A stretch of DNA of 64,000 nucleotides from Acidobacteriota bacterium (GTDB lineage: Bacteria > Acidobacteriota > UBA6911 > RPQK01 > JAJDTT01): contig CBDCJH010000002.1 in the NCBI GenBank assembly GCA_965217775.1, forward strand, positions 96,001 through 160,000, read 5' to 3'. The notes below the pieces were generated by a model that was given only the letters and a program-made list of their open reading frames with translations, was not told the origin of the DNA and searched no databases. Position numbers and translations under genes: made by a program. Positions 1-64,000 of the stretch are shown piece after piece; position 1 is the stretch's first letter, and every line of letters starts with the position of its first letter.

Positions 1-109
1 GGCCATGGGTCCCATGCTCTTCTACCTGCACCACGTAGGGCTGGACGACAGGGAGCTGGCTCTGGTCTGCGAGGGTAACCTGCTGAGAATTCTGGGAGTG
101 GAATCATGA
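1..109 (+). CDS. 3' end of probable amidohydrolase-family protein (partial)
   Basis: Frame from nt 2 reads AMGPMLFYLHHVGLDDRELALVCEGNLLRILGVES*, resembling the amidohydro_2 C-terminus (GN..RILG). Its stop overlaps the next ATG (ATGA). Confidence 0.6.
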   Translation, partial: AMGPMLFYLHHVGLDDRELALVCEGNLLRILGVES

Positions 110-858
110 TCGACGGCGTGCGAGTGATCGATTTTCATGGACATGTGGGGGCCAACGACATCATGGGGATGGTGGATGATCCCGACCTGATGCTGCACGC
201 CATGGATGCCGGCGGCATCGATGTCTCCTGTCTGTTCAACATCTACTATCCGGATGGAACGACGGGCAACGACATGACGGCCCGGTTCGTGGCCCGGCAT
301 CCCGACCGCTTCGTGGGCTTCGCCTACGTCTGTCCCCTGATGCCGGCCGACAGCATGGTGGCCGAGCTGGAGCGGGCCATCGACACCCTGGGGCTGGTCG
401 CCATCAAGCTCTATCCCTCCTTCGTCCCCTGGTCCCTGGAACATCCCGTCTGGGACCCCATCTACGAATTCGCCAACGAGCGGGAGTTGGCCCTCATCCA
501 TCACACCGGAACCGAGTGGCAGGCCTATCCCAAGTTCCTGGCCGACGTGGCGCCCCGTTTCCCCAAGGTCAAATTCGTCTCGGGGCACTCGGGGAACACG
601 CCGGTGGAACGGGCGCAGGCCATCGCCGCGGCCCAGGCCAACGAGAACGTCTACCTGGAGACCTGCTCCACTTTCCGGACTCCGGGAGTCATCGAGCAAC
701 TGGTGGAGGAGGGCGGGGCCGACCGGGTGCTCTTCGGCTCGGACACCCCCCTCATGGACCCTCGCCCGCAACTGGGGAAGATCATCACGGCCCAGATCTC
801 CGACGAGGCCAAACGTCTGGCCCTGGGCGGAAACGCCGCCCGGATCCTGGGGATCTGA
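106..858 (+). CDS. amidohydrolase_2 family metal-dependent hydrolase
   Basis: IDFHGH (HxH), IKLYP, HHTG, GHSG, LFGSDTP and GGNAARILG motifs. Confidence 0.9.
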   Translation: MIDGVRVIDFHGHVGANDIMGMVDDPDLMLHAMDAGGIDVSCLFNIYYPDGTTGNDMTARFVARHPDRFVGFAYVCPLMPADSMVAELERAIDTLGLVAIKLYPSFVPWSLEHPVWDPIYEFANERELALIHHTGTEWQAYPKFLADVAPRFPKVKFVSGHSGNTPVERAQAIAAAQANENVYLETCSTFRTPGVIEQLVEEGGADRVLFGSDTPLMDPRPQLGKIITAQISDEAKRLALGGNAARILGI

Positions 859-924
859 GGTCCGTCCGGCCGCAGTCGGCGCGGCCGCAAACTGCTAGGC
901 CGGGAACCCGTTGGAGACGATGAT

Positions 925-2208
925 TTGGAGGAGGACCGCAGATCCTGGGAAATCGGTGCCGGAGACGCCGCGTTGGCGACGCCGGCCATGGACCGGTACA
1001 ACGGCCGGATCCTCATTCTTAAGTCGTTCCTGATCTATTTCGCCGCGCCCGTCGTCTACATCGGCATTGTCCAGGCGGCCCTGTGCGACCGCCTCGGCGC
1101 CGGCGCCACGGTGGCCAACCTGCCCGCCTCCGCCTATCTCCTGGGATCGGTGGCCCCCCTGGTTCTCTCCTGGCTCATTCCCCATCGGTGGACCCGCCCC
1201 ACGCTGGTGGTCGCCTACCTGGTGACCATGTCCGCCTTCCTGATGGTTCTGGCCACGCTGATTCTCCCCGTCTCCAATACGGTGCGGTTGTGGGCCGTGG
1301 TGGGCCAGGGTTTGATTCAGGGCGTTTCGGCATCGGTGGCCCACGTCTACGGTTTCCAATGCCTGAAGCGCGGCACGACCCCCAAGGGCCGGGCCAGGGC
1401 GTTGAAGTGGGCCTACGCGGTGTCGCCGCTGGCTGGTGTGGCGGGCTCCCTCTGGGCTCAGTTCGTCCTGGGAGGAGGCATCGCGGGGCTTGCCTTCCCC
1501 TATGACTTCGGCCTCCTCTACCTGACAGGAGTGCCGTGTATGGTGGCCATCTCTGTCTTGTCCAGTCGCTATCGCCTGCTGGACATCCATGAGGACAAGC
1601 CGCCCAACCTGCTTCCCTACCTCTGGCGGAGTCTCCGTTCCTTCTGGACCCTCCGGATTCTGCTCCTAGTCTGGCTAGCGTATTTCTTCTGGTATCTGAC
1701 CATCAACACCATGCCCAACCTGTCGCTCTACTCCCGGGAGGCATTGGGGCGGGAGCCCCAGGAACTCTCGGGCTGGATGATGGCCCTGCGCTTCGGATTC
1801 AAATGCGTGGGGGGATTCCTGCTGGGGGTGATCGCCATCCGATGGGGCATGCGAGCCCCGCTTTTGACCTGTGCCGGTCTCGTGGCCGCCGCCGTCCTCT
1901 GGGCCTGGTTCATCCCCGGGCACCTGTACCTGCTGGCCTTCGGCATCATGGGAGCCGGAGAGTTGGGAGGCGTCTACTTTCCCAACTACGTCATCAGCGT
2001 CTCTTCGGCCGGCGACTCCACCCGCAATCTGGCCATCCTCTCGCTGGTGACCCCGGTGAGCAGCCTGGGACCGGCGCTGCACGGCGGCCTCGCCGACACG
2101 CTCGGTTTCCCGGCCAGCTTCCTCTTCGGCGTGACGACGGCACTGATATCCTTGACCCTGATCCTGAGGCTCTCGCCCCAATCGTCCCCGGTCCGCCCCG
2201 GACCATGA
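925..2208 (+). CDS. MFS-type membrane transporter
   Basis: 427 aa with about 12 hydrophobic segments in two halves; co-oriented with the amidohydrolases. Confidence 0.7.
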   Translation: MEEDRRSWEIGAGDAALATPAMDRYNGRILILKSFLIYFAAPVVYIGIVQAALCDRLGAGATVANLPASAYLLGSVAPLVLSWLIPHRWTRPTLVVAYLVTMSAFLMVLATLILPVSNTVRLWAVVGQGLIQGVSASVAHVYGFQCLKRGTTPKGRARALKWAYAVSPLAGVAGSLWAQFVLGGGIAGLAFPYDFGLLYLTGVPCMVAISVLSSRYRLLDIHEDKPPNLLPYLWRSLRSFWTLRILLLVWLAYFFWYLTINTMPNLSLYSREALGREPQELSGWMMALRFGFKCVGGFLLGVIAIRWGMRAPLLTCAGLVAAAVLWAWFIPGHLYLLAFGIMGAGELGGVYFPNYVISVSSAGDSTRNLAILSLVTPVSSLGPALHGGLADTLGFPASFLFGVTTALISLTLILRLSPQSSPVRPGP

Positions 2209-2271
2209 GAGTAATGGGTGCCGGGAGTTCCTAATTCCAAAAATCTTGTGCAAATGGACGAAGAATTTTCG

Positions 2272-2289
2272 GTAGGGGCGCCTCTTGTG
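2272..2289 (+). repeat. GTAG-type REP half-site (left flank of IS481 element)
   Basis: GTAGGGGCGCCTCTTGTG; inverted counterpart at 5512-5529; complete relative at 59838-59862. Confidence 0.6.
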
Positions 2290-2380
2290 TGTACGGTATC
2301 AGGACATCGTTTACAGTTTGTATCAGGACATCCTTTACACATCAGGGTGAGAAGTAGCCTTCTTTGGGTAGGAGGTGAAG

Positions 2381-3532
2381 ATGCCCTGGAAAGTGACGAA
2401 TGTGATGGATCAGAAGATCCGTTTCGTACTTCGGGCCGTGCAGCCTGGGGCCAACATGAGCGCCCTGTGTCGGGAGTTTCAGATCAGTCGGCCGACAGGT
2501 TACAAGTGGCTGAAGAGGTATCGGGAAGCCCACAGCGTGACCGGACTGGAGGAGCGCTCCCGGCGGCCCCGGCACAGTCCGGCGAGAACGGCGGCGGCGG
2601 TGGAAGCTCGGGTGGTGGAACTGCGGCGGCAATACGGGTGGGGAGGCAAGAAGCTGCAGGTGCTGCTGGAGCGCGAAGGCGTGTCCTTGAGTGTCCCGAC
2701 GGTGAATCGGATTCTGCGGCGGCAGGGCGAGTTGGGGGAATACCAGGCGCAACGGCCGGCACCGCAACGATTCGAACGATCCCAGCCCAACGAGTTGTGG
2801 CAAATGGACTTCAAGGGGCCGTTTCAGGGCCCCGAAGGGCCGTGTCATCCGCTCTCGATCCTGGACGACTGCTCGCGGTATTCGGTGGGGTTGTATGGTT
2901 TGCCGACCACGCAAATGGATCCGGTGCAAACCTGTCTACGAAGGACCTTTGAGGGCTACGGAGTGCCGGAGGCCATGCTGATGGACCATGGGGCCCCTTG
3001 GTGGAGTACCAGCAATGGATGGGGGCTGACGCGATTGAGCGTGGAATTGATCAAGCAAGGGATCGACCTGATCTACGGGCGAGTCCGGCACCCGCAGACG
3101 CAGGGGAAGGTGGAACGATTTCATCGCACTTTGAGCGACTCGGTGGCGCACCGGGGGCGACCGCAACGGTGGCAGGAGTGGGAGCGATTTCTGCAGGACT
3201 TTCGCCAGGAATACAATCAGGTTCGACCCCATGAGTCGCTGCGGATGGAGGTCCCGGCCCAACACTACCGTCGCAGTACGCGTGGCTACGATCGGGACCC
3301 GGCTCCCTGGGAGTATCCCCGGGGGCTGCAGGTGAAACGGCTCAATCGCCGGGGGTGTTTGAGCGCGGGCGGGGACCGTTACTTTGTGTGTGAGTCCTTG
3401 GCGGAGGAGTGGGTGGGCGTGGAAGAGTTGGAAGACAAGCTGCTGGTCCGCTACCGGCACCTGTACATCCGTGAAGTCCACTTGCAGACCCGGCAGACGC
3501 GAGCTCTGGTCTGGCGGGTGGGGCAGGACTGA
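2381..3532 (+). CDS. IS481-family transposase (HTH + rve DDE core)
   Basis: MPWK start after GGAGG RBS; SALCREFQISRPTGYKW HTH; WQMDFKG, ILDDCSRY, MDHGAPW, HPQTQGKVERFHRTL and YNQVRPHESL motifs. Confidence 0.95.
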   Translation: MPWKVTNVMDQKIRFVLRAVQPGANMSALCREFQISRPTGYKWLKRYREAHSVTGLEERSRRPRHSPARTAAAVEARVVELRRQYGWGGKKLQVLLEREGVSLSVPTVNRILRRQGELGEYQAQRPAPQRFERSQPNELWQMDFKGPFQGPEGPCHPLSILDDCSRYSVGLYGLPTTQMDPVQTCLRRTFEGYGVPEAMLMDHGAPWWSTSNGWGLTRLSVELIKQGIDLIYGRVRHPQTQGKVERFHRTLSDSVAHRGRPQRWQEWERFLQDFRQEYNQVRPHESLRMEVPAQHYRRSTRGYDRDPAPWEYPRGLQVKRLNRRGCLSAGGDRYFVCESLAEEWVGVEELEDKLLVRYRHLYIREVHLQTRQTRALVWRVGQD

Positions 3533-3941
3533 AGGGTGTGGGCGGCGCGGGAGGAGGGCACCGAAGTGGCCGTCGAGAACGGTCCCCTTCCGGTTCCTGG
3601 CGAGGCCGTTCGGGGGGGGAGCCACAAGGAGGGGTTCGAGAGATTCGCCGAGGGGCCGGGATGGGGCTGCGGAGCGTCTGGAGGACCCGCAGGAGACGCC
3701 CGGTTGGGGAGCGACGAGAGGGGGCTGGTGCGAGACGATCGGGGACGGGGGAGGCGCCAGGCCGCGATCGCATGGCCGTGGGGAGTCCGCCGCCGGCCGG
3801 TCGGTCACTGGATCAAGCCGCCTGGGGGTCACCCGCCCGGTGTGGCCGCAGCGGATTTCCGGTTGCCGTGGGGCCAGCCGTCGGTGCTCATGGAGGTGAT
3901 GGGGGACCTGAATGTCAATGGCCACTGAACATTGCACACAT

Positions 3942-3993
3942 CGCTGGAGACCCCGTGGCGGTCGCGGCCGCGACCGCCACGGGGTCTCCAGCG
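3942..3993. repeat. perfect 52-bp palindrome
   Basis: CGCTGGAGACCCCGTGGCGGTCGCGG|CCGCGACCGCCACGGGGTCTCCAGCG, no loop. Confidence 0.95.
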
Positions 3994-4250
3994 GCCGGAT
4001 CTGGTCCCTTCATGCCTCCCTCCTTTCGGCTCCGGATTCCTGTGCGCCGACCGCTCGGGCGGCGGTCGGATGGATCGCCCTGGAGAGCTCGGCGTGGCGG
4101 AGCGGCCGGGGGGCCGGTTCGAACGGGAGCGGGAATGGCGAACTGCTGGGGCATCTTGGCCGGACTCAGGTTCGTTTCACTGCCGGAGCCGAGGGCGTTC
4201 CCGTCACCGGCGACGAAGCGGCCGAGGAGGGTGGACGCGAAACGCCGTCC

Positions 4251-4640
4251 CCGGACTTCGACTTCAGCCTCCAGCGATCGATTCAGCGGGAGCCGATCGA
4301 CTCGCTCGACGAGCTGGGCTTCGTGGAGCGAAGGGAGAACCTCGTCTTGCGGGGTCCGCCCGGGGTGGGCCCAACGTCTCGAGCCCTCCGCGGGGCCAAC
4401 GTCCAAGACCCGGATCCGTCCGGCACCCCTGGAGGGGGAGGAGATCGGCACCCTTAGGGTCCGCCCGAGCGGCGCGGTTCGGTTGGTCCAACGGGGGAAC
4501 CGGCGTGACGAGCCGACCTCGACGGAGTTGACCTGGAACCCGGCTCTTGAGCCCTGGGGCCAGATCCTGGGAGAGCAGGTGATGGCGGTGCTGGTGAACC
4601 GGGTTCGGCCCTGCGGCCACAGCGACCGGCGGCGCCGTGC
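4251..4640 (+). pseudogene. istB: istB (IS21 helper ATPase) pseudogene
   Basis: DFDFSLQRSIQREPIDSLDELGFVERRENLVLRGPPGVG (Walker A region). After a frame change: EEIGTLRVRPSGAVRLVQRGNRRDEPTSTELTWNPALEPWGQILGEQVMAVLVNR, a degenerate DEIGYLP..STILTSN..WG..GD.VMA..DR. Confidence 0.8.
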
Positions 4641-4920
4641 CGCCGAGCTCTCCAAGGGGGCGCCATCCGGGCGCCCTCCGAAGATGGGGTGAAGCTCTCG
4701 CCGTCGGAGCAACCGTGTCCTGAAGGCCGTCCCTTCTCAATGGCCATGGACACGGTCCGCCCAGGGCTGCGGGAGCGGGAAGGAGGGGGGCATGACGGGA
4801 CCCCGGCCGGCTACGGGGTCTCCCGCGATGGATGCCATTTTTGCGGCCGATTGACAGGGCCGGGATTCCGGCCTGTCCCCAGCGTCCGGAACCGTCACGC
4901 CGGCCGTCGGTGCGATTCGG

Positions 4921-4964
4921 AGCGAGCCTGGGGCGCCGGGTGCACCCGGCGCCCCAGGCTCGCT
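4921..4964. repeat. perfect 44-bp palindrome
   Basis: AGCGAGCCTGGGGCGCCGGGTG|CACCCGGCGCCCCAGGCTCGCT. Confidence 0.95.
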
Positions 4965-5126
4965 GTTGCAGACCCCCGCCGGCTCTGTTTTGCATGGACG
5001 TGATCCCGCCCTTGGCTGCAACCGGCAGCCGCCCTGCCTCCCCCTGACCGAAGCGGAATGACCACCGAGACCCACTTGAACCAGATGACCCAACCGTCCA
5101 CCCAAACGCGATCCCTTCAACCTACC

Positions 5127-5295
5127 GGTCCGCCCGAGCGGCGCGGTTCGGTTGGTCCAACGGGGGAACCGGCGTGACGAGCCGACCTCGACGGAGCTGA
5201 CCTGGAACCCGGGTCTTGCGCCCTGGGACCAGATCCTGGGGGGTGGTGGCGGCCCTTCTGGACCGAGACTTGTCCTGCGGCCACAGCGACCGGCG
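5127..5295 (+). pseudogene. istB: second degenerate istB 3' fragment (direct repeat of 4458-4631)
   Basis: About 110 bp near-identical to 4458-4570, plus shared CCTGCGGCCACAGCGACCGGCG. Confidence 0.75.
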
Positions 5296-5511
5296 ACGCC
5301 GCCCCGCGGAACGCTCCAGGACGATCCATCCGACGACCGCGCGAGCGGTTCGCCCAGAGGACTCCGGACCGAGAAGGCGGGGCTCCTGCGATGTATGCAG
5401 TTCTCGATGGCCCGAAGTGTGCAATTTTCGATGGTCATTGACACAACGGCCATGGACCAGCTGTAAAGGATGTCCTGATACAACTTGTAAAGGATGTCTT
5501 GATACCAAACA

Positions 5512-5529
5512 CACAAGGGTCGCCCCTAC
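5512..5529 (-). repeat. GTAG-type REP half-site (right flank of IS481 element)
   Basis: CACAAGGGTCGCCCCTAC, the reverse complement of GTAGGGGCGACCCTTGTG. Confidence 0.6.
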
Positions 5530-5723
5530 GAGAACTTCTCCCATTTTCGGTAAATTCGGCCGATTCCACTTGTCGAATCTTCTGACTCTCCTGCTTTCAA
5601 CCACTTGCGGAGATTTGACCTGATATTTTGGGGGAACTCCTGTCGGGCGGGCCGGTGCTTGAGTGCAGGCTACGGACGGAACTATGCTCTGGTTGATAGG
5701 AAAAAGACCGGAAAGGAGACCTT

Positions 5724-6179
5724 ATGGCGATCTGGCGGAGAGACCGCGACGTGGTCCGGGACGAGGATGAACGTTCGGAGAAAGCCACTCCCACCTCCGA
5801 TGAAGAGTGGAAACAGACCCTAACGGCGGAGCAGTACTACGTCTGCAGGGTGAAGGGGACCGAGCCCCCATTTTCCGGCAAGTACTACGCCAACAAGGCC
5901 GACGGCTCCTATCTTTGCGTGGCCTGCGGGAGCGAGCTCTTCAGCTCGGACACCAAGTTCGATTCGGGGACCGGTTGGCCCAGCTTTTGGGCTCCCGTCG
6001 AGAAAGAGCGGGTCGCCATGGAGACGGACGACAGCTACGGGATGAGGAGAGTCGAGGTGCTGTGCCGCGGTTGTGGGTCTCACCTGGGACACGTCTTCGA
6101 TGACGGCCCCCGTCCCACCGGCCTTCGCTTCTGTATCAATTCGGCGGCCCTGGACTTCAAGGAAAAACCAGGCAAATAA
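5724..6179 (+). CDS. msrB: peptide-methionine (R)-S-oxide reductase MsrB
   Basis: [50 protein letters not shown]; AAGGAG RBS. Confidence 0.97.
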
Positions 6180-6300
6180 CCGGGCCTTCCAGCTTTCCCT
6201 CCCGCGGCGCCGGGTCTTCCCGTGTTTTTTGATCCCGCGACGTTTTATACGAGGGATGCTTCGCACGACACCGGGCGGTGGTTGGGTGCGCGAGGGACGG

Positions 6301-6690
6301 GTGTCCCCGATCCTCGCCTGGCTCTGGAATCGACGCTTCAACCCCTCTCATGGCGACCTGGGCCGCTGGGGCGAGTGGATCGCACTGCGGCACCTGCTGG
6401 CCATGGGATGGGACGTGGTGGCCCGGAATTGGAGAGTCCGGCGGGGCGAGGTGGACCTGATCGCCTGGCACGATTCCTGGCTCGTCTTCGTGGAGGTGAA
6501 GACGAGTCTTCTCCCCTCTCCGTTTCTGCCGGAGGAGCGTGTGGACACGGAGAAGCAACGCCGGCTGGAGCGCCTCGCCTACGAGTTCGTCTGGCGCCAC
6601 GAATTGGAGGAATCGCCGGTGCGATTGGACGTTATCGCCGTCGAGACTCGGGACCAGGTTCGTTTCCGGCTCCGGCACTACGTTCTGTAA
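6301..6690 (+). CDS. yraN: YraN family (UPF0102) endonuclease-fold protein; start 6301 (GTG) or 6256
   Basis: GRWGE..A, RNWR...GEVDLIA, LVFVEVK, EKQRRL and VRLDVIAV motifs. Confidence 0.9.
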   Translation: MSPILAWLWNRRFNPSHGDLGRWGEWIALRHLLAMGWDVVARNWRVRRGEVDLIAWHDSWLVFVEVKTSLLPSPFLPEERVDTEKQRRLERLAYEFVWRHELEESPVRLDVIAVETRDQVRFRLRHYVL

Positions 6691-6705
6691 GGGGCCCGTC
6701 GTTGA

Positions 6706-6927
6706 GTCTCCGCTGCCGCGATTCAGGTTCCGCTCGCATCGACGATTCGTGATGCGGACCCCAGCGATTCAGAGGAGCGCTGGTTGACCGTGGGCGAAAC
6801 CCTGTAAGGCCAGTTGTCGGTCGTGTATCAAACTTGGCGAGAGATCGGAAACCGGATAAAAATGAGGATCATTTCAGCGCGATTTGCAACGCTGAACGAA
6901 CGGTGCCTGTACGAGTTGGGAAGATGA
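6706..6927 (+). pseudogene. BrnT-family toxin pseudogene (5'-truncated, internal TAA at 6805-6807)
   Basis: Frame from 6721 reads IQVPLASTIRDADPSDSEERWLTVGETL*GQLSVVYQTWREIGNRIKMRIISARFATLNERCLYELGR*, matching BrnT EER...G...VV.T.R...RIISAR.AT..ER..Y. Confidence 0.8.
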
Positions 6928-9900
6928 CGCAGGAGTACGATTTTTCTGCCGGCGAGCGTGGTAAGTTCTATCGTCCGAACGCCACGCTGAATCTGCCCCA
7001 ACCCATCCAGAAGTCCGACTGGGCGGATTCCAATAGTCCAATTTGCGCTTTCATTGCGGAGCAGACGAGGAACACTCTCCGGGCATACCGTGAGCAACCG
7101 CATCTCATCACCGAGCATGCCAACCACGAACACGATATCGCTCATGGCGGTTACGCTCATCGACAGCTCTTCGAGCTGGTCCAAAACAGTGCGGATGCGC
7201 TTGCCAACGCACCCTGCGGCAAGAGCATTCTGGTCCGCCTGACGGAAAACTATCTCTACTGCGCCGACGACGGGGACGCGATCAGTCAGGACGGGGTCCG
7301 AGCACTCATGTTCTCCCACATGTCGAGCAAGAGGAACACTAGTGAGATCGGGCGGTTCGGACTCGGCTTCAAATCGGTGCTGGGTGTTACGGATGCCCCC
7401 GAGTTCTACAGTCGCGCCGGCTCCTTTCGGTTTGATCGGGAATATGCGGCCGATTGCATGGCTCCGTTTGCTCCGGAGGGGCGCTTTCCGGTCCTCCGGT
7501 TGCCGGTTCCCATCGAGGTTCGAAAAGCGGCGGAAGGAGACGCTGAACTGGTCGAACTGATGACTTGGGCCACAAACATCGTCCGCCTGCCGCTGAAGCC
7601 GGGTGCAGGGGAGGATCTTGCGCAGCAGGTCCGCGGTTTTCCGCCGGAATTTCTCCTGTTTGTCGACCATGTCCGGTATCTGACCCTTGAAGGCGAGGAA
7701 CGGTCTCGGGATTTCATTCTGGAAAGGTTCAACGGCGAGCTTCGCCTCGATACCAGCGCGGGGTCTTCGCGGTGGAAGTGCTTCCAGATCACACACCAGC
7801 TTTCTGCCGAAGCCCAAGAGGACAGGCGTTCACTCGACGACAGCGGTGACGTGTCCGTCTGGTGGGCGGCGCCGTTGGACCGACTGAACGAACCGGGTTA
7901 TTTCTGGCACTTCTTCCCGACCAAGACGGCAAGTCTTCTGGCCGGGATCCTGAACGCGCCCTGGAAGACCAACGAAGACCGGCAGAACCTGTTGCCGGGT
8001 CCTTACAACGACGAGTTGATCGATGCCGCGGCGAGAATGGTGGCGAGAGGCTTGCCCAATCTGGCCGGCGAGCGGGATCCGGCACGACATCTGGATGCTC
8101 TCCCGCGCCGCTATGAAGCCGGCGACACCGAGCACAGCAACCGCCTTCGCGATCGGTTGTATGAGGAACTGCGCGGCCGGCCCGTGGTCCCCGATCAGGT
8201 CGGAACTCTGCGCAGGATACGGGGCGTTTCCTACGCGCCGTCAGCGCTGACTCAGGATCTGTCGGGGGCGGAATCGCTCCGAGAGTGGGCAGCCGCCAGT
8301 CAGCGTCCAACAGATTGGGTACACCACAGCGCACTCCGTACGAATCGGATCGCCCGGGTCAACCGGCTGTTTTCTCCGGAGCGCCGGAGTTTGACGCAGG
8401 CCCCTCGGTCGTCGATAGGAGAGTGGCTGAACGCCCTGGTCGACGGCTCGGTCGGAGCTGAGGCGATCGAGGCGTCCATGACGGCGCTCCAAGTGGCTGC
8501 GTCGATTCCGCAGGAGCTGAGGCAGGGAGCATACCTTGGCGACATTCTGCCGACGCAGAGCGGGGACTGGTGCTCGCCCGACCCGGATGGCGTGTTCCTG
8601 TCATCGTTCGAAGACGACCCGGATGCTGACGACCTCCTGGTTCATGCGCGGCTCGTGTCTGACGCAGACACTTTGGCCGCTCTGAAGGAACTTGGCCTCA
8701 AGTACGTCTCTGCCGAGAGTCATTTCCAATCCCTGGTCCGGCGGTTGTTCAGGTGGGAACGCGCATCGGTTGTAAATGGGTGGAACGAGTTCTGGGTCAC
8801 TTCGCGTGATGTGGGCACGGAAAGGGCGTACGCGATGATCAAGGCCCGGTGGGATTCGGCATGGCGGATTCAAGTGTGGACGCGGGCTCGCCATTGGCAG
8901 TCCCTGTATTCGGTCCTCCTGCCAGGTGAAATCGTGTCTTCGGCAGGCGCACGCGACAGCGACGTCACGGTCGACACCGACTTCCATCGTGCCGACCTGA
9001 AGTTGCTGGAGAGACTCGGGGTGACGGATGGGCCGAGGCCGAATCGGCAATTGTCGGGCGACCCCGCTTTCGAGTGGTTCTTGTACACCTGTCGCCGGAA
9101 GTTCACGGCTCGGGACCTTCCGAAGAAGCCGCATTGGCGCAGGCTGCAGTTCGACTCGACGGTCGGAAGTGGTCCCATGCAGGTTCTGACCCGGCTTTCC
9201 GATGAAGGCAGAGCACGATATACCGACGCCTTGCTTTCCCTGGAGACCACGTATGGCGGACGGACCCTGCGCCACGAAACTCAGCGCATCTATCCGGAGC
9301 TTCCGTGTCCGAATCCGGCGGTCGCGTTGCTGGCGGAGCATGGCCGTATCCGGTGCGCCGGTGAAATCGTTCCCCTGGCGGATGCGCTCGGTCCTCACCC
9401 CGCCAATCCTGCTGCGCTGAGTGTCCTGCTGTCGCATCCGATGGCGAGCCGAATCAGGAGAGACTTCGATCTTGCCGAGCCCGAGGTGGAACCTGTCGGC
9501 GAGGAGGACGCGGTGCCGCTGACCGACGTGTGGCCCGGTCTGGCGCCGCACCTGAGTGCGCACTCGATGACTTGTTCGCTGATCCGCTGCCTGGAACTGG
9601 TCGCGGACGGCGCCAGCGGTCCCGAATCTGCATTGGTGGACTCCAAAGTCTACCTGGTCAGGACGGATGACGAGGATCGGGAGCTGCGGCTGGTCACGCA
9701 ACGGTTGGGGCTGGATCTGAGTGACACCCAGCTCGAGAACATACGGCGATACGCAGCCCCGGAGGAAGTCGAAAGACAGCACGCGGCGATCCGGCGTCTG
9801 GCATCGGACGCCGAGAGGTTGGCCCAAGCCGTGGGGGCGGATGCCCTTCGTTCCGGTTTGCCCACGTCCCTCCTTCAGGTGCTTGAAGTCGATCGCACAC

Positions 9901-11375
9901 CGCTGACCGGCATGGAGCTGGCGGAAATGGCCATCGCGACGTTTCATACGTCCGCTCTGAAGGCGTACAAGCGGGCTTTGGAACACTTGGACCCGCCGAA
10001 ACGCTGGGCTGGATCACAACGCGCCGTTGACTTCGTCCGATCGCTCGGGTTCTCGGCGGAGTGGGCCGGACAACGGAATTCTCGCCGTCCGCCGTATCTT
10101 GATGTGGAGGGTCCGCACTCACTTCCGGAACTGCATGGTTACCAGCGCACTATCGTGGACCGGGTGCGAGACATGCTCTGCAATGGAGTCGCGGGAAACG
10201 GTGGGCGTCGAGGGATGACCAGTCTGCCTACGGGGTCGGGAAAGACGCGCGTCGCGGTGCAGGCCATTGTCGAAGCCATGCGTGATGGCTTCAATGGCGG
10301 TGTCCTGTGGGTGGCGGACCGCGACGAGCTGTGTGAGCAGGCTGTGGAAGCATGGGGGCAAGTCTGGTCCAGCGTGGGCGCTGAAGGGAAACGCTTGCGC
10401 ATTTCCAGGATGTGGGCTGGCCAGCCGCGGCCGCTGCCGGTCAGCGACCTCCACGTCATTGTCGCGACGATCCAGACGCTCAACGCCAAGTTGTCGAAAC
10501 CGCCCGGTGAATACAGTTTCCTTTCGAATTTCACCCTCGTCGTTTTCGACGAAGCCCACCGATCCATTGCGCCTACCTTCACCTCCGTCATGGAGGAGAT
10601 CGGGCTGACCCGTTGGCAGCGAAGTGAGGAGCCGTTTCTGATTGGCCTTACCGCGACGCCTTACCGGGGGCATGACGAGCGAGAAACGGCAAGGCTGGTG
10701 CGTCGCTACGGTGCCAATCGCCTGGATGCCGGGGCGTTCGCGGGCGATGAACCCGGGGAAGTCGTCCGCGAGCTGCAGGAGATGCGGGTACTGGCGCGCG
10801 CTGACCACAAAATCATCGAAGGCGGCGATTTCTCCTTGAACCGGCAGGAGTTGAAGATATTGCAGGCGATGCCTTATCCCGCCTGGTTGCCCCGTAGCGT
10901 GGAGAATCGCATCGCTCGCGACGTGGATCGAACCAAGCGTATCGTCCACGCGTACGAGAGATTCGTTGGTGATGTCAGCCCGGAGTGGCCCACGCTGGTG
11001 TTCGCCACGTCGGTGGAACACGCTCTGACGGTGGCGGCGCTGTTGAACTCTCAAGGCGTGAGGTCCAGGGCAGTGAGCGCCGCAACGGAGTCCTCCGTCC
11101 GACGAAGGATCGTCGAGGAATACCGGGCGGGAGAGATCCGGGTCTTGGTCAACTATGGCGTCTTCCGCGAAGGATTCGACGCACCCAAGACGCGAGTCAT
11201 CATCGTCGCCCGTCCCGTCTACAGTCCGAACCTCTATTTCCAGATGATCGGGAGAGGTCTGCGAGGACCGAAGAATGGCGGCAACGACCGGTGCCTGATC
11301 GTCAACGTGCGTGACAATATCGAGAATTTCGACCGCGAGCTGGCCTTCTCAGGACTGGACTGGCTTTGGGGATAG
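6924..11375 (+). CDS. fusion of antitoxin-like N-peptide, sacsin-like GHKL ATPase and SF2 (DEAH, ResIII-like) helicase, 1483 aa
   Basis: MTQEYDFSAGERGKFYRPNATLNLP; GHKL motifs ELVQNSADA, ADDG, IGRFGLGFKSV; helicase motifs LHGYQ, LPTGSGKT, DEAH, GLTATP, VFREGFDAP, QMIGRGLRG; ATG overlaps the brnT TGA. Confidence 0.85.
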   Translation: MTQEYDFSAGERGKFYRPNATLNLPQPIQKSDWADSNSPICAFIAEQTRNTLRAYREQPHLITEHANHEHDIAHGGYAHRQLFELVQNSADALANAPCGKSILVRLTENYLYCADDGDAISQDGVRALMFSHMSSKRNTSEIGRFGLGFKSVLGVTDAPEFYSRAGSFRFDREYAADCMAPFAPEGRFPVLRLPVPIEVRKAAEGDAELVELMTWATNIVRLPLKPGAGEDLAQQVRGFPPEFLLFVDHVRYLTLEGEERSRDFILERFNGELRLDTSAGSSRWKCFQITHQLSAEAQEDRRSLDDSGDVSVWWAAPLDRLNEPGYFWHFFPTKTASLLAGILNAPWKTNEDRQNLLPGPYNDELIDAAARMVARGLPNLAGERDPARHLDALPRRYEAGDTEHSNRLRDRLYEELRGRPVVPDQVGTLRRIRGVSYAPSALTQDLSGAESLREWAAASQRPTDWVHHSALRTNRIARVNRLFSPERRSLTQAPRSSIGEWLNALVDGSVGAEAIEASMTALQVAASIPQELRQGAYLGDILPTQSGDWCSPDPDGVFLSSFEDDPDADDLLVHARLVSDADTLAALKELGLKYVSAESHFQSLVRRLFRWERASVVNGWNEFWVTSRDVGTERAYAMIKARWDSAWRIQVWTRARHWQSLYSVLLPGEIVSSAGARDSDVTVDTDFHRADLKLLERLGVTDGPRPNRQLSGDPAFEWFLYTCRRKFTARDLPKKPHWRRLQFDSTVGSGPMQVLTRLSDEGRARYTDALLSLETTYGGRTLRHETQRIYPELPCPNPAVALLAEHGRIRCAGEIVPLADALGPHPANPAALSVLLSHPMASRIRRDFDLAEPEVEPVGEEDAVPLTDVWPGLAPHLSAHSMTCSLIRCLELVADGASGPESALVDSKVYLVRTDDEDRELRLVTQRLGLDLSDTQLENIRRYAAPEEVERQHAAIRRLASDAERLAQAVGADALRSGLPTSLLQVLEVDRTPLTGMELAEMAIATFHTSALKAYKRALEHLDPPKRWAGSQRAVDFVRSLGFSAEWAGQRNSRRPPYLDVEGPHSLPELHGYQRTIVDRVRDMLCNGVAGNGGRRGMTSLPTGSGKTRVAVQAIVEAMRDGFNGGVLWVADRDELCEQAVEAWGQVWSSVGAEGKRLRISRMWAGQPRPLPVSDLHVIVATIQTLNAKLSKPPGEYSFLSNFTLVVFDEAHRSIAPTFTSVMEEIGLTRWQRSEEPFLIGLTATPYRGHDERETARLVRRYGANRLDAGAFAGDEPGEVVRELQEMRVLARADHKIIEGGDFSLNRQELKILQAMPYPAWLPRSVENRIARDVDRTKRIVHAYERFVGDVSPEWPTLVFATSVEHALTVAALLNSQGVRSRAVSAATESSVRRRIVEEYRAGEIRVLVNYGVFREGFDAPKTRVIIVARPVYSPNLYFQMIGRGLRGPKNGGNDRCLIVNVRDNIENFDRELAFSGLDWLWG

Positions 11376-11452
11376 CCGTGCTGCCACTCAGGGCATGGGG
11401 GCAAGCGGCTACCGGGTCCTCCGAAGATCCGGGGTTTCGGACCGGCGGGAGG

Positions 11453-12790
11453 TCAGAACTTCCGGGTGGCCTTTCGGAAGATCTCCAGACCCTCCTGCAC
11501 GTCCTCTTCCGGCATGTTCAGCGCGGGTCGGAAGCGGATGGACCGCTCGCCGGAGGGCAGGATGAGTAGCCGGTGCCGAAAAAGGCACCGCAGGAACCGG
11601 TCCCGCGTAGGAGTGTCGGGCAGGTCGATGGCGCAAAAGGGGCCTTCGCCCCTGGCGTTGGAGAAGAGGGCAGGTGTCTCCTCGGCCAACTCGTGCAGAC
11701 CTTCCAACAGCACCCGGCCCATCCTGCGGGCGTGCTCCAGGATCCCCTCCTGCTCGTAGATCTCCAGGTAGATCCGGCACCGGACCATGTCGATGAGGCT
11801 TCCGCCCCAGGTCGAATTGATCCGCCCCGGCACCTGGAAGACGTTGTCGGGGACGTCGTCGATGCGGCCGTTGGCCATGATGCCGCAGACCTGGGTCTTC
11901 TTGCCGAAGGCCAGCAGGTCCGGCTCCGCGTAGTGCTCCAGGGCCCACATCTTTCCGGTCCCGCCCAGGCCGGTCTGCACCTCATCGTAGATGAAGAGGA
12001 GGCCGAACTCGTCGCAGATGGACCGGAGAGCTTGGTGGAACTCCCGCCGGAAATGGTTGTCTCCACCCTCCCCCTGGATCGGCTCCAGGATCAGGGAGGC
12101 GACTCGGGCCGAATTTTTCTCAAGCACCTGCCGGATCTGCCGCAGGGCCCGCTCCTCCGATTCCAGCACTGATTTGAGGTTGCCTCCCGTCAGGGGGAAG
12201 CGGCATTTGGGATTCTCGATCCGGGGCCAGTCGAACTTGGGGAAATACCGGGTCTTGTTCCGGTCGAAGGTGTTGGTGAGGGAGAGGGTGTAGCCGAGCC
12301 GTCCGTGGAAGGCCTCCCTGAAATGGATCACCTGGAGGTTCTTTTCTTCCGGGAGACCTTGGGTGCGATTCTTCCGGACCTTCCAGTCGAAAGCCACCTT
12401 GAGGGCGTTCTCCACCGCCGGGGCGCCGCCTTCCACGAAGAAGAGGTGCTTCATGGAATCGGGCAGCGCGAGGCGGCAGAAAGTGTCCACGAAGGCCCCC
12501 ATCTCGGGGGTGTACAGGTCGGAGTTGGACGGCTTGTGGAGGGCCGCCTCTCCCATTTCTTCCACCACTTCCGGGCGCGTCATGCGCGGGTGGTTGTAGC
12601 CGATGGGCGAGGTGGCGTAAAAGGCCATGAAATCGAGAAAAAACCGGTTGGTCTGGAACTCGCAGAGGCGGGACCCGCGGCTCCGGGACAGGTCGGCGAC
12701 GATCTCCACCCCGGAAGCGGGCAGATAGCGGGAGAGTATGCCGGCCGTCTCGCCGGCGTCGAGGTTTACAGTCCGTGGCGAAAGTCTCAT
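11453..12790 (-). CDS. lat: L-lysine 6-transaminase (class III PLP aminotransferase)
   Basis: HKPSNSDLYT, AVENALKVAFDWK, AFHGR.GYTLSLTNT, EPIQGEGGDNHF, DEVQTG, FGKKTQVCG and RINSTWGG motifs. Confidence 0.88.
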   Translation of the reverse strand: MRLSPRTVNLDAGETAGILSRYLPASGVEIVADLSRSRGSRLCEFQTNRFFLDFMAFYATSPIGYNHPRMTRPEVVEEMGEAALHKPSNSDLYTPEMGAFVDTFCRLALPDSMKHLFFVEGGAPAVENALKVAFDWKVRKNRTQGLPEEKNLQVIHFREAFHGRLGYTLSLTNTFDRNKTRYFPKFDWPRIENPKCRFPLTGGNLKSVLESEERALRQIRQVLEKNSARVASLILEPIQGEGGDNHFRREFHQALRSICDEFGLLFIYDEVQTGLGGTGKMWALEHYAEPDLLAFGKKTQVCGIMANGRIDDVPDNVFQVPGRINSTWGGSLIDMVRCRIYLEIYEQEGILEHARRMGRVLLEGLHELAEETPALFSNARGEGPFCAIDLPDTPTRDRFLRCLFRHRLLILPSGERSIRFRPALNMPEEDVQEGLEIFRKATRKF

Positions 12791-12927
12791 GCAGCACCGA
12801 GACCGTTCCTGCGCCCGCCGGACAAGGCGCGATGAGGGAGCATACCGGGAGTATGTGACCGAGTCGCAACGCAGTCCGCCGGGATGCAGGGACGGTCGAA
12901 TGCCATGACGACTTTCACCACGGGCTG
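12769..12927 (-). mobile_element. MITE family A, copy 1
   Basis: 159-bp copy with CAGTCCGTGG..CCACGGGCTG ends; flanks TTTA/TTCA (TSD with one mismatch). Confidence 0.9.
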
Positions 12928-12928
12928 T

Positions 12929-14326
12929 TCAGGTCGCCCGTTTCCACCTTGTTCCCTCTCGGGTGTCCTCCAGGACGATCCCTTTTTCGGACAAGAGGCT
13001 GCGGATCCGGTCGGCCCGGGAGTAATTCCGCGTTTGGCGAGCCTTCGTCCTTTCCTGGATGAGCCGGGCGATCTCGTCGTCCTCCAACTCGAGGGCCTCC
13101 AGTTGGAAGGTCTCGAAGATCCGGTTCACCTTGGAAAAGAAACTCAGGATGGCGTCGCGGTCGGGACCGCCGACCCGTTTTTCCTGCAGGAGCAGGTTGC
13201 CCTTCCGGACCAGATCGAAGATGGAAGCCAGGGCGGCTGACGTATTCAGGTCGTCGTCCAGACTGGACTCGAAGTTGCGGCCGGCGTTGACGGCCGCATC
13301 CGTCAGCTCCCGGTTTTCTTCCCGGTCGTCCGGGACCTCCCGGAGGCGCTGTATGAAGTCGTTGGCCCGCTGCAAGGCCGACTGAGCCTGGGTCATTCCC
13401 TGGAGGCTGAAGTTGAGTTGCTTCCGGTAGTGGACGCTCAACAACAGGTAGCGGACCGCCAGCGGGTCCCAACCCTGCTCCAACAGATCTCGCAGGGTGT
13501 AGAAGTTGCCCCGGGACTTGGACATCTTCTCTCCCTCCACCACCAGATGGGCGCTGTGGACCCAGTGGCGGACGAAGGGTCTGCCGGTGGCGCCCTCGCT
13601 CTGGGCGATCTCGTTCTCGTGGTGGGGAAAGACCAGGTCGACTCCCCCGGCATGCAGGTCGAAGGATTCTCCCAGGTACTCCATGCTCATGGCCGAACAC
13701 TCGATGTGCCAGCCGGGGCGGCCCGGGCCCAGTGCCGTTTCCCAATAGGCTTCATCCGGCTTTCTCGCCTTCCAGAGCACGAAGTCCCGGGGATTGTCCT
13801 TGCTGTATTCGTCGGCGTCGGTGGCATCTCCCCGTTCCGCTTCATTCAGGTCGAGGCGCGAAAGCCTGCCGTAGCCGGGAAGCCGGTCGATACGGTAGTA
13901 GATCGACCCGTCCTGCTCGTAGGTCAGACCCTTCCGGCGCAGCCGCAGGATCAGATCCACCATCTGCGAAATATGTTGGGTCGCCCGGGGCATGATCTCC
14001 GGCCGCTGGAGGCGCAAGGCTTTCATATCGTCCAGAAAGGCCTGGGTGTAACGGCTGGTGTACTCCTGAATGGGTTCGCCCCTGGCCCCGGCGCCGTTGA
14101 TGATCTTGTCGTCCACGTCCGTGATGTTCATGACGTGGGTGAGTCCGAAGCCCTTGTAGAGCAGGTAGCGGCGGAGCAGGTCCTGGAAGGTGAAGGTCCT
14201 GAAGTTCCCGATGTGAACGAAGTCGTAGACCGTGGGTCCGCAAGCGTAGAATCGCAGGTCCCGGCCCTCGATGGGGACGACCTCCTCGGTGGCCCGGGTC
14301 AGCGTGTTGTAGAGACGTAGCGACAT
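12929..14326 (-). CDS. cysS: cysteine--tRNA ligase
   Basis: CGPTVY, HIGN, NITDVDDKII, GRPGWHIECSAM, FPHHENEIAQ and KMSKS motifs. Confidence 0.98.
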   Translation of the reverse strand: MSLRLYNTLTRATEEVVPIEGRDLRFYACGPTVYDFVHIGNFRTFTFQDLLRRYLLYKGFGLTHVMNITDVDDKIINGAGARGEPIQEYTSRYTQAFLDDMKALRLQRPEIMPRATQHISQMVDLILRLRRKGLTYEQDGSIYYRIDRLPGYGRLSRLDLNEAERGDATDADEYSKDNPRDFVLWKARKPDEAYWETALGPGRPGWHIECSAMSMEYLGESFDLHAGGVDLVFPHHENEIAQSEGATGRPFVRHWVHSAHLVVEGEKMSKSRGNFYTLRDLLEQGWDPLAVRYLLLSVHYRKQLNFSLQGMTQAQSALQRANDFIQRLREVPDDREENRELTDAAVNAGRNFESSLDDDLNTSAALASIFDLVRKGNLLLQEKRVGGPDRDAILSFFSKVNRIFETFQLEALELEDDEIARLIQERTKARQTRNYSRADRIRSLLSEKGIVLEDTREGTRWKRAT

Positions 14327-14378
14327 GGAAAAATTGCAGCGAGATCTTAGTCGAAGACCGGGACTGAGGCAACGAGGC

Positions 14379-16004
14379 TCAGAGTTCGCCCTCCGTTGCC
14401 GGGGAGACGGGTGCTTCCCGGACCAGGGACTCCCGCGGCAGCCGGACCAGGCGCAGATTTCCCTCTTCCAGAAGCGATTGGGATCCCTGAAGGGCCGCCA
14501 GTTCCGTCCATCCCGACTCCTTGGTGAGCAGATAGTAGTGAGGCTGTGGGTTCTGGGACGAATATTCCCGCAAGTGCGCCAGGCTCGGGACCTCCTCCCG
14601 GGTCGCTTGGTAGCCCGTGTAATAGAGCGCGGTGTGATGGAAATAGCGGTAGAGGACCAGCGGCCGGTCCTCGCTGATCAAGGGCTGGGACGCCCTGGCC
14701 AGACCCCGGGCCGAATGGTAGTGCTCCACCACGGGTCCCAGGAACGAGAAGGCGGCCGCCGTCGCCAGCACCATTCCGCCGACCAGCGAGAGGAAGGCCC
14801 GCTCCGGCCGGCCGGAGCGTGATTCGCGAGCTCCCCAGAGGGCGGCCCCGGCCAGAGGCAACGCCACCCAGAGGCCCGAGTCGGAGGAGTAGATAGTCCG
14901 GCTCATATAGACGATGGTTCCCGCCATCAGGAGCGCCATTCCCCGCAGCACCAGCCATTGGATCCGGAGCGATCTTCTCGCCGCCGTCTCACTGGCCAGG
15001 TCCCTGTCCCACTCCAGGGCCACGAGCAGGGCCAGCGCCGGCGCGACCGGCAGGACGTAGCCGGGAAGCTTGCTCTCGCTGAGGGAGAAGAGGAGGACGG
15101 GCAGCGCCGCCCAGATCCAGAGGAAGAATTGGCCGCGGTTCAGGCCGGTCTCGCCCCGCGCGCGCCAGAGGCGGGCGCAGGAACCGGCGAGAAAGGGCGT
15201 CCAGGGGAAGAATCCCACCGCCAGGACCGCCAGGTAGTACCAGAACGGCTGGGAATGGTGGTGGAGATCCGACATGACACGGGCCAGATGGTGATTGAGC
15301 CAGAAGGTCACGAAGAAGGAGTAGCCGTTCTCGACCCAGACGCTCCAGTACCAGGGAATGGACGTCGCCAGGAACGCCGCCGTCCCCGCCAGCAGGTGTC
15401 TCCAGTGCCATTCGAGCTTCTCGATCCAGAGGAAGTAGACCGTGAAGATTCCGCCGAACAGGATCAGGGCTACGGGTCCCTTGGCCAGTGCCGCTGCTCC
15501 CAGGGCGGCGCCAGAGAGCAGTGACCAGACGGGGTTGCGGCTGGTGGTGGCCCGGTAACCGCAGACCAGGGCCACGGTGAGACCGGCGGCAAGGGGCATG
15601 TCGGTGCTTCCCGCCCGGGCGAAGATGAAGAACAGGGTGGAGGTCGACAGGATGAGAATGGACAGGACGCCCGCGCGGAAACCGGCCAAGTGCCGGGCGA
15701 GTCCTCCGACGGCAAGGACGCAGAGAATGCCCAGCAAGGCCACCGGCAGGCGAGCCGCAGTCTCGTTCACTCCGAAGACGCGGAAGCTGAGGGCCTGAAC
15801 CCAGAAGAGAAGCGGCGGCTTCTCCAGCCAGGGGAACCCTTCCAGTCTGGGCGTGACATAGTCGCCGGCCAGGAGCATCTCTTCGGAGATGCGCGCGTAG
15901 CGGGGCTCGTCGGCGCCCATGAAGGGAAGATCGCCTAGTTGGAAGAAAATCGTCAGGTAGACGGCCAGCAGGACGAAGACGATGAGATGGCGTTGGCGTC
16001 CCAC
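14379..16004 (-). CDS. ArnT/PMT-like glycosyltransferase family 39
   Basis: DEPRYA...EM, WLEKPPLLFW, ARLP, KGPV, HHSQPFWYY and SKLPGYVLP motifs; multi-TM. Confidence 0.9.
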   Translation of the reverse strand: MGRQRHLIVFVLLAVYLTIFFQLGDLPFMGADEPRYARISEEMLLAGDYVTPRLEGFPWLEKPPLLFWVQALSFRVFGVNETAARLPVALLGILCVLAVGGLARHLAGFRAGVLSILILSTSTLFFIFARAGSTDMPLAAGLTVALVCGYRATTSRNPVWSLLSGAALGAAALAKGPVALILFGGIFTVYFLWIEKLEWHWRHLLAGTAAFLATSIPWYWSVWVENGYSFFVTFWLNHHLARVMSDLHHHSQPFWYYLAVLAVGFFPWTPFLAGSCARLWRARGETGLNRGQFFLWIWAALPVLLFSLSESKLPGYVLPVAPALALLVALEWDRDLASETAARRSLRIQWLVLRGMALLMAGTIVYMSRTIYSSDSGLWVALPLAGAALWGARESRSGRPERAFLSLVGGMVLATAAAFSFLGPVVEHYHSARGLARASQPLISEDRPLVLYRYFHHTALYYTGYQATREEVPSLAHLREYSSQNPQPHYYLLTKESGWTELAALQGSQSLLEEGNLRLVRLPRESLVREAPVSPATEGEL

Positions 16005-16039
16005 GGTGGCATTCTAACCCGCATTGCACACGGGTATAT

Positions 16040-16198
16040 CAGCCCGTGGCAAAAGTCGTCACGGCATTCGACCATCCCTGCATCCCGGCGGACTGCGTTG
16101 CGACTCGGTCACATACTCCCGGGTATGCTCCCTCATCGCGCCTTGTCCGGCGGGCGCAGGAACGGTCTCGGTGCTCGCGGGACTTTCACCACGGGCTG
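16040..16198 (+). mobile_element. MITE family A, copy 2
   Basis: 159 bp, CAGCCCGTGG..CCACGGGCTG; flanks ATAT/ATCC (TSD eroded). Confidence 0.9.
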
Positions 16199-16234
16199 AT
16201 CCGGCGGCTCGGCGTCGGAACCCGCGGAAAAAAG

Positions 16235-16260
16235 AAAAGGGGTCCGGTCGGACCCCTTTT
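16235..16260 (-). terminator. intrinsic terminator downstream of groEL (bidirectional-looking)
   Basis: AAAAGGGGTCCG-GT-CGGACCCCTTTT hairpin; T-run follows on the minus strand. Confidence 0.8.
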
Positions 16261-16290
16261 CCGGTTGCCGCAAGCTTGGATTGCAGCGGA

Positions 16291-17940
<1,650 letters not shown>

Positions 17941-17995
17941 CTAAGAATTGTGGGGATCGCTGCTGTTTGCGGTGAATAAGACCGGTTCAGGCAAC

Positions 17996-18286
17996 CTAGC
18001 CCTCCAGGATGCCCAGGACTTCGGCCTCGGCCATGATCAGGTACTCCTCGTCGTCGAGGGTGACTTCGGTTCCGGCGTACTTCCCGAAAAGGACCCGATC
18101 GCCAACCTTGACCGACATGGGCTGACGCTCGCCGTTGTCGAGCACCTTTCCGTCACCGACCGCCACGATCTCACCCTCCTGGGGCTTCTCCTTCGCCGTA
18201 TCGGGAATTACGATGCCCCCGCGGAATGCTTCTTCCGACTCGATGCGCCTGATCAGTATCCGGTCCTGCAATGGCTTGATTGACAT
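17996..18286 (-). CDS. groES: co-chaperonin GroES
   Basis: IKPLQDRILI, GGIVIPDTAKEKPQEG and VKVGDRVLFGKYAG motifs. Confidence 0.99.
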   Translation of the reverse strand: MSIKPLQDRILIRRIESEEAFRGGIVIPDTAKEKPQEGEIVAVGDGKVLDNGERQPMSVKVGDRVLFGKYAGTEVTLDDEEYLIMAEAEVLGILEG

Positions 18287-18372
18287 CCGTACCCTCCTGT
18301 TGAATCGTGTATCCTTGGTTTGCGGATTTCGGGCCTCAAACCACTCGAGGCCCTATGGTCTGGGGATTTACT

Positions 18373-18399
18373 CTGGCACTCTTACTCTAAGAGTGCCAA
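18373..18399 (-). promoter_or_regulatory. CIRCE element (HrcA operator)
   Basis: CTGGCACTC-N9-GAGTGCCAA versus consensus TTAGCACTC-N9-GAGTGCTAA, upstream of groES. Confidence 0.92.
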
Positions 18400-18429
18400 A
18401 TCATAGCAAGAGGGCCGATTGCCGGTCAA
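18400..18429 (-). promoter_or_regulatory. sigma70-type groESL promoter
   Basis: Minus strand TTGACC-18 nt-TATGAT with extended TG, directly abutting CIRCE. Confidence 0.7.
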
Positions 18430-18604
18430 GAGCGCTCCCCGAAAATGTCAAATCGGCGTCCGGTTGGGAGAGTCCTTCGGGAAAGCCCACCGATCGGCCG
18501 ACGGCAAACGTTTCCTTTGAACGGATGTCGAGATGTGACTAGAATGTGTTCGCCGGGGAGGCGGAGCTTTTCCGGCTCGACCCCTGAACGAAACTGTTGA
18601 CTAG

Positions 18605-18763
18605 GAGGCTGCGCGGTAGAAATGATCGTAGCGAGAAAGTGGGGAATCGAGGCCAGATTTTCTCGATTTTGAGGTGCGTAGTTGTTCTATTCGCCGAGAA
18701 ATCGGGGAAATCTGGACCGATTCTACCGCTTTCGCAGTAGATCAATTTCTGCGGCGCAGGCTC
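18605..18763. mobile_element. MITE family B (159 bp, CTAG target duplication)
   Basis: CTAG|GAGGCTGCGCGGTAGAAATGATC...GATCAATTTCTGCGGCGCAGGCTC|CTAG; imperfect inverted repeat of about 65 bp per arm. Confidence 0.7.
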
Positions 18764-18806
18764 CTAGCGGCCCTCGGGGCCGCGAATCCCTGAAGGAGAA
18801 ACGACT

Positions 18807-19700
18807 TTGGCTGAAATGAGGACCCTGGATCTCAAAGGCGTTACCAAGGTGAACCGCGGAAAGGTTCGCGAAATCTTCGGTTTGGACGGCCACCTGCTGC
18901 TGGTGGCGACCGACCGCATCTCGGCATTCGACGTGGTGCTCCCCACCGTGATTCCCGACAAGGGGAAGGTCCTGAACCAGTTGTCCGCATTCTGGTTCTC
19001 CCTGTTGGACGATCTGGTGGACAATCACATGGTGTCGATCTCGGTCCGGGAGTTTCCGCGCCAGTTGCATCCCTTCCAGGATCAACTCCGCGGCCGTTCC
19101 ATGCTGGTTCGGCGGTGCGATCCGTTGCCGGTGGAGTGCGTCGTGCGAGGCTTCATGGCGGGATCGGGCTGGAAGGAGTACCAGGTCGACGGCACCATCT
19201 GCGGCATCCCGCTTCCCCCGGGTCTGGGGGAGTCGGACGAGCTTCCCGAGCCCATCTTCACTCCGGCGACCAAGGCGAAGACGGGCCACGACGAGAACAT
19301 AACGTTCGAGAGGTGCGTCGAGATCATCGGTGAGGATCTGGCCTGCCGGGTTCGGGATCTGAGTCTCGCCATCTACAGCCGCGCCCGGGATTACGCCCTG
19401 GAACGAGGCATCATCATTTGCGACACCAAGTTCGAATTCGGCTTGGACGGTTCCGACCTGCTTCTCATCGACGAGGTGCTGACTCCCGATTCGTCGCGTT
19501 TCTGGCCGGCCGAGTCGTACCAGCCGGGAGGATCTCAACCTTCCTTCGACAAGCAGTACGTCCGGGATTACCTGGAGACGCTGGATTGGGACAAGACCCC
19601 GCCCGGGCCCACGCTTCCGGACCGGATCGGAGCGGCGACCTCGGATCGGTATCTTGAGGCTTTTCTTCGGCTCACCGGTGAGCATCTGAAGACAAATTGA
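18807..19700 (+). CDS. purC: SAICAR synthase
   Basis: GKVREIF, TDRISAFDV, PVECVVRG, FTPATKA, DTKFEFG, DEVLTPDSSRFW and SFDKQYVRD motifs. Confidence 0.97.
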   Translation: MAEMRTLDLKGVTKVNRGKVREIFGLDGHLLLVATDRISAFDVVLPTVIPDKGKVLNQLSAFWFSLLDDLVDNHMVSISVREFPRQLHPFQDQLRGRSMLVRRCDPLPVECVVRGFMAGSGWKEYQVDGTICGIPLPPGLGESDELPEPIFTPATKAKTGHDENITFERCVEIIGEDLACRVRDLSLAIYSRARDYALERGIIICDTKFEFGLDGSDLLLIDEVLTPDSSRFWPAESYQPGGSQPSFDKQYVRDYLETLDWDKTPPGPTLPDRIGAATSDRYLEAFLRLTGEHLKTN

Positions 19701-20590
19701 AGGTTTTCGCCGACCTTCATATCCATTCCCATCATTCCAGTGACGGGGAGTGGACCGTCCCCCGCATTTTTGCCCAGGCTCGCCGAGTGGGCCTCGATGT
19801 TTTCTCCATCTCGGACCACGATACCGTGGCTGCTCTGGAAGAGGCGTTCACCCTGGCCGAGGACTTTCCGGGAGAGTATCTGGCCAACGTTGAGATCAGC
19901 GTCCGGCACCAGGGCGTGGGGCTCCACCTGCTTGCCCCTCTGGTGGACTGGCACGACCGCCCGCTTCTGGATCTGCTGGCCCGCATCAGGCTGAGTCGCG
20001 TTCGGCAAAACGAGATCCGGGTCGGCCGGCTCCACGCTCTCGGATTCGATATTCGATATGAGGATGTGCGGGAGGCTCTGGGATCGGTCCCGGTGACCGG
20101 TCCAGCCATCGCCTCGGTGGTCCTCTCCAAGGGTGCGAACCGCAACCACGCCCTGATGGATCGGATCCCGGCCGGTAGTGCTCTCAGTCCGGAGATCGAC
20201 TTCTACAAGTTCTTTTTCCTTCCCGGAGGTGCGGCTTACGCTGCCAAGGAGACTGTGTCCCTGTCCCGGGCGATCGCCACCGTCAGGGCTGCGGGAGGAG
20301 TCCCGGTTCTGGCCCATCCAGGCCTGAAGCGAGACGTGGTGGACGAAGAGTGGAGCCGCGGCGTGAGGGACTTGGGACTGGAGGGGATCGAGGCGTACAG
20401 CTCATATCATACCGAGGAGACTTGTCGATACTATGTGGAGGTCGGACGCCGGTTGGATCTGGTGGTCACTTCGGGGAGTGATTTCCACGGCCGCCTCAAG
20501 CCTCACGTAGCGTTCGGAGACGTTCCCGAGAGTCCCGCCGAAATGCTGGATCGACTGAAGGAACGCCGCCAGAGGGTGGCACATGGGTGA
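19697..20590 (+). CDS. PHP-domain phosphoesterase (TrpH/YciV-like)
   Basis: DLHIHS..SDG, SDHD, VEIS, LHLL, VLAHP and GSDFHG motifs. Confidence 0.9.
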   Translation: MKVFADLHIHSHHSSDGEWTVPRIFAQARRVGLDVFSISDHDTVAALEEAFTLAEDFPGEYLANVEISVRHQGVGLHLLAPLVDWHDRPLLDLLARIRLSRVRQNEIRVGRLHALGFDIRYEDVREALGSVPVTGPAIASVVLSKGANRNHALMDRIPAGSALSPEIDFYKFFFLPGGAAYAAKETVSLSRAIATVRAAGGVPVLAHPGLKRDVVDEEWSRGVRDLGLEGIEAYSSYHTEETCRYYVEVGRRLDLVVTSGSDFHGRLKPHVAFGDVPESPAEMLDRLKERRQRVAHG

Positions 20591-21134
20591 TCTCAAGATC
20601 CTGGATATCCTGGCCCTTGCCATCGTGGCCGTTTCGTTCGTCACCGCGTTGGTGAAGGGACTGATCCGTGAACTGATCGCCCTGGCGGCTGCCATATCGG
20701 GCCTCCTGCTCGCGGTCTACTACTTTGCCGAGGTGTCACCAGTGCTCGAACAGATCGGCATCGGGACACTCCTTTCCGAACTCCTGGCCTTCGTGGGCAT
20801 CTTTCTGGGCTGCATCATTGCCGGGTCTCTTCTGTCATCCTTCCTGAATCGCTTCATTTCCGCTCTGAACATGAAGTGGATCGATCGTCTCCTGGGAGGA
20901 CTTTTCGGTCTGCTCAGAGGATGGTTGATCGTGGCCGTGATCTTTCTGGCCTTGACCGTTTTTCCGATCAGTAATGACCTGGTGAGCGGCACGGTGACCG
21001 GCGAGTACTTTCTCGTGGTCACCCAAAAGCTCGTGGAGCTCTCGACTCCGGAGTCCTTCCAGGAGCGGTTTCAGAAGGAGTACGATCGAATCTACCAGTA
21101 CTGGCTGCAGCGGAGCGCCGACGAGAAATCGTGA
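20583..21134 (+). CDS. cvpA: CvpA (colicin V production) family membrane protein
   Basis: LD, KGLIRE and DRLLGGLFGLLRG motifs; purine-gene context. Confidence 0.88.
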   Translation: MGDLKILDILALAIVAVSFVTALVKGLIRELIALAAAISGLLLAVYYFAEVSPVLEQIGIGTLLSELLAFVGIFLGCIIAGSLLSSFLNRFISALNMKWIDRLLGGLFGLLRGWLIVAVIFLALTVFPISNDLVSGTVTGEYFLVVTQKLVELSTPESFQERFQKEYDRIYQYWLQRSADEKS

Positions 21135-21199
21135 AGAACTCTACTTTTCGGCGTTGCGTTCAGCACCGATGGCGGACTCGCCCGGTCCGGGCATGACCC

Positions 21200-21433
21200 A
21201 TGGCCAGCGACGATCAGCTTCCCATAAAGGACAGGCTGGAAGCGATCGCCGACGAACTGGTGGCCAAGGGGATCCTCTGGCGGGAGGCGGCGCAACAGTT
21301 CGAGAAACTCTTCATCCAGCGTTCCTTGGACCAGACCGGCGGCAAGATCGGATCTGCGGCCCGGCTGATGGGCATGCACCGGAACACGCTCGCGGCCAAG
21401 ATCCGGAAGCACCGCATCAATAAAAAGAGATGA
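21200..21433 (+). CDS. standalone Fis-type HTH protein
   Basis: FEKLFIQRSL..TGG....AARLMGMHRNTL..K. Confidence 0.85.
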   Translation: MASDDQLPIKDRLEAIADELVAKGILWREAAQQFEKLFIQRSLDQTGGKIGSAARLMGMHRNTLAAKIRKHRINKKR

Positions 21434-21463
21434 TGAGCGGTGAGGACCGCTTATTGAGAATTT

Positions 21464-21554
21464 GAGCGGCGGTTTCCAGCCGCCGAATTCCGGAGCGGCG
21501 GTTTCCAACCGCCGGACTCCCAAAGGGGAATGGGCGATTGGAAATCGCCCCTCC
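21464..21554. repeat. cluster of three REP-like palindromes between convergent genes
   Basis: GAGCGGCGGTTTCCAGCCGCC, GGAGCGGCGGTTTCCAACCGCC and inverted GGGCGATTGGAAATCGCCCCTCC. Confidence 0.7.
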
Positions 21555-24500
21555 TACCCTTCCGTGAGGCGCACCGCCAAGACCTGAGAGATCCCAGGTT
21601 CTTCCATCGTGACCCCGTAGAGTGAATCGGCCATTTCGATGGTCCGCTTGTTGTGGCTCACCAGGATGAACTGAGTCTCTTGGGACATGTCCCGGATCAG
21701 GCGGACGAATCGCTCCACGTTGGTATCGTCCAGAGCGGCATCGACTTCGTCCAGGACGCAGAAGCGGCTGGGGCGGTACCTGAACAGAGCCACCAGAAAA
21801 GCAACGGCGGTGAGCGTCTGTTCTCCACCCGAGAGTTGAGAGAGGTACTGCACCTTCTTGCCGGGCGGTTGGGCAAAGAGGTCGATGCCGCTCTCCAACA
21901 CGTCCTCTTCGTCGATCAGCTTCATGCCGCTGGTTCCGCCGTCGAACAGCTTGCGGAAGGTTTCGTGGAAGTGGGTGTTGACGGAGTCGAAGGCCTTTTT
22001 GAACTTCTCCCGGCTGTGACGGTTGATTTCCTGGATCGCCCTGGTCGTGTCGGCAATGGATCGTTCCAGGTCTTCCCGTTGCCCGCTGAGGTAGCTGTGC
22101 CGCTCCTCGTTGTCCTGGTACTGCTCCAGAGCCGTCATGTTGACCGGCCCGAATTTTTCCAGCTTGGATCTGAGTTCCAGGTACCGGTCGGAGACCCGGG
22201 CACCGTCCTCAACCGCAGTCACCCCTTCCATGATCGATTCGAGCGGTTCCTGGAGGTCTTCCTGGCATTGCCGGGACAGATTCTCCAACCGGGTTTCCAA
22301 TCGGGCCCTCCGGACCTCCTTGTCTGAACTCTCCTCCTGCAACTGCTGCTGTTCCTGTCGTAGCGCCTGAAGCCGGGTCTCGAGACCTCGCCGGTCGCTC
22401 CGGTACTCGTCGTATTCCCGGCGGTCGTTCGCCTCGGCAGTCGACAGCCGAACGGCCTCGGCTTGGCACGTCTCGAAGGTCTTCTCCAGGTTCTCCAGTT
22501 CCAGGGTCAGCGTCTTCAGCCGCTTCTCTCCGTCCGCCTTCTGTGCCTCCGTCTCGTGCAGCCGGAATGCCAGAGACTTCAGGCGGGCTTCCGATCTGGA
22601 GAGCGAGTCCTCGACGGATCTTGCCTTCTCCTCGATCACCCGTTCTTCGGCTGCGCTGCGGTGCAGCTGTTCCCGGGATTCGGAGAACTGGCTTCTTGCC
22701 TGGATCAACAACTCGGTCGCTTCACCCAGCTCGGCATCGACCTGCCGAGCCAGATCCTCCTTCCCGGTCAGGGTCTCGGAGGTAGCCTGCGCGCCATCGT
22801 CCTCGCTCGATTCCTCTTCTCGGAGTTGAGTTTCCTCAAACGCCAAGACCTTCAAGGCTCGACGGTGATGCTCCAGATCGCGCCGTGCCTGTTCCTCCTG
22901 CAACTCCAGCTGCAGGACGTCTTTCTCAGTCTGATGAAGCGTCTGTTGGAACTTGCGGGCCGCGCTCGAGGTCTCCCGGATACGTTCCCGCAGTTCCCCT
23001 TCGCGCCGGGCCAGACGGTTCACTCGAGCCTTCGCCCGGGCCAGCTTCTTCTCCAGATCGGCCTTCTCTCGACGAAAGGAGAGCAGGCCGCCTCCGGGTC
23101 GTCCGGCCCGGCTCACCGAGAGCAGCCCACCCGGCGCAAGGGCCTCGCCGTGGACGGTGAGAAACGTTCTCGACGGATAGCGGTGAGACAACGTAAAGGC
23201 ACGGTCCAGATCGGATACCACCACCGCATCCGCCCGCTCCGGGAGGACCCGGCGAAACGCCTTGCGGACCGGAGGTTCCAAGGTCAGGAGATCCCCAAGG
23301 GTTCCCACCACCCCCTTCTCGGCCGCCAGTTGCTTTCCGCCGTTCCGGGCGGGCTCCGAAAACCCGTTGGCCTTCAAGCTCAGGAAGGTGCATCTTCCAC
23401 CGTCCAACGCTCTGAGTTCGGAGACTCCGCCGACCGCCTGCTGGAAGGAATCCACCAGAACGAACTCCAATTCCTGTTGCAGGAACTGTTCCACCAGGCG
23501 TTCGAATTCGGGGCTGATTCGGGCAAAATCGGCAAGCGTTCCCGACACGGGCACCGAACTGCTGCGGAGATGGCGGAGGGCCTTGGCCACTCCCTCGCTG
23601 TAAAGGGAGTGGCTGACTTCCAATTCTTCCAGGGATTGAAGCCGCCCTCGCCCGCTGATCCATCCTTCCCGGGCCTCGGCCAATTCGCCCCGAACTTGCG
23701 CCAGTTCTCTCTCCAGCTTCCGGCGCTCCTCCTCGTTGGTCTCGAGCCGGCCCCGGACCGCGCCCGCCTCTTCGCGGCGGCGGGAACCGGTCAGTTGCCG
23801 CTTCTGAAGCCGTTCCCGAGCCTGCTCCATTCCCGATTCGTGACCCGCCCGCTCCCGTTCCAGGCGGGACCGCTGGATTTTGATCGATTCCACGTGCTGG
23901 AATGCCCGGTCTCTGGCATTCCGAAGCCGGGTCAGTTCGGCCGAAAGTTCCAGATGGCGGGCTCGGAGCTGCTCGACTCTCTTCTCCGCGGCTTCCAGCC
24001 GAGCCTTGCACTCGTCCGCGACCTGGGTGTGAAGGGTGAGGCGGCTGGCGACGAGCGGCCGCTCTGCTTTCAAGCTCGCGTCTTCCGCCCGGAGAATCCG
24101 GTGCTCCGACTCGATCGTTTCCAGCGACTTGAGCAACTCCTGGCGGTTCCGCCCGTGTGTGTCCAGGAGCCGTCGTGTCGATTCGATCTGCTGGCCGCAA
24201 AAGCGGATCGAATTCCGAGTCCGGTCCAGTTCCAATCGAGCGCCGGTGCTTTTTTCTCTCAGCTCCGACAGCCTGTTTTCCAGATCCTCCATTCGTTCCG
24301 AAATCTCTTGGAGAGTCCGTTCCCGATTCCGGATGTCAGAGGTCACTTCGGTCAGTGCCGGACCCAGGCGCGCCTGCGCCGCTTTCACTTCGGCCAGGCT
24401 GACGACGATTTCATATGCCTCCAAGCCGAAGCGCCGCTGTTGAACCTCCCGGAACTCCTTCTTCAACTCCTGGTGCCGCCGGGCCTTGGCCGCCTGCCGT

Positions 24501-25138
24501 TTGAGGGAACGGAGTTGGCGCTCCACCTCGCTCAGGATGTCGTCGATGCGGAGCAGGTTCCGGCGAGCCATTTCCAGCTTGAGTTCGGCGTTCCGGCGCC
24601 GGGCCTTGTAACCGCCGATTCCGGCGGCTTCCTCGATGATGGCGCGGCGATCCAGAGATCCGGAGTTGAGAAACCCCTCCACCCGGCCCTGGCGGATCAG
24701 GGCATAGGAGCCGAGCCCCAGGCCGATACGCTCCAGCAGAGCCTCGACGTCCTTCAATCGGCAGCGGTTTCCATTGATGAAATAGGCGCTGTCCCCGGAC
24801 CTGTAGAGTCTGCGCATGACGGACACGGAGGGTCCGTCCGCCTCGAGACCGTTGAACGCAATGCTCGTCTCGTCTTCCCGGGAGAGGGTGAGAGTGGCCT
24901 CCATCATTCCCGAGGGCCGCCGCTTGCTGGTCCCGTTGAAGATGAAATCGTCCATCCTCCGGCCCCGCAGGCGATGGGCGCCGACCATTCCCAGAACCCA
25001 GGAGAGGGCGTCTGTCAGATTGGACTTGCCGCAGCCGTTGGGTCCGACGACGATGGTGATCCCATCTTCGAACAGCACCCGGGTCCGGTTGGCGAATGAC
25101 TTGAATCCCAGTATTTCCAGCGAATCCAGACGCGGCAT
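21554..25138 (-). CDS. smc: chromosome segregation protein SMC
   Basis: GFKSF, GPNGCGKSN, coiled coils with hinge, GPVNM, LSGGE and LDEVDAALD motifs. Confidence 0.97.
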   Translation of the reverse strand: MPRLDSLEILGFKSFANRTRVLFEDGITIVVGPNGCGKSNLTDALSWVLGMVGAHRLRGRRMDDFIFNGTSKRRPSGMMEATLTLSREDETSIAFNGLEADGPSVSVMRRLYRSGDSAYFINGNRCRLKDVEALLERIGLGLGSYALIRQGRVEGFLNSGSLDRRAIIEEAAGIGGYKARRRNAELKLEMARRNLLRIDDILSEVERQLRSLKRQAAKARRHQELKKEFREVQQRRFGLEAYEIVVSLAEVKAAQARLGPALTEVTSDIRNRERTLQEISERMEDLENRLSELREKSTGARLELDRTRNSIRFCGQQIESTRRLLDTHGRNRQELLKSLETIESEHRILRAEDASLKAERPLVASRLTLHTQVADECKARLEAAEKRVEQLRARHLELSAELTRLRNARDRAFQHVESIKIQRSRLERERAGHESGMEQARERLQKRQLTGSRRREEAGAVRGRLETNEEERRKLERELAQVRGELAEAREGWISGRGRLQSLEELEVSHSLYSEGVAKALRHLRSSSVPVSGTLADFARISPEFERLVEQFLQQELEFVLVDSFQQAVGGVSELRALDGGRCTFLSLKANGFSEPARNGGKQLAAEKGVVGTLGDLLTLEPPVRKAFRRVLPERADAVVVSDLDRAFTLSHRYPSRTFLTVHGEALAPGGLLSVSRAGRPGGGLLSFRREKADLEKKLARAKARVNRLARREGELRERIRETSSAARKFQQTLHQTEKDVLQLELQEEQARRDLEHHRRALKVLAFEETQLREEESSEDDGAQATSETLTGKEDLARQVDAELGEATELLIQARSQFSESREQLHRSAAEERVIEEKARSVEDSLSRSEARLKSLAFRLHETEAQKADGEKRLKTLTLELENLEKTFETCQAEAVRLSTAEANDRREYDEYRSDRRGLETRLQALRQEQQQLQEESSDKEVRRARLETRLENLSRQCQEDLQEPLESIMEGVTAVEDGARVSDRYLELRSKLEKFGPVNMTALEQYQDNEERHSYLSGQREDLERSIADTTRAIQEINRHSREKFKKAFDSVNTHFHETFRKLFDGGTSGMKLIDEEDVLESGIDLFAQPPGKKVQYLSQLSGGEQTLTAVAFLVALFRYRPSRFCVLDEVDAALDDTNVERFVRLIRDMSQETQFILVSHNKRTIEMADSLYGVTMEEPGISQVLAVRLTEG

Positions 25139-25240
25139 GACCCCTCTCAACGTATGCTATGATGACCGCCGACCCTGACACGCGGATATTCTTTTTCGTA
25201 CGCCCGCGTGCGGGTTTGCTTCATCGGTTTCGGCGTGACC

Positions 25241-27088
25241 ATGGGGATAGAAGGATCATTCGGAGGAAGGGGCCGCGGGGCCATCCTGAAGAGCCTCCTG
25301 GCTGGAATTCTCCTGGCCGGTTCCGCCGTCGCCCAACCCATTGGACTCTATCCTCTCGAGCAGGTCAGACCGGGCCAGAAGGGATACGGAAAGACCGTTT
25401 TCCACGGTAACAAAGTCGAGAAATTCGACGTCGAGATTCTGGGAGTCCTGGAAAAGTTCGAGCCCCGAAGAAACCTGATTCTGGTGCGGGTCTCGGGAGG
25501 TCAGTTGGATCGGACCGGTGTGTTTGCCGGAATGAGCGGCAGCCCGGTCTACATCGAAGAGAAGCTGGTCGGCGCCATCGCCTACTCCTTTCCCTTCGCC
25601 AAGGAGCCGATCGCGGGAGTGACGCCGATTCAGGAAACCGTCGACGTCTTCAAGGAGATCCATCGACTTCAGGCGCCCCCCTCTCCCGAAGGACCCCGGA
25701 CCGACATTCTGCTGGAGTCCGCGCAACTCAAGCTTCCCGATTACCTGCCTCCGTTCGCGCCGCTCGAGTTCGAGGCCGAACTGCCGGGCTTGGCCAGCCT
25801 CTCCCCTTTTCGCCTGACCCGTATCGCCACCCCCGTCAATACATCCGGATTCCCGGGGCGGGCGGTGGATTACTTCCGGGAGACGTTTCGCCGCTTGGGC
25901 CTGGTGCCGGTGCAGGGCGCCGGCGGCGCCAAGACCAGCCACTTTTCCCAGGCTCCACTGGAACCGGGTTCCAGCATCAGCGTCGAGTTGGCTCGGGGCG
26001 ACGTCAGCCTCAGCGCCAGCGGCACCGTCACCCATATCAGCGGGAACAAGATCTACGCATTCGGCCATCCCTTCCTGAATCTGGGCTACACCGACATGCC
26101 CATGAGTCAGGCCGCCGTTCTGACCATCATTCCGCAACTGAATACCAGCCACAAGGTCGCGGCGGCCACCCGGATGGTGGGGGCCGTGAAGCAGGACAGA
26201 GCCACCGGCATCATGGGGGTGAGCGGTAGCGACGCTCGACTGATCCCGGTGCATCTCAAGGTCAGGACCAGCCGGAACCAGGATCGCGAATACGCCTACG
26301 AGACCATCCGGGACAGCTTTCTGACCCCCTTCATACTCACCTTTTCGGTCTACAGCAGCCTGATCTCTTCGGAGAAGGGGCTCGGTGACCAGACGCTGCG
26401 GATCAAGAGCACCGTCAGCATCGCCGAGCATCCCGAGGTGGTGTTCGAGAACAACATCGCGCGTCCTTCAAACAACCCTGTCGCCGCGGCGGTGGCGGCG
26501 GCGGCGCCCGCCCATTTGCTGCTCAACAGCGGTTTTGAGCAGTTGGAAGTGGAGCGGGTCCGTATCGAGATCGAGGCGGTGGAGCAGATCTGGGAGGCGA
26601 CTCTGGAGAAGGTCTGGCAGGATAAACTGGAGGCCCGGCCCGGCGAAGAAGTGAACCTGACGGTCTTTCTCAGAAAGTTCAACGGAGAGACCATTGTCGA
26701 GAAGTTTCCCGTCAAGATTCCCGACGACATTCTTCCCGGTCCTCTCAAGATCATGATCGGCGACGGCCTGTCTCTGGCCAAGTCGGACGCGGAGTCGAAC
26801 CAGGGCCGATTCATACCCGAGAACGTGCGCCAACTGGTGAGGGCCATCAACAACCTGAAGAAGAACGACCGGCTTTATGTCCGGCTGTTCCGAGACCGCC
26901 CCAGCACCGTCGTGGATGGGGAAAGACTCTCCGATCTGCCGCCCTCCTTCCTGGCTCTCTATACCTCTCGGAAGACATCGGGAGACGTGCGGGCCGTGGA
27001 TCGGGCCGTCTACGTGGAGCATGAGCTGCAAGCGACCGAATACGTCCTCCAAGGTCAGCGTGTCATCCAGGTGGAGGTCAAGAGCTAG
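25241..27088 (+). CDS. SpoIVB peptidase S55 domain protein (exported)
   Basis: GVFAGMSGSPVY...KLVGAIAY, GTVT...AFGHPF and QDRATGI motifs; signal-like N-terminus. Confidence 0.85.
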   Translation: MGIEGSFGGRGRGAILKSLLAGILLAGSAVAQPIGLYPLEQVRPGQKGYGKTVFHGNKVEKFDVEILGVLEKFEPRRNLILVRVSGGQLDRTGVFAGMSGSPVYIEEKLVGAIAYSFPFAKEPIAGVTPIQETVDVFKEIHRLQAPPSPEGPRTDILLESAQLKLPDYLPPFAPLEFEAELPGLASLSPFRLTRIATPVNTSGFPGRAVDYFRETFRRLGLVPVQGAGGAKTSHFSQAPLEPGSSISVELARGDVSLSASGTVTHISGNKIYAFGHPFLNLGYTDMPMSQAAVLTIIPQLNTSHKVAAATRMVGAVKQDRATGIMGVSGSDARLIPVHLKVRTSRNQDREYAYETIRDSFLTPFILTFSVYSSLISSEKGLGDQTLRIKSTVSIAEHPEVVFENNIARPSNNPVAAAVAAAAPAHLLLNSGFEQLEVERVRIEIEAVEQIWEATLEKVWQDKLEARPGEEVNLTVFLRKFNGETIVEKFPVKIPDDILPGPLKIMIGDGLSLAKSDAESNQGRFIPENVRQLVRAINNLKKNDRLYVRLFRDRPSTVVDGERLSDLPPSFLALYTSRKTSGDVRAVDRAVYVEHELQATEYVLQGQRVIQVEVKS

Positions 27089-27112
27089 GAGTCCTAGGAG
27101 TCTGCGTTTCTC

Positions 27113-29338
27113 GTGAGTCCCCGCATGTCTTTTCGTCCTCTCAAACGGCTTTTGCCGCTCCTGTGCCTGTTCTCATGGGGCGAGTCTCTATTGGCCACTC
27201 AGCCGCGCAAATGGGTGTCGGCAACTCGAGACGAATTCCTGAAGGGGAAGCTGCGGGGAGTCTCCGTCACCAGCGACGCCAGGCTCATCATCGCCCCCAC
27301 CCTGGAGCCTTTGCTGGACACCGAGGAGCCGTTCGTCTACTCCGCCGTCGTTGACGGTTTGGGCAACCTCTACCTCGGGAGCGGCAACGACGGCAAGATC
27401 TTTCGGATCGGCGCCAACGGGGGATCCAAGGAGTGGGCCAAGTTGGATGAGCCGGGGGTCTACGCCATGGCGGTCGATTCGTCGGGACGTGTCTACGCCG
27501 GCACCGCTCCCGACGGCCAGGTCTACCGGCTGGACTTGACGGGAAAGGTCGAGGTCTTCTTCGACCCCGACGAGAAGTACATCTGGTCGTTGGCCATCGA
27601 CCGGCGGGACAACGTCTTCGTGGGCACCGGTTCCAGAGGCGTCGTCTACAAGGTCGGCCCCGACGGCGAAGGGCGGAAATTCTACGACAGTCCGACCACC
27701 CACATCGTGAGCCTGGCCTGGGACCTGGACGGCAATATCCTGGCCGGGACGTCTGCCCGGGCCTTGATCCTCCGCCTTTCCTCGGAAGGCGGGGCCACCG
27801 TGGTCCACGACTCGCCGTTGGAGGAGGTCAGGTCGATCGCCGTCGATCGGTACGGAAACATATTCGCGGCAGCCTTGTCAGGGGGCGCGCGCGCTGCCTC
27901 CCGGAAGTCGGCGAGCACGGTCAAGACCAGCGCCAAGACCGGGACCACTCCGGCTCCCTCCACGAATTCGAGCCGCACCGTTCGGGTATCCGGGACCAGT
28001 TCGGGAAAGAGGTTGGAGATCTACCGGATCGGCCGTAGCGGCGGCGTAGAAATCCTTTACAGCTCCGACCGTGCCTTGGCCTTCGATCTTCTGATCCGCA
28101 ACGATGGCAACTTGCTGGTGGCCACTGGAGACAAAGGCCGGATTTTTTCCGTCAGCCCTCGAAGATTCGTGACCCTCCTGGTCGAGTCGGGGGAGGAACA
28201 GGTCACACGGCTGGTGGAACGCCGCGGGAGACTCTTCGCCGCCACCAGCAATCTGGGGAAGGGCTTCGAGCTGAAGACCAAGCCGTCCAAGCAGGGCGTC
28301 TATGAGTCCAGGGTCTTCGACGCCGGGATGGTCGCCTCCTGGGGAACCATCGAATGGGAGGTGATCGACCGTGTCGAACCGGTGGTGAAGGCGTCGGTCC
28401 GGACGGGAAACACCGACAGCCCGGACGACACCTGGGGCAAGTGGAGTCCGCCCTATTCCGACTCGAGCGGGACCCGCATCGAGAGTCCTCCCACTCGCTA
28501 TCTTCAATGGAAGCTGGAGTTTCCCGCCGAGGGCAGGTCCGAGGCCGTGGTTTCCCAGACCAACGCCGTGGATCTGGTGAGCGTCAGTTATCTCCAGCAC
28601 AACCTGGCGCCCCTGCTCTCATCGATTACGGTGCACCCCCCGGGCGCAGCCTTTGTCCGCTACGGTTCCACCGATCCCGCAGGTGGGGTCTCGCCGGGTG
28701 GACCCGGCGGCGCTCACCGGCGCTCCTTACCCTCGGAGATTCGGCGTCTGGGTTCACCGACGGTCAAGACTCCGCCGCGGAGGGTGTACCTTCCTGGCGC
28801 CCAGAGTCTCTCCTGGAGTGCTCAGGATCCCAACGGCGACGATCTGGTCTACGGTCTCCACTACCGGGCCGCCGGTGACCGGAAATGGACGCTACTGAAA
28901 AAGGATCTCATCGAAACCTACCAGACCCTGGACGGCAAAAGCTTGCCGGACGGCACCTATGTGGTTCGGGTCACCGTCTCCGATTCCCCTTCCAATCCGG
29001 CGGACCAGGCCCTGGAGAGCGAGTTGATGAGCAAGCCCTTCGTCGTGGCCAACTCCGCTCCCGCCATAGCATGGGGCACGCCCCGGATCGAGGGGGCCGA
29101 GGCCCGGCTCCAGGTTGAGGTCCGGACCGTGGTCAGCGCCATCCACCAGTTGGAATACGCCGTGGACGGAGGCCGGTGGAGTCTCCTGTTTCCGGAGGAC
29201 GGCATCGCCGACGGGACCCTGGAACGCTACCGGCTGGTATTCAAGGGCCTGGACCGGGGTGAGCACTTGGTCACGGTTCGTGTCGTGGACTCCGTCGGGA
29301 ACCTGGGGAGCGGCCGGCTGAAACTGTCGGTTCCGTGA
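27113..29338 (+). CDS. exported beta-propeller + FN3/Ig-like protein, partner of the S55 peptidase
   Basis: Signal peptide; repeated (V/I)xSxAxDxxGN(L/V)(Y/F)xGT..G.(V/I)(Y/F)R blades; C-terminal Ig-like segments. Confidence 0.7.
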   Translation: MSPRMSFRPLKRLLPLLCLFSWGESLLATQPRKWVSATRDEFLKGKLRGVSVTSDARLIIAPTLEPLLDTEEPFVYSAVVDGLGNLYLGSGNDGKIFRIGANGGSKEWAKLDEPGVYAMAVDSSGRVYAGTAPDGQVYRLDLTGKVEVFFDPDEKYIWSLAIDRRDNVFVGTGSRGVVYKVGPDGEGRKFYDSPTTHIVSLAWDLDGNILAGTSARALILRLSSEGGATVVHDSPLEEVRSIAVDRYGNIFAAALSGGARAASRKSASTVKTSAKTGTTPAPSTNSSRTVRVSGTSSGKRLEIYRIGRSGGVEILYSSDRALAFDLLIRNDGNLLVATGDKGRIFSVSPRRFVTLLVESGEEQVTRLVERRGRLFAATSNLGKGFELKTKPSKQGVYESRVFDAGMVASWGTIEWEVIDRVEPVVKASVRTGNTDSPDDTWGKWSPPYSDSSGTRIESPPTRYLQWKLEFPAEGRSEAVVSQTNAVDLVSVSYLQHNLAPLLSSITVHPPGAAFVRYGSTDPAGGVSPGGPGGAHRRSLPSEIRRLGSPTVKTPPRRVYLPGAQSLSWSAQDPNGDDLVYGLHYRAAGDRKWTLLKKDLIETYQTLDGKSLPDGTYVVRVTVSDSPSNPADQALESELMSKPFVVANSAPAIAWGTPRIEGAEARLQVEVRTVVSAIHQLEYAVDGGRWSLLFPEDGIADGTLERYRLVFKGLDRGEHLVTVRVVDSVGNLGSGRLKLSVP

Positions 29339-30401
29339 ACCTCATCTCGGGGAATCTCTGCAGAAAGGCTCGGGTGGCCCGGACCCGGAGTTCCGACCTA
29401 TTGCCCTCGCTCGGCGGCCGGTCCAGAAAGCAGGCCGCCAAGTTCCGCTCTTCCGCCCAGACCCGACCCGACTCCGGACCCATGACGTAGAGCGCGGTGG
29501 AGACGATGTCCGCCACCAGGGCTCTCGGATGCCAGACCACCACCGACCCCTGGAAGGAAGCGCCGGTCCCGGTCCTGGGATCCAGAATATGCGCCACCCG
29601 CCGGTCTCCCACACCGGTGTTCCGTTCGGAGCCACCGCTGGTGGCCAGGCTTCCGTCATCGAGTCGAACCGCAAGGGCCGGCGTCGTGCGTTGGCTGGGA
29701 TCGGCCATTTCCACGTGCCAGCCCGGCTCGCCTGGAGGGGTGCCCCACGTCATGACCTGGCCACCCAGGTCGATCAGCCAGGGCGGGTCTGCCTGGCTTC
29801 GGGCGTGCTCGTAGACACGGTCCAGAGCCTCACCTTTGCCGAAGGCTCCCGGGTCCAGCAGGACCTGTTCCCCCCGGACGACAGTGCAATCCTCCCGCCG
29901 GAACTTGAGATGCCTCATGCCCGAGGATTGCCGGGCCCGCTCCAGTCTCTCCCGAAAGCCGGTCCGTTGCGTCGACAGGCTCCGGTAGGCGATGGCCAGC
30001 GCGCCGATGGCGGGATCGAAGGCGGAGCCGGTATCCCGATTCCAGTGGAGCAGCTCGCTGTAGAGGCGGCACAGCGACGGAGAAAACCGGTAGGGGACGC
30101 CGACCGGATGCCGGTTCAAACGACTGAGCTCGCTCTCCTTCACCCAGGTGCTGAGTTGCCGGTTCGTCTCCTCCAAAAGACGGATGTAGGTCTCGCACCG
30201 GTCGATTCCCGAAATGCGGTCCCGGGCATAGACGCTCAGAGTACAGAGTGTCCCCATCAGGACCACCTGCCGTTGCACGGGAATCAGCTCGGGAGCGGCC
30301 AAAGCCGGGGGCAGGGACGCGCCGCAGAGGAAGGCTGTCGCCAGCAGCCGGTGAAGGGAGGACGCCGGTGCCTGGGGAGTTCGCCTGGATTCAGGCGGCA
30401 A
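29271..30401 (-). CDS. apbE: FAD:protein FMN transferase ApbE
   Basis: MGT, SELSRLN, AFDPAIG, LDPGAFGKG, DLGGQ, ATSG, HILDPRTG and AD..STALYVMG motifs. Confidence 0.92.
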   Translation of the reverse strand: MPPESRRTPQAPASSLHRLLATAFLCGASLPPALAAPELIPVQRQVVLMGTLCTLSVYARDRISGIDRCETYIRLLEETNRQLSTWVKESELSRLNRHPVGVPYRFSPSLCRLYSELLHWNRDTGSAFDPAIGALAIAYRSLSTQRTGFRERLERARQSSGMRHLKFRREDCTVVRGEQVLLDPGAFGKGEALDRVYEHARSQADPPWLIDLGGQVMTWGTPPGEPGWHVEMADPSQRTTPALAVRLDDGSLATSGGSERNTGVGDRRVAHILDPRTGTGASFQGSVVVWHPRALVADIVSTALYVMGPESGRVWAEERNLAACFLDRPPSEGNRSELRVRATRAFLQRFPEMRFTEPTVSAGRSPGSRRSPRHEP

Positions 30402-30855
30402 GAGACCTGATCTCGCGCTTTCTTCGCCGACGGAGCCAGAGCCGGAAGGTCACCCACTGGTGCCAGAGGTAGGTCAGCGCGAAAATCGTCCCGGTGACCG
30501 AGTGCACGACGACGGCCAGGATGGAAAGGGTGGGATGGGTGAAGACCTGGAGCAGATAACCGGAGATCACCATCAGGGGAAAGCTGACCAGGATCAGAAT
30601 TCCAGTGCGCCGATTGCTCTTGGTTCGGCTGCGCAATTTATCGGTGATGTGACTCCCGTACATCATTCCCAGAATCAGAATCAGGCAGGGAGCCGCCAGA
30701 ATGTGAAGGTTCTGGGTAAAGAGTTGCCAGGGATGATTGACCAGTTGAAACGGATCATGGCTCTCCATCAGATATTTCATGACGAAGAGGAAAATCCCCG
30801 TAACCGAGAGCACCACGGAGAGGGTGTGAAACGACCAGGCTTCCCAGCGGCTCAT
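30391..30855 (-). CDS. 4-TM membrane protein with conserved His (DUF4405/cytochrome b-like), flavinylation-associated
   Basis: TM helices with His residues (LHILAAP, GSHI, VVHS, LWHQ); lies between the FMN-binding gene and apbE. Confidence 0.6.
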   Translation of the reverse strand: MSRWEAWSFHTLSVVLSVTGIFLFVMKYLMESHDPFQLVNHPWQLFTQNLHILAAPCLILILGMMYGSHITDKLRSRTKSNRRTGILILVSFPLMVISGYLLQVFTHPTLSILAVVVHSVTGTIFALTYLWHQWVTFRLWLRRRRKREIRSLAA

Positions 30856-30860
30856 GACAT

Positions 30861-31436
30861 CTACTTCCCGGGCCGCGATTCGGCCTGCAATACCTGGTCG
30901 ATGGCCAGCACCCGGCGCACGGCCTGACTGGCGGCCAAGCTGGTCAGGGTCGCTCCGACGATGGGTCGTATGGCTCGATTCAGGGAAAGCTCGTCACTGA
31001 GCTCGCGACTTTCGTACTGAGCGTACCAGTCCGGCGATGCGAGGTATTCGGGAGGTTCAAGAAATGCGGTCACCTCGATTCGCAGCACCTTTCCCGACTC
31101 GTCAAGGCAGATCAACAAGCTCTCCTTCTTGGTTCGGACGACATGAGTGTCCACGTACGCTCGACCGACCACCCGGTCCGCCTGGAGTGCCACGTAACGG
31201 GCGATCAATGGACTGGGAATATCGACCTTGGCCAGCTTTGCTGCCCGGCGGCGCTGTTGATCGGTCAGAAAAACTCGTTCCGCCCGGATCCGGGCTGCCG
31301 GATACGCCGCTGCCAGCGCCTCCTCCCGGCTCAGCACACCCATCGACGAGGCGGTGAAAACCAGGGTCGAGCAAAGGCATGCCGCCCAGATTCCGTAAAC
31401 GAGCCGCTTGGCTTCCGTTCTCTTTTCCCACACCAT
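30861..31436 (-). CDS. exported FMN-binding protein
   Basis: Signal-like N-terminus; H.VRT; IVGATLTS flavinylation motif variant. Confidence 0.8.
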   Translation of the reverse strand: MVWEKRTEAKRLVYGIWAACLCSTLVFTASSMGVLSREEALAAAYPAARIRAERVFLTDQQRRRAAKLAKVDIPSPLIARYVALQADRVVGRAYVDTHVVRTKKESLLICLDESGKVLRIEVTAFLEPPEYLASPDWYAQYESRELSDELSLNRAIRPIVGATLTSLAASQAVRRVLAIDQVLQAESRPGK

Positions 31437-31475
31437 GTCCCATTTCGCCGAAACTGGGAGGGGAGTCTAATGATG

Positions 31476-31492
31476 TTGAAATTTATTTTCAA
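31476..31492. promoter_or_regulatory. Fur-like AT-rich operator palindrome
   Basis: TTGAAA-TTTAT-TTTCAA about 40 bp upstream of the FMN-binding/apbE operon, conspicuous in GC-rich DNA. Confidence 0.6.
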
Positions 31493-31586
31493 GAAGAAAT
31501 GGGAGCCGCGCGTTCGTCGCTCCGGACGGGAGTGAAATATCGGAGGGAACTCCTGACGACGGCGGCGAACCCGCGATCGAACGTCT

Positions 31587-32741
31587 TCAGCTCTTCTGCA
31601 GGGTGATCCCGGAACCGCTGATGCGGATGCTGACGGTCACCTCGTCCCCGTCATCCTTGTCGATCTGCAATTTCAAGGGAGGGAACGTGAATTTGGCGAG
31701 CCTCAGCGCATAGGAACCCGGGGGCGCCTGGGCCTGACAGCTGCCCACCCGCCGCCGGAACCGAATTCTGGACGAGCGGTGGGACTTGCCTGACTGCTGG
31801 TCGACCAGCTGGAAGGTCAGATTGGCGATGCGATATATGTCGAAGTCATACCCGGCGGCCTTGGACACCTGGATCCGAATCTTGCGAGGTCCCAACTCCT
31901 TCTTCATCCGCTCGCCGTGCCGGCCCACCACCTGCGCCAATCGATTCTCGTCGTGCTCGGCCAGCCACTTCTCGTAATGCTTGCCCTGTCTGACTTCGGC
32001 GACGGCCTCTTCCACGATCTTGAGCATTTCCGGATCGCCCTTCCGGACCGCCACGGCGCACTCCACGCGTCCGACCTCTTCCGGCAGAATTTCCAGGTGG
32101 CTGGATCCCGGCAGCGTGGCCAAGGCGTACGCGGCCATGTACCGGTCAGCGATCAGACAGTCCACTTCTCCTCGACGCAGCGCCAGGACGGCGTCATCCA
32201 AGGTCTTGAACGGAGTGATGGTCGACTGGGAAAACTGCCTCTTGACCCACCTCTGAACTTCGGTGTCCTGCCGCACGCCGATCTTGGCCGTGGAGAGAAC
32301 GCCCGGCCTCAAATCCTTGCGGACCGGATTGATGACCAGACTCAAACTGGAGGTGTAGACGGGAGAGGAGAAATCGACTCGACGCTTGCGGTCTTCGTTG
32401 ACACCGAAAACTGCGATGACGGCGTGCGCCTCCTCGTTCTCCAAGGCGGCAATCAGGGATCCGTACCTCCTGATGATCCAGCGCAGGACCACATTGGGGT
32501 TGTCGCCTTCCTCGGCGATGGCGGCATTCACCTTCTCTACGATCCGGCCGGCCACCTCGACTTCGGGGCCCACCAGGCCCTCGCCCCCCGTCTGATAGAG
32601 CAGCGGCGCCTCGAAGGGAACCGTGGCGACCAGGACGACCTTGTCCTTCTTGATGGAAAGCAGGCTGCTCGGAGGTCCGCAACCGGCCAGTAACAGCAGC
32701 GCGGCGGGCAGTCCGAAAACGGGAAGCAGGTTCCTCTTCAT
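31587..32741 (-). CDS. lipoprotein, substrate-binding family 3 domain plus C-terminal extension
   Basis: Lipobox LLAGC; V.FEAP, RKRRVDFS.P, KIGV...T, LRRGEVD and AVAVRKGD motifs. Confidence 0.8.
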   Translation of the reverse strand: MKRNLLPVFGLPAALLLLAGCGPPSSLLSIKKDKVVLVATVPFEAPLLYQTGGEGLVGPEVEVAGRIVEKVNAAIAEEGDNPNVVLRWIIRRYGSLIAALENEEAHAVIAVFGVNEDRKRRVDFSSPVYTSSLSLVINPVRKDLRPGVLSTAKIGVRQDTEVQRWVKRQFSQSTITPFKTLDDAVLALRRGEVDCLIADRYMAAYALATLPGSSHLEILPEEVGRVECAVAVRKGDPEMLKIVEEAVAEVRQGKHYEKWLAEHDENRLAQVVGRHGERMKKELGPRKIRIQVSKAAGYDFDIYRIANLTFQLVDQQSGKSHRSSRIRFRRRVGSCQAQAPPGSYALRLAKFTFPPLKLQIDKDDGDEVTVSIRISGSGITLQKS

Positions 32742-32807
32742 TGCTAAACCAACCTCAGGTAGAGAATAGACCAGGATTTACGAAAGAGCAGGATTTATAC
32801 CAGATAT

Positions 32808-32965
32808 CAGTCCATGGTGGAAGTCGCGCGAGCACCGAAACCGGACCTGCGCCCGCCGGACCAGGCGCAACGGAGGGAGCATACCGGGAGTATGTGAGCC
32901 GATAGCAACGCAGTCCGCGCGATGCAGGGACGGTCGAATGCCGTGACGACTTTCGCCACGGGCTG
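32808..32965 (-). mobile_element. MITE family A, copy 3
   Basis: 158 bp; ATAT/ATAT TSD. Confidence 0.92.
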
Positions 32966-33131
32966 ATATCCCCGACTCGCGGCAATCGGCCCGGGCAACG
33001 GGGACGGCCGCCTGGTTTCCCAATGGAGTCTGCGGAACCGGCACCCATACCGAGTGCCCATTCGCCGCTGCGGCTCGTCCTCAGTTCGAAAGGGCGTTCT
33101 CCGTGCAATGCGGGACGTTGCCCGCGACTAT

Positions 33132-33731
33132 CTACGAGTAGTAGGGATTCTCCCCGGTGGTGTGGTCGGTCGTGTCCACGACTTCCACGATCTCGGGGAC
33201 CACCTCCTTGATGCGGGTCTCGATTCCTTCCTTCAGCGTCACGTCTGCCATACCGCAACCTTGGCAGCCCCCGCCGAAAGAGAGGTAGACCTTGCGCTTG
33301 CGAACTCCGAGGAGATGAACCTGTCCCCCGTGAGCGGCAACGGCAGGATTGATTTCCGTATCCAGCAATCTCTGAACCCGTTCCGCGGCCGGTCCGGTGA
33401 GGTCCTCTCTCGGACCTTCGCCCAAGGTTGGAACCGTCGGCTTGTTGGGATTGAGGAACTTGAAGCCGCTCCTCAGGATCTTGTCCTCGAAGTCGACGGT
33501 GGCCCCTTTCAGGTTCTCGGCGCTCCTGGGATCCACGATTACCGGGAATTCACCGGAATCCAAGACCAGGTCCTCCGGGCTCTGCTCGTCGGCCGTGATC
33601 AATTGCATGCTGTATTGAAATTCGGCCGTGCCGTTGGTCGTGGCCTGAATTCGAAGGGCCGGCTTATTACCCTGCTGTTGCCGGATCACGGCCAAGACCT
33701 GCTCTTTGGCTTCATTGGTAAATGTAATCAT
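33132..33731 (-). CDS. nfuA: Fe-S carrier NfuA (degenerate ATC domain + NifU-C)
   Basis: ITFT..A, L.GATVDF, GFKF.NPN, INP.VAAHGG, GGGCQGC and VVDTTDH..GENPYY motifs. Confidence 0.92.
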   Translation of the reverse strand: MITFTNEAKEQVLAVIRQQQGNKPALRIQATTNGTAEFQYSMQLITADEQSPEDLVLDSGEFPVIVDPRSAENLKGATVDFEDKILRSGFKFLNPNKPTVPTLGEGPREDLTGPAAERVQRLLDTEINPAVAAHGGQVHLLGVRKRKVYLSFGGGCQGCGMADVTLKEGIETRIKEVVPEIVEVVDTTDHTTGENPYYS

Positions 33732-33817
33732 TGGAAAATGCCCCGTGCGGAATCGGCGTTGTGGAACCGCAACCCGGATTCTAACTCAGAACAGGGTTTC
33801 TTCCAAATCTCGCTCAA

Positions 33818-33975
33818 CAGCCCGTGGCAAAAGTCGCCACGGCATTCGACCGTCCCTGCATCCCGGCGGACGGCGTTGCGATTCGGGCACATACTCCCGG
33901 TATGCACCCGAATCGCGCCTTGTCCGGCGGGCGCAGGAACGGTCTCGGTGCTCGCGGGACTTTCACCACGGACTG
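33818..33975 (+). mobile_element. MITE family A, copy 4
   Basis: 158 bp; TCAA/TCAA TSD. Confidence 0.93.
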
Positions 33976-34183
33976 TCAAGGGCGTGGTCAGAAACGGATC
34001 ACTTTCGGGAAAAAAAAGGAATCTTGCCATACTTGGCGCGACTGCCGGGTTGACCCCGGTGCCGCCTTGGGCGCAGGATAGTCGATGGCAAGGGTGCTTT
34101 AGCGCGTCCTGTGTGGCGCTTGGCGGGGGGCTTGGCGGTTGATCCTTGTCCGGCCCCCGCATTTTTAAGGAGGGAGATTCTCG

Positions 34184-36193
<2,010 letters not shown>

Positions 36194-36233
36194 CCCGGCG
36201 CCTGCCGGATCGGTTCCGACCGTTATCGACACG

Positions 36234-36270
36234 AATGGAGGCTTGCGGTTCGCCGCCAGCCTCCATTTTT
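36234..36270 (+). terminator. intrinsic terminator after the radical SAM gene
   Basis: AATGGAGGCTTGCGG-TTCG-CCGCCAGCCTCCATTTTT. Confidence 0.85.
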
Positions 36271-36308
36271 GTGTTTGGCAACCGGTTTTGATGACCACTG
36301 CCGGTTGA

Positions 36309-36468
36309 CAGTCCGTGGTGAAAGTCCCGCGAGCACCGAGACCGTTCCTGCGGCCGCCGGACAAGGCGCTTCGGAGGGAGCATACCGGGAGTATGTGAGC
36401 CGATAGCAACGCAGTCCGCGCACGATGCAGGGACGGTCGAATGCCGTGACGACTTTCGCCACGGGCTG
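36309..36468 (-). mobile_element. MITE family A, copy 5
   Basis: 160 bp; TTGA/TTGA TSD. Confidence 0.93.
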
Positions 36469-36515
36469 TTGAGGCCGGGTGGCGCGGGTTGCCGCACCGA
36501 CAAGGAGACCTCATC

Positions 36516-36848
36516 GTGACCCAACTCGCCGAAAAAAAATGTATCCCCTGCCGGGGCGGCGTGCCGCCGCTGACGGCCGACCAGATCGCCCCCCTTCTGG
36601 CCCAGTTGCAAGGATGGGAAGTGGTCGAGGACCATCACCTGCGCAAGCTGGTTCGATTCCCCGATTTCGCAACGGCGCTGGCTCTCGTCAACCAGGTCGG
36701 TGAAGTCGCCGAAGCGGAAGACCACCACCCCGACATCTATCTGGCCTGGGGCAAGGTGGAGATCACCCTCTGGACCCACAAGATCAACGGCCTGACCGAG
36801 AGCGACTTCGTCCTGGCCGCCAAGATCGACCGGATGTCTCCGAGCTGA
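36516..36848 (+). CDS. phhB: pterin-4-alpha-carbinolamine dehydratase
   Basis: LAEKKCIPC, F.DF, AE..DHHPDI and WTH...GLTESDFVLAAKID motifs; AAGGAG RBS before GTG. Confidence 0.93.
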   Translation: MTQLAEKKCIPCRGGVPPLTADQIAPLLAQLQGWEVVEDHHLRKLVRFPDFATALALVNQVGEVAEAEDHHPDIYLAWGKVEITLWTHKINGLTESDFVLAAKIDRMSPS

Positions 36849-36969
36849 GCGAACTCGGATTCCACGCGATCGTGACTCATGTCACTGGCCGATCGGGTTG
36901 GATTGTTGTTTCGGTCGCAGTCGCTCAGACAAGCTGAAGATTTGATGGGCGTACCATAGCGATCCGTTT

Positions 36970-37869
36970 ATGATCCGTACGCGGCTGCTGGATCTCTTCA
37001 AGAATCTTCACGTCTGGAAACAGCACGGAATACGTGCGCCGCACAAGCCGTTGCTACTCCTGCTGGCGATTGGACGTGTCGTCGGCAAGGAGGCGCGCCT
37101 CGTGCCCTATCCGCAGATCGAGGACCGGATGAAGGAGTTGTTGCAACGCTTCGGTCCGCCTCGCCGATCGCTGCATCCGGAATTTCCGTTCGGCCGCCTG
37201 CCCGCCGACAATCTTTGGGAGATTTCCGGAGGCGGGACCTTGTCCCGTACGGCGAGTGGCGACTTGCTGGTTCGGGAACTACGCGAGCGGAGGGTGAAGG
37301 GCGGATTTCTGAAGTGGGTCTACGACCATCTGCGCAAAGATCCGCGACTCGCACGGGAAATCGCGCAGGGACTCTTGAACGCTCACTTCCCGGAGTCGTG
37401 GCACGATGAAATCCGCGTCGCCACCGGTATTCCGTACCCATGGGAAGTTCGAGAGACGCCGGTCCGCCGGCGCGACCCAGCTTTCCGGCGCCATGTGCTG
37501 CGCGAATATCAGTACCGATGTGCCATCTGCAACTTCGACGTGCGACTCGGAGATGACCTTGTCGGTCTGGAGGCTGCGCATATCAAGTGGTTGGCGGCTG
37601 GCGGACCGGACACGGTAGCGAACGGATTGGCGTTGTGCGGGCTTCACCATAAGGCATTTGATCGAGGTGCATTTGGTCTGGAAGGCGGCGGTGAGCAATT
37701 TAAAGTGCTCGTTTCCAGCGAAATCCACGGTCGGCGCGATCCGGTTCGGTGGTTTCTCGATTACCATGGAAAGCCCCTCCGGACTCCTCGGAACCGTTTA
37801 GTGGACCCGAGACCTGAGTTCGTGATCTGGCACTACAAGGAAGTATTCCGCCGTCCGGCGCTGACCTGA
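36970..37869 (+). CDS. SBD-HNH phosphorothioated-DNA-dependent restriction endonuclease
   Basis: Sulfur-binding-domain motifs RAPHKPLLLL and HPEFPFGRL..DNLW; HNH_2 motifs RDPAFR..VL..Y..RCAIC, LEAAHI, NGLALC.LHHKAFDRG and WH...VF. Confidence 0.85.
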   Translation: MIRTRLLDLFKNLHVWKQHGIRAPHKPLLLLLAIGRVVGKEARLVPYPQIEDRMKELLQRFGPPRRSLHPEFPFGRLPADNLWEISGGGTLSRTASGDLLVRELRERRVKGGFLKWVYDHLRKDPRLAREIAQGLLNAHFPESWHDEIRVATGIPYPWEVRETPVRRRDPAFRRHVLREYQYRCAICNFDVRLGDDLVGLEAAHIKWLAAGGPDTVANGLALCGLHHKAFDRGAFGLEGGGEQFKVLVSSEIHGRRDPVRWFLDYHGKPLRTPRNRLVDPRPEFVIWHYKEVFRRPALT

Positions 37870-37886
37870 TACTTCGACGGACTTAA

Positions 37887-38044
37887 CAGCCCGTGGCAAA
37901 AGTCGTCACGGCATTCGACCGTCCCTGCATCCCGGCGGACTGCGTTGCGATTCGGGCACATACTCCCGGTATGCACCCGAATCGCGCCTTGTCCGGCGGG
38001 CGCAGGAACGGTCTCGGTGCTCGCGCGACTTTCACCACGGACTG
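37887..38044 (+). mobile_element. MITE family A, copy 6
   Basis: 158 bp; TTAA/TTAA TSD. Confidence 0.93.
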
Positions 38045-38177
38045 TTAATGTCCGACCGTGATCTCGAAGGGTCGGGGGCGAAACTCATTGATCGATCGAC
38101 CGGAATATCCGGAAGAACTCCAGTACCGTCGGATTTAATCTGAACCGTAGAGCCTTGGATTGTCGAGGGTCGTCGGA

Positions 38178-38804
38178 TCAGAGCACGATCAGGTTCTGGT
38201 CCGCTGCCGCCGGCGCGACTTCCGGGTGGTTTTTTCGGATGAAGGTCAGGTAGGGCTCTCCGCCGGCCGGTTGGTTCAGGTGATAGTCGACCTCCGACTC
38301 CACCACCTCCAGGCAGTTGAGCAGATCGGAGACTCTGAGCGGAGAGTCGAGTCCTTCCCTCGTCTCTTCCAGCATCTTTCGCACCGGCCGGATCAGGGCC
38401 GACACCATGGGATCCGGCGACTTATGCTCGTAGATGATCCCTCGGTCCTCGGATTGGTAGGACTTCCGCAACAGCCGGACCGCTTCCAGCACATGTTTGT
38501 CGTGAAAGCTGCGCAGGCCCTGTCCATAGCGGAGGATCTCCTTTTCGACCTCATCGATGAGCGGTCTGTAAATCTGCATGTTCTCCAGGAGTCGGAGACT
38601 ACGACGCGGGTCCTGCTCCTGCCGGACTTGGCGGATGTACTTTTTCGCCGCCTGATGGCCTTGGCCCTCTGTCAGGTAGACGCAGTCCGGTGGGCAGTCG
38701 ATCTCCACCACACGCATCCGGCCGCAACAGGGGGCGCAGATGAGTGTGTTCTTGGCCGGGCAGTGGCGCTTTCCCTTTCTGTGATTGCACAGGATGCACT
38801 TCAT
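38178..38804 (-). CDS. hypothetical protein with N-terminal Cys-rich (Zn/Fe-S) cluster
   Basis: CILC...KRHCPA...ICAPCCG...CPPDCVYL. Confidence 0.75.
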   Translation of the reverse strand: MKCILCNHRKGKRHCPAKNTLICAPCCGRMRVVEIDCPPDCVYLTEGQGHQAAKKYIRQVRQEQDPRRSLRLLENMQIYRPLIDEVEKEILRYGQGLRSFHDKHVLEAVRLLRKSYQSEDRGIIYEHKSPDPMVSALIRPVRKMLEETREGLDSPLRVSDLLNCLEVVESEVDYHLNQPAGGEPYLTFIRKNHPEVAPAAADQNLIVL

Positions 38805-38949
38805 AACGCCAAGAGTTCCCGCGTTTTCGACCGCGCCGACAAAATACCATCATGAAGCCGGATTATCCTACCTGACCCCGGGAATCCGATCGCCATACCG
38901 CCACCAGTCCGTTAGAACCAAAGGCGTTCAGAATGGCTATACTGTCTGC

Positions 38950-39336
38950 GTGGCGAAACGACTCTTCACTCTGGCGGAAGCCAGAAAAATCCTGCCTCTG
39001 GTCAGAAAGCTGGTGGCGGTGGCCATGAATCTGTCCATCGAGATTTCGCGCTACAAGGAGGCCGTCCAGGAACTGGCCAGGAGTGCCGACCTCAACCGCG
39101 GCAGCCCGGAAGGCACGGCCTACATCGAGCGTCTCCTGCAACTGCAATCGTGCGTCGCCCGGCTTCAGGGCCTGGGTTGCGTGGTCAAGAGCGTGGATCA
39201 GGGGCTTATCGATTTCCCCCATCTCAAGGACGGGCGCGAGGTCTACCTTTGCTGGAAACATGGCGAAGAGGACATCCACTACTGGCACGAGATCGACGCC
39301 GGTTTCGCGGGCCGCAAGCGCATTCCCGAGGATTGA
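38950..39336 (+). CDS. DUF2203 family protein
   Basis: FTLAEA...LP and VKS.D.GLIDFP....GREVYLCWK.GE..I.YWH....GFAGRK motifs. Confidence 0.88.
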   Translation: MAKRLFTLAEARKILPLVRKLVAVAMNLSIEISRYKEAVQELARSADLNRGSPEGTAYIERLLQLQSCVARLQGLGCVVKSVDQGLIDFPHLKDGREVYLCWKHGEEDIHYWHEIDAGFAGRKRIPED

Positions 39337-39358
39337 AGGACGGAAGGTGGAGGTTTCC

Positions 39359-39964
39359 ATGAGACAGATGAACCGTGTTCCCGGGGTTTTCGGGGCGATG
39401 CTCTTCCTGGCCTTGACCCACTGTTCCAGAAACATGGAGGAGCCCCCCTCCGGCGGTCCCGTCTCTCCCGGGACGGTCGCGGCGGCGGGCGCTGCCGGCG
39501 GCCTGCTCTTTTCGGCCCCCGAGGGCTGGACCGCGGAAACCCCGGCCTCCTCGATGCGGAAAGCCCAGTACCGTCTTCCCCGTGTCTCCGGGGACCCCGA
39601 AGACGGGGAACTGGTCGTGTTCCACTTCCCCGGGCAGGGGGGCTCGATCGAGGCCAATATCAAACGGTGGGTGGGGCAGTTCAGTCCCGACGAAACCGGC
39701 GGCGGCCCGTCCCAAGCCGACGTCACCCCTCGGACCGCGAATGGAGTCCCCCTGATGCTGGTCGACGTCTCGGGCACCTACCGTCCTTCGTCGGGGCCCA
39801 TGATGCGGCCGGGAGACGCCAAGAAGGGCTATCGAATGCTGGCCGCCATCGCCCAGACGCCATCGGGACCCTGGTTCTTCAAGCTCACCGGACCCCGGAA
39901 AACCATCGACAAGTGGCACCCGGACTTCCTGGCGTTTCTGGATACCATCCGTCCCCAGGTTTGA
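39359..39964 (+). CDS. hypothetical lipoprotein
   Basis: GGAGG RBS; lipobox-like LTHC; PEGW, SSMR.AQY, NIKRW.GQF and WFFKLTGP motifs. Confidence 0.7.
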   Translation: MRQMNRVPGVFGAMLFLALTHCSRNMEEPPSGGPVSPGTVAAAGAAGGLLFSAPEGWTAETPASSMRKAQYRLPRVSGDPEDGELVVFHFPGQGGSIEANIKRWVGQFSPDETGGGPSQADVTPRTANGVPLMLVDVSGTYRPSSGPMMRPGDAKKGYRMLAAIAQTPSGPWFFKLTGPRKTIDKWHPDFLAFLDTIRPQV

Positions 39965-39977
39965 AGCCGCCACCGCC

Positions 39978-40784
39978 GTGAGACGCACGACGCGGAATCC
40001 GTCACTGTCGGGGGTCCTTCTCCTGCTGTTCATCGCCGTCACATCCCTGGACCTGGTCCAACCGTCTTCGAACCAGACCTCGCCGTCGATCCGGCAGGAT
40101 CGGGCGCGGGAGATCATGGACCGGGTCGACCAGATGATGCGCGGAGAGTCTTCAACCGGAACGGTCCGGATGAAGGTGGCGACCCGGAGATGGAACCGCA
40201 GCATGACCCTCCGGATCTGGTCCCAGGGCACCGACAAGTCCCTGATCCGGATCCTGGCTCCCAGGAAGAACCGTGGCACCGCCACCTTGAGGGTGGGTTC
40301 CAACATGTGGAACTACCTGTCCAAGATCGAGCGGGTCATCCGCGTCCCCATGTCCATGATGATGGGCTCCTGGATGGGGTCTCATCTCACCAACGACGAC
40401 CTGGTCAAGGAGAGCCGCCTGGTTCGAGACTACGACATCCGGATCTCCTTCGAAGGCGTGCGGGAGGGGATTCCGGTCTGGGACTTCGAGCTCGTTCCCA
40501 AGCCGTCGGCAGCGGTGGTCTGGGGGCGGATCGTCTACCGGGTCCGTCAGGCGGACCTGCTGCCGGTCTGGGCCCGGTACTACGGCGAGGACGAGGCGCT
40601 GAAACGAACCATGAGCTTCTCGGACTACGCCGTCATGGGAGGGCGGCGGATTCCCACCCGTATGAGCATCGTTCCCCAGGACAAGCAGGGGGAGTTCACC
40701 GAGATGGTCTACAAGGACCTCTCCTTTGACGTCCCCATTACCGAAAAGACCTTCTCCCTTTCCAATCTGCGGGCGAGACGATGA
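39978..40784 (+). CDS. outer-membrane lipoprotein-sorting (LolA-like) protein
   Basis: Signal peptide; G.ATLR..MWNY, SWMGSHLTNDDL, ELVPKP.A.VVWG and FSLSNLR motifs. Confidence 0.85.
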   Translation: MRRTTRNPSLSGVLLLLFIAVTSLDLVQPSSNQTSPSIRQDRAREIMDRVDQMMRGESSTGTVRMKVATRRWNRSMTLRIWSQGTDKSLIRILAPRKNRGTATLRVGSNMWNYLSKIERVIRVPMSMMMGSWMGSHLTNDDLVKESRLVRDYDIRISFEGVREGIPVWDFELVPKPSAAVVWGRIVYRVRQADLLPVWARYYGEDEALKRTMSFSDYAVMGGRRIPTRMSIVPQDKQGEFTEMVYKDLSFDVPITEKTFSLSNLRARR

Positions 40785-42028
40785 TGGTGTTCCTCTTGGG
40801 ATGGAGGAATCTCTGGAGGAACCCGCTCCGAAGTCTCATCACCATGGGCGGCCTGGCTTCGGGGTACGCCGTCCTGATGTTCCTGGTCAGTCTCACCGAA
40901 GGCATGCTGGTCCAGATGCTCAACAACGGCACCGATCTCCTGGTGGGACACGTCCAGATCCAACACCAGGACTATCTGCCCGACCGGGATCTGTACGAGA
41001 CGTTGGGAGGCGGCGAGGGGACCGACTGGCGGGCCCTTACCGAGAGGCTCCTCGACGAACCCGAGGTGGTGGCTGCCACGGCCCGGATTCACACCGCCGG
41101 TCTCGCGTCCACGGGCGAATACTCCTCCGGCGTCGCGATCGTGGGCATCGACCCGGTCCAGGAAGCCAAGGTCAGCGGGCTGCAGGGGCAGGGAAGTCCG
41201 AAGGATCTCCAGGGGCGGGGCATGCTACTGGGGGAAGCCTTGCAGCAAGAGTTGGTTGCCGGTATTGGAACCGAAATCGCGCTGGTCACCCAGGCCGCCG
41301 ACGGAACCATCGGTAACGACCTCTACCGGAACCGGGGCACGTTGCACACGGGCATGGCGTTGTTGGACCGGTCGCTGACCCTGGTCCACCTGACGGATCT
41401 TCAAGAGTTGCTGTCGCTGGCGCCCGGGCGGGTCCATGAAATTGCGCTCAAGCTTCGCGACCCCGGCGACGCTGAACTGGTTGCGGCCAGATTGAACGAG
41501 TCGGGGATTCTCCCCGCGGGCGCCGTTGCGCGGAGCTGGAGAAGTCTCCTTCCCACCCTGAGCGACTACCTGGACATGGCGAACGCCAGTTACGTGTTCA
41601 TGATCGGTCTGGTGGCTCTTTTTGCCGCGTTGGGCGTTCTGAATACCATGCTCATGTCGGTCTTCGAACGGGTCCGCGAACTGGGGATGCTCTCGGCCCT
41701 GGGCATGCGGCCGGCCCTGGTGGTCCTCACCGTCCTTTCCGAGAGCCTCGCTCTGGCGGTGGCCGGCCTGGGCGCGGGACTGGCTCTGGGCAGCCTGCTG
41801 GTGTGGCATCTGAGCTCGACCGGGCTGGACCTGAGATCCTGGATGGGGGAGATTTCCATGCTGGAGACCCGGATGGACCCCGTGATTCCGGTCGTCTGGA
41901 CTTGGAACGCCGTGTGGTGGCCGGCCGTGGGTTTGGTTTTGGCGACCGTCGTCGCCTCCCTGATCCCTGCTCTGAGAGCCGCGTTCGTGAACCCGGTTCT
42001 GGCCCTGAGAAATTTGTCGAAGGCCTGA
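40781..42028 (+). CDS. ABC permease, FtsX/LolE/MacB type
   Basis: WRNLWRN..RS, GHVQI, NTMLMSVFERVRELG and PALRAA..NPV.ALR motifs. Confidence 0.9.
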   Translation: MMVFLLGWRNLWRNPLRSLITMGGLASGYAVLMFLVSLTEGMLVQMLNNGTDLLVGHVQIQHQDYLPDRDLYETLGGGEGTDWRALTERLLDEPEVVAATARIHTAGLASTGEYSSGVAIVGIDPVQEAKVSGLQGQGSPKDLQGRGMLLGEALQQELVAGIGTEIALVTQAADGTIGNDLYRNRGTLHTGMALLDRSLTLVHLTDLQELLSLAPGRVHEIALKLRDPGDAELVAARLNESGILPAGAVARSWRSLLPTLSDYLDMANASYVFMIGLVALFAALGVLNTMLMSVFERVRELGMLSALGMRPALVVLTVLSESLALAVAGLGAGLALGSLLVWHLSSTGLDLRSWMGEISMLETRMDPVIPVVWTWNAVWWPAVGLVLATVVASLIPALRAAFVNPVLALRNLSKA

Positions 42029-42032
42029 CGGC

Positions 42033-43289
42033 GTGAAAATCATCCTCAAGCTGGCCTGGAGAAACCTGGGACGGAATCGGCGCCGGACCGGTCTCACCGT
42101 GGTCACGGTCGCGTTGGGTCTCGCCCTCCTGCTGGTCACGCTGGGACTGGGAGACGGCAGTCATCTCCAGATGATCGACAATGCCGTCCGCATGGGGTCC
42201 GGGCACGTCCTGATCCAACGCCAGGGTTATCAGGCCCACGGCGGCGTTCAGCGAGCGTTGGGGGAGGGGACCCGTTCCCAGGTCCGAGCTTGGATCGAGC
42301 AGCTGACCCGCGACTCGCCGGTTCCGAACCTGGTGGAGCGAGTCTTCGCCTCCGGCCTCGCGTCCTCGGCCGATGGTTCCACAGGCGTCCGGATCATCGG
42401 CACCCAGCCCAAGCCGGAGCGCCAAGCCTCCAAGTTCGATGAGAAGCTGGTGGATGGAGAGTTCCTGCGCCCCGGGGCCGAAGACCAGGCTGTCGTCGGC
42501 GCCGGCGTCGCCAGAAAGCTCCGCGTCGGCATGGGGTCAAAGTTCGTGGTCCTCGCCCAGGCCTCGGGAAGCTCCGAACTCCAGTCCCGGCTCTTCCGGG
42601 TTCGGGGAATCCTGCAGACGGGATTGGACGATCTGGACCAACGGCTGGTGATCATCCCGCTGGAGGTCGCCCAGAAGCTGTTGCTGCTGCCCGGTCAGGT
42701 CCATCAGGTCGCCGTCTTTCTGGAAGAGGTCGAAGCGGCGGGAGTGCTGGCGCAGCGCGGCCGGAATGCTCTGCCCGACTCGGCCGAAGTGCTCGACTGG
42801 GCGGAGGCCATGCCGGAACTCACCGAATTCATACGAATGGACGACGCCGGCAACTACGTGTTCAACGGCATCTTCCTTCTTCTCATCGCCTTCGTGGTCC
42901 TCAACACGCTATTGATGTCGGCCTTGGAACGGAGTCGGGAGTATGCACTGCTGGACGCGCTGGGCCTGTCCCCTGCCGGCCGATTCTTCATGATGTTCAC
43001 CGAGGCGGTCCTGTTGGCTCTGCTCTCGACGGCCGCGGGGCTGGCTCTCGGCTACGGTGCGCACCTGTATCTGGAATCCGCCGGGCTGCCCCTGGAAGCC
43101 TTCTACGAAGGAGAAGGGGAGCTTTCCGCCGCCGGCGCGGTGATGGACCCGGTACTCTACTCGCGGTTGTCGGCCGAACGAGTCTTTGTCTCGGCTGCCG
43201 TCATCGTGTTTTTGACCCTGGTCCTGGCCCTGGCTCCGGCCTGGCGCGCCGGACGCCGGGTCAGTATCCAGCTCTTGGGACGGATGTGA
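42033..43289 (+). CDS. ABC permease, FtsX/LolE/MacB type
   Basis: LAWRNLGRNRRRT, GHVLI, NTLLMS.LER.RE and PAWRA motifs. Confidence 0.9.
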   Translation: MKIILKLAWRNLGRNRRRTGLTVVTVALGLALLLVTLGLGDGSHLQMIDNAVRMGSGHVLIQRQGYQAHGGVQRALGEGTRSQVRAWIEQLTRDSPVPNLVERVFASGLASSADGSTGVRIIGTQPKPERQASKFDEKLVDGEFLRPGAEDQAVVGAGVARKLRVGMGSKFVVLAQASGSSELQSRLFRVRGILQTGLDDLDQRLVIIPLEVAQKLLLLPGQVHQVAVFLEEVEAAGVLAQRGRNALPDSAEVLDWAEAMPELTEFIRMDDAGNYVFNGIFLLLIAFVVLNTLLMSALERSREYALLDALGLSPAGRFFMMFTEAVLLALLSTAAGLALGYGAHLYLESAGLPLEAFYEGEGELSAAGAVMDPVLYSRLSAERVFVSAAVIVFLTLVLALAPAWRAGRRVSIQLLGRM

Positions 43290-43993
43290 CCATGCCCCAT
43301 GCCGGCGAACCGGACCTGCTTCAACTAGAGGACGTCTCGCGCGTCTACCAGCAGGGAGAGCAGACGGTCCACGCCTTGCGGAGAGTCAGCCTGACTTTCC
43401 AGCGGGGGGAACTGGTGGCCATCGCCGGTCCTTCCGGATCGGGCAAGACCACACTGCTCAACGTCTCCTGCGGAATCGACCATCCCACCCGCGGCCGCGT
43501 CCGTATGCAGGGGATCGATCTGGCGCACAGAAGCCGCAAGCAACTGACTCGGCTCCGGCTCGAGCGGGTCGGTTTCATCTTTCAGGCCAACAATCTGTTG
43601 CCGGTGCTGACGGTGGAGGAAAACGCCGAATTCATTCTCCTGCTTCGAGGAGTCCCCCGTCGCCAACGCCGGGAAAAGGTCCGGGCCATTTTGGAGGAGG
43701 TGGGGTTGGAAGGACTGGAAGACCGAAAGCCGGACCAGCTCTCCGGGGGACAACAGCAGCGGGTGGCGGTCGCGCGTGCGGTGGTGGCGGAGCCGCCGCT
43801 GATTCTGGCCGATGAGCCCACGGCCAACCTGGACAGCCGCACGGCTCTCTCCCTGCTGGATCTGATGGAAAGGCTCAACCGCGACAACGGGACGACCTTC
43901 ATCTTCTCCACCCACGATCCCAGGGTCATGGAACGGGCCAGGCGGACCATCCGCCTGGTGGATGGGGAAGTCGATGCCGACGAACGGTGCTGA
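43286..43993 (+). CDS. ABC ATPase (LolD-like)
   Basis: GPSGSGKTT, LSGGQQQRVAVARA, LADEPTANLD and THD motifs. Confidence 0.95.
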   Translation: MTMPHAGEPDLLQLEDVSRVYQQGEQTVHALRRVSLTFQRGELVAIAGPSGSGKTTLLNVSCGIDHPTRGRVRMQGIDLAHRSRKQLTRLRLERVGFIFQANNLLPVLTVEENAEFILLLRGVPRRQRREKVRAILEEVGLEGLEDRKPDQLSGGQQQRVAVARAVVAEPPLILADEPTANLDSRTALSLLDLMERLNRDNGTTFIFSTHDPRVMERARRTIRLVDGEVDADERC

Positions 43994-45176
43994 CCCGCGG
44001 TCTTGGCCGTGGCTGTTCCTCTGGTTCTGGTTTCTGGCCACGCCTGGTCTCCAGGCCCGGGACCTGGACTGGGGTGGATCGATCCGATCCTATCTTTTCC
44101 TGAGAGAGAGGCCGGTTCCGGCGGCCAGGAGTGATTCCGAGCTGGCCATATTCCGCCTGACGTCCAATCTGGAACTCTCTCGGCGCGTCCGCGTGGAATC
44201 CCACGCCATACTGAATTTCCTTTCTCCTCCCCTGTCCACATCGGCCCATCTGGCCGATTCCTCGGCCGCTCTCTACCTGCCGTTGGAGCATCGCCTGATG
44301 AACCGGCCGGAGGGGCGACTGCTGGCCGCTTTCGACCGCCTGAACCTGGAGCTGGAGTTCGACCGGCTGGACGTCATCGTGGGGAGGCAGGCGCTCACCT
44401 GGGGCGTCAGCTACTTCTGGCCGGCCCTGGATCTCTTCGCTCCCTTCGCTCCCCAGCGCCTCGACCGGGACTACAAGCCCGGCATCGACGCCGTCCGCGG
44501 GGTATTGCGCCTGGGGCAGTTCTCCGAGTTGGAGGTCGTGGCCGCCTCACTGGGTCCTGAACCCGGAGAGGATGGTGCTGCCGGGTTTCATCTTCGGCTG
44601 AACGCCGGGGCTGTGGACGTGGGGGTCATGGGGGGCAGTTTCCACGGGGATGACGTGGCCGGTCTTTTCCTGACTTCCGACCTTGCCGGGACCGGCCTGC
44701 GGGGTGAGGTCAGCTGGACGCGCTCCGGAGACGCAGCGGATGCGGAGCGGAACCGGGAGACATTCTGGAGGGGTTCGGTGGGAGTCGATCGGCAGTTGAC
44801 ACCCTATCTGACCTTGATCCTGGAGGGCGCCTACAACGGCTATGGGACCGGTTCGCCCGGAGAGTACCCCCTCTATTTCGACTCCGACCGGATCTCGCGG
44901 GGGGAGGTCAACGGAACGGGCCGGCTCTATGGAGGAGTCTCGCTGGCTCTGCTCCTGCACCCTCTTTGCACTTTCTCCACCACCGCACTCTTCAACGGGA
45001 GCGACGGCTCCCTCCTCTGGTTGCCCTCCCTGACCTGGTCCACCGGCAACGACTCGGAGTTCCTGGTGGGAACCCAACTCGGGTTCGGCGCCGCTCCCGG
45101 CGCGGATGGCCGGCGCGGAACCGAGTACGGAGGGGTGCCCCGGACCCTTTTCTTCGGTTTCAAGCAATACTTCTGA
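43962..45176 (+). CDS. putative outer-membrane beta-barrel protein of the LolA-like/ABC operon
   Basis: Signal-like N-terminus; DRL, VGRQ..WG, D...KPG.DA and C-terminal KQYF. Confidence 0.65.
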   Translation: MGKSMPTNGADPRSWPWLFLWFWFLATPGLQARDLDWGGSIRSYLFLRERPVPAARSDSELAIFRLTSNLELSRRVRVESHAILNFLSPPLSTSAHLADSSAALYLPLEHRLMNRPEGRLLAAFDRLNLELEFDRLDVIVGRQALTWGVSYFWPALDLFAPFAPQRLDRDYKPGIDAVRGVLRLGQFSELEVVAASLGPEPGEDGAAGFHLRLNAGAVDVGVMGGSFHGDDVAGLFLTSDLAGTGLRGEVSWTRSGDAADAERNRETFWRGSVGVDRQLTPYLTLILEGAYNGYGTGSPGEYPLYFDSDRISRGEVNGTGRLYGGVSLALLLHPLCTFSTTALFNGSDGSLLWLPSLTWSTGNDSEFLVGTQLGFGAAPGADGRRGTEYGGVPRTLFFGFKQYF

Positions 45177-45300
45177 CGCCTCGCCCAGCTCCCGCAGAGG
45201 GACTGGCCGAACGACCCGTAGAACCTGGGACGAGTCCCCGTGGCAGCGGGAGTCGCCGGGGCCAAACCCTTGCGGCTGAATCCTTTGGCATCAGACTGGC

Positions 45301-46224
45301 GTGATACTCTTCCTCCACGCCATGCGAATCATCCCTTGCTTGCTGCTGTTGCTGACCGTATCGGTTTTCGGACAACCGCCCCCGGTCACAAACGATGCGC
45401 CGGAGGGCGTCCGGATCACTCCACTCGCCAGGGCCTTCCAGCCGGGAGAGGTGGTGCTGGTTACCTTGACTGCGCCGCGCCGCGTGGATCGGGTCGCATT
45501 GCGGGTCTTCCAGCAGAACCTGCCTCTCGAACCCGGCCTGGGGGAAGTTCCGACCAACTGGTGGGCCCTCGTCGGAATCGACCTGAATACGAAACCGGGG
45601 GGCTACTTGCTCCGGTTCGAACTCTACGCGCAGGATCGCATTTTTGCCCGGGCGGATCACCGCATCACGATCAAGAAGAAGAATTTCCCGACGCGCAGGC
45701 TCAACCTGCCGGAGAAATTCGTGACTCCTCCGAAAGCGTCCCTGGCCAGAATCAAACGGGAGTCGCGGCTCATATCCGGCATCTTCGCCGAAGCGGGCAG
45801 CGAGAGGCACTGGTCCGGGTTCTTCCTCCGGCCCGTTCCGGGACGCGCCAACAGCAGTTTCGGAAAGCGGAGCATCCTCAACGGAAAACCTCGCAGCCCC
45901 CATAGCGGGACCGACTTCCGCGCCTCCAGGGGCACTCCGGTCAAGAGTCCCAACGCCGGGATGACGGTGCTGGCCCAGAATCTCTACTATGCGGGCAACA
46001 CCGTGATCCTGGACCATGGCCAGGGCCTGTATTCCTATTTCGCCCACCTCGATGACTTTACGGTCAAGAAGGGAGACCGCGTGGAGCGGGGAGACCTCAT
46101 CGGACACGTCGGATCCACGGGCCGGGTCACGGGTCCGCACCTTCACTGGACCGTTCGGCTCCGGAAAGCCCGGGTCGACCCGCTATCGCTCATGGAGATC
46201 CTCGCCCGCTTCGAATCGAGCTGA
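45301..46224 (+). CDS. M23 family metallopeptidase (start may be ATG 45322)
   Basis: HSGTD, GNTVILDHG, FAHL and GSTGRVTGPHLHW motifs. Confidence 0.93.
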   Translation: MILFLHAMRIIPCLLLLLTVSVFGQPPPVTNDAPEGVRITPLARAFQPGEVVLVTLTAPRRVDRVALRVFQQNLPLEPGLGEVPTNWWALVGIDLNTKPGGYLLRFELYAQDRIFARADHRITIKKKNFPTRRLNLPEKFVTPPKASLARIKRESRLISGIFAEAGSERHWSGFFLRPVPGRANSSFGKRSILNGKPRSPHSGTDFRASRGTPVKSPNAGMTVLAQNLYYAGNTVILDHGQGLYSYFAHLDDFTVKKGDRVERGDLIGHVGSTGRVTGPHLHWTVRLRKARVDPLSLMEILARFESS

Positions 46225-46226
46225 AG

Positions 46227-46300
46227 ACAAGGCGAAGGAACGGTCTCGAAGGCCGCCACGCCCTCCACCCGAATGCCGTGACGACTTTTACCACGGGCTG
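46227..46300 (-). mobile_element. MITE family A remnant (one intact end, rearranged interior)
   Basis: CGAATGCCGTGACGACTTTTACCACGGGCTG end plus GACAAGGCG and AGGAACGGTCTCG fragments. Confidence 0.7.
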
Positions 46301-46305
46301 ATAAG

Positions 46306-47658
46306 GTGCAGCAGATGCAGGTTTGGATCGCCTTGGCGGCCATGGCCTGGACGGCCGCGGAAGTGGAACAGGCATACCGCCGGGACTTCACGGGCGCCCT
46401 CATGCGGGTCGACTATTTCCACATCGGCACGGCCACGAAGGAGCGTTTCAGCCTGGATCGAATTCGGGTCGAAGGCCCCTGGGCCGGAAATCCGCGCCGG
46501 CTGCTGGATTCTACAGGTTGGGGCAAGTACCGGTTCCAACTGGTCGATCCCGAATCGGGTCGAGTCCTTTTCTCCAGAGGGTTCTCCAGCATCTACGGGG
46601 AATGGGAGACGACGGGAGAGGCCAAGCAGGAAATCTGGCGCACCTTCCCGGAAGCGGTCTGCTTTCCGGAGCCGCGGCGAACCGTCCGGCTGGAGCTCTC
46701 CAAGCGGGACCGGCGACTCGTGTTCCAGCCGGTCTGGGACATTCTCATCGACCCAGGCTCAAACCAGGTCGACCGGTCTCCACCCAAGTCCGCCGCCGAG
46801 ACCACGCTGATGCGAAACGGTCCCACTTCCGACAAGGTGGACCTCCTCTTCCTGGGAGACGGGTATCCGGAAGAAGAAAAGTTCAAACGGGACGCCCGGC
46901 GCCTTGCCGAAGCCCTCTTCCGGGTCGAACCCTTCAACTCGCGCCGGACCGACTTCAACGTCAGGGGTCTCTTTACGCCCGCGGTGGCCGCAGGCGTGTC
47001 CCGGCCCGGCGCCGGCGTTTTCAGGAGTTCGCCCCTGGGCGCCAGTTACGATGCCCTCGGGTTGAAGCGCTACATCCTGACCACCGACGACCGGGCCTGG
47101 CGGAACGCGGCGGCGTCCGCTCCCAGTGACTTCGTGGTCATCCTGGTCAACAACGAGGAGTACGGAGGCGGGGGGATTTTCAACCTGTATGCGGCGGTGG
47201 CTGCGGATTCTTCCTACAGCTCCCACCTGCTGGTGCACGAGTTCGGGCATCTCTTCGCCGGTCTTGGAGACGAGTACTTCACCTCGACCGTGGCCTACCT
47301 GGACCTGATGGCGCCCGGCGTGGAGCCTTGGGAGCCGAACATCACGGCTCTGCTGGACCCGGCCCGGCTCAAATGGGGCCATCTGGTGCAGGTGGGAACG
47401 CCGCTTCCCACTCCGTGGGACAAGCAGGGGCACGAGCTCAGGACGCGCGGAAATGAAGAGAATTCGGCTGCTGCGCCGAAGGTTTTGGAGAATGAGCCCC
47501 ATGCGGGGATCGTGGGAGCTTTCGAAGGAGCCAGCTACACGCCCACGGGGCTGTACCGCCCCGCACTGACTTGCGTCATGTTCAGCCGCAATGAGCCCGA
47601 ATTCTGTCCGGTCTGCAGGGAAGCCATCGAACGGATGATCGATTTCCATGTCAAGTGA
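46306..47658 (+). CDS. peptidase M64 (IgA peptidase family)
   Basis: RVDYFH.G, KVDLLFLGDGY, YGGGG, HEFGHLFAGLGDEY, WEPNIT, FEGA and C.M...FCPVC motifs. Confidence 0.92.
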   Translation: MQQMQVWIALAAMAWTAAEVEQAYRRDFTGALMRVDYFHIGTATKERFSLDRIRVEGPWAGNPRRLLDSTGWGKYRFQLVDPESGRVLFSRGFSSIYGEWETTGEAKQEIWRTFPEAVCFPEPRRTVRLELSKRDRRLVFQPVWDILIDPGSNQVDRSPPKSAAETTLMRNGPTSDKVDLLFLGDGYPEEEKFKRDARRLAEALFRVEPFNSRRTDFNVRGLFTPAVAAGVSRPGAGVFRSSPLGASYDALGLKRYILTTDDRAWRNAAASAPSDFVVILVNNEEYGGGGIFNLYAAVAADSSYSSHLLVHEFGHLFAGLGDEYFTSTVAYLDLMAPGVEPWEPNITALLDPARLKWGHLVQVGTPLPTPWDKQGHELRTRGNEENSAAAPKVLENEPHAGIVGAFEGASYTPTGLYRPALTCVMFSRNEPEFCPVCREAIERMIDFHVK

Positions 47659-47686
47659 CGGGCCTCGACCCGGCGGAGGTGAGAAT

Positions 47687-48628
47687 ATGCGTTTGGAACA
47701 GATCAGGAAAATCGGAGTGGCGGGATCGGGCACCATGGGGACGGGCATCGCCCAGCTCTTCGCCCAGTCGGGCTTCCACGTCACCTGGTACAACCGCTCC
47801 GCCGCCGGCATCGAGCGGGGCTTCGGGGGCGTCCGCCGGAACCAGGAAATCCTCATCGATTCCGGCGCCCTGTCAGCGGGCGAAGCCAGAGAGTCCATGA
47901 CCCGCCTGCATCCCACGCTGGAGTTGTCCGATCTGGCCCCGGCCGATTTCGTGATCGAGTCCATCGCCGAAGACTTGGACGCCAAGAACCAGCTTTTCCG
48001 CTCCCTGACCCGAATCTGCCGTCCCGATGCCATCCTGACCACCAACACCTCGTGGTTGAGCATCTCCCAGATGGCGGAGTCGGCGTCCCCGCGCGAACGT
48101 TTTTCCGGTTTCCATTTCCTGAATCCCGCCCACATCATTCCTCTGTTGGAGGTCATCCCGGGAGAGGCAACCTCGGAACGGACCGTCGACCTGGCCATGG
48201 GCTTGGCCCGCCGGATCGGGAAGCAGCCGATCGTGGTGCGGAAAGAAGTCCCCGGGTATGTCTCCGTCCGGCTCCAGGCCGCCGTGGTTCGGGAGGCGAT
48301 TCACTTGGTGGAAGAGGGAGTCGCCACCAGCGAGGAGATCGACACGGCGATGAAGGAAGGACTGGGAGTGCGATGGGCCCTGCTCGGTCCCCTGGAGATC
48401 GCCGATCTCGGTGGCCTTGACGTGTTCAACATCGTCACTCGCAGCTTGAACCCGCACCTGTCGGCGGCGCAGGGTGGTCTCCGGCTGTTGGAATCCCTGG
48501 TGGCGTCGGGTCGGCTGGGCATCAAGAGCGGAGCCGGCTTTTACGAATATTCCGGCGACGAATCGGGGAAAGTCCTTGACGACAGGGACCGGAGGCTTCT
48601 GAAGCTGCTCCGGATCAAGTCCGAATGA
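47687..48628 (+). CDS. 3-hydroxyacyl-CoA dehydrogenase family protein
   Basis: GSGTMGTGIA, VIESIAE, TNTS, HFLNP and GPLEIADLGGLD motifs. Confidence 0.92.
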   Translation: MRLEQIRKIGVAGSGTMGTGIAQLFAQSGFHVTWYNRSAAGIERGFGGVRRNQEILIDSGALSAGEARESMTRLHPTLELSDLAPADFVIESIAEDLDAKNQLFRSLTRICRPDAILTTNTSWLSISQMAESASPRERFSGFHFLNPAHIIPLLEVIPGEATSERTVDLAMGLARRIGKQPIVVRKEVPGYVSVRLQAAVVREAIHLVEEGVATSEEIDTAMKEGLGVRWALLGPLEIADLGGLDVFNIVTRSLNPHLSAAQGGLRLLESLVASGRLGIKSGAGFYEYSGDESGKVLDDRDRRLLKLLRIKSE

Positions 48629-48723
48629 AGCCGGAGCCAATGCCGCTGCCGACTGTGAATCTTTACTGAACGACTATTGGCCACAGCCATCGTCCGGCAA
48701 TCTCCATACCGGGGACCTCAGAC

Positions 48724-49758
48724 ATGATCCAAGCGCACTCCTTCCGCTCCAGCACGGAGGCGGTGCGGACGTCGACCGGTATCGTCATTCCCGTTTTCTT
48801 TCCACCCGGGGTGGATCGGCAGGTGGGTCACGACCTGCTCTCGGACACCGTCGATGCCTGCGTCCGCCAGGTCGAACGGCCCGAGTCCGTCTGTTTGAGC
48901 GTGGACGGCGAACCCTACGGGAGAGACGTCGGGGAAGTCCTGTCCCGCCGCTTCCAGGTCCGGCTCACCTGGTGCCCCCAAAACAAGGGGAAACTCCAAG
49001 CTGTGCGCCGGGGCATGGAGCTGTTGCTGGAGGAAGGCGGCCATGACTATCTGGCCTCGCTGGACGCGGACGGGGACCACTTTCCTCACGAGCTCGCCAA
49101 CGGGATCCGTTCGGCCCAATACGCGATCCGGAAGGACCCGGACCTGGAGGTCCTGGTGTTGGGCAGGAGGATCAGCCGGCATCGGCCCATGGGCCTCATG
49201 AGGGGCGAGATGGAGGAGTTGGCCGACCGCATTCTACTGGACGCCCTGGCCTACTCCGCCACGGTCCGGGGGTGTCCCTTGCGGCTCGAATACGCCACGG
49301 TGCTGGAGGAGTTTCCCGACTTTCACTCCGGATTCAAGATGCTCACCCGCGACTTGGCCCGGCGGGTCTTCCTGACCGAGCCGAAACTGTGCGGGGGGAC
49401 GGAGGACGCCTATTTCAGGCACGGATGCGAGTCGGTGGTGACGGTGGAGAGCCTCTTGGCCGGCGCCTGTCTGGTGGTGTTCAACCGGACCACCCTCAAC
49501 GAGCCGGTCATCTCCTCGTTCGGCCTTCTGGAACGCACCCGCATGGTGGCCGACAAGATCGTCTGGCCCTGCCGCCGGCTCGGGATCCCCGGCCCCTTCG
49601 TCCGCCAATGGCTGCGAAACCATCTGCCCCGGCTCTTGTTGAGCACCCTCGCTCCCCAAGGGAGAGAGGAATTGAAGCAGATCCGCCGGCTCGTCCTGGA
49701 GGACCTGGGAATGGAAGACGACCCTGACGAGCCCATCGAGGCTCCACTGACCGTTTAG
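48724..49758 (+). CDS. GT2/GT-A fold glycosyltransferase-like protein
   Basis: IVIPV, VDG, NKGK..AVRRG, LDADGDH (DxD) and DFHSGFK motifs. Confidence 0.7.
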   Translation: MIQAHSFRSSTEAVRTSTGIVIPVFFPPGVDRQVGHDLLSDTVDACVRQVERPESVCLSVDGEPYGRDVGEVLSRRFQVRLTWCPQNKGKLQAVRRGMELLLEEGGHDYLASLDADGDHFPHELANGIRSAQYAIRKDPDLEVLVLGRRISRHRPMGLMRGEMEELADRILLDALAYSATVRGCPLRLEYATVLEEFPDFHSGFKMLTRDLARRVFLTEPKLCGGTEDAYFRHGCESVVTVESLLAGACLVVFNRTTLNEPVISSFGLLERTRMVADKIVWPCRRLGIPGPFVRQWLRNHLPRLLLSTLAPQGREELKQIRRLVLEDLGMEDDPDEPIEAPLTV

Positions 49759-49828
49759 GTCGCTTTCACCGTATGGTAGTGGGCGCCGTGAGTCGTTCCC
49801 GAATCCTTCAACGATTCGGGAGTTCCTT

Positions 49829-50980
49829 TCACGAGACTTCCAGGACGCCCTTGATGTAGGCCTCGTCCTTGGAGTCGCCGCCGAAGGCGCCCTTCACCGT
49901 CTCCAGGGTCGGATAGCGGTGAGTGATGAGGGACTGGACGTCCACCTGTCGCGTCTGAATCAGTTCTACGGCCCGGGTCGTGGTCTCGGACCGCCGGGTC
50001 GCCGGATTCAGCGCACCCGAGGCCCCCACCGAGACCACCAGCGTCGGTTCCAGAAAGAGCAGGCGGTTGATGACGCTCAGATCGGTTCCCTGATGCCCGT
50101 GCCCGTAGAGCAACACCGTGGCCTGCTTTCGAATCAGTGAGGAGATGGTCCGGAAGGCGGCTCCGCTTCCGGTGGCCTCGATGAGCAGGTCGATCTTCCG
50201 GCCCCGGGTCACCTGGGCAACCATTTCCACCAGCTCGGATTGGGCCACGTCCAAAGGCGTTCCTCCCAGGCGCTTCACCAGGCTCAGCTTCTCCGGGACC
50301 CGATCCGCAACCAGCACCGTCCCCTCGTATCCCACTTCCCGCCGGAGGTTCTGGAGGAACAGCAGGCCGGCCGGTCCCGCGCCCAGGATCAGGACGTTCT
50401 CGATCGCTCGCGACCCCTGGGGCCCCGGATGGAACATGTAGCGGGCGGGGGTCCGCACCACCCGGTCCAGGGCATGGAGGATGCAACCCAGAGGTTCCGA
50501 GAGGGCGGTCTCCGGAAATCCCATCTCCCCCTGCAGCCGGACCGCGTTCACTGCCGGAATCGCGACCCGTTCCCGCATGGCTCCCGGAATTCCGGTGATG
50601 CCCAGTTCCTGATAGTGGAGACATTGGTGCGAGTCCCCGCCGGCGCAGTACTCGCAGACGGGAGTGATCCGCTGGCTGTAGCAGTTCAGGCCCTGGTCCA
50701 CGGCCACCCTGTCCCCCGGCGCCAGATCTCTTACCTGGGCACCGGCTTCGAGTACGGTCCCGCAGAACTCGTGCCCCAGGATCTGGGGCTGGACCGAGAG
50801 CGGGATCGGCCGGCCGCCGGCATCGGAGTTGTAGTTGGCCTCGCCCTGAAAGATGTGGAAGTCGGTACCGCAGACGCCCACTGCTCCGACCTGGATCAAG
50901 ACGTCGTGATCTCCGCATTCCGGTTCCGGGACGTCGGCCACATCGAGCCGTCCTGGGCGTTCCAGCAGTAAAGCCTTCAT
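49829..50980 (-). CDS. Zn-dependent alcohol/polyol dehydrogenase (MDR)
   Basis: GVCGTD, LGHEFCG, C..CEYC.......C, EPL.C, GAGPAG and LITHRY motifs. Confidence 0.92.
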   Translation of the reverse strand: MKALLLERPGRLDVADVPEPECGDHDVLIQVGAVGVCGTDFHIFQGEANYNSDAGGRPIPLSVQPQILGHEFCGTVLEAGAQVRDLAPGDRVAVDQGLNCYSQRITPVCEYCAGGDSHQCLHYQELGITGIPGAMRERVAIPAVNAVRLQGEMGFPETALSEPLGCILHALDRVVRTPARYMFHPGPQGSRAIENVLILGAGPAGLLFLQNLRREVGYEGTVLVADRVPEKLSLVKRLGGTPLDVAQSELVEMVAQVTRGRKIDLLIEATGSGAAFRTISSLIRKQATVLLYGHGHQGTDLSVINRLLFLEPTLVVSVGASGALNPATRRSETTTRAVELIQTRQVDVQSLITHRYPTLETVKGAFGGDSKDEAYIKGVLEVS

Positions 50981-51018
50981 TGGGGTCCCGTGATGTTACC
51001 AGTCCGCCGCCGGGACTT

Positions 51019-52479
51019 TCACGCTCGCCGGATGCTTGAGGCTCCAGCATCCTCGACATCGGAAACGGGAACCGCCGGCGGGGTCAGGAGGGATACCGAC
51101 ACATAGGCGAGGGTCGAGAGGAGCACCGCCGGGAAGACGCGGTGGACCAGGGCGACCTCCGGGAGGTGGGGCCAGACAATCAGGCAGGTGATCCCCGTGG
51201 CGTAGGAGGTCAGAACCGCCCGGCCGTTGCCCCGGTTCCAATAGAGTCCGAACAGCAGGCTGGGCAGGAAGCAGGAGGCGTAGAGGCTCCCGGAGAATGC
51301 CGTGATGGACACGACGCCCCCCGGAGGGTTCAACGCCACCACGGCGGTCACCACGGCGAAGAGAGCGACGTAGACGCGAGTGGACTGCAGGATGGCCCGT
51401 TCGCTGCGCCCCTTCCAGATCAGGCCCACCAGATCCCGCTCGCAGGTGGAGGCCACGACCAGAAGCACCGAATCCAGGGAGGACATGGCGGCGGAAACCA
51501 TGGCCACGAAAAGGAAGGCGCTCACGAAGGGACCGAAGACCTCCCCTCCGGCCAGAAGCGCCGGCACGACCCGGTCGGTGTCTTCCAGCCCCGGGGGCAG
51601 AATCCGGCGCGCGAACAGCCCGATGGGCGTCAGCAGGCTGAACACCAGAAGAAAAATTCCCGGGGAGATCCAGGCGCCCTGACGGACCGCCTTCCGATTC
51701 TCCAGGGCATAGAAGCGGGACAGTTGCCTGGGCTCCACCAAGGCCTTGATGGTGGTGGCGAAGATGACGCCCAGCAGCAGAGTCAGCGGGAGCGGTCCCG
51801 CCACCGAGGAGGGAACCTGATCCACAACCTGGGAAATCGGCTCCCAGCCGCCGGCGGCCCGGTAGGTCCCCGTGAAGAGCACCACGGCGGCGACGATCAT
51901 CAAACCGCCCTGAATCACGTCGGTCCGGACCACCGAATGGAAGCCGCCCACGGCCGTGTAGAGCATGACGACGACCAGAACCATTCCGATGGCCGTCCAG
52001 TAGGGGACCTCCAGGACCGCCTCCAGCAGGTTTCCGATGCCTTTGAAGACCGCCGTCATGTAGATCACGCTGGAAAAGAGAACCAGGAGGGCCGCTCCCA
52101 CCCGCGCCGGAGTGCTGGCGAAACGGAATCCGATGAAGTCGGGAACGGTGACCGAGCCCATGGAGGCGGTCCGCTCCCGCAACCGGGGCGCCACCCAGAT
52201 CCAGGCCATCCAGGTGAAACCCACCGCGAAGGGCACCAGGAGCAGCCAGGACAGACCGTAACTGTAAGCCTGACCCGAGAAACCCACGTAGCTGTTGGTG
52301 CTGGCGTAAGTGGCGAAAAACGAGATCCCCAGTGTGACGCCTCCCAGGGATCGTCCGCCGACGAAGAAGTCCAGCCAGCCTCGGGTCCGGCGCTGCCCGA
52401 TCCAGGCATGGTAGACCATGAGTGCCGTGTAGACGCCCAAGAGCGCCAGCACCAGGCCGTGTTCCCCGACCCAGGTCAC
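51019..52479 (-). CDS. sodium:solute symporter
   Basis: FFVGGRSLG, YTAVGG..SV..TD.IQ and SAAMSSLDS motifs; about 13 TM. Confidence 0.92.
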   Translation of the reverse strand: MTWVGEHGLVLALLGVYTALMVYHAWIGQRRTRGWLDFFVGGRSLGGVTLGISFFATYASTNSYVGFSGQAYSYGLSWLLLVPFAVGFTWMAWIWVAPRLRERTASMGSVTVPDFIGFRFASTPARVGAALLVLFSSVIYMTAVFKGIGNLLEAVLEVPYWTAIGMVLVVVMLYTAVGGFHSVVRTDVIQGGLMIVAAVVLFTGTYRAAGGWEPISQVVDQVPSSVAGPLPLTLLLGVIFATTIKALVEPRQLSRFYALENRKAVRQGAWISPGIFLLVFSLLTPIGLFARRILPPGLEDTDRVVPALLAGGEVFGPFVSAFLFVAMVSAAMSSLDSVLLVVASTCERDLVGLIWKGRSERAILQSTRVYVALFAVVTAVVALNPPGGVVSITAFSGSLYASCFLPSLLFGLYWNRGNGRAVLTSYATGITCLIVWPHLPEVALVHRVFPAVLLSTLAYVSVSLLTPPAVPVSDVEDAGASSIRRA

Positions 52480-52495
52480 GACGGGAGGCTCCTCG

Positions 52496-54232
52496 TCACC
52501 GGCCGCTCTCGCTCAGGAAGGCGGCCATGGTCTCGATATTTCGGGCGAAGGTTCGGGAGCTGATGATCCGCTCCAGCGGCGGCTTGTCTCCGCGAAAGAC
52601 GTTCAGCCTCCCGTTCTCGTTCAGGGGAACAGTCCGATCGCCGACGGTCACGACCATGTTCTCGGCTGCAAACAGGAAGATCACCGGGTCGGCCTTGCCC
52701 ACCGACCCCTCCTCGACCCACGCCCCCCGCGGGTCCATGCTCTGCACCAGGCTCCGGACCCGCCGGGACAGTTCCTGGCCGGACGGAAACGCAGTTTCTC
52801 CCCGCCAGGGCGAGAGGCCCTGGAGGCGCTCCGGGCGTCGAATGGCCGTGGGATCCTGGGAGAGCAGTGACCGGTATTCCTGCTCCGCCTTCTCCAGGCG
52901 GGTGCCGTCGGTCCAAAGGCCGTAGTGGGTGATGACGCTCTCGGGCGAGTAGCTCAGCTCGTACCCGTCCAGCAGGCGGCTGGATCCCGTCTCCACCCGG
53001 ACCCGGCTCCCCTTGGTGATGAAGAGGGGACGATTGGTGCCGAGCTCATAGAATCGAGCCAGACAGAGTTCTTCGGGACCACATCGTCCTCCTTCCCGGC
53101 GCCAGGGCCCTTCGGGCGGCAGGTTGGATTTGCGCAGGTACTCGACGGCCCGGGGAACGGGCTCCAGGTACTTCTTCCGGCCGGTCTCGCGGTACAGGAC
53201 CAGGAGCATCTGCAGCACGGCCTGAGACTCGGAGCCGGTGATCGACGGCGGCTCGAAGATCCTGCCCCAGGCGGGGTGCATACGGTCGTCATACTGCTGC
53301 GCCCAGGCGGGCTGGGGATCGGGCATCTGGGCCAGCAGAAGGAAGTCGCCCCCCTTTTCGGCCACGGCCCGGTAGCGAGGCTCGCCATAGATTCGCGCCG
53401 CCTCCAGGAAGGTGTCGATCACGTCCAGGATGGCGTTGTCGTTGAGGGTGTAGTGGTGCCGGTAGTCGGGACCCGGCCATTCGCGCGACCACGAGTCGGG
53501 ATACGCGGCGGACCGGGTGGCCGGGAGCCCAGGATCGGCCACCTTCTGAAAACGCTGGGGCCAGGCGCCGTTGGGGTATTGGGCCCGGGCCAGTTGATCG
53601 AGAGCGTAAAGGCTCGCCTCGTGGATCTTCGGGTCCTGGAATCCCAATTCCCGATCCACCCTCATCAGGAGGCGGAGCGCACCCTGGGTGACGTTGTCGT
53701 CCAACGTGCTGGCCGCCTTGGGTCCGGCGGTCTCTCCTTCCGGAGCGGAATCCAGCCTCTCGGCACAGTCCCCATCGACGCGGTAGGGATATGAACGGCG
53801 TTTCTCGGGATCCAATTCGATGATGTAGTCCCACCCCCCTGAACAGTGCTGCCCCCGAACCAGAAGCAGTGCAGTTTCCCGAGCCGCCTCCAGAAGGTCA
53901 GGGTCTCCCGTGGCCTCGTAGGCCCTCAGGTAGGCCATTCCCACCCGGGGCGTGCCTCCGGTCTGCACCGTGACCTGAGACGGACCCTCGGCCGCCTCGG
54001 ACCGCCCGTAGCTCAGGTCCGTGGCGTAACGGAAATGGTAACCGCCGGAGTTGGACACCTGAGTGCGGAAGAACTCCACCGCCTGTTTCAGGGCCTTCCG
54101 CACCTCCTCCGGGCCGACTGCTGCCGTCCCCGGACCTTCCTGCGGCGGAAAACAGGCGATCGGTCCCATTAAGGTCCAGAGTGCCACGAAACCTGAGCGA
54201 ACGCGTCTTCCGAGATCCGGTCCCAGTCCCAC
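52496..54232 (-). CDS. pectate lyase PL10-like (alpha/alpha barrel) exported protein
   Basis: Q..SGGW, TLDDN.T, AQYPNGAWPQ, TLNDN, QPAWAQQYD..M.PAW.R.FEP and ARFYE motifs. Confidence 0.75.
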   Translation of the reverse strand: MGLGPDLGRRVRSGFVALWTLMGPIACFPPQEGPGTAAVGPEEVRKALKQAVEFFRTQVSNSGGYHFRYATDLSYGRSEAAEGPSQVTVQTGGTPRVGMAYLRAYEATGDPDLLEAARETALLLVRGQHCSGGWDYIIELDPEKRRSYPYRVDGDCAERLDSAPEGETAGPKAASTLDDNVTQGALRLLMRVDRELGFQDPKIHEASLYALDQLARAQYPNGAWPQRFQKVADPGLPATRSAAYPDSWSREWPGPDYRHHYTLNDNAILDVIDTFLEAARIYGEPRYRAVAEKGGDFLLLAQMPDPQPAWAQQYDDRMHPAWGRIFEPPSITGSESQAVLQMLLVLYRETGRKKYLEPVPRAVEYLRKSNLPPEGPWRREGGRCGPEELCLARFYELGTNRPLFITKGSRVRVETGSSRLLDGYELSYSPESVITHYGLWTDGTRLEKAEQEYRSLLSQDPTAIRRPERLQGLSPWRGETAFPSGQELSRRVRSLVQSMDPRGAWVEEGSVGKADPVIFLFAAENMVVTVGDRTVPLNENGRLNVFRGDKPPLERIISSRTFARNIETMAAFLSESGR

Positions 54233-54382
54233 GAATTCTCTCCTTTATTCTGTTGGCGAAGGTCAGGTCGACCGGACCGAAGTATGTTTCCGTCCGAGGC
54301 TCCGAGTCAACGCCGTGATCCAGTGCCGACGCCGACGGTTTTACTGCGATTTAATGAAGGAAAGCTTCCCCGATGACCCAAC

Positions 54383-55930
54383 TCAGCGTCTCGAAGCCAA
54401 GTCCCGCAACTCCGAATTCGCACGTTCGGCGGTCTCCTGATCGCCTGCGGCCGTCGCAGCCTTGCGCAGACCCAGCAGTGAGAGGGCGCGCCTGGGCGTG
54501 CGTTCCAGGGAGGCCTGGAATGCCTTCAATGCATCGCCGGCCTGGTCAGTCGCCAACAGTATCTCGCCAAGCAACTCAGGGGCCGGCTTGGGTGGAATCG
54601 ACGGTCCATAACCGAACGGAGTCCGCTCTTCGAACTGAACCGCTTGGCGGAGGGTCGCGACGGCGGCGTCCGGCTTGCCGTCTTCGAGCTGCAAAAGGCC
54701 TTCGAGTTCCAGCGCGGCAATGGGCAGTGAGGTCTCTTCATCAGCTTCGGCGTCCGCCTTGGCACGAAGCTTCGCAGCCCATTCGCGGGCGCCGGAGACG
54801 TCTCCGGTCTTGAGCGCGCGGAATCCCTCGGCGAGCGCGTTTGCACCCCAGGCCCTCGGGGACAGATCGCCGTCAACGGCCCGGACGTCGGCGGTCCATT
54901 GTTCCCCGTCCATGAGCAGGTGCGCTCGCATGTAAGCTTGGTGGTTGCGAGTGCGTTTCGAGTCCGCTTGGGCGGCATCCTGCTCGACGATCGACAGCTT
55001 CTCCCGGGCTTCGGCCAGCATCCCCTTTTGCAGATACGCGTATTGCATCCACCAGAGGGCGTGATAGCCCCGATCGTCGCTTCCCAAGCCCAGGCGAGCG
55101 ATGCGGTCCTCGGAGGAATTCCAAGAGTCGAGGTTCGAAGAGATGCACTCATCCCACATGCCCAGCGCCAGGAAGATGTGCGACGGCATGTGCTGGGCGT
55201 GGGGCGCCGCCGAGGCCACCTTCGAATAGAGGTGTGCATACCGTAGGCCGAGAGGGGCATGGACCGGATCATCGAAGGCGTGGATCAGGTAGTGCAGCGC
55301 TCCTGGGTGATTGGGATTCCTCCGAAAGACTCCTTCGCCGATCGACGCGATCTTCATGTACGTCCGATGGTCACGCTCCCCGCCGGTCACGCCGAACATC
55401 GAGACGGCGTAAAGGCTGGCGGCTTCCTGATCCTCCGGATAAGCTCTCGATACCTGCCCCATCGCGTCGGAGTAGCGTCTCCAGCGCCGATCTCGCTCAC
55501 CATCGCCAAACAGGATCGCGGCAGCGTCCAGGTAGGCCTGTTCCCTGGGGGTGACGGACGAACCGCCGGGAGCCTGCTCGAGGGCCGAGCGCCCCTCGTC
55601 CAGGTTCTCGCGACCCCAGACCGGCCGATAATGCGTGAGTGCCTCTCCCCAATGAGACAGTGCGAATGAAGAATCGACGGCCTGAGCGTCGCGAAACGCC
55701 GCCGCCGCGTCGTCGTATTCGAAGCTGTGCAAGAGCAGCATGCCTCGAAAGAAGGGCTCCTGGGCGGCGGCGCCACCGCTGTTGGGAAAGCTGATGACAC
55801 CTAGTTGCGTTCCGATTTTTCGAACGGTTTCGCTTTGATCGCCGACCCCGCCGCCGGAAGTGACAATGTCCGTGACATCGCACGCCGAGGCCAGGAGAAC
55901 GACACCGGCAGCCACCAGAGTTTTCAGCAT
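54383..55930 (-). CDS. TPR-repeat lipoprotein
   Basis: MLKTLVAAGVVLLASAC lipobox; LLHSF.Y..A, PNHPGALHYLIH and HAQHMPSHIF motifs. Confidence 0.8.
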   Translation of the reverse strand: MLKTLVAAGVVLLASACDVTDIVTSGGGVGDQSETVRKIGTQLGVISFPNSGGAAAQEPFFRGMLLLHSFEYDDAAAAFRDAQAVDSSFALSHWGEALTHYRPVWGRENLDEGRSALEQAPGGSSVTPREQAYLDAAAILFGDGERDRRWRRYSDAMGQVSRAYPEDQEAASLYAVSMFGVTGGERDHRTYMKIASIGEGVFRRNPNHPGALHYLIHAFDDPVHAPLGLRYAHLYSKVASAAPHAQHMPSHIFLALGMWDECISSNLDSWNSSEDRIARLGLGSDDRGYHALWWMQYAYLQKGMLAEAREKLSIVEQDAAQADSKRTRNHQAYMRAHLLMDGEQWTADVRAVDGDLSPRAWGANALAEGFRALKTGDVSGAREWAAKLRAKADAEADEETSLPIAALELEGLLQLEDGKPDAAVATLRQAVQFEERTPFGYGPSIPPKPAPELLGEILLATDQAGDALKAFQASLERTPRRALSLLGLRKAATAAGDQETAERANSELRDLASRR

Positions 55931-56251
55931 TTTCTTCCTCCCCATGGGGAATTTCCGTAAGGATCTCTCAACTATATCGAAATCGAGCAATTCCCCCATG
56001 GGTCCCGCTCCCCACACCCACTGAGCCGGTCAGATCACCTGTCGGCAGTACCGGCATACGTTTCTTGGCCAAGGCCAAGGCAATTGACAGCTTCCGACGA
56101 TCTGATGCTAGAATATCTTTTCTTGCGGGACACTTCCCCGCTGCAAGTTGCACGAGTGGGCTGGTTGTTGGCAAGTGAACCCGAACTCGCCCCCGACGGA
56201 TGCCCAGTCGTTTATCGAGAGTGATCGGTCCGTGTCGCCGGTAACGTATCA

Positions 56252-57082
56252 ATGAGGAAGGAGAACATGGAAAGCTCCCCCCGCACCATGATCGAAGCCC
56301 AAGGGCTCAGCAAGTACTACGGGCCCTTCGTCGCCATAGAGGACATCAGTTTCTCCATCCCGGAAGGCCAGATCGTCGCCTTTCTGGGGCCCAATGGAGC
56401 GGGCAAGTCCACCACCATCAGGATTCTCACCGGCTATCTGGCCGCCAGTGGCGGGACCGCTCTCATCGGCGGTCTCAACGTCCACCAGAAGCGGCTCGAA
56501 GCGGCCCGGATTCTCGGTTACCTGCCCGAGAACGGGCCCTTGTACCTGGACATGACACCTTCGGAGCTGCTCAGGTTCTTCGGAGAGGCTCGCGGCCTGG
56601 CCGGCGACGAACTGGAGGATCGCCTCGACGCCGTGAGCCGGCAGTTCGCTCTGGACGACGTTCTGGAGAAGCCCATCGGGAAGCTCTCCCGCGGATACCG
56701 GCAGCGGGTGGGGCTGGCCCAAGCCATGCTCCACGATCCCGAGGTCCTCATCATGGACGAGCCCACGGCCGGCCTGGACCCGAACCAGATCCGGGAATTC
56801 CGCTCCAGCATCCAGGAACTGGGAAAGCGCAAGACGATCCTCATTTCGACTCACATCCTGCAGGAAGTGAACGCCGTGGCCGACCGCGTACTCTTCGTCC
56901 ACGATGGGCGAATGATCTTTGACGGGAGTCCCCGGGAGCTGATGCAGGACGGCTCTCTGGAGAGATCCTTCTACCGCATGACTCAGCCGGACACCGGCGG
57001 GGCCGCCGTCTCGACCGGGGACGGATCGGCCACAGAAGAGGCCGAAGTCACGGCCGCGTCCGAATCGGGAGGTGGAGAGTGA
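56252..57082 (+). CDS. ABC ATPase, GldA-like
   Basis: GPNGAGKST, GYLPE, LSRGYRQRVGLAQA, DEPTAGLDP and STHIL motifs. Confidence 0.92.
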   Translation: MRKENMESSPRTMIEAQGLSKYYGPFVAIEDISFSIPEGQIVAFLGPNGAGKSTTIRILTGYLAASGGTALIGGLNVHQKRLEAARILGYLPENGPLYLDMTPSELLRFFGEARGLAGDELEDRLDAVSRQFALDDVLEKPIGKLSRGYRQRVGLAQAMLHDPEVLIMDEPTAGLDPNQIREFRSSIQELGKRKTILISTHILQEVNAVADRVLFVHDGRMIFDGSPRELMQDGSLERSFYRMTQPDTGGAAVSTGDGSATEEAEVTAASESGGGE

Positions 57083-59841
57083 AGCGACCCGAGATCAACA
57101 CCACTTTCGTCCTGGCACTGGTCAAGCGGGACCTGTGGAAGTACTTCACGAGTCCCACCGGCTATGTCTTCATCACGCTGTTCATCCTTCTGAGCACCGC
57201 CGCGGCCTTTTGGCAGGATCGTTTCTTTCTGGACAACCTGGCCAATCTGGACCAGCTCAACTACATGTTTCCCTACCTGCTCCTGTTCTTCATTCCGGCG
57301 CTCACCATGTCGGTCTGGTCCGAGGAGAGGAAGCAGGGCACCGACGAGCTGCTCTTCACCTTGCCGGCCACCAGCCTTGAGATCGTCATCGGCAAGTATC
57401 TGGCCACCCTCGGCATCTACACCGCGTCTCTGGTGCTTTCCCTGAGCCACGTCCTGGTCCTGGGTTGGCTCGGCAGTCCCGATCTGGGACTCATGTTCAG
57501 CAATTATGTCGGTTACTGGCTGCTGGGAGGCGCATTGATCGCCGTGGGGATGCTGGCCTCGCTGCTCACGGCAAACGCCACCATAGCCTTCATCATGGGC
57601 GCCGTGTTCTGCGCCTTCTTCGTTCTAATCGACCTGATGGGCTCCCTCGGAGCCGGTCTGGATGAGCTGGTGGCTCCACTCGGGGTCTATCGGCACTTCG
57701 ACGACTTCGCCCGCGGCGTCATGAGCTTCTCCGGGCTCCTCTACTTCCTGTCCATCGCCGGACTCATGCTCTACCTCAACGTGCTCCTGGTGGAGAAGCG
57801 GCATTGGCCCCGAGAGGCCGACGGGCGTCCCATGTGGCTCCACCATTCGATGCGGACGGTCGGCCTGGTGCTGGCCGTGATCGGCCTCAACCTGATTCTG
57901 GGACGAGCGGGCCTCCGCGGCGACGCCACCGCCGAGGGCCTCCACTCACTGAGCGACGAGACGGTCTCCCTGATTTCCGAGTTGTCCGACGATCGCCCCG
58001 TCTTCATCCAGGCGTACGTGAGCCCCGAGGTCCCGGAGCAGTTGGTGCAGACCCGGGCCAATCTGCTGGGAGTGCTGGGAGAGATCGAATCGGTGGGAGG
58101 CGCGCGGATTCAGGTTCTGATCGAGGATACGGAACCCTTCACCCAAGCGGCTCGCGATGCCCGGGAGAAATTCGGAATCACCCCCCGGCAGGTGCCCCAT
58201 CTGGGCAGCGCCCGCGCCGGCTTCACCGACGTGTTCCTGGGCGTGGCCTTCACCTGCGGCGCCGAGGAGCAGGTGACTCCCTTTCTCGAGCGGGGCTTGC
58301 CCATCGAGTACGAGATCACTCGCAGCGTTCGGGTGGTGGCCAAGACGGAACGGAAAACGGTCGGCATCCTGGGAACCGAAGCCAAGCTCTTCGGTGGATT
58401 CGACTTCCAGAGCATGCGCAGCAATCCGTCCTGGCCGGTGGTGGAGGAGTTGAGGAAGCAGTACGACGTGGTGCAGGTTTCGTCGGCCGCTCCCATCCGG
58501 CAGGAATTGGACGGCCTCTTCGCGGCCCTGCCCTCCTCTTTGCCTCAACCGGAATTGGACAACTTGCTGGAATATATGCAGCAGGGACACCCGACACTCC
58601 TGCTGGTGGACCCGTTGCCCATTGTCAATATCGGGCTTTCGCCCTCGGAGCGATCCGGCGCCAACGTCAACCCCTTTCAGCGCCAGCAGGGTCCGCCTCC
58701 CAAGCCGAAGGGGGACATCCTGACCCTGCTCGCCCGGATCGGAGTCCGCTGGGACAAGGCCGGGATCGTCTGGGACAGCTACAACCCCCACCCCGACCTG
58801 GCCCATCTGCCGGAGGAAGTGGTCTTCGTCGGTGAGGGGAACGACAATGAACAGGCCTTCAACCGGGAGCACCCGGCCAGCGTCGCCCTCCAGGAGCTGG
58901 TCTTCCTGTTCCCCGGTCACCTGAAGCGGGAGGCCGGCTCCGACTTGGAATTCCAGCCACTGGTTCGCTCCGGCCAGGCGTCGGCGGTCCAGAACTACTC
59001 CCGGATGGTTCAGCGGAACTTTTTCGGAGTCCAATTGGCCCGCAGGCTTCCACATCGGCCGGATGACCGGGATTACATCCTGGCCGCGCACGTCCGGAGC
59101 AAGGATCTGGAGACGGAGCAGGGTGAATCCGGGACTGAAGCCGAGGTGTCCGAGGAGGAGGCCTCGGAAGGCGCCGCGGAAAGTACCGACCCGGACCGGG
59201 AGGGAGAGACGAAGGAGGACGAGCCCGAGCGGATCAACGCCATCGTGGTGGCGGACCTGGATTTCATCTCCCAGCAGTTCTTCTCGATCCGGGCTCAAGG
59301 CCCCGAGACGCTCAACTTCGACAACGTCACCTTCTTCCTCAACTGCATGGACGTTCTCATGGGTGACGAATCCTTCGTAGCCCTCCGCAACAAGCGCGTG
59401 CGCCACCGGACTCTGGAGCGGGTCGAAGCGCAGACTCGCAGCTTTATCGAACAGCGGGTCAAGGACGAGGAGGAAGCCGAAGAAGTGGCCGAGAAGGCCC
59501 TCAAGCAGGCTCAGGAGCGCCTGCAGGAGAAAGTGGACGAGGTGCGCCAGCGCCTGGACTTGGACGCTCAGGCCAAGCAGATCATGGCCCAGAATCTCCA
59601 GGAAGTCGAAAATCGCCGCTTCGAGGTCCTGAAGGCCAACATCGAAGCGGAAAAAGAGTCCAAGATCAGCGCCAGCAAGGAGAACATGGAGAGTCAGATC
59701 CGGAGGATCCAGGGCAACATCCGGACCTACGCGGTCCTGCTCCCTCCGGTTCCCGTGTTCGTACTTGGCGTGCTGATCTTTGTGCGCCGCCAGCGCCGGG
59801 AAGAGGAAGGCGCGCGGGCGGCCCGAAGGTTGAGGTCGTAG
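57079..59841 (+). CDS. GldF (ABC-2 permease)-GldG fusion protein
   Basis: YFTSP.GYV, PALTM..W.EERKQGT.ELL, GKYLA; D.T....SLS.ET, EYEIT, VVAD.DF, N..FFLN..D; coiled coil and C-terminal TM. Confidence 0.88.
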   Translation: MKRPEINTTFVLALVKRDLWKYFTSPTGYVFITLFILLSTAAAFWQDRFFLDNLANLDQLNYMFPYLLLFFIPALTMSVWSEERKQGTDELLFTLPATSLEIVIGKYLATLGIYTASLVLSLSHVLVLGWLGSPDLGLMFSNYVGYWLLGGALIAVGMLASLLTANATIAFIMGAVFCAFFVLIDLMGSLGAGLDELVAPLGVYRHFDDFARGVMSFSGLLYFLSIAGLMLYLNVLLVEKRHWPREADGRPMWLHHSMRTVGLVLAVIGLNLILGRAGLRGDATAEGLHSLSDETVSLISELSDDRPVFIQAYVSPEVPEQLVQTRANLLGVLGEIESVGGARIQVLIEDTEPFTQAARDAREKFGITPRQVPHLGSARAGFTDVFLGVAFTCGAEEQVTPFLERGLPIEYEITRSVRVVAKTERKTVGILGTEAKLFGGFDFQSMRSNPSWPVVEELRKQYDVVQVSSAAPIRQELDGLFAALPSSLPQPELDNLLEYMQQGHPTLLLVDPLPIVNIGLSPSERSGANVNPFQRQQGPPPKPKGDILTLLARIGVRWDKAGIVWDSYNPHPDLAHLPEEVVFVGEGNDNEQAFNREHPASVALQELVFLFPGHLKREAGSDLEFQPLVRSGQASAVQNYSRMVQRNFFGVQLARRLPHRPDDRDYILAAHVRSKDLETEQGESGTEAEVSEEEASEGAAESTDPDREGETKEDEPERINAIVVADLDFISQQFFSIRAQGPETLNFDNVTFFLNCMDVLMGDESFVALRNKRVRHRTLERVEAQTRSFIEQRVKDEEEAEEVAEKALKQAQERLQEKVDEVRQRLDLDAQAKQIMAQNLQEVENRRFEVLKANIEAEKESKISASKENMESQIRRIQGNIRTYAVLLPPVPVFVLGVLIFVRRQRREEEGARAARRLRS

Positions 59842-59862
59842 GGACGTCCGTTGTGGGCGCCC
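59838..59862 (+). repeat. complete degenerate GTAG-type REP
   Basis: GTAGGGACGTCCGTTGTGGGCGCCC, same family as the IS481 flanks. Confidence 0.55.
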
Positions 59863-59895
59863 TCTTCGACCGGACCCGGAGTGCCGGTGTCATAT

Positions 59896-60053
59896 CAGCC
59901 CGTGGCAAAAGTCGTCACGGCATTCGACCGTCCCTGCATCCCGGCGGACTGCGTTGCGATTCGGTCACATACTCCCGGTATGCTCCCGAATCGCGCCTTG
60001 TCCGGCGGGCGCAGGAACGGTCTCGGTGCTCGCGAGACTTTCACCACGGACTG
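59896..60053 (+). mobile_element. MITE family A, copy 7
   Basis: 158 bp; ATAT/ATAT TSD. Confidence 0.93.
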
Positions 60054-60084
60054 ATATTCCAAAAAAGGTTGAGGTCATAGAACC

Positions 60085-61374
60085 ATGAGTGAAACCAACA
60101 AATCCTTGAGCTACCTGGGCGGCGGCGTCCTGATTCTGCTGGTCGCCCTGGTGACGGTTCCCAGCAGGGTCACCCCCGACGCTTTCATGGACGTCGGCGA
60201 ATCCTTCTTCCCCGAGTTCAGCGATCCGAACGTAGCGGTCTCGCTGGAGGTGGTGGATTTCGACGGGGACACGGCATCGGCCCGCCCCTTCAAGGTGACC
60301 TCTCAGGGAGGGAAGTGGACCATCCCATCGCACCACGACTATCCCGCCGACGGCAAGGAGCTCCTGGCCAAGACGGCCGCCGGCATCATCGAGATGCGTA
60401 AGGACGACTTCCGGTCCAACAACGTCTCGGACCATGAGACCTGTGGAGTCCTGGACCCGCTGGACGAAGGAGAGACCAGCCTGCGGGGCCGGGGACGCCG
60501 GGTCACCATCAAAGGGGAGGGAAACGAGGTCCTGGCCGATCTGATCGTGGGCAAGAAGGTGGAGGAGCGGGAGAACCTCCGCTTCGTTCGGTTGCCGGAC
60601 CAGAAGCGGGTCTATGTGGCCCAGATGCCGGTAGAGCCCTCCACCAAGTTCGAGGACTGGATCGAGAAGGACCTGCTGCAGCTTGAGAAGGACGACATCG
60701 TCCGCGTGGTCCTGGAGAACTACTCCATCAACGAGCGCACCGGCTCGCTCAATCGGCGCGGCAAGCTGGACCTGACCAAGAAGGGCAGCGATTGGACCCT
60801 CGACAAACTTCGCTCCAACGAGGAGATGGAGACGTACCGGGCCAGCGAGCTGATGCGGTCCATCGACGAGCTCAACATCGTGGGTGTCCGGCCCAAACCT
60901 GCGGGGTTGTCCCGCACCCTGATGCGGACCGAGGGGTCGTCCAGAATCACCCAGGCCGACATGATGTCTCTCCAGAGCAAGGGGTTCTACTTCACGCGCC
61001 AGGGATCGCTGGTCTCCAACGAAGGAGAGATGACGGTCCTGACCTCCGACGGTGTGACCTACACCCTCCGCTTCGGCGAGGTCGTCTACGGGTCGGGGGA
61101 GGCGGTCACCGCCGGCAGCGACGCCAGTGACGACAAGGAGAGCGGTCCCGGTGAGAATCGCTACCTTTTCATCAGCACCTCATTTGAGGAGAAGGACATC
61201 CAGAACCCTGCAACGGAGGAAGAGGAGCGAAAGAAACAGGTGGAGGAGGCGCAGGAGCGCTCCGATCAGCTCAATTCCCGTTTCGCCGCCTGGTACTACG
61301 TCATCTCCGACGACAGCTTCGACCGGGTCCACCTGAGCCGCGACGACCTGGTGAGAGAGAAAGCCAAGACCTGA
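60085..61374 (+). CDS. DUF4340 domain protein (Gld-like ABC partner)
   Basis: N-terminal TM; W....YPAD, LIVGK and FVR......VY motifs; usual third gene of gldA/FG operons. Confidence 0.8.
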   Translation: MSETNKSLSYLGGGVLILLVALVTVPSRVTPDAFMDVGESFFPEFSDPNVAVSLEVVDFDGDTASARPFKVTSQGGKWTIPSHHDYPADGKELLAKTAAGIIEMRKDDFRSNNVSDHETCGVLDPLDEGETSLRGRGRRVTIKGEGNEVLADLIVGKKVEERENLRFVRLPDQKRVYVAQMPVEPSTKFEDWIEKDLLQLEKDDIVRVVLENYSINERTGSLNRRGKLDLTKKGSDWTLDKLRSNEEMETYRASELMRSIDELNIVGVRPKPAGLSRTLMRTEGSSRITQADMMSLQSKGFYFTRQGSLVSNEGEMTVLTSDGVTYTLRFGEVVYGSGEAVTAGSDASDDKESGPGENRYLFISTSFEEKDIQNPATEEEERKKQVEEAQERSDQLNSRFAAWYYVISDDSFDRVHLSRDDLVREKAKT

Positions 61375-61441
61375 GCCGTCCACACACGCGCTGTCGGGTG
61401 GCATCGACCATTGCCGCCTGAAACGGACAGTAGAACAGTTA

Positions 61442-63358
61442 GTGAAGGACCCGAACTATCGAGTGGCGCCGCCGGGCTTTACCCTGGAACAGTGGGAGGA
61501 GTTCCTGGAACGGGGAATGCTCATCTTCAGAAACGCCCTCTCCAAGGAGGAGGTGGACCGGTACCTCGAGGCCATCGATCGAGTCTGCGCTTCGGACCCG
61601 AACTACCGGCCCGGCCAGGACTATCGTGTCACCAACGCCGTGACGGCGGACCCGGTCCTGAGCGAGCTCATCGACCATCCCCGTCACGTGGGATACGGTT
61701 ACGATCTGTACGGCGAGCTGCTGAAGGCGCAGCGTTCGGACTTCTTTGTCCGGCCCCGGAACACGGACCGGAGCACGTGGCATCCCGACTCCCCCCGGCC
61801 CACACCCTATGCCACCTTCTCGCCCGTGCTTCCCTTGCGGCTCTGCATCGGCTACTGGCTGACCGACCTGCCGCACACCGGCATGGCCAACTTCATCTAC
61901 CTGCCGGGAAGCCACAAGAGTCCGGTGTTCGAGCACTACTACACGCACCAGAGCGTTCCCGGCGAGGAGGCTCTCTGCGTGCCCGCCGGGACCATCACCG
62001 TCATGCATTGCGGGACCTGGCATCGGGTGGACGTCAACCGGACCGACGTGGTGCGGAAGAACATCTTCATCAGCTACTGTCCGTCCTGGCTCTGGGAAGG
62101 AGACCGGCGGCAGTGCGACCCGGAGTGGATCGCCACCCTGAACCGGGAGCAGAGAATCATCATGCGCAGCTTCCCGGAGGCGCATGACCGGACCAATCCT
62201 CAGGCGGAGGACATCCCGCTGTTCCTGAGCCGGGAGACCGGAACCGACTCCGACCCGGACGCCGATACCAGGATTCCGTTGCGTATCCGGAGGCGGCGCA
62301 CGATGCCGGAGAAGATTGGGTTCCGGAACGAACTGGAGCCCGATTCACCCCCCTCCGGCAACGGCCCTACGATCCCGACCATCCCCCGGAATATCGAGCC
62401 GGCGTTTCCCGTCGACCTCCCCCTGAGCCAGGTCCCGGGGAAGTTTCGAGAGCTCATCGGCCTGGACCACATTCCCGAGCGCGTCGCTTTCACCCTCCGG
62501 GAGGTGGGAGACGAGGAGCAGGAGGAAGGGCTGTGGGAGAGCCGTATCACCTTCCCCAACTATCTGGGAGAGGTGATCTCCGCCAGGTTCATCCGTCCGC
62601 GGGAACCGTCAGGCCCACTGGCCGGTCTGGTCTGCATGAACGGCACGGGCAGCACCGCCGACCAGGTCGCCCACGAACGCTACCATCGGCCCCGGCCCGA
62701 CGGCGGTCCGCTTTTTGGCTGGGGACGGGAACTGGCCCGCCGCGGTTACGCCATGTTGACCTTCACTCCCAAGGGCGCCGAGACGCGGCGAATCACCCTG
62801 GGGCGTTGGGAGGAAGAGAACCGGAGGCTGATCCCCTACGGCCGTTCCCAGATCGGTGTCATCGCCGACGAGGTGCTTCGAGCGGCCCGGGTACTGGGGG
62901 CCCTGGAGGGAGTCGACGCCGGCCGCATCGGGTTGGCCGGCATGTCGCTGGGTGGATGGGCCACTTGGCTGGGCATGGCGCTGGGAGACTGGATCCGGAC
63001 CGGCGCCTCCGTTTGCGGCGGGTTGGGGAGCCTGCGCATCAACATCCACGACGGCATGCCCGAACGCCACAGTTCGTTTGCCTACCTCCCCCACATGCTC
63101 CGCTATTTCGAGCATTGGGACATCGTGAACAGTTGCATCGCCCCGCGTCCCTTCATGATGTTGGCGCCCGCCGAAGACGAAGACATGCCCAAGGCCGGAG
63201 TCGACCGCTTGATCCAAGAGGTCGAACCCGTTTACGCCGCGGCCGGAAAGCCGGATCACTTCAAGGTCTACCAGCCCCCGGGCCGGCACGTCTTCAGGCT
63301 GGAGTACTTCGAGCTGGTGTGCCGGTGGTTCGACCGGTTCCTGGGAAGCCGGCCCTGA
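61442..63358 (+). CDS. fusion of PhyH-type Fe/2OG dioxygenase and alpha/beta hydrolase
   Basis: WHPDS (HxD), PGSHK, WHR; Pro-rich linker; GRELARRGY, GMSLGG, IAPRP, D...P and H.F motifs. Confidence 0.8.
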   Translation: MKDPNYRVAPPGFTLEQWEEFLERGMLIFRNALSKEEVDRYLEAIDRVCASDPNYRPGQDYRVTNAVTADPVLSELIDHPRHVGYGYDLYGELLKAQRSDFFVRPRNTDRSTWHPDSPRPTPYATFSPVLPLRLCIGYWLTDLPHTGMANFIYLPGSHKSPVFEHYYTHQSVPGEEALCVPAGTITVMHCGTWHRVDVNRTDVVRKNIFISYCPSWLWEGDRRQCDPEWIATLNREQRIIMRSFPEAHDRTNPQAEDIPLFLSRETGTDSDPDADTRIPLRIRRRRTMPEKIGFRNELEPDSPPSGNGPTIPTIPRNIEPAFPVDLPLSQVPGKFRELIGLDHIPERVAFTLREVGDEEQEEGLWESRITFPNYLGEVISARFIRPREPSGPLAGLVCMNGTGSTADQVAHERYHRPRPDGGPLFGWGRELARRGYAMLTFTPKGAETRRITLGRWEEENRRLIPYGRSQIGVIADEVLRAARVLGALEGVDAGRIGLAGMSLGGWATWLGMALGDWIRTGASVCGGLGSLRINIHDGMPERHSSFAYLPHMLRYFEHWDIVNSCIAPRPFMMLAPAEDEDMPKAGVDRLIQEVEPVYAAAGKPDHFKVYQPPGRHVFRLEYFELVCRWFDRFLGSRP

Positions 63359-63363
63359 CTTCC

Positions 63364-64000
63364 TCAATACACGTCCGGCGCTCCCAGGCTGGATCCCCCT
63401 TCGCCGATCGTGTGTTCCCGGACGTAGTCGAAGTCGATGTCGTCCCCCAGGCCGGGACGCTCGGGAACCTGGACGCAGCCGTCCGCGTCAATCGGATCGT
63501 ATAAGGTCTTCTGCCACGGAAAGGGGAGGTAGCGTTCGATCATGGGATGGAGCAGTCCCCACTCGTAGAACCAGCCGTTGTCCATGGTGCAGAGGACGTG
63601 CATGTTGTGCGGGCCGCCCCCATGCACCTCCATCCGGAGGTTGAAGGCCTGGGCCAGGTGGATCAGCTTCAGGATCGGCGTGATGCCCCCCACTTCGCCG
63701 GTGCCGCCCCGCAGCATGTCGGAGGCTCCGTTCACCACCCATTCCGCCCGGGACTGGTAACTGCCCTCCAGGTTTTCCGGTCCCAGCACCGCCATGTCCA
63801 ACTTGCTGTTGAGCCAGACGTAGGAGGACATGCTGTACTCGTTCATGGGTTCTTCGATCCAGAGAAAACCCAATTTCTCGATCTCCTTGGAGAGGTGGAG
63901 CGCCTCGATCCGGTCGTAGTGGTGATGGGGGTCCAGCATGAGCGTGATATCCGGCCCGACGGCTTCGCGGACGGCGGCACAGGCGGCCACGTCCCGCTTG
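63364..64000 (-). CDS. mandelate racemase/enolase superfamily protein (3' part, runs off window)
   Basis: VREAVG.DI.LMLD, WIEEP, GPE, GGIT, EVHG and PERPGLG motifs. Confidence 0.9.
   Translation of the reverse strand, partial: KRDVAACAAVREAVGPDITLMLDPHHHYDRIEALHLSKEIEKLGFLWIEEPMNEYSMSSYVWLNSKLDMAVLGPENLEGSYQSRAEWVVNGASDMLRGGTGEVGGITPILKLIHLAQAFNLRMEVHGGGPHNMHVLCTMDNGWFYEWGLLHPMIERYLPFPWQKTLYDPIDADGCVQVPERPGLGDDIDFDYVREHTIGEGGSSLGAPDVY

Follow-up and report, generated by a model that had tools for sequence, protein, structure and literature searches.

A decayed brnT gene beside a Tiamat-like ATPase–helicase with an antitoxin-derived N-terminus: a probable degenerate toxin and 'giant antitoxin' module in an Acidobacteriota bacterium

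Why should the gene for a very large ATPase–helicase begin within the end of a ruined toxin gene, and do so with the first residues of an antitoxin? This question is raised by a locus on the forward strand of the window (the whole 64,000-nucleotide stretch of Acidobacteriota DNA that was analysed). The locus probably represents the degenerate form of a conserved module of defence type, made up of a toxin and a 'giant antitoxin'.

The toxin half of the locus is a brnT pseudogene (6706..6927, forward strand), identified by a Pfam match, by a scan of the organism's own genome and by alignment with the intact BrnT proteins of homologous loci. The frame from 6706 reads VSAAAIQVPLASTIRDADPSDSEERWLTVGETL, a stop, then GQLSVVYQTWREIGNRIKMRIISARFATLNERCLYELGR and the terminal stop. 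With the internal TAA codon entered as X, it matches PF04365 (BrnT_toxin) at 38.1 bits (E 1.9e-9; cut-off 34.5), and the independent scan of the whole genome recovered the same site at 36.9 bits, with one TAA. The match is confined to positions 24–77 of the 77-position profile, so that the 5' third of the gene is missing; about the first 23–25 profile positions are gone, and there is neither a start codon nor any 5' part. The in-frame TAA (6805..6807, forward strand), evident from the frame itself, is spanned without a single difference by contigs from three public runs (X1, X2 and X3), the source sample being their possible origin. Although the score lies above the family cut-off, a full BrnT domain in one unbroken frame is not found here and, truncated at its 5' end and interrupted by a stop, the window's brnT is dead. 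Its stop codon (TGA, 6925–6927) overlaps the start codon of the large gene (ATG, 6924–6926) as ATGA. An earlier note on this DNA had described just such a remnant, with one TAA and no 5' part, and the same overlap at 6924, and in both respects the analysis agrees with it. Three intact brnT loci of the same genome have ordinary antitoxins, none of which has the EYDFS start of the large protein, and so offer no partner for the peptide that opens that protein.

The large gene (6924..11375, forward strand) is intact, as judged from domain profiles, full-length homologues and dN/dS. Its frame is free of stops over 1483 amino acids and, with dN/dS of 0.2–0.3 against loci L007, L008 and L010, it is still under purifying selection. 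Only one copy is present in the source genome. As had been claimed, the gene lies next to yraN (UPF0102/YraN family, 6073..6690, forward strand; Pfam PF02021, E 8.4e-21), a neighbour that DNA alignment also places beside the locus in the relatives L008 and L009; the other flank is a class-III aminotransferase gene (11453..12790, reverse strand; PF00202, E 1.1e-73), a neighbour shared by four loci. The weaker GC bias ascribed to the gene in the earlier note is seen at third codon positions (GC3 0.72 versus 0.76–0.86 in its neighbours) and not in overall GC (0.619 versus 0.61–0.64). An Rfam search of 2500–12000 gave no match.

It might be argued that the fusion is a one-off, or that its start has been mis-called, the true start lying downstream and the peptide being untranslated debris of a ruined brnTA operon. 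The operon in the window is indeed destroyed, and a scan of 6000–11700 for sigma-70-like promoters found no site. However, the start and the peptide are shared by 106 of the 120 best homologues (full-length proteins, 56–93% identical) from at least seven phyla, and the peptide evolves as coding sequence does, which makes this explanation extremely improbable. The open reading frame lister had placed the start at a TTG (6834; 1513 aa), and the start in those 106 proteins is the equivalent of 6924. A one-off fusion had been named beforehand as the outcome fatal to the idea of a system; it is contradicted by the same count and, with brnT kept intact at most peptide-bearing loci, a fusion artefact is rejected.

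Behind its N-terminal peptide the protein consists of a GHKL ATPase, a middle region and an SF2 helicase. Residues 42–477 (7047..8354, forward strand) match the profile of Tiamat (TmtA; PADLOC PDLC03964, E 8.2e-60) over positions 11–428 of 1538, so that no more than about its first quarter is covered. The GHKL ATP-binding core (aa 80–162; 7161–7409, forward strand) is recognized by the sacsin-type profile NF047352 (64.7 bits; cut-off 50), and among 30 homologues there is no variation at its residues E84, N88, D91, D115, G117, G143, G146 and G148. The middle region of about 580 residues (aa 480–1060; 8361..10103, forward strand) is predicted to be well folded (pLDDT 86 in an AlphaFold model of aa 440–1060) and has no Pfam match at E<=1 and, by Foldseek, no match in the PDB at E<=0.001; weak fold likenesses are to a helical repeat (Z 5.0, rmsd 2.5, 65 residues aligned), to Tiamat's DUF3684 (Z 3.4–5.0) and, at aa 859–946, to zincin-like metalloproteases (Z 3.4–4.2; 3e11_B, Z 4.2, rmsd 3.4, 68 aligned). 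The helicase/translocase core (aa 1069–1447; 10128..11264, forward strand) comprises ResIII (aa 1069–1248, E 2.7e-24) and Helicase_C (aa 1352–1447, E 3.1e-12), with the Walker A motif PTGSGKT, DEAH (1209–1212), TATP and QxxGRGxR invariant or nearly so in the 30 homologues. The C-terminus is helicase, and no nuclease family was matched in Pfam at E<=1. The sacsin-like ATPase, the DEAH helicase and the lack of a visible nuclease had all been read from the sequence before these searches; the link with TmtA came from the PADLOC comparison that had been proposed alongside.

A housekeeping helicase of DNA repair, RadD- or UvrB-like and with no role in conflict, would suit the neighbourhood (msrB, yraN, the aminotransferase, cysS) and the best NCBIfam match, which is RadD (E 5.9e-27). 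That match, however, scores 94.2 bits where the cut-off is 720, and it extends over the helicase core only; UvrB scores 18.5 bits against 743, and an orthologue of either protein is rejected. The single copy in the genome, the patchy, transfer-like distribution, the fusion to a Tiamat-type ATPase and the linkage to toxins likewise tell against a repair role, which we regard as very improbable.

Tiamat, like its relatives NO VEIN of plants and human sacsin, is a large GHL ATPase, and the way in which these proteins work is just emerging. Tiamat is catalogued in PADLOC and DefenseFinder as a single-gene anti-phage system. The Bacillus cereus protein has been described as an ATPase/DNase, and proteins in which a helicase has taken the place of the nuclease as 'Type III-A', a group confined to bacteria according to the main text of the preprint concerned (Yuan et al., bioRxiv 10.64898/2026.09.30.754977). 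The present protein shares with the Type III-A proteins of that text an N-terminal Hsp90/sacsin-type GHL ATPase, a middle region of large size and, where Tiamat has a C-terminal PD-(D/E)xK nuclease, an SF2 helicase (here ResIII and Helicase_C). The middle region of Type III-A is given there as DUF3684-type, with TPR-like repeats, a fold that is conserved and a metalloprotease-like one that is inactive, with which our weak zincin-like fold agrees; the helicase is labelled 'UvrB-like', whereas ResIII/Helicase_C and a RadD-like core match best here. Unlike Tiamat, the large protein combines the lack of a PD-(D/E)xK/DUF3883 nuclease with a helicase and a toxin gene alongside. Neither 'BrnT' nor 'DUF497' occurs in the main text of the preprint, and its lone mention of an antitoxin concerns PIN domains generally; that main text therefore contains no description of the upstream toxin and the antitoxin-derived peptide.

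Residues 1–25 (MTQEYDFSAGERGKFYRPNATLNLP; 6924..6998, forward strand) correspond, by sequence search, alignment and monomer model, to the N-terminal stretch that opens small antitoxins of the CopG/BrnA type and presumably represent a toxin-binding tail. With residues 1–40 as the query, proteins of 64–70 residues were found that are 76–88% identical over the first 25 residues (E 5e-6 to 1e-3 in 5.8 billion sequences), several of them containing PF12441 (CopG_antitoxin). This homology was detected only through a word-based search limited to shorter proteins, and the 40-residue peptide alone gave no match in Pfam and NCBIfam. The antitoxin N-terminus that the earlier note had recognized in the peptide was confirmed by the search of short proteins and not by the profile libraries. 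Directly upstream of the small antitoxins, a full-length BrnT is encoded at 56 of 74 metagenome loci with at least 300 nt of upstream sequence, a partial one at nine and none at nine. On a Leptospira plasmid, the DNA just before a small EYDFS antitoxin has no listed gene but encodes what is left of a BrnT-like C-terminus. Homology to the large protein ceases past residue 25, directly after 'LNLP', where the small proteins enter the strand of the ribbon-helix-helix (RHH) domain; that domain (PF12441/PF14384 type) is absent from the large protein. The monomer model predicts residues 1–27 to be disordered, without secondary structure and at a pLDDT of less than 50, and order is good from about residue 30 onward. 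Judged from these alignments, the gene appears to have arisen by fusion into a brnT–antitoxin operon after about codon 25, with replacement of the RHH domain. The earlier note had offered such a recombination and an ancestral toxin–antitoxin system as alternatives; both seem to hold, at different levels, the first for the origin and the second for the product, a conserved pair.

Conservation of the pair was assessed at 66 genome loci, a non-random sample made up of the best-scoring of at least 625. The peptide is present at 43, upstream of which brnT is intact in 30 cases, broken in eight and absent in four, the remaining locus lying at a contig edge; the intact partners that had been sought in homologues with the EYDFS peptide are thus common, and stop and ATG overlap at 25 of these 30 loci. 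In eight pairs of intact BrnT genes dN/dS is 0.14–0.37, which indicates purifying selection. BrnT was found at only one of the 23 peptide-less loci (L069). It is divergent there, and the large protein opens with an acidic peptide of another kind (DDEIDTTDIPE..DW), which matches no family and which we take to be BrnA-like. Since the toxin is the sole gene conserved in the flanks (the next commonest neighbour occurs at 6 of 67 loci), there is no separate antitoxin gene. An ESM Atlas search with the 60-residue N-terminal domain of two of the proteins (P0101 and P0122) gave no usable match. PADLOC defence models were matched (E<=1e-10) within about 3 kb of 7 of 24 sampled loci, and of none of the other 17, a count made without a control set.

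A different toxin takes the place of BrnT at loci L049 and L065, where the upstream gene encodes a RelE/ParE toxin of the HI1419 type (TIGR02683 upstrm_HI1419, E 5e-37) and the first 50 or so residues of the large proteins are the first half of the corresponding antidote (TIGR02684/PF21716 dnstrm_HI1420, E 1.4e-10 and 2.2e-8). A third locus (L018) also has a HI1420-type peptide, and its toxin is truncated. The L049–L065 pair is nested with 100% support in a peptide-less Chloroflexota clade. Toxin family and peptide type therefore co-vary, BrnT with one and HI1419 with the other, and HI1419/HI1420 is a second, independent toxin/peptide pair on the same kind of large protein. At these loci the toxin lies upstream, as in the HI1419/HI1420 modules themselves, and the large protein bears the antidote's first half; the window differs in its toxin family, the HI1419 type being absent from it.

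Compared with brnTA operons that have a CopG-type (PF12441) EYDFS antitoxin, the module shares the toxin family, the toxin-first order, the stop/start overlap and the first 25 residues, and differs in having a 1450-residue ATPase–helicase in place of the RHH domain. Adjacent, co-oriented and coupled genes, as expected of type II toxin–antitoxin systems, are thus found in the window and at most loci with an intact BrnT. BrnA has been reported to autoregulate its operon (Gerdes, 2025; PMC11980606), and regulation of that style through RHH is impossible for the large protein because the domain is absent. In RtcR-associated CoCoNuT systems, too, BrnT-like toxin genes have been noted upstream (Bell et al., 2024; PMC11090510). 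These systems resemble the present module in having a co-directional gene for a BrnT-like RNase immediately before a large multi-domain defence gene; in the parts of that report bearing on these systems the downstream proteins are of McrBC type, unrelated to ours, and a fusion to an antitoxin peptide is unreported. The two-gene module, a toxin followed by an ATPase–helicase bearing an antitoxin peptide, did not turn up in the literature searched. Closest in presumed working is Hachiman. There the helicase HamB holds the nuclease HamA, so that a helicase/ATPase sensor restrains a nuclease effector until triggered; in the present case homology is limited to the SF2 core (HamB was absent from the best 25 of 31 PADLOC rows for the large protein), and the proposed effector would be an RNase of toxin–antitoxin type held by a short peptide.

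Whether the peptide still binds the toxin was approached by co-folding an intact BrnT (L032) with the first 50 residues; the earlier note had advised a co-fold with a repaired BrnT. The score of 0.34 exceeded those of all three controls (best 0.00) but is weak; between runs, 81% or more of the contacts agreed, and the pLDDT of the partner was 52 or higher. Of 157 solved complexes 116 reach the co-fold mark, as do 2 of 215 mismatched pairs; at 0.60 or under it is reached by just 18 of the 157 complexes yet by both mismatches. No solved complex similar to BrnT with the peptide was found in the PDB; a toxin chain on its own (7vd7_A) is there, and the small antitoxin has no match. Beside homology, the model lends weak support to binding of the toxin by the peptide. 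GHKL ATPases such as GyrB, MutL and Hsp90 exchange an N-terminal 'strap' upon dimerization. The peptide could likewise have been co-opted into the GHKL machine, losing toxin binding, while BrnT was kept for translational coupling or regulation. Its conservation where brnT is dead and the position of the ATPase domain directly after it fit such a role, yet intact, selected BrnT genes would then be left without an antitoxin, and the tracking of toxin family by peptide type, the whole clades without such a peptide and a co-fold score above every control argue against co-option, which we judge improbable.

In the module as we read it, gene 1 encodes a small RNase toxin of the BrnT family and gene 2 a protein of about 1480 residues, in which 25 antitoxin-derived residues are followed by a Tiamat-type GHKL ATPase, then by a middle region like that of Tiamat and, at the C-terminus, by an SF2 helicase. 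We infer that in intact modules BrnT is most likely bound and neutralized by the disordered tail at the N-terminus of its large partner, that the toxin can be released and that the module serves in defence against phage. The large protein would then act as a 'giant antitoxin', with the RNase as the tethered effector of a Tiamat-like protein that has lost its nuclease. On sensing nucleic acid, the ATPase and helicase would alter or occupy the N-terminus and so free the RNase; alternatively, phage might destroy or block the large protein to the same effect. The freed RNase would then abort the infection.

Decay of the toxin bears on this hypothesis from another side. Toxin is broken or absent at 12 of the 42 assessable peptide-bearing loci. 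In the Acidobacteriota clade to which the window belongs, each of the five members has a broken toxin gene and an intact large gene; at dN/dS of 0.2–0.3 the large protein evidently does not need the toxin, and purifying selection despite a dead toxin indicates that it has a toxin-independent function too, most likely DNA/RNA surveillance or restriction. One entire Chloroflexota clade has neither peptide nor toxin, and the large proteins of L058 and L064 are near-identical (branch lengths 0.005) with brnT in L064 alone. This repeated loss beside a selected large gene, the swapping of toxin types and the occurrence in unrelated contexts across many phyla, with a tree (FastTree) at odds with taxonomy as for a mobile unit, would also be expected if the toxin and peptide were only a selfish stabilizer that, through the antitoxin fused to it, makes loss or truncation of the large gene lethal, the ATPase–helicase working independently and the toxin having no part in sensing or defence. 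Stabilization by a toxin–antitoxin pair, however, normally needs a labile antitoxin, and a 1480-residue protein is a costly one without sign of instability; the peptide is retained in the compared lineages without toxin (dN/dS 0.10–0.43 over codons 1–30, few sites); and recruitment of RNase toxins, at least twice, by a nuclease-less Tiamat-like protein is left unexplained. Addiction alone is thus unlikely, if by no means far-fetched. It is compatible with the module reading that we prefer. Persistence of the peptide without the toxin is not predicted by a model in which the toxin is purely the effector.

To our knowledge, the helicase-bearing Type III-A proteins have neither a known effector nor a known anti-phage activity. 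A cognate RNase toxin and an antitoxin peptide of 25–50 residues provide a concrete and testable mechanism of effector and control for them, with a putative binding site defined. They also indicate that a type II antitoxin can be split, its presumed toxin-binding peptide having moved to an unrelated machine of 1450 residues at least twice and with different toxin families. It is tempting, and possible rather than probable, to generalize that Tiamat-like ATPase–helicases are 'giant antitoxins' whose swappable peptides (EYDFS/BrnA-type, HI1420-type and others) tether a cognate RNase that is freed on phage attack by an ATP- and nucleic-acid-driven conformational cycle of the GHKL-helicase. Many records of the module come from metagenome-assembled genomes of many phyla and its gene tree conflicts with taxonomy, so that it marks a recent exchange of genes in those communities. 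The recurrent decay of the toxin, with the large gene kept, is a natural experiment on which half of the module gives lasting benefit. If the generalization is true, type II toxin–antitoxin modules would have become effectors plugged into a sensor whose own nuclease has been lost, and that sensor would outlive its decayed toxin, as in the window; there would then be a direct evolutionary and mechanistic bridge from toxin–antitoxin systems to the large defence ATPases.

The large gene of the window (6924-11375, plus strand) is an intact open frame of 1483 codons lying directly behind what is left of a brnT toxin gene. The remnant, a BrnT-like frame on the same strand (6706-6927), is interrupted by a single in-frame TAA (6805-6807), and its TGA (6925-6927) overlaps the ATG of the large gene at 6924, as the earlier note had described. 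With X placed at the stop, it matches Pfam BrnT_toxin with 38.1 bits (cut-off 34.5; E 1.9e-9) over positions 24-77 only of the 77 in the profile, in agreement with the claim of a decayed toxin gene devoid of its 5' part. A whole-genome scan for the same family found this site again (36.9 bits, one TAA), and located three further brnT genes at other sites, all intact. An alignment to 22 intact BrnT proteins of related loci shows that the remnant has lost the first ~27 residues, among them the invariant W6, K10, N14, K17 and H18. The window brnT is a pseudogene. Contigs identical to the window, from three public sequencing runs, span the stop and may originate from the source sample itself. Related populations or strains carry larger deletions of the remnant, seen in metagenome contigs matched at 90% likeness (one contig each per run) with joints 6700>6845 (runs X1, X2 and X4) and 6683>6954 (run X3).

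By family matches, the module is flanked by a UPF0102/YraN gene on one side and a class-III aminotransferase gene on the other. The suggestion that the large gene is less GC-biased than its neighbours held for GC3 (0.72 vs 0.76-0.86) but not for overall GC, which is equal. Upstream of the module, at a distance of 1.4 kb, is a 3.2-kb element (~2272-5513) of which the genome has six copies (99-100% identical); it ends in inverted repeats of ~70-85 nt (2252-2339, minus strand, vs 5462-5546; 84% identity) and carries an IS481-type transposase (2375-3532; rve, HTH_32, LZ_Tnp_IS481). About 2 kb of it is without a family match (no Pfam match for the two long frames tested, and nothing in Rfam), and this part contains an internal direct repeat of ~200 nt (4449-4654 and 5118-5318).

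The large protein combines a sacsin-type ATP-binding domain (aa 80-162; NF047352, 64.7 bits) with an SF2 helicase core (aa 1069-1447; ResIII, Helicase_C), and a family-profile search found no nuclease family in it, which bears out the architecture read earlier from the sequence. Across 30 aligned homologues the GHKL and SF2 ATPase motif sets vary little or not at all, and they are active-looking. Residues 42-477 match PADLOC profiles for Tiamat (TmtA), a single-gene anti-phage system, at E 8e-60, covering only the first 428 of 1538 positions. According to the main text of a recent preprint, Tiamat of B. cereus is an ATPase that cleaves ssDNA, and 'Tiamat-like' bacterial proteins often carry a UvrB-like SF2 helicase in place of the nuclease, a form termed Type III-A (Yuan et al., bioRxiv 10.64898/2026.09.30.754977); as described there, Type III-A has the same architecture as the window protein, with a helicase where Tiamat has its nuclease. 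The middle stretch of ~580 residues has no family match. Its predicted structure (residues 440-1060) is confident (pLDDT 86), and Foldseek returned no match for this model at E<=0.001. A wider structural search gave weak matches to helical-repeat domains (model 157-263; best Z 5.0, rmsd 2.5, 65 aligned) and to zincin-like metalloprotease folds (model 420-507, aa 859-946; 3e11_B with Z 4.2, rmsd 3.4, 68 aligned, and Wss1 with Z 3.4-3.8); in aa 859-946 the translated protein shows no HExxH motif. These weak matches would be compatible with the TPR-like repeats and inactive metalloprotease-like fold that the preprint's main text assigns to the DUF3684 of Tiamat.

Residues 1-40 match no family model. 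In a search of 5.8 billion sequences restricted to shorter proteins, however, the first 25 residues, or EYDFS peptide, showed 76-88% identity to proteins of 64-70 aa (E 5e-6 to 1e-3), for several of which PF12441 (CopG_antitoxin) is precomputed; our own scan of one, P0128, gave E 2.3e-5 and 25.5 bits, below the cut-off of 28. In the alignment the likeness stops directly after 'LNLP'; from there on the small proteins have 'VYLD...', which belongs to their ribbon-helix-helix part, and the large protein runs into its ATPase; the peptide is homologous to part of the small antitoxin outside its DNA-binding domain. Of 80 fetched metagenome loci encoding the small proteins, 74 had 300 nt or more of upstream sequence; these were scored with an HMM trained on BrnT from large-protein loci, and the gene directly upstream was a full-length BrnT in 56, a partial one in nine and no BrnT in nine. 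Since the small peptide-bearing proteins mostly follow brnT, the earlier reading of the peptide as the N-terminus of antitoxins that follow brnT was right. The Leptospira interrogans plasmid NZ_CP043878.1 (L073, locus 886-1401) also carries a small antitoxin gene of the EYDFS type, under the annotation 'hypothetical protein'; it is preceded by a BrnT-like C-terminal remnant (..RIVSARPATNSEKAQY..) that is broken by stops and lies where no gene is listed; similar matches were found on 17 Leptospira plasmids.

Among 8000 scored candidates, 1906 were relatives of the large protein at E<=1e-3. The best 120 are 56-93% identical and mostly 1458-1561 aa long (two are shorter, 1152 and 1369), and 106 of them begin with the motif M-x-x-[EQDKG]-Y-[DNE]-[FL]-x, with an RYDFS start in one more, which argues against a one-off accidental fusion. 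A relative is encoded in 625 of 656 candidate stretches from a collection with one genome per species, and the best 66 loci were kept, from metagenome-assembled genomes (Acidobacteriota, Binatia, Spirochaetia, Gemmatimonadota, Latescibacterota, Alpha- and Gammaproteobacteria, Chloroflexota). Upstream BrnT was called by Pfam on 98 upstream reading frames and by a BrnT HMM on all upstream frames, with agreeing results. As the earlier note had anticipated, there are homologues that keep both the peptide and an intact brnT: the peptide is present at 43 of the 66 loci, and BrnT is intact at 30 of these (its stop overlapping the ATG in 25), broken at eight (L007, L008, L009, L011, L013, L019, L021, L033) and absent from four (L010, L014, L028, L058), the remaining locus, L038, being at a contig edge. 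Only one of the 23 peptide-less loci has a BrnT, a divergent one, on a SAR202 contig (L069, 135-690); the large protein there has an acidic start (DDEIDTTDIPE..DW) that matches no family model and that we take to be BrnA-like, typical of classical BrnA/DUF4415 antitoxins. Intact BrnT genes are under purifying selection (dN/dS 0.14-0.37, eight pairs). When all flanking frames of 67 loci were clustered, no conserved neighbour besides the toxin was found, the next cluster covering six loci, and the toxin therefore has no separate antitoxin gene. In the module, translation of a toxin gene is coupled to that of a gene whose product has the cognate antitoxin peptide at its N-terminus. At six of the 67 loci a ~1260-aa protein with an SF1 helicase core (AAA_30, UvrD_C_2) is encoded directly upstream of brnT (for example L015:1866-5657), and along its whole length this protein matches PDC-S68, a candidate system in PADLOC (1443.8 bits). 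At a Terriglobia locus (L063:5623-6663) the intact BrnT frame extends past the start of the large gene with a match length that is not a multiple of three, which suggests a frameshift or assembly indel nearby.

A second toxin family occupies the same position in two Chloroflexota loci (L049 and L065), where the upstream gene belongs to TIGR02683 (upstrm_HI1419, a RelE/ParE toxin; E 5e-37) and the N-terminal ~50 residues of the large protein correspond to the first half of the dnstrm_HI1420 antidote, TIGR02684/PF21716 (E 1.4e-10 and 2.2e-8); in L018 this type of peptide occurs with a truncated toxin. In a FastTree of 54 large proteins, made without their first 60 residues and midpoint-rooted for drawing only, EYDFS-bearing proteins lie on both sides of the root, and the L049-L065 pair is nested with 100% support inside a 14-member Chloroflexota clade devoid of EYDFS. 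Peptide type thus follows toxin family, and on at least two occasions a toxin-peptide pair was gained. Tree and taxonomy disagree (e.g. Spirochaetia beside Binatia, Gemmatimonadota beside Latescibacterota), which fits horizontal transfer of the module. Other N-termini also occur. Two proteins of 1538 aa (P0101 and P0122) have, instead of the EYDFS peptide, a different ~60-residue domain (MKENLSESQF...YLRIIDESEEDYLYP) with no Pfam or ESM Atlas match, which may be a further candidate partner-binding module. Many Chloroflexota homologues have a Lys/Arg-rich stretch instead (e.g. MAKRKKRNRKQK...) and no toxin gene upstream; Lys/Arg-rich in-frame upstream extensions are found at L039, L040, L044, L047, L048, L060-L062 and L072.

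brnT is damaged in the window and in all four of the loci closest to it (L007-L010; large proteins 84-93% identical), by different lesions: 5' truncation and a stop in the window, a frameshift near profile position 60 in L007, a 5' deletion of greater extent in L008 and L009 (immediately behind yraN, as in the window), and, in L010, deletion of all but a few brnT codons behind a HicB-like antitoxin frame directly upstream of the large gene (5586-5840; PF15919, E 3.3e-12). The large gene is intact in all five, with dN/dS of 0.31, 0.23 and 0.21 against L007, L008 and L010, below 0.5 in each domain and 0.10-0.43 over the few sites of codons 1-30. L058 and L064 encode almost identical large proteins, and only L064 has brnT. 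Because the large gene stays intact and selected where brnT is dead, and from the comparison of L058 with L064, the large protein evidently works without the toxin, which is the dispensable half.

AlphaFold, run on residues 1-480, gives pLDDT <50 and no secondary structure for residues 1-27, the usual picture for a tail that folds on binding its partner; the ATPase core is otherwise mostly confident, with low confidence also at 131-148, 323-356 and beyond 420. Co-folding, which the earlier note had proposed for a repaired toxin, was run with the BrnT of L032 and the first 50 residues of its partner, and gave 0.34 against 0.00 for the best of three controls, on a mark that 116 of 157 solved complexes and 2 of 215 mismatched pairs had attained; only 18 of the 157, but both mismatches, had attained it at 0.60 or under. 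Contact agreement between runs was at least 81% and partner pLDDT at least 52. No similar BrnT/peptide complex was found in the PDB, so the prediction does not reproduce a known structure. Binding of BrnT by the peptide is thus weakly predicted, and the strongest arguments for it are indirect, namely homology, co-variation of peptide and toxin family and the lack of another antitoxin. Our working model is that the tail of the large protein would sequester the BrnT RNase, and that a signal sensed by the ATPase-helicase, or alternatively a phage that destroys or blocks the large protein, would free the RNase and stop growth. GHKL proteins such as GyrB, MutL and Hsp90 use the extreme N-terminus as a strap in ATP-driven N-terminal dimerization, and by analogy one specific possibility is that toxin binding would be in competition with this use of the N-terminus. 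The main rival explanation, not exclusive of our model, is that the toxin/peptide pair only stabilizes the large gene.

BrnT-like toxins have been described immediately upstream of RtcR-associated CoCoNuT systems; in the available text of that report BrnT likewise precedes a large defence gene but, unlike in the present module, no peptide fusion is reported (Bell et al., 2024; PMC11090510). A survey of RelE/ParE-superfamily toxins includes BrnT-BrnA fusions, and the word 'helicase' is absent from its available text (Gerdes, 2025; PMC11980606). The main text of the Tiamat preprint, supplements apart, contains no BrnT or DUF497 and uses the word 'antitoxin' a single time, when commenting on PIN domains in general; the NO VEIN preprint contained none of the terms for this module, and full-text searches of the literature for BrnT with helicase and antitoxin, or antitoxin with GHKL and helicase, returned nothing on it. 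The literature searched thus describes Type III-A and upstream BrnT but not this pairing. A PADLOC defence-model match (E<=1e-10) lies within ~3 kb in seven of 24 sampled loci (103 frames scored, no control set). The earlier observation is thus borne out, the conserved peptide and upstream toxin support the interpretation first offered, a candidate defence or toxin-antitoxin-derived system, and the case for a defence role, based on kinship with Tiamat, toxin linkage, transfer-like spread and PADLOC neighbours, is moderate. It is this finding at the level of the family, more than the toxin-dead copy of the window itself, that is of interest.
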